Position numbers and translations under genes: made by a program
The notes under the pieces: generated by a model
What the model saw: the letters and a program-made list of their open reading frames with translations, nothing else
Databases searched by the model: none
What the model was told of the DNA's origin: nothing
Source: Candidatus Thorarchaeota archaeon
GTDB taxonomy: Archaea > Asgardarchaeota > Thorarchaeia > Thorarchaeales > Thorarchaeaceae
Reading direction: 5' to 3'
NCBI GenBank assembly: GCA_046758445.1
Contig: JBHIAE010000063.1
Span: forward strand, 1 to 14,667
Length of the DNA: 14,667 nt
Shown: one piece after another, positions 1-14,667 of the stretch
Numbering within the stretch: position 1 is the first letter of the stretch
Layout: each line of letters starts with the position of its first letter

Positions 1-61
1 GCACCACTAGAAGCGTCGCAACAAGCGCGAAACCCCATGCAGCTATCTTCACGCCTCTCAT
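1..61 (-). CDS. 5' end of a probable secreted or membrane protein, running off the window edge
   Basis: Manual translation from ATG at 61: MRGVKIAAWGFALVATLLVV. This is a basic N-region followed by a hydrophobic stretch, typical of a signal peptide. Not in the ORF track. Confidence 0.45.
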   Translation of the reverse strand, partial: MRGVKIAAWGFALVATLLVV

Positions 62-233
62 CGAATCACATTCATGTCCTCTCTGGGATGCTTGAAGGTT
101 GTCCCAGCGATCGAGTGCGGCCCGTCTTAAGTCAGTTCTGAGAAACTCAAGGGCCTTATTGTGCTGAGTTACGCTGCGATGAAGAAAGGGGCCTATTTCA
201 TTTGCACAGTAGGTCGGGGTGACTGAGAGGACA

Positions 234-2336
234 CTACGACCCTCGCCTTATCCTCACTATGACTATTACTACGACAATCAGTCCAGCAGCAGCGCTGGCA
301 ACCAGTACAAGCCCCATCATGTCCCCAGGTTCTGTTGGGGTCGCTGTTGTAGTTGAAGTAGTTGTAGTTGTTGTCGTGGTGGTCGGCGTTGTAGCGGTCG
401 TGGTAGTTGTTGTGGTTGTCGGAGCAACCTTCCATACATGATAGAAGTAGAAGCCATGCATTGGGCTGTAGGCGAGACCGGCACCTCTTGCCCATTCCCG
501 CCAGACACGGAACTCACTTGACTGGAACATGTAGATGCTTGGTTGGTCGTATGCTAGCTGTTTCTGAATGCTGCCATAGAGTGCTTGCCTGACACTGGTA
601 TCCATCTCTTTCTTGGCCAGATTGATCCAATCGTCAACTGTGGAGTTTCCGTATCCACTGGACGACATGTGAATGCCGAGTGAATGTGCCATCGGCCAAG
701 CGTAGTTGTCAGGATCTGCATAGTCTGGTACCCAGCCAATGAGCCAGATTGGCACCGCATTGTTCTCGAGTAGCTCTTGGTAAAGGGCCGATTCAAGCGT
801 GTTTAGCCGAATCTCGGGAGTCGGGCTGATCCCGGTCAAGTTGGTACTTGGCTGTGCCATGACCGTAGCGAACCCATCTCTAATCAACAGTAGCCCCTGT
901 TGGTCGATTATGCTACTCTCGCTGTAATAGAGATCGATATGGCCTTCCATTGCATTGATGGTGTTCATGAATCCAGGTTCATTCATTGCTGCATTCCAAT
1001 ATGCAACCGCCTCATCGATATCATAGCGCTCTTGCCAGTATGACGAGTTGTGGAACGCCATCCCCTGTGGAATGAACCCTTTCGCTTGAAAACCCCATCC
1101 TCCGATGATCGAGTGGATTGCGGCGTCATAGTCGAATGCGTAGGCGAAGCACTTTCGAAGGTCCCGGTAGATGAAAGGGCTTGTCACCATCTTCCATACT
1201 CCCCCACGGCTGATGTTCAGGTCGGTGAACTTGAAGGTGAATGCCATCAGATCGTAGCTCAGGTCGCCTGTGCTGACGTTGATACTGGGATCCTTCGATT
1301 CCCTCAGCACATCGTCCCAGATCTCTTCGGCATTGGCTTTTGGCCAGTAGACAGAATCAGCGAGAGCTCCCCTGAGATTCGACATTCTTCCATTTGCATC
1401 TTCATTCGTCTTGTAGTAGACTGTCTGGATAGCGCCTGCGTAGGCAGGCGGAGCGATGCTAGGGACAATCTCGTCGGCTCTCCAATAGTCGCTGAAGGCG
1501 ACGAGCTTGATGTGCACATCCACTATCCACTCATCGAGCATGTATGGGCCAGTGCCGCAAGTGTGGTTCTTCATGTACGTGTCTTTTTCTCCATAGTCAA
1601 CGGCGTATCCATCCCAGTTTGCCCATGCCGGATTGGACGCGTGAGCTATTGCAAAGGAGGGGCTGATTATGGAACCGACCGTATGGGACATTGTCGGGAT
1701 GAATGCTGAAGACGCATACTCCAAGTTGAACTGGATTGTGTATGTGTCCAATACTACAATGGCACTCGAGTTTGCCACCCAGTCGTCAAACGCCGCTTGG
1801 AACTGCGCTGATGTTGGACCATTCGCACGAGCCTCGCCCTCAACAGCACTGCCGCCTTCAAGTGGTCCGATAAACGTCCAGACTGGGCCGTCCAAGTAGA
1901 ACATCTTCACGGCTCTTTCAATATTCCACTTGACACAACTGGCGTTGAAGGGAGTCCCATCATGGAATGTCACGTCTTGGCGTAGTGGTATGTTGTACTG
2001 TTTGCCGTCTTGGGATATCCAGGGGGGAGCTGAAGCCAGCAAAGGAACCCTTGGTTCAGTACTATTCGAACCCCAAGGGAATGTGTACAAGATCTCATAG
2101 ACATTGAAAAGCACATTGGTCCCGAAACTCTTGTAGCTGATGTGAGGATCCAGGCTGTCAGGACTACCAGCAGTTTCATAGATGAACTCGTTCTGCATTG
2201 GCTGAACAGAGGCACTACCCAGGAATCCAAGCTGTTCATTCGATAGTCGGACTAGAGCCATAGCACAGAGCGGCATAGCCACTATCAAGACTATTAGCAG
2301 GTTAGGCAGAAGACCTCGTCGCCGATTACTCGTCAT
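234..2336 (-). CDS. ABC transporter substrate-binding protein, family 5 (oligopeptide/dipeptide-type), C-terminally membrane anchored
   Basis: Family-5 motifs PDSLDP, NVYEILY, LRQDVTFHDGTPFNA, GTGPY, LRKCFAYAFD, GWVPDYADPDN. N-terminal signal/TM, Thr-rich stalk, C-terminal TM plus RIRR. AGGGGAGAG SD-like motif 7 nt before the ATG. Confidence 0.93.
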   Translation of the reverse strand: MTSNRRRGLLPNLLIVLIVAMPLCAMALVRLSNEQLGFLGSASVQPMQNEFIYETAGSPDSLDPHISYKSFGTNVLFNVYEILYTFPWGSNSTEPRVPLLASAPPWISQDGKQYNIPLRQDVTFHDGTPFNASCVKWNIERAVKMFYLDGPVWTFIGPLEGGSAVEGEARANGPTSAQFQAAFDDWVANSSAIVVLDTYTIQFNLEYASSAFIPTMSHTVGSIISPSFAIAHASNPAWANWDGYAVDYGEKDTYMKNHTCGTGPYMLDEWIVDVHIKLVAFSDYWRADEIVPSIAPPAYAGAIQTVYYKTNEDANGRMSNLRGALADSVYWPKANAEEIWDDVLRESKDPSINVSTGDLSYDLMAFTFKFTDLNISRGGVWKMVTSPFIYRDLRKCFAYAFDYDAAIHSIIGGWGFQAKGFIPQGMAFHNSSYWQERYDIDEAVAYWNAAMNEPGFMNTINAMEGHIDLYYSESSIIDQQGLLLIRDGFATVMAQPSTNLTGISPTPEIRLNTLESALYQELLENNAVPIWLIGWVPDYADPDNYAWPMAHSLGIHMSSSGYGNSTVDDWINLAKKEMDTSVRQALYGSIQKQLAYDQPSIYMFQSSEFRVWREWARGAGLAYSPMHGFYFYHVWKVAPTTTTTTTTATTPTTTTTTTTTSTTTATPTEPGDMMGLVLVASAAAGLIVVVIVIVRIRRGS
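333..422 (-). repeat. Low-complexity ACN codon run encoding the Thr/Pro stalk (PTTTTTTTTATTPTTTTTTTTTSTTTATPT)
   Basis: Directly visible (GTT/GTA/GTC/GTG)n on the + strand, in frame just before the C-terminal TM of the binding protein. Confidence 0.9.
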
Positions 2337-2428
2337 ATGAAACCTCTCCCCTATTCAGTTGCTACAGAATGTCGAATAAAGGAGTTACGCCTTGAGCGTT
2401 CTTATTAAGCTTGAGGAGAGTATCGCAA

Positions 2429-2445
2429 ACTCTTGCACCAAGAGT
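2429..2445 (-). terminator. Perfect 7-bp hairpin downstream of nrdD, possible terminator or processing site
   Basis: ACTCTTG-CAC-CAAGAGT, about 27 nt after the nrdD stop. The U tail is short. Confidence 0.3.
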
Positions 2446-2471
2446 AGACACTCTGCGTTGGATGACTTTGG

Positions 2472-5400
2472 CTAGAGTGTGTATCTGTGCCTGTCAATGA
2501 ACTCCTGCCGCTTGGACGGATTGAATGTGTGTATTGACTGAATATACCCGGTGATTCTCGAAAAGACTTCCATCCCGATTGAACCACAACGAGGACAAGG
2601 AATCCGTGTCAACTCATCAATGGAGTTGAACCTAGTTGTCCTCCAGTCAATGCCTGACTGATAGTAACACGCGGGGCAAAACTGCACATCTTTGGTGAAT
2701 GAGTAGTATGAGTTCAAAGTGGACCGGCCAATCTTCTTCGTCAGCTCCCACAACGCGTCTGGATCGGGATTCGCCTCCCCTAGGTAGACGTGAGTCAGAC
2801 AGCCGCCGTCCATGTACGGATGGAACATCCCCTCCTTCCTAATCCGATCACTAAGCGGTAGATCCGCACCCACATATAGTGTCGTACTATTAGTGTAGTA
2901 TACGTTTGGATATTCGCCCTTCAGATGCTTACGGATTCCAGCATAGGCTTTGTAGTCCTTCTTGGCCAGTCTGCCAGCAGCGCTCTCGGCTGGAGTCCTA
3001 GTGACACCGAAGTGTAGACCTGTTTCCTTCTGGAACTCCTTCGACCTCTTCTTCAGGTGCTTCAGTACCTTGATCCCAAACTTCGTGCCCTCGCGCTCAT
3101 GCAGAGCGTAGCCCGTTGCAATCTCCGCCATCTCGGAGAAACCAACGGTCCCAAGAAGGTATTCTCTCTTTTCCATATCAATGAGAGGTTTGCCGTTCGG
3201 TTTAGGTTGAGTATAGAAGGGAACGCTGCCGCTAGCAATGACTTTCTCCATCACGGCCTTCTTCTCGAGTATGACCTCTTTGGACAAGTCAATGTACTCA
3301 TCGAGTTTTGCGAAGAAGTGATCCTCGTCACTCCGACCGACCCATGCCGCCCTCCCGAAGTTGGGAGTGACCATCTGAGAGGCACCGAACACCATGTTCC
3401 CCGACAGAAACTCCTCCAGCTCCTCGTCGGTGCTGGCAGTCCAGAGGTGCGAGCAACAGCTGCTGCACCCAGCTTCGATATCGGACCTCCAGTTGAGGTA
3501 GTTCTCGAAGTAGGGCGACCCGAACTTGGCCGTCAGTTCTGCGACCAACCTCCACGACTCGTCAAACTCAGGCTTCATGAACTCTTCGCGAAGCACAATG
3601 TTCGGTTTCGGAAAGTTGAATCCCTTGCCCTTAATGTCACCTTTGATCATGACCTCCATAAAAGCGTTGAAGAACTTCCGTGCCTCGTCCTCAAAGTCGC
3701 CGTACGTTGACCCATCGGTCTTCCCACCGGGCAACACTGCAGGCACACCCCTCATTATCTTGGGGATTCCAGGTGTCAGGTCAATGCTGGAGAAGATGAC
3801 CTGGCCACCTCGTGCCACGTATTGCTGGGTAAGGGTGAATATCAGTTGCTGAGCAGCCTGCTTGATTCTCTTGTAGCTGACTCCTTGCAAGAACGGTGCT
3901 AGGAACGTGTTGTAGAAGAAGAAACCCTGACCACCTGAATTATGCAATATCACTCCACCGTGTCCACCGATGAAGTTCTCATGGCCATCAATAGACAGAT
4001 CGTACACATAACCCGTGAAGTGTTGTTGCTCAATCTTCTCAACTATGTCAAATGCTACATCACCATTTACTAGAAGACGAAGTGACTCGATCTCTTGCAG
4101 GTTCTCATGAGAAACATCGGGGAACTCAAGTAGCTGCTGAAGAACTGAATCGAGCAGCGCTGGAGCCATGTTCCGTTTCCGGAAGACTGCATTGATTCTG
4201 GGAATTCGGCTGTCAGAGCGTGGCACATCCATTCTGTGAATGAGGTTACAGACGCTGATTCGCCTGAGTGGGATCGCCTCTGGCGCAGATGTACTGGTAA
4301 GTGTCTCTGTCTTGTATTCAAAATCCTCCATTCTTATGTCAGGGATATGTGTTGCAAAGAGTTCCAGTTTCTCGCGACCGTAGATGGAGGTCCGATAGCC
4401 AAGGCTGCTCCTGATTCTCCTGCCGTCTAGCGAATGGCTTGAGGAGTTGTGTTCTCTCTGTCTTGCTATGATTCCCAGCTGTAGCAGTAGATAGAGAAGA
4501 TCGCTACTAAGCCCCTCGGTGACGGATGTGAAGCTGACACTTCTCCTATGGATGTGGCCATCACAGAAGTATCCGTTCAGGAACTCCCACTTCATCTCCT
4601 CTGAAGCAGAGAATATTATTGGAGGGATTCGCTTGTCTTTCGAGTTGCGACCCGTTCCAAGGACTTCGAGCATAACAAGCGCTATGAGCTTGTTGGACAC
4701 AATTAGTTGAATCTCAGTGTCGTGAGGGCATTGAACGCCAATGTGGCCTCCCCAGACGCGCCGAATGCACTCCCTGGCATCTTCGATACGGGCTTTTTCG
4801 TGTGTGCCAAAGGAGAGAGCAACTAGGTAGGGGCCTCTTGATTCATTAGACTGGATGTGACCTTCGGCGGCGAAATAACCTAGGAATCTCGCCATCTCCC
4901 TGGTTAGGCGCAGGCTCGCGGACAGCTCAAAGCTCGATTTTGCGAGGCTTAGCCGCGCACTCGAGAAATCAGTATGTTTCCCTTGGTTCTTTACTTTGAG
5001 AAGGGAGACAGTGTCGCGGCTCTTCTCCCACCACCTAAGCTTGGAGAGCTGCGCCGCGATTCCCTTGACGTAAACATTTTTGACCTTGTCTTCATCGAGG
5101 CAGAGCATTCTCTGAGCAATGTTGATTGTTATAGGTCCAGCTCCGCTGGGCAATCTCCTTGGGATTGCTATCAAGTCTGCTTCTTGGAGGTCACTGACTG
5201 CAATCTCTTCGACCTTTCCGTCATTTAGAGTGAATAGGCTATGTGAACCAGTAGAACGAACAGTGCGACCGGTCCTGGTACGGATTGTATACACGTCTTC
5301 GGAGATCGGGTGACGGATGACTCTATTAATCTCCTTCAGCTCAATGTTCAGTGTGTCTGGATTGAAAGCATATGTGTGGAGACCTTCACCGGTTATGTTT

Positions 5401-6209
5401 GTCAGTTCTCCGTTCACCTGAGGAATCGGAACAACTGGTTTCTCACTCATGATTCTGTCCACAAGAGGGCCGATAGGAGTCAGTCGCATGCCAGATGAAT
5501 CGGACACCAAGACCTCCTGTTCTGGAGTAATAGAGAAGGAGCTCTGAGCAGCAGCCAGCCATATCGCTGAGTGGTTCACTGCAACGTGAAGATGATTCGC
5601 CGGGCCCGCTGACGACGAGTGCATCCCTCCAAGTCCATCAGGAGCAATCCCCAACATTAGCACCTGACGAAGGTCCCAGGTAGCACAATAATCGCGTGTT
5701 GAGAAATACTCCCTATCCTTGATGTATATGTCCCCACGCATGTGAGCGTCAGCCAGATGAGTTGGGATAGTCAGATACGTGTGCTGCTCCATTACCTGGT
5801 CATGGACTAGCTTGGCGATGGTTTCTGGGTTCCTCATCAGGTTGGCATTGTTCGTGTGATGACCGGGATCGTGAATCAGCTGGTTCAGATCATACATCGG
5901 CACACCGACACGCGTGTAAAGAATGCGCTCCTTTTCGAGACCCAATTCAGCCAAGACGCTGTTGCACATCTCTCGAATGAGAGGTCCGCTTAGGAACTTG
6001 ATACCGGAGGCGACAATCCTGTCCATTACTCTGAGTGCCACCAACTGAGCATTATCCTCTGACAGCTGTGCCTCAAGGACAAGACTACTGATGATACGGT
6101 CTACATCGAATGGCTCCAGAGTACTGCTTGTAGTACGTACCTTCGGAAGCTTCCTCTCTCGCACCCTAAGTTCCTCAAGTGATACAGCCGTACTATGGAC
6201 ATCGGTCAT
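2472..6209 (-). CDS. nrdD: Anaerobic (class III) ribonucleoside-triphosphate reductase, intein-containing (1245-aa precursor, 713 aa after splicing)
   Basis: N-terminal ATP cone (EPFDVDRIISSL...LSGPLIRE), DYCATWDLR, SGGQG, ARGGQVIFSS, FNFPKP, finger-loop SCC, TPAES, YYTNS, Zn site CPAC...CPRC and glycyl-radical motif SRITGY. GGAGTGA SD within the upstream gene's end. Confidence 0.97.
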   Translation of the reverse strand: MTDVHSTAVSLEELRVRERKLPKVRTTSSTLEPFDVDRIISSLVLEAQLSEDNAQLVALRVMDRIVASGIKFLSGPLIREMCNSVLAELGLEKERILYTRVGVPMYDLNQLIHDPGHHTNNANLMRNPETIAKLVHDQVMEQHTYLTIPTHLADAHMRGDIYIKDREYFSTRDYCATWDLRQVLMLGIAPDGLGGMHSSSAGPANHLHVAVNHSAIWLAAAQSSFSITPEQEVLVSDSSGMRLTPIGPLVDRIMSEKPVVPIPQVNGELTNITGEGLHTYAFNPDTLNIELKEINRVIRHPISEDVYTIRTRTGRTVRSTGSHSLFTLNDGKVEEIAVSDLQEADLIAIPRRLPSGAGPITINIAQRMLCLDEDKVKNVYVKGIAAQLSKLRWWEKSRDTVSLLKVKNQGKHTDFSSARLSLAKSSFELSASLRLTREMARFLGYFAAEGHIQSNESRGPYLVALSFGTHEKARIEDARECIRRVWGGHIGVQCPHDTEIQLIVSNKLIALVMLEVLGTGRNSKDKRIPPIIFSASEEMKWEFLNGYFCDGHIHRRSVSFTSVTEGLSSDLLYLLLQLGIIARQREHNSSSHSLDGRRIRSSLGYRTSIYGREKLELFATHIPDIRMEDFEYKTETLTSTSAPEAIPLRRISVCNLIHRMDVPRSDSRIPRINAVFRKRNMAPALLDSVLQQLLEFPDVSHENLQEIESLRLLVNGDVAFDIVEKIEQQHFTGYVYDLSIDGHENFIGGHGGVILHNSGGQGFFFYNTFLAPFLQGVSYKRIKQAAQQLIFTLTQQYVARGGQVIFSSIDLTPGIPKIMRGVPAVLPGGKTDGSTYGDFEDEARKFFNAFMEVMIKGDIKGKGFNFPKPNIVLREEFMKPEFDESWRLVAELTAKFGSPYFENYLNWRSDIEAGCSSCCSHLWTASTDEELEEFLSGNMVFGASQMVTPNFGRAAWVGRSDEDHFFAKLDEYIDLSKEVILEKKAVMEKVIASGSVPFYTQPKPNGKPLIDMEKREYLLGTVGFSEMAEIATGYALHEREGTKFGIKVLKHLKKRSKEFQKETGLHFGVTRTPAESAAGRLAKKDYKAYAGIRKHLKGEYPNVYYTNSTTLYVGADLPLSDRIRKEGMFHPYMDGGCLTHVYLGEANPDPDALWELTKKIGRSTLNSYYSFTKDVQFCPACYYQSGIDWRTTRFNSIDELTRIPCPRCGSIGMEVFSRITGYIQSIHTFNPSKRQEFIDRHRYTL
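3939..5534 (-). mobile_element. Intein with LAGLIDADG homing endonuclease (532 aa, residues 226-757 of the NrdD precursor)
   Basis: Begins SITPEQEVLV (block A, Ser1). Block B RTVRSTGSHSLF, LAGLIDADG motifs LGYFAAEG and FLNGYFCDG, block F VYDLSIDGHENF. Ends ILHN followed by Ser+1. Excision restores AAAQSSF-SGGQGFFFYN. Confidence 0.95.
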
Positions 6210-6212
6210 TAA

Positions 6213-6512
6213 TCAATTCACTCCCAGCGACTTGCGTACTTGTTCAATGGTCGGAACTTCTCCACTGTAGAGTAGTTCAAGCGAACCAGAGTTCTCAACG
6301 ACAATGCTGGGAGTGGACGCGATGAAGATCTGGTTCTCGAGAAGCCTGAAGTCTAGGTCCTCATCGACCCTCTCTAGATCAACAGTCTTCATGGAAACCC
6401 CAGTTCCCTTAAGGGCCTCCTCGACGACAGCCTTGGCGGCAGGACAGTTCGCACAGTCCTCCTGAGTAAACAGATACAGAGTCCTCAGTCTTTTGTCGTC
6501 CTCTCCCGGCAT
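6213..6512 (-). CDS. Thioredoxin/glutaredoxin-like redoxin (NrdH-like), first gene of the nrdD operon
   Basis: LYLFTQEDCANCP (CxxC), ASTPSIVV (cis-Pro loop), YSGEVP. SD GGAGGGTG precedes ATG 6512 (TTG 6515 is an alternative start). Stop lies 3 nt before the nrdD ATG. Confidence 0.88.
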   Translation of the reverse strand: MPGEDDKRLRTLYLFTQEDCANCPAAKAVVEEALKGTGVSMKTVDLERVDEDLDFRLLENQIFIASTPSIVVENSGSLELLYSGEVPTIEQVRKSLGVN

Positions 6513-6562
6513 CAATCAACACCCTCCGCAGACCGAAGGTTTTCCCATATTGAGCCAATGTA

Positions 6563-6571
6563 GAATAAAAG
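6563..6571 (-). promoter_or_regulatory. Candidate TATA box for the redoxin-nrdD operon
   Basis: CTTTTATTC on the minus strand about 50 nt upstream of the redoxin start. Confidence 0.3.
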
Positions 6572-6792
6572 ACTTGTTGCGTTGCAGGATGGCTTCTAGC
6601 ATCCAAAGAAGGCACTCAGGGCTAGGTGAGTGTTTTTCGTACGCGGTCACATCCTTACGTTAGGTGGGGGCCTATTAAGGCTGTACAGGTTTCTCAGAGC
6701 CACGAGCTAGAAAATGCAGGTTCGATGAAGTTCACGTGAGCGAGATTGCACTGGCAAGTCTGACATTGTCACACCCCCCGGACGGAGGCCAC

Positions 6793-6800
6793 CTTATATG
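6793..6800. promoter_or_regulatory. Candidate TATA box (CTTATATG / CATATAAG) in the nrdH-thyA divergent region
   Basis: AT-rich TATA-like element in otherwise GC-balanced sequence. It would give an approximately 105-nt thyA leader on the + strand. Confidence 0.3.
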
Positions 6801-6931
6801 CTGGCGCCAAACGACCAACCACCGACGACACATTCGAGTCGTATCCCGTCACACTCTCGACTCAGCACAAAACAATGATAAGATGCATCCCATCTCCGGC
6901 TCAACGGACACGAGAGTTTGGTGACAGACCT

Positions 6932-7555
6932 ATGCCAGTCTACTTGAAGGCGACCACACCAGTCGACGGATGGAAACGAGTCGTGCGAAAGATCATGGAG
7001 AGCGGCTTGCGCAGAGTTGACGAACGTGGAATCGAGACTCGTTGGCACTCAAACGTCATGATTCACATCATTGATCCATATGTTGACAGAGTCTGCCCTG
7101 AGTATCCGTTCAGCGAGAAGATCCTGCGAGAGAAGTACGCAACCCAGCTGCTCAACCCCGACCGGATGGACTTCGACTACACTTATGGGGAGAGACTGAA
7201 CGCCTGGGGTACCGAAACCATAAATCAGATAGAGTACGTCATATCGAAGCTAAAAGACTCGCCAAACACGCGCAGAGCCGTTGCGACGACATGGGATCCC
7301 AGAAAGGACACGAAGGTGGATGAGGTGCCTTGCCTCAATCATTTTGTGTTCATGAAGAGAGTGGATGAGCTTGATGTTTCTGTGATGATAAGATCCAACG
7401 ACATGTATGGAGCGTGGCTGGCGAATGTCTACGCTTTGGGCGAACTTCTCTCGCATGTCGCGGACGCAACCAGCTTGCGCCCCGGTACAATTACAACCCT
7501 ATCAGTGAACGCTCACATATACAATCACGACTGGGATGGCGCTACTCGCATATAG
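6932..7555 (+). CDS. thyA: Archaeal-type thymidylate synthase (207 aa)
   Basis: YTYGERL, NTRRAVA, catalytic VPCL, IRSNDM, dUMP-specifying Asn in WLANV, and NAHIY. Start moved from 6875 to ATG 6932, which has the SD GGTGA at 6920-6924. Confidence 0.93.
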   Translation: MPVYLKATTPVDGWKRVVRKIMESGLRRVDERGIETRWHSNVMIHIIDPYVDRVCPEYPFSEKILREKYATQLLNPDRMDFDYTYGERLNAWGTETINQIEYVISKLKDSPNTRRAVATTWDPRKDTKVDEVPCLNHFVFMKRVDELDVSVMIRSNDMYGAWLANVYALGELLSHVADATSLRPGTITTLSVNAHIYNHDWDGATRI

Positions 7556-7659
7556 TTACTCACCTTCACTATATCGTAGCTCTAACAGGCACGTATATTA
7601 ACCGGATTGCACCCACAGGTTACACGTATTAACTGAACAGACTGTGGAGTGTACAATAA

Positions 7660-8274
7660 TTGGATAATGTTGACAAACAGCTGGTATCACTACTCCAGAA
7701 GGATGGGCGTACCAGTCTCTCCGAGATTGGAAAGGAGCTGAAGATGTCCCACGTTGCGGTCAGCAAGCGTCTGGACAAGCTCGTCAAGAAGGACCTTGTT
7801 CACATTGGCGCAGGGGTGAACTCTGAGGACCTCGACATTAAGCTTCTCTTCATCGCGCTTGAGGTCGAGAGCTTGGACGTCGCAGAACGAATCTACAAGA
7901 AGTTCGGAAAATGCCCTCGCTTGTTGATGCTGGCGCCCGTCTCAGGCAGCTATAATATGATAGCCGTACTGGCGGCCGAGGATGCCTGGACGCTTCAGTC
8001 AATCACTGGCACATGTAGCGTACGAACCGAACCAGGCGTCAGACGATCCGAGAGTTGGTTTGGAAACTCACCTGTAGTCCCGAAGTATCTGCCAATCAAT
8101 CTTGCACCACACCGGGCCAGCGGTACCAAGGCACCCTGTAGACAAGACTGTGCGGCCTGCAAGCGATATCAAGAGGACAAGTGTGTGGGTTGTCCGACCA
8201 CTATCGCATATAGAGGCCGTCTATGGTCTTCACCGCTGACCAAGAGGAAACGTAGAGGAAAAGGCAAGAGTTAA
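7660..8274 (+). CDS. Lrp/AsnC family transcriptional regulator with C-terminal Cys cluster
   Basis: w[43 protein letters not shown]-like domain (SGSYNMI) and tail C-x3-C-x2-C-x7-C-x2-C. SD GGAGTG precedes a TTG start. Confidence 0.9.
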
Positions 8275-8300
8275 CTCGGACTCCTAGCTGTTCCATTCGT

Positions 8301-8900
8301 GTGAATCCCATGGATGACGTTTCCATTCACCCTCTGGCTGTTGTTGAAAAGGGAGCCCAGATCGGCAAGGGCACGCGAGTCTGGCACTTTGCACACATCA
8401 GAGGTTCGGCCAAGATAGGTGATGGATGTAACATTGGTAAGGACGTCTATGTCGACGCTGAAGTGACAATAGGAAACAATGTGAAGATACAGAATGGTGT
8501 GTCAGTCTATCATGGTGTCACAATTGAAGATGATGTCTTCTGTGGGCCTCACATGACCTTTACAAACGACCTGTATCCGCGTGCCTTCAGTGATTCATGG
8601 GAAGTGGGGGAGACACTGGTGAAGAGGGGAGCCTCGATTGGTGCTCACGCCACGGTTCTCTGCAACACGACACTTGGTGAGTACTGCATGGTGGGGAGCG
8701 GTGCGGTTGTCTCCAAAGACGTTCCAGCCTATGGGCTTGTGGTCGGAAACCCTGCACGACTTGTGGGATTCGTCTGCAGGTGCGGTCAACCCATCGACAA
8801 AGAAACAGGCCGCACCAGTGCGACTGTCACATTTCAATGCACGAAATGCAAAGAGAAGGTCACAATTCCCTTGTCTGACTACGAGAAGAAGATCAGGTAG
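8301..8900 (+). CDS. Hexapeptide-repeat (left-handed beta-helix) N-acetyltransferase, WbpD/WlbB-like, with C-terminal Zn ribbon
   Basis: [53 protein letters not shown], and CRCG...CTKC. True start may be ATG 8310. Confidence 0.88.
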
Positions 8901-9078
8901 AGACTAGCTACACCCGGGCCGTTTCCGAACTTGGTCATGTTGGCTGCATTATGACCGAGAAGTCTGCCCTCATCCTCAAAGGCCCATTCAATGCACAGGT
9001 CAAGGTCTTGACTGCTTGTGTTGGAGGATATCTCTAAAAGAACAGGGTCCACAGCAGGTCTTCAGCTTTTTCAGACTA

Positions 9079-9210
9079 CTACCCGAAGAACTCCCATCCA
9101 CAAGAGCCACACCGGAACTTCTTGCGCATTCCAGCTGGTGTCTGCTCCTGTCCCACATAGCGTGCGGTGCCACCACACCTTTCACATGGACGATATTCTT
9201 CAAGGCTCAT
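9079..9210 (-). CDS. 43-aa zinc-ribbon microprotein (CxxC-x21-CxxC), missed by the ORF track
   Basis: MSLEEYRPCERCGGTARYVGQEQTPAGMRKKFRCGSCGWEFFG. Perfect SD GGAGGT at 9219-9224 (8-nt spacer), tandem TAG TAG stops, canonical CxxCG...CxxCG knuckles. Confidence 0.85.
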   Translation of the reverse strand: MSLEEYRPCERCGGTARYVGQEQTPAGMRKKFRCGSCGWEFFG

Positions 9211-9450
9211 GAACAACGACCTCCGTGGTCACGTCGGGCAAGCCCTACAGATATGTATGCTCATTCTGATGATTTGAGTATGCCGACAGAACAGTCATGG
9301 GAGTCCCTGTGTGAATTGTTTCCTTATGACTTGACCAGACGTAGAAGAAGACCGGCGTGAAAATTGGAGCAGTTTCTTAGTACAGTCCTCTCTTATTTGG
9401 CACATTCTTATTTGTCGGACGGACACTGTAAGGAAGATGTGAGAGAAACT

Positions 9451-10005
9451 ATGTACCAAGGGAGATCGATTGCTGTATTGGGGTTGGTTTTGATGGGTCT
9501 TGTCCTGTCAACCCTGATTGTAGTCCCTGTGACGAGCTCTGAAGGAATGATTAGCGTCTCATTCACAATTGAACCTGGGACTACGTATGGTCCGTATGAC
9601 AATGGAACGGTCTATCACACTAGGATATTCGGCACTTCAGTTCTGATGGGTGAAGTCGTCATTGAGGGGCAAGGAATCTACTTGACCGTGAGCGGAGAGC
9701 ACACTCATCATCTCAAAGGTATCTATGTGAGTGCTCAGTACGAATTTGTGATTGACCCGGCTGAGGACCAGTATACGTTTACCTTCGACAACACAGACGG
9801 AATTGCCAACAGCTCTGTCAGATTCATACTGGAAGAAGCGTGGACAAGACCGGTGGCTCTCAGCTCCTCCGGGACATTCATCGCATGGTTTGGCGGAGTC
9901 CTTCTGTTTCTTGCAGGACTGATTGTCTTCACCGTCAATCGATTGAGGATGCGACTTGGACGCCGCTCCAACATTGAGCCCGTCAGAGTCCAGTCAGCAA
10001 ATTGA
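9451..10005 (+). CDS. Two-TM membrane protein with a beta-rich GOLD-like (emp24/gp25L/p24-like) ectodomain
   Basis: ATG 9451 gives MYQGRS followed by a hydrophobic helix, then a ~125-aa beta-rich domain containing DQYTFTFDN (like the GOLD Y-x-F-x-F-D-N motif), a C-terminal TM and a basic tail. The CDS is well supported; the family call is tentative. Confidence 0.6.
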   Translation: MYQGRSIAVLGLVLMGLVLSTLIVVPVTSSEGMISVSFTIEPGTTYGPYDNGTVYHTRIFGTSVLMGEVVIEGQGIYLTVSGEHTHHLKGIYVSAQYEFVIDPAEDQYTFTFDNTDGIANSSVRFILEEAWTRPVALSSSGTFIAWFGGVLLFLAGLIVFTVNRLRMRLGRRSNIEPVRVQSAN

Positions 10006-10140
10006 ACTCTCAGAGTGCTGGTGAGTCTTCATGCATATTGTGACCCGTGATGTGCGTCCTTTGGGACATCGGGAGAGGACCGATGATTTGTGTTTTCTTT
10101 CGGCACTCTTGGCGCTATCAAGCCAGACCGCTTGGAGGTC

Positions 10141-10158
10141 GTGTTGTCCACACAACAC
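10141..10158. terminator. Perfect 7-bp hairpin between convergent genes
   Basis: GTGTTGT-CCAC-ACAACAC in the 10006-10229 convergent gap. A second imperfect hairpin lies at 10044-10073. Confidence 0.3.
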
Positions 10159-10229
10159 TGGTTCTTCCACTAGTTCTACCATAAGGCTTCGGTATCGCCG
10201 TTACAGCAGGATCATCCGTTTTGTGGGGT

Positions 10230-13200
10230 CTATCTCCTTCGAAAGATCATAATGATCACGATGACAATAACGACGCCAGCGATAGACAGCGCAATCAGCA
10301 AGATCGTGTTATCCGGTGGGATTCCGGTTTCGGTTCCAGTGGTGGTTGTAGTTGTCGTGGTCACTTCCTCGCTTACGGTCACGATCACAGTATCTGTGAC
10401 AGTGTTACCTGACTGGTCGAAGACGAGGATGGTGTAGTTGTAGGTTCCTAGAGAGAGCCCGTCAACGTCTGCCGTTACTGGTTGACCTGTCCAGTTTCCG
10501 CTTTGCACAACGACGCCGTCTTTGTACACAGTGTAGTTCTTCAGAGCGAAGTCAGCCGGCGTCCAAGTGATGCTGTTTCCAGTGTCGCCCTCGGTGTACT
10601 CAACGTCACTGGGGCTGTCAATTGTGGGCGGTGTTGTATCCTGAACGTGGATCCAAACAGTATCGGCAGTCCAAGCACCGTTGTCATCGTATAGGACAAT
10701 GGTGAAGTTGAAGTCACCCAGCACGAGAGTATCAACACTGACCACCAACGGGACTCCAGGCATCCACCAGCCTGAATCCTCCTCAACACCATCAATGTAG
10801 ACCGTGTACGTAGTCGGGTAGTTGCCTGAGGCAACCCAGGTCACATTCTGATCAGAAGTGCCGGCCTCGATGTTCATGTCTGGCGGGTTGTATACTAGAG
10901 GTGCACGGTCTACCGGCGGCAACATGTTGGTTCTCACGATCTCTCCGGTGACGTTGAACATTCCTGACTGGAATAGGCTGACCAACATCCCATTGAACTG
11001 AAGAACTGATATATTCATGATGTTCATTCCAACACCGCCCGTCAACACGTGCGTTGCATAGCCATTCCAACTGCTGTTGCCAACCACTGTAAAGATTTGG
11101 TGCCAATCCACCCAGCATATCATGTCACCCAACTGCGCCGTCGGTGTTGCATCTCTGTCTATCGAGGACGAATATGGAATCGTTTCTGGTGCTCCGAGAC
11201 CGGTGAAGGTCAGGAGCCTCTTGCGGTAGAAGCTCATCTCCGGTGGCAAGTTCGGGTCTGCTTGAGACACATAGCTGTTGAGAACATTGACCAGTACCCA
11301 GCCACTGAATACGGTTGAATTCCCTGGAATAGTCTGGTTGGCGTACATGGTGCAGTTGACCTCGAACAGAGAGACCCACTCGTTGAATGTGAAGTTGTAC
11401 ATCTGGAAACCCACACCGCCTACGTCGACATAGAAGTCGATATAGTCACCAGGTGTTGGCTTCACGATGGGCACAACACGATAGGACTCAACAGTGACCG
11501 TGTCGTTTGTGACTGCGCCATTGGTCCACCAACCAACAAGAGTTATGGTGTTGGTACCGTTCTCGAAGACAGGCACAAAGATGCCCAGGTCAGGATATTG
11601 GTAGACACCCCACACCTCAATGATGTCGACTGAGTTCACATATCCAGTGATGTTCTCGAGATGCGAGTAGTCGGAGGCGGAGTAATTCACGTAGACCAGA
11701 CCTCCCCTGACCCTCTGTCCAGCCACTGGATCGATGATCTGGAATTCGTAGACCTCAAGAATCTCAGTGTCCCGATTGTTGTTGATTGCTGTTTCTCCTG
11801 TCTGTGGAGCCACATAGGCTGTGAGATTCAGTGTGCCTGGTGAGCTCACCAGTATTGATGCTTGGAAAGAGTCCCACTCGCCCGAGTCTAGGAATGATAC
11901 AGAGTGCGAACTGTCAAACGTTCCATCAACCCAGAGCTCCAGAGTGAAAGCTGTTTCTGTTGAGAGCCCCTGATTGATTACGTAGACTTCGACACTAGCC
12001 TGTTGGCCAAGACCGACGGCACCTGGCGCATCCACTATGGCCTGAAGATCGTGGTCCTCGACAACCAGCCAGTTCGTAGCGATGTTGCCAAACATCACGG
12101 TATTGTTGGCTTTTTCGAGCGTCCAGAAGAAGCTCTCATGCAGACACAGAACCTTCGATGAACCAAGCTCGGATACTACACCTATGGTGTTGTTATCACC
12201 GAACGAACGAACAAGTTCCCGGGCAGGAAAGTCGAATGTGAGGCTGCCGTCTACGTACCAATGGTGGAGCTCCTCGACACCGTCCATTATGGAATGCGTG
12301 GAATCGAAGATGGTTGTGTTGCCCTCGGGCGAGGAGCCTACCATCTCGAGACCTATGCCGAAGCTTGCCATAAGACCATCAAGCCCTGCTGGGAATGACC
12401 AGGCCCACGAGACCACAAGCTTCCCACCAGCACTGACATAGTCACCCAATGCAGTCACATCAGCCGATGGCCAGATGTTGCCACCACCGCCAACGAATAG
12501 CACATCGTAGGGATAGAGCGAACCCGGAGTGAAACTGCTCTCTATCTGAGCAACAATGTAACCAAGACTACGATAGAAGTTCTGAAGATCCCACAGGCCA
12601 TTCTCGAAGTGTGTGACTATGAACCCAAGTGCCAATACCGTGCGCTCATAATAGATGATGACCGTGTCAGAACCCATGTTGCCCACTTCGTCATAGGCCA
12701 CAACTGTGATGTTGTACCACTGTGAGTTGTTGAGCACGACAAAGGTCCATGTTTCCCACTGCACAGTAGAGTAGAGTGTACCGTTGACGTAGACCTCAAC
12801 ATACTCGACAGACGTTGTTGGATCAGAAGCGGTCCAGTTCACCTTGGCATCGTTCAGTGTGCTCATGTTAGTAGGGTGGTATATGCTTATGACAGGACTA
12901 TCTGTGTCCACTGTGAGGGACATTGAGGCGGTGTAGTTGGCACCATCTGTTTCCATGTATACCTCGACGAAGTGCCACCCATTTGAGAGACTTGAGAGAA
13001 GCATGGACTCCGAAGTCGTGTTGTCATAGAACGCAAAATCGAGAAAGACATGGTACATGTCAATGGTTTGATTGGAGTGACCTTCCCACATCAGCGTGTA
13101 GTCTGATGAGGCACTCAATTGAGACGAAGTGATGAACAGCCACTTCTCAGGCGGATCAAAACGCACAGAGTAGTCGTCGACAGGAAAGCCGAGCGAGAGA

Positions 13201-13994
13201 GTTTCGTAGTTGGTCCAGATCGGACCGTGGTTCAGTCCAGCTGTATACCAGTACCCTTGGTCATTCACGACCGCATCATAGTTGAACTCGATTGTCCCAT
13301 TCTCATAGAAGACAGCCTGGAATGTCCCTGCTACGTCTTGCGGCCAATACAAGTACCTAGAGTCGTTGTACTGGACCACAAGTCGGTTCGGCGAAGTGAA
13401 TGATTGTGTATAGATTGTATCTGACGCATTCAAGTCGACCCCGTAAAGAACAACAGCATACAACCAGTCCTCTCCACTCGTTGGAAAACTCGTAAACCAG
13501 CTCATATATGGTTGTGTGTTGTAGAACGACATCCATCCGTTCGTCGAAACATACAGAGTTGAGAAGTTCTCCCCATAGAACGGAAAGTCAAACGGAAGGG
13601 CGACCGAGAAGAAGTCGTCGTCGCTGAGGCTGTGTTGGACACCAGAACTTGCTTCATCCCACCTGAAGCTCACATTGGACATCCGGTAATCAAACATCCC
13701 GGCAGTAGGTTCGACTGCAGAAGTTGGACTAGGTTTCCAGAAGTCACTGCTACGACGGTCTCTTCCAGGCACCACAGGGGCTTCTTGGGTTGGCAGCGGT
13801 TCACTGTTGTCAATCTACGAGGCACCAACTGGATTACCTCCGGCATACTGTCCAGTGTCAATTGAGCTTGGAGGGGCAGGCTCATCCATCACAGTATGCG
13901 AAGTGCTGCCGGAATATGCCGCAATTGAAGGGACCCCCGCGGCTACATTACCGAGAACGAATACAAATGCTGCAAGAGCTAGGAAACGCTTCAT
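10230..13994 (-). CDS. Large cell-surface glycoprotein (NIDO-like, Ig-like, GATase/DUF4350-like, CARDB, two tandem Ig/HYR-like repeats, Thr stalk, TM), interrupted by one in-frame TAG at codon 60
   Basis: The 1181-aa ORF (10230-13775) lacks a signal peptide. The same frame extends to ATG 13994 (MKRFLALAAFVFVLGNVAAG) across TAG 13815-13817, giving 1254 codons. Motifs: LPFDFPFYG...YVSTNG, YDVLFVGGG...DYVSAGGKLVV, VINQG...GETAINNN, and C-terminal TM plus RRR. Confidence 0.85.
10374..10910 (-). repeat. Two tandem ~90-aa beta-sandwich repeats
   Basis: DRAPLVYNPPD...VTW...YTVYIDG...FNFTIVLYD..G....DTVWIHV (10641-10910) and DTTPPTIDSPSD...ITW...YTVYKDG...YNYTILVFD..G....DTVIVTV (10374-10640). Confidence 0.85.
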
Positions 13995-14053
13995 CTAGAT
14001 CTCTCCCCTTGAAGCGGGACGAAGCACACGCGACTTCATTGAATACCGCTTGC

Positions 14054-14089
14054 ATATATACAGGGATATCATGGATTATAAAACTATTC
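14054..14089 (-). promoter_or_regulatory. Candidate BRE/TATA elements for the surface-protein gene
   Basis: Minus strand GAATAG-TTTTATAA (14089-14076) and TATATAT (14060-14054), 60-95 nt upstream of ATG 13994. Confidence 0.35.
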
Positions 14090-14308
14090 AAGGACCACCA
14101 AGCCTGTATCGAGCGCTGAGGACTCCAGGTCTCGGTTGCACACCCAGACGCCACGACAATTGGAAACTAGGTGTGCATTCATGACTTCCAGGTCGAAACA
14201 CAGGAAGCCGTGACCGGCAATATCCTCATGGCTCATGCCTGCAATTCCTCCCAGACCTATGACCTTGTTGTCGATCAAGAAGCCCTTCTCGAGTAGGACT
14301 CTAATCAT
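14084..14308 (-). other. 74-aa ORF translationally coupled to the DUF2061 pseudogene; probable gene remnant
   Basis: ATG 14308 overlaps the DUF2061 TGA (ATGA). Contains the Rossmann-like KVIGLGGIAG. Product not identifiable. Confidence 0.3.
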
Positions 14309-14528
14309 GTCACATAGTCTTCCCTGACATTCTTTCTTCTGACACCTAATCGGCACTAGATTCGCTCATGAGAGTATTATGCGGCTGCCTTGCCTATTAC
14401 GTCCTCGAAGCCAATTGCCACTGAGAACACTACCTCTCCGATAAGTAGGTATGAAACTACGTAAGTGACCAGTGTTCCAAGGACGCGTCACGTCATCGCC
14501 CTCATGACGCTTCTCTTATGGTCACCAA
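14305..14528 (-). pseudogene. DUF2061-family small membrane protein pseudogene
   Basis: Reads HKRSVMRAMT*RVLGTLVTYVVSYLLIGEVVFSVAIGFEDVIGKAAA*YSHERI*CRLG...REDYVT*. This matches the DUF2061 pattern RS..KA.tWR..gt..T....Y..tG.......IG......K...YY.HER.W, with stops at conserved W (TGA 14488-90), Y (TAA 14377-79) and W (TAG 14356-58). Confidence 0.75.
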
Positions 14529-14582
14529 TCTCTGTACGCGTCTGCCGACTGTCCTGTTTTGGTTGTCTACTGAAATAGTCCT

Positions 14583-14666
14583 CTATTTGGTGACCGTCAC
14601 AACAAATCTGGTTTCACCCTCCTGTTTGAAACTAGGCTTCATTCCTCTGACCTTCAGTTCTTCTGC
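14583..14666 (-). CDS. 3' end of a small protein, TusA/SirA sulfur-carrier-like C-terminus (truncated by the window)
   Basis: AEELKVRGMKPSFKQEGETRFVVTVTK*. The helix-G-strand-turn-strand-K ending resembles the TusA family. Only 27 residues are visible. Confidence 0.4.
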   Translation of the reverse strand, partial: AEELKVRGMKPSFKQEGETRFVVTVTK

Positions 14667-14667
14667 A

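Follow-up and report, generated by a model that had tools for sequence, protein, structure and literature searches.

One-domain zinc-finger microproteins with regulatory phenotypes are established in Haloferax (PMC6562870; PMC10716476), and the C(P)XCG class of the Soppa laboratory has been described in a series of papers (PMC6562870; PMC10716476; PMC11241148). A further point of comparison for single zinc ribbons is TFS4, which consists of two zinc ribbons joined by a linker that binds the jaw of RNA polymerase (RNAP) (PMC5715097; PMC8448823). Its C-terminal ribbon has a shortened hairpin that carries lysines K76-78 (PMC5715097), and its N-terminal ribbon and linker anchor it hydrophobically on the RNAP jaw (PMC8448823). 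Here we describe a 43-aa protein (P0001, hereafter the microprotein) encoded in a 14,667-nt stretch of a Candidatus Thorarchaeota archaeon contig, which we refer to as the window. With 43 residues and the motifs CERCG and CGSCG (CPRCG in the clade of the orthologues G014 and L048), the microprotein falls within the C(P)XCG class as defined in PMC11241148, an operational class and not a homologous family. Like the haloarchaeal proteins HVO_0758 and HVO_2753, it is shorter than 70 aa and carries two C(P)XCG motifs in a single ribbon; unlike them, it comes from another phylum, and an exhaustive HMM search recovered no homologue there. It is a new and very narrow member of the archaeal one-domain zinc-ribbon microproteins, an orphan without family membership.

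A sequence-only reading of the window had described a Shine-Dalgarno motif, an ATG, a 43-codon CxxC-x21-CxxC frame and a double TAG, and all of these are present on the minus strand (Table 1). The ATG lies at 9210-9208 and a second TAG (9078-9076) directly follows the first; CERCG spans residues 9-13 and CGSCG residues 34-38, with 21 residues between the CxxC pairs. Because of an in-frame TGA 21 nt 5' of the ATG, the frame can comprise at most 49 codons. The GGAGG begins at -14, and the genome-wide peak of GGAGG/GAGG, taken from 1479 crudely called genes of the source genome (3.25 Mb, 49% GC), lies at -15 to -11, so the position of the motif suits this genome. Genome-wide, 17 ATG-started frames of 30-70 aa contain CxxC-x15-30-CxxC, compared with 3 and 6 in two Markov shuffles, and just four such frames in the whole 3.25 Mb carry two CxxCG motifs; the microprotein frame is more than chance. 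The description of the Shine-Dalgarno motif as perfect and of the stop as double holds in the window and not elsewhere: L036 and SMTZ1-83 (introduced below) keep the GAGG core without the full GGAGGT, the SMTZ1-83 locus lacks the double TAG, and the G014/L048 clade uses a TTG start codon. The gene had also been called hidden, which is true in part, as the NCBI annotation already contains the SMTZ1-83 orthologue as a hypothetical protein.

Table 1. Features of the microprotein locus (window coordinates; positions in brackets are relative to the ATG).
Feature	Position	Strand	Basis and remarks
Microprotein CDS (P0001), 43 aa, predicted Cys4 zinc ribbon	9079..9210	minus	Translation; includes TAG 9081-9079
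Shine-Dalgarno motif GGAGGT	9219..9224	minus	Sequence; 8-nt spacer to ATG
Weak TATA-box candidate CATACATAT (-49..-41), AT-richest upstream stretch	9251..9259	minus	Inferred
30-nt block (-79..-50), candidate operator/BRE-proximal site	9260..9289	minus	Alignments
T-run TTCTTTT, possible archaeal terminator	9036..9042	minus	About 37 nt after stop; putative function
Open frame of 114 codons antisense to the gene, rejected as a gene	9016..9360	plus	Substitutions relative to L036

The microprotein family occupies five loci: the window; the metagenome contig L036, together with a partial copy in L038 (both with 100% protein identity to P0001); Thorarchaeota SMTZ1-83 (84% identity); G014/YT5_051 (about 64-66%); and GCA_048882765 (65%). 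Start, stop and length are kept in all five, and differences between homologues lie mostly at third codon positions. Nine synonymous and no non-synonymous codon changes separate the window from L036, its relative at strain level (dN 0, dS 0.44), and the window and SMTZ1-83 differ with a dN of 0.075 and a dS of 0.55; the absence of non-synonymous change in the first pair and the dN/dS of 0.14 in the second indicate that the frame is a true gene. For G014 and L048, dN was 0.11 and dS 1.84 (dN/dS 0.06). The gene is thus real, and purifying selection on it is seen in each of the three independent pairs. The long antisense frame is not the selected one, because the window-L036 substitutions that leave the microprotein unchanged alter many antisense residues. 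Two short upstream frames (17 and 11-13 codons) were also discarded; their protein sequences are not conserved, and L036 has lost one of them.

The shortness of the frame, its sub-threshold similarity to transposase ribbons (see below) and a break in synteny beside it could suggest that the frame is spurious, or that it is what remains of a larger gene in decay, for instance the N-terminus of a transposase. We consider this hardly credible given the strength of purifying selection, the constancy of start, stop and length, and the lack of conservation of the antisense frame. In addition, no transposase is encoded at any of the five loci and no IS ends lie nearby.

A profile search found the family in 2 of 87 Thorarchaeia species genomes, the source genome and G014, and two further assemblies and two metagenome contigs also carry it. 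An exhaustive HMM search of 1.84 billion representatives added one orthologue (P0004) and a marginal look-alike (P0008; 49 aa, E 7e-4) that lies on a contig of small same-strand ORFs. Three long repeat proteins from that search (P0005-P0007) were rejected as summed low-complexity matches, and bacterial pattern matches (RadA and a Leucobacter protein) as motif coincidences. Regarding a viral or plasmid origin, tblastn against phages gave only generic primase/polymerase ribbons at an E-value of about 0.1, and IMG/VR contained no match to the microprotein. Conserved homologues, the first thing that the sequence-only reading had called for, do exist, in small number and within Thorarchaeota only. 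The family is tiny, narrow and patchy within this group, and as a narrow lineage-specific orphan it opens no long-standing question.

The surroundings of the gene differ at every locus, and no neighbour is conserved across the five. In the window it is flanked by genes for a 213-aa membrane protein and a hexapeptide transferase; in L036 a NUDIX-like gene replaces the membrane protein; and the neighbours are PAS kinases and TBP in SMTZ1-83, membrane proteins in G014, and KaiC/Rad51-like genes and a methyltransferase in L048. Divergent genes lie upstream in both the window and G014; as candidates for a shared neighbour, they proved unrelated. A block of thyA, AsnC-HTH and hexapeptide-transferase genes is syntenic throughout the genus and ends at about position 8903. 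In G010, the closest species (87% identical in nucleotide sequence), this block is followed by an EF-2-like GTPase in place of the microprotein region. Because the neighbours differ, synteny ends at this point and a GTPase occupies the site in G010, we conclude that the microprotein gene is a patchy, accessory, stand-alone unit. The window also contains nrdD about 3 kb from the gene, an arrangement that does not recur at the other loci.

AF2, run on a four-sequence alignment, predicted a four-stranded zinc ribbon (pLDDT 91.4; strands 6-8, 15-24, 27-34 and 40-42). In the model, cysteines 9, 12, 34 and 37 form two knuckles, and a long β-hairpin (15-24/27-34) ends in an invariant T-P-x-G turn (T24-P25-x-G27). 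On the basis of this model we are confident that the microprotein folds as a Cys4 zinc ribbon, and it presumably binds zinc; occupancy, however, is not predictable from the motif or from AF2, and 5 of 14 Haloferax C(P)XCG-type proteins are zinc-free (PMC11241148). The return strand of the hairpin carries an invariant alternating stripe of basic residues (R29, K31 and R33), with R11 at the first knuckle. Invariant aromatic residues sit at the ends of the protein (Y6, W39 and F41), part of a set of invariant exposed terminal residues that also includes L3, E5 and E40. With seven basic and five acidic residues, the net charge is about +1 to +3, and it falls further once the Cys4-Zn centre is counted.

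Given that some Haloferax C(P)XCG proteins contain a metal other than zinc (PMC11241148), and that the second CxxCG of the microprotein weakly matches rubredoxin knuckles, we considered a metal-handling or redox role, either rubredoxin-like or as a buffer of zinc, cobalt or nickel. This we judge very improbable: the matches cover only about 10 residues around a single knuckle, the predicted fold is a ribbon with a long hairpin and not a rubredoxin, and conservation reaches well past the cysteines. Sequence searches of the PDB gave only coincidences of this kind, resembling C2H2 linkers and rubredoxin knuckles, which we disregarded.

The sequence-only reading had proposed a single-ribbon modulator of the RNAP secondary channel related to TFS or TFS4. 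In its starting points it was accurate. The motif that it gave for the TFS C-ribbon is that of Thorarchaeial TFS, in which QTR[RA][GA]DE is kept in 30 of 30 proteins; the lysines that it gave for TFS4 are present in that protein (PMC5715097); and the shorter spacer (21 residues as compared with 24 in TFS) and the missing D-E pair are as it stated. In the source genome, which already encodes a canonical TFS, the C-ribbon of that protein reads C-P-K-C-G ... A-Y-Y-W ... Q-T-R-R-G-D-E ... F-Y-R-C. The microprotein shares with TFS the residues A16, T24 and [FY]-R-C before the second knuckle, as well as a Cys4 ribbon with a long hairpin of the kind seen in the C-ribbons of TFS, TFIIS and Rpb9, a feature common to many ribbon families. 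Unlike TFS, it lacks an N-terminal ribbon and a linker in addition to the D-E pair. The proposed alignment of QTPAG with QTRAG did not hold: the family reads [QTR]-T-P-x-G with no acidic pair, position 23 varies among its members (Q, Q, T and R), and a proline occupies the position of the invariant arginine of TFS.

Profile comparisons gave the proposal no specific support. The TFIIS_C profile (PF01096; cut-off 21) gave P0001 13.0 bits and no member more than 15.5; TIGR01384 did not match the microprotein at E-values up to 1; and the NCBIfam TFS4 model NF047723, which has a cut-off of 120, matched two members weakly (18.6 and 16 bits; E 0.002 and 0.013). A genome-wide scan with PF01096 listed the true TFS and another ORF, and not the microprotein. 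A better match to an unrelated ribbon family, such as that of a transposase, had been named beforehand as an outcome that would count against the idea, and this is what we found: the TFIIS_C score ranks under those of IS1595 (up to 25.0 bits), PaaD (up to 25.5) and DUF7838 (up to 20.8). Other small Thorarchaeial ribbons show the same spread of sub-threshold matches. In hhalign comparisons the microprotein scored 30.3 against the Thorarchaeial TFS C-ribbon and 38.5 against Elf1. Since 30.3 lies within the background of 19-40.5, obtained from those pairs in an all-against-all comparison of Thorarchaeial ribbons that do not involve the microprotein family, a specific kinship to TFS is unsupported. 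A resemblance of this degree to the TFS C-ribbon is what any CxxCG ribbon shows.

Structural searches with the AF2 model were similarly even-handed. Foldseek, which the sequence-only reading had suggested as a check, placed the C-domain of Thermococcus TFS (1qyp) first at an E-value of 0.2 and the NrdR ribbon second, followed by Rpb9, TFIIS and A12.2, all at 0.2 or worse; the top rank agrees with the proposal, whereas the match to TFS is tied with those to NrdR and Dof. A separate structure search gave Z-scores of 4.6 for NrdR, 4.3 for DNA-bound Dof, 3.9 for a topoisomerase I ribbon, 3.8 for TFIIS, 3.7 for TFS and 3.6 for TFS4 (7oqy_Y). For this predicted fold the matches are tied within one Z unit (3.6-4.6) and lie under the level of kinship.

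These results bear on the possibility that a minimal TFS4-like ribbon enters the NTP-entry funnel of RNAP and there uses its basic hairpin to inhibit or modulate transcription. Besides the fold resemblance to TFS, TFIIS and Rpb9 C-ribbons and the weak NF047723 matches, the hairpin is three residues shorter than that of the source-genome TFS and R-K-K follows the turn, a geometry similar to that of TFS4; the superposition on TFS4 has an rmsd of 2.0 over 36 residues. R29-K30-K31 starts two residues past the T-P-x-G turn, and its register with K76-78 is not alignable residue by residue. Unlike TFS4 with its two ribbons and linker, however, the microprotein is one ribbon with a net charge of about +2, so that it has no counterpart of the anchor on the jaw, and it carries fewer basic residues than the TFS4 C-ribbon, whose surface is much more basic (PMC8448823). 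Together with the background-level scores, the variable Q23 and the proline in place of the invariant arginine, and with the canonical TFS and a more TFS-like mini-ribbon in the same genome, this makes a TFS4-like inhibitor improbable. We hold it similarly improbable that a single ribbon of this type binds the funnel with no N-terminal anchor, perhaps induced through the conserved upstream block described below. If the TFS4-like reading were true, the microprotein would be a minimal accessory transcription brake in some Asgard archaea. An uncontrolled co-fold restricted to the microprotein, Rpo1N (885 aa) and Zn returned a score of 0.00, which counts neither for nor against binding.

The mini-ribbon just mentioned is a 56-aa protein encoded on another contig of the source genome (C70). 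It is widely conserved, being present in 71 of the 87 Thorarchaeia genomes. Against the TFS models it scores higher, the acidic pair being absent here too, and from its sequence it would be the better candidate for a stand-alone TFS-like module.

No curated family matched the microprotein at its cut-off, and all profile matches were sub-threshold and generic. The best-scoring curated profile over all four members was PF12760 (Zn_ribbon_IS1595; cut-off 25.4 bits), with scores of 16.6, 19.0, 25.0 and 20.8. The microprotein resembles the N-terminal ribbon of IS1/IS1595 transposases in its CxxCG...CxxCG arrangement and similar length, and differs in standing alone, with no transposase domain. DUF7838 (PF25208; 17.7-20.8 bits, cut-off 28.5) was the only profile to align over the whole length (residues 1-41); in a genome scan it also touched the TFS gene (15.4 bits). 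NF050000 gave 13.7-13.8 bits against a cut-off of 28. Neighbours of the microprotein in the Atlas were generic ribbons, including those of NrdR and IS transposases, and language-model neighbours included the DUF7838 and HVO_0758 clusters. The NrdR ribbon (PF22811) gave the best superposition of all, nearly gapless with an rmsd of 2.2-2.6 over 37 residues, and in both proteins the return strand leading to the second knuckle is basic. Unlike NrdR, the microprotein has no ATP-cone, and PF22811 did not match it at E-values up to 1.

The closest relative that we found is an uncharacterised 67-aa ribbon family (P0009; for example, AM325_000625 of SMTZ1-45) that is restricted to Thorarchaeota. Its hhalign score with the microprotein was 50.6 (P 1.5e-11), the best of all ribbons tested and well clear of the 19-38 typical of unrelated ribbons, and the profile of the microprotein family detected it in 10 of 28 genomes of another genus (E 2e-6 to 4e-4). 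Both have CxRCG, a hairpin with a [TR]-P-x-G turn, a hydrophobic residue, and F/Y-basic-C-x-SCG-x-x-F-Y. In contrast to the microprotein, the 67-aa family has N- and C-terminal extensions (with a YDRGYDDY tail) and a spacer of 22 residues instead of 21, and it matches NF050000 at 28.6 bits, just over the cut-off of 28. The synteny of its genes is fixed, with a methyltransferase on one side and PriL, the large subunit of primase, on the other, and this site is empty in the source genome. A methyltransferase also lies near L048; it is unrelated to the one beside the 67-aa family.

The reading that we tentatively favour, at somewhat less than even confidence, is that of a stand-alone binding module, probably for nucleic acid, with a regulatory role. 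The locus is a self-contained small gene, comprising a putative upstream control region, the Shine-Dalgarno motif, 43 codons and a T-run, and its product, a Cys4 zinc ribbon that stands alone, is of the archaeal C(P)XCG type. The ribbon would bind one metal ion and act as a one-domain module whose basic hairpin face contacts a macromolecule, most likely a nucleic acid, since this is how the ribbons nearest to it by profile and fold (transposase-type, NrdR and Dof) bind. In this way it might tune the expression of some small target specific to the lineage, perhaps with its own 30-nt upstream block included. The sequence-only reading had offered a new family of nucleic-acid-binding microproteins as its second option; a new zinc-ribbon microprotein family is what we found, real, conserved and above the cut-off of no curated family, and the nucleic-acid binding is a conjecture from its relatives. 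Against such binding, a net charge of about +1 to +3 is weak for a DNA binder, and there is no conserved neighbour that points to a target. If the microprotein is made and binds a target, it would add an Asgard example to the poorly understood one-domain zinc-ribbon microproteins.

The same modest charge makes a protein partner nearly as likely as a nucleic acid. The ribbon would then dock on an enzyme, a membrane complex or a regulator and modulate its activity, with nucleic acid uninvolved, a role for which the invariant exposed aromatic and acidic terminal residues could provide a surface and with which the patchy, accessory-like distribution and changing neighbours are consistent. There are small archaeal proteins that modulate complexes, such as MtrR of Methanosarcina (PMC13370731). 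Taken by itself we regard this alternative as possible but rather unlikely, since neither a conserved neighbour nor a fused form suggests a partner and the nearest fold and profile matches are nucleic-acid-binding ribbons.

For the nucleic-acid-binding module, the region upstream of the gene offers a candidate site. The 30-nt block is 100% identical in the window, L036 and SMTZ1-83, three lineages across which the adjacent ORF has a dS of 0.44-1.09 and the spacer from block to ATG has also diverged freely. The breakpoint of a rearrangement in L036 falls exactly at the 5' edge of the block. No second copy occurs in the source genome at up to 3 mismatches, nor in the genus. As a cis element it is unusually clean, invariant over 30 nt amid such silent-site divergence, and could give a handle for finding its regulator. 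In the G014/L048 clade, another motif is conserved upstream of the gene.

An RNA element was considered for this block and rejected, as there was no Rfam match across 8800-9600 and no stable or covarying fold: the leader did not fold significantly (z 0.14), and the three-sequence consensus showed one compensatory pair only. A C/D-box RNA on the plus strand was likewise rejected, since a CUGAUGA-like word is present and the D and D' boxes are absent. Among the upstream words of the source genome, TATA-like hexamers show the strongest enrichment, with a peak at -60 to -31. None lies inside the block, and the AT-richest upstream 8-mer, ATACATAT, is at -48 to -41, just 3' of it; this TATA candidate is conserved only in part in L036 and SMTZ1-83. 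The invariance of the block, the lack of an RNA fold and the adjoining TATA-like peak together suggest that the block is a regulatory site acting at the DNA level, next to a weak TATA element.

Downstream of the gene, the T-run that follows the stop codon may serve as a terminator. Oligo-T terminators are known in archaea, and this T-run is kept in L036 and L038.

A 56-aa single zinc ribbon on another contig (C70) of the genome containing the window resembles, as judged from sequence, the C-terminal ribbon of the transcript-cleavage factor TFS. It is carried by 71 of 87 Thorarchaeia genomes, spanning 14 of 17 genera, and tfs often lies on the same contig, 9–14 kb away. TIGR01384 scores it at 25 bits; PF01096 (curated cut-off 21 bits) gives 18 bits in this genome and 22–23.5 bits, above the cut-off, in two relatives. 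In a profile–profile comparison (hhalign), the 56-aa ribbon and the TFS C-ribbon scored 40.5. The C-x-x-C-x-x-T-W ending is kept, but the hairpin tip is Gly-rich where TFS has D-E. The TFS resemblance is thus greater in this protein than in the 43-aa microprotein of the window, which had been proposed to be a TFS/TFS4-like ribbon. Given the TFS-model scores, the profile comparison and the kept ending, the 56-aa ribbon is a stronger candidate than the microprotein for a TFS-C-like module that stands alone.

Features discussed and their locations
Feature	Location	Strand	Remarks
56-aa single zinc ribbon	contig C70:2111-2239 = locus L041 1489-1659	-	outside the window
67-aa zinc-ribbon gene	locus L084 1447-1650	+	syntenic loci L080-L088, L092
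30-nt conserved block	window 9260-9289	-	100% identity in three lineages
Hexapeptide-repeat acyltransferase	window 8301-8900	+	
AsnC/Lrp-type HTH regulator	window 7660-8274	+	
Second 43-aa frame	contig C7	-	CPRCGG ... CDKCG, P-G hairpin turn; genome-wide frame listing
84-aa Elf1-like zinc-ribbon protein	contig C20:28506-28760 = locus L021 1007-1261	+	
P0008, 49-aa protein	Logan contig from SRR11793864		

Within the window, the genus-wide synteny of thyA, the AsnC-type regulator and the hexapeptide transferase stops at the transferase stop codon (about 8903). Beyond that point, the closest species has a gene for an EF-2-like GTPase where the window has the microprotein and the surface-protein region. 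Upstream of the microprotein lies a 30-nt block that occurs once in the genome and does not differ among the window, SMTZ1-83 and L036 (a metagenome contig with an identical microprotein), whereas silent sites of these lineages differ by 0.44–1.09. We found no RNA-family or fold signal in this block; the rearrangement breakpoint of L036 falls exactly at its 5' edge. Cysteine motifs also occur at the C-termini of the transferase and the regulator: the transferase has a genus-conserved, zinc-ribbon-like tail (CxC...CxxC, residues about 168–190), and the regulator has a Cys-rich extension (C-x3-C-x2-C ... C-x2-C) and a basic tail.

Several other ribbons were encountered. A 67-aa ribbon gene, conserved within another Thorarchaeial genus, always sits between a class I methyltransferase gene and priL, which encodes the large subunit of DNA primase and begins 21 nt downstream; the product of the ribbon gene reaches the cut-off of NF050000 (IS1/IS1595 Zn domain), and source annotations vary from hypothetical to 'transposase-like' or 'RpoP'. 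Weak recurrent tblastn matches of the microprotein trace to an 84-aa Elf1-like gene, conserved in many relatives, whose product has a basic N-terminus; NF011482 ('putative transcription elongation factor Elf1') gave only weak matches, to other ribbons. A second 43-aa frame resembles the microprotein in layout, but homology searches with the microprotein did not recover it. Finally, the first half of P0008, from the exhaustive HMM search, is closely similar to the microprotein (CPRCGG-x-ARYVG ... P-A-x-x-R-K-x-F); its 3.7-kb contig, with 13 small ORFs all on the same strand, looks virus-like.
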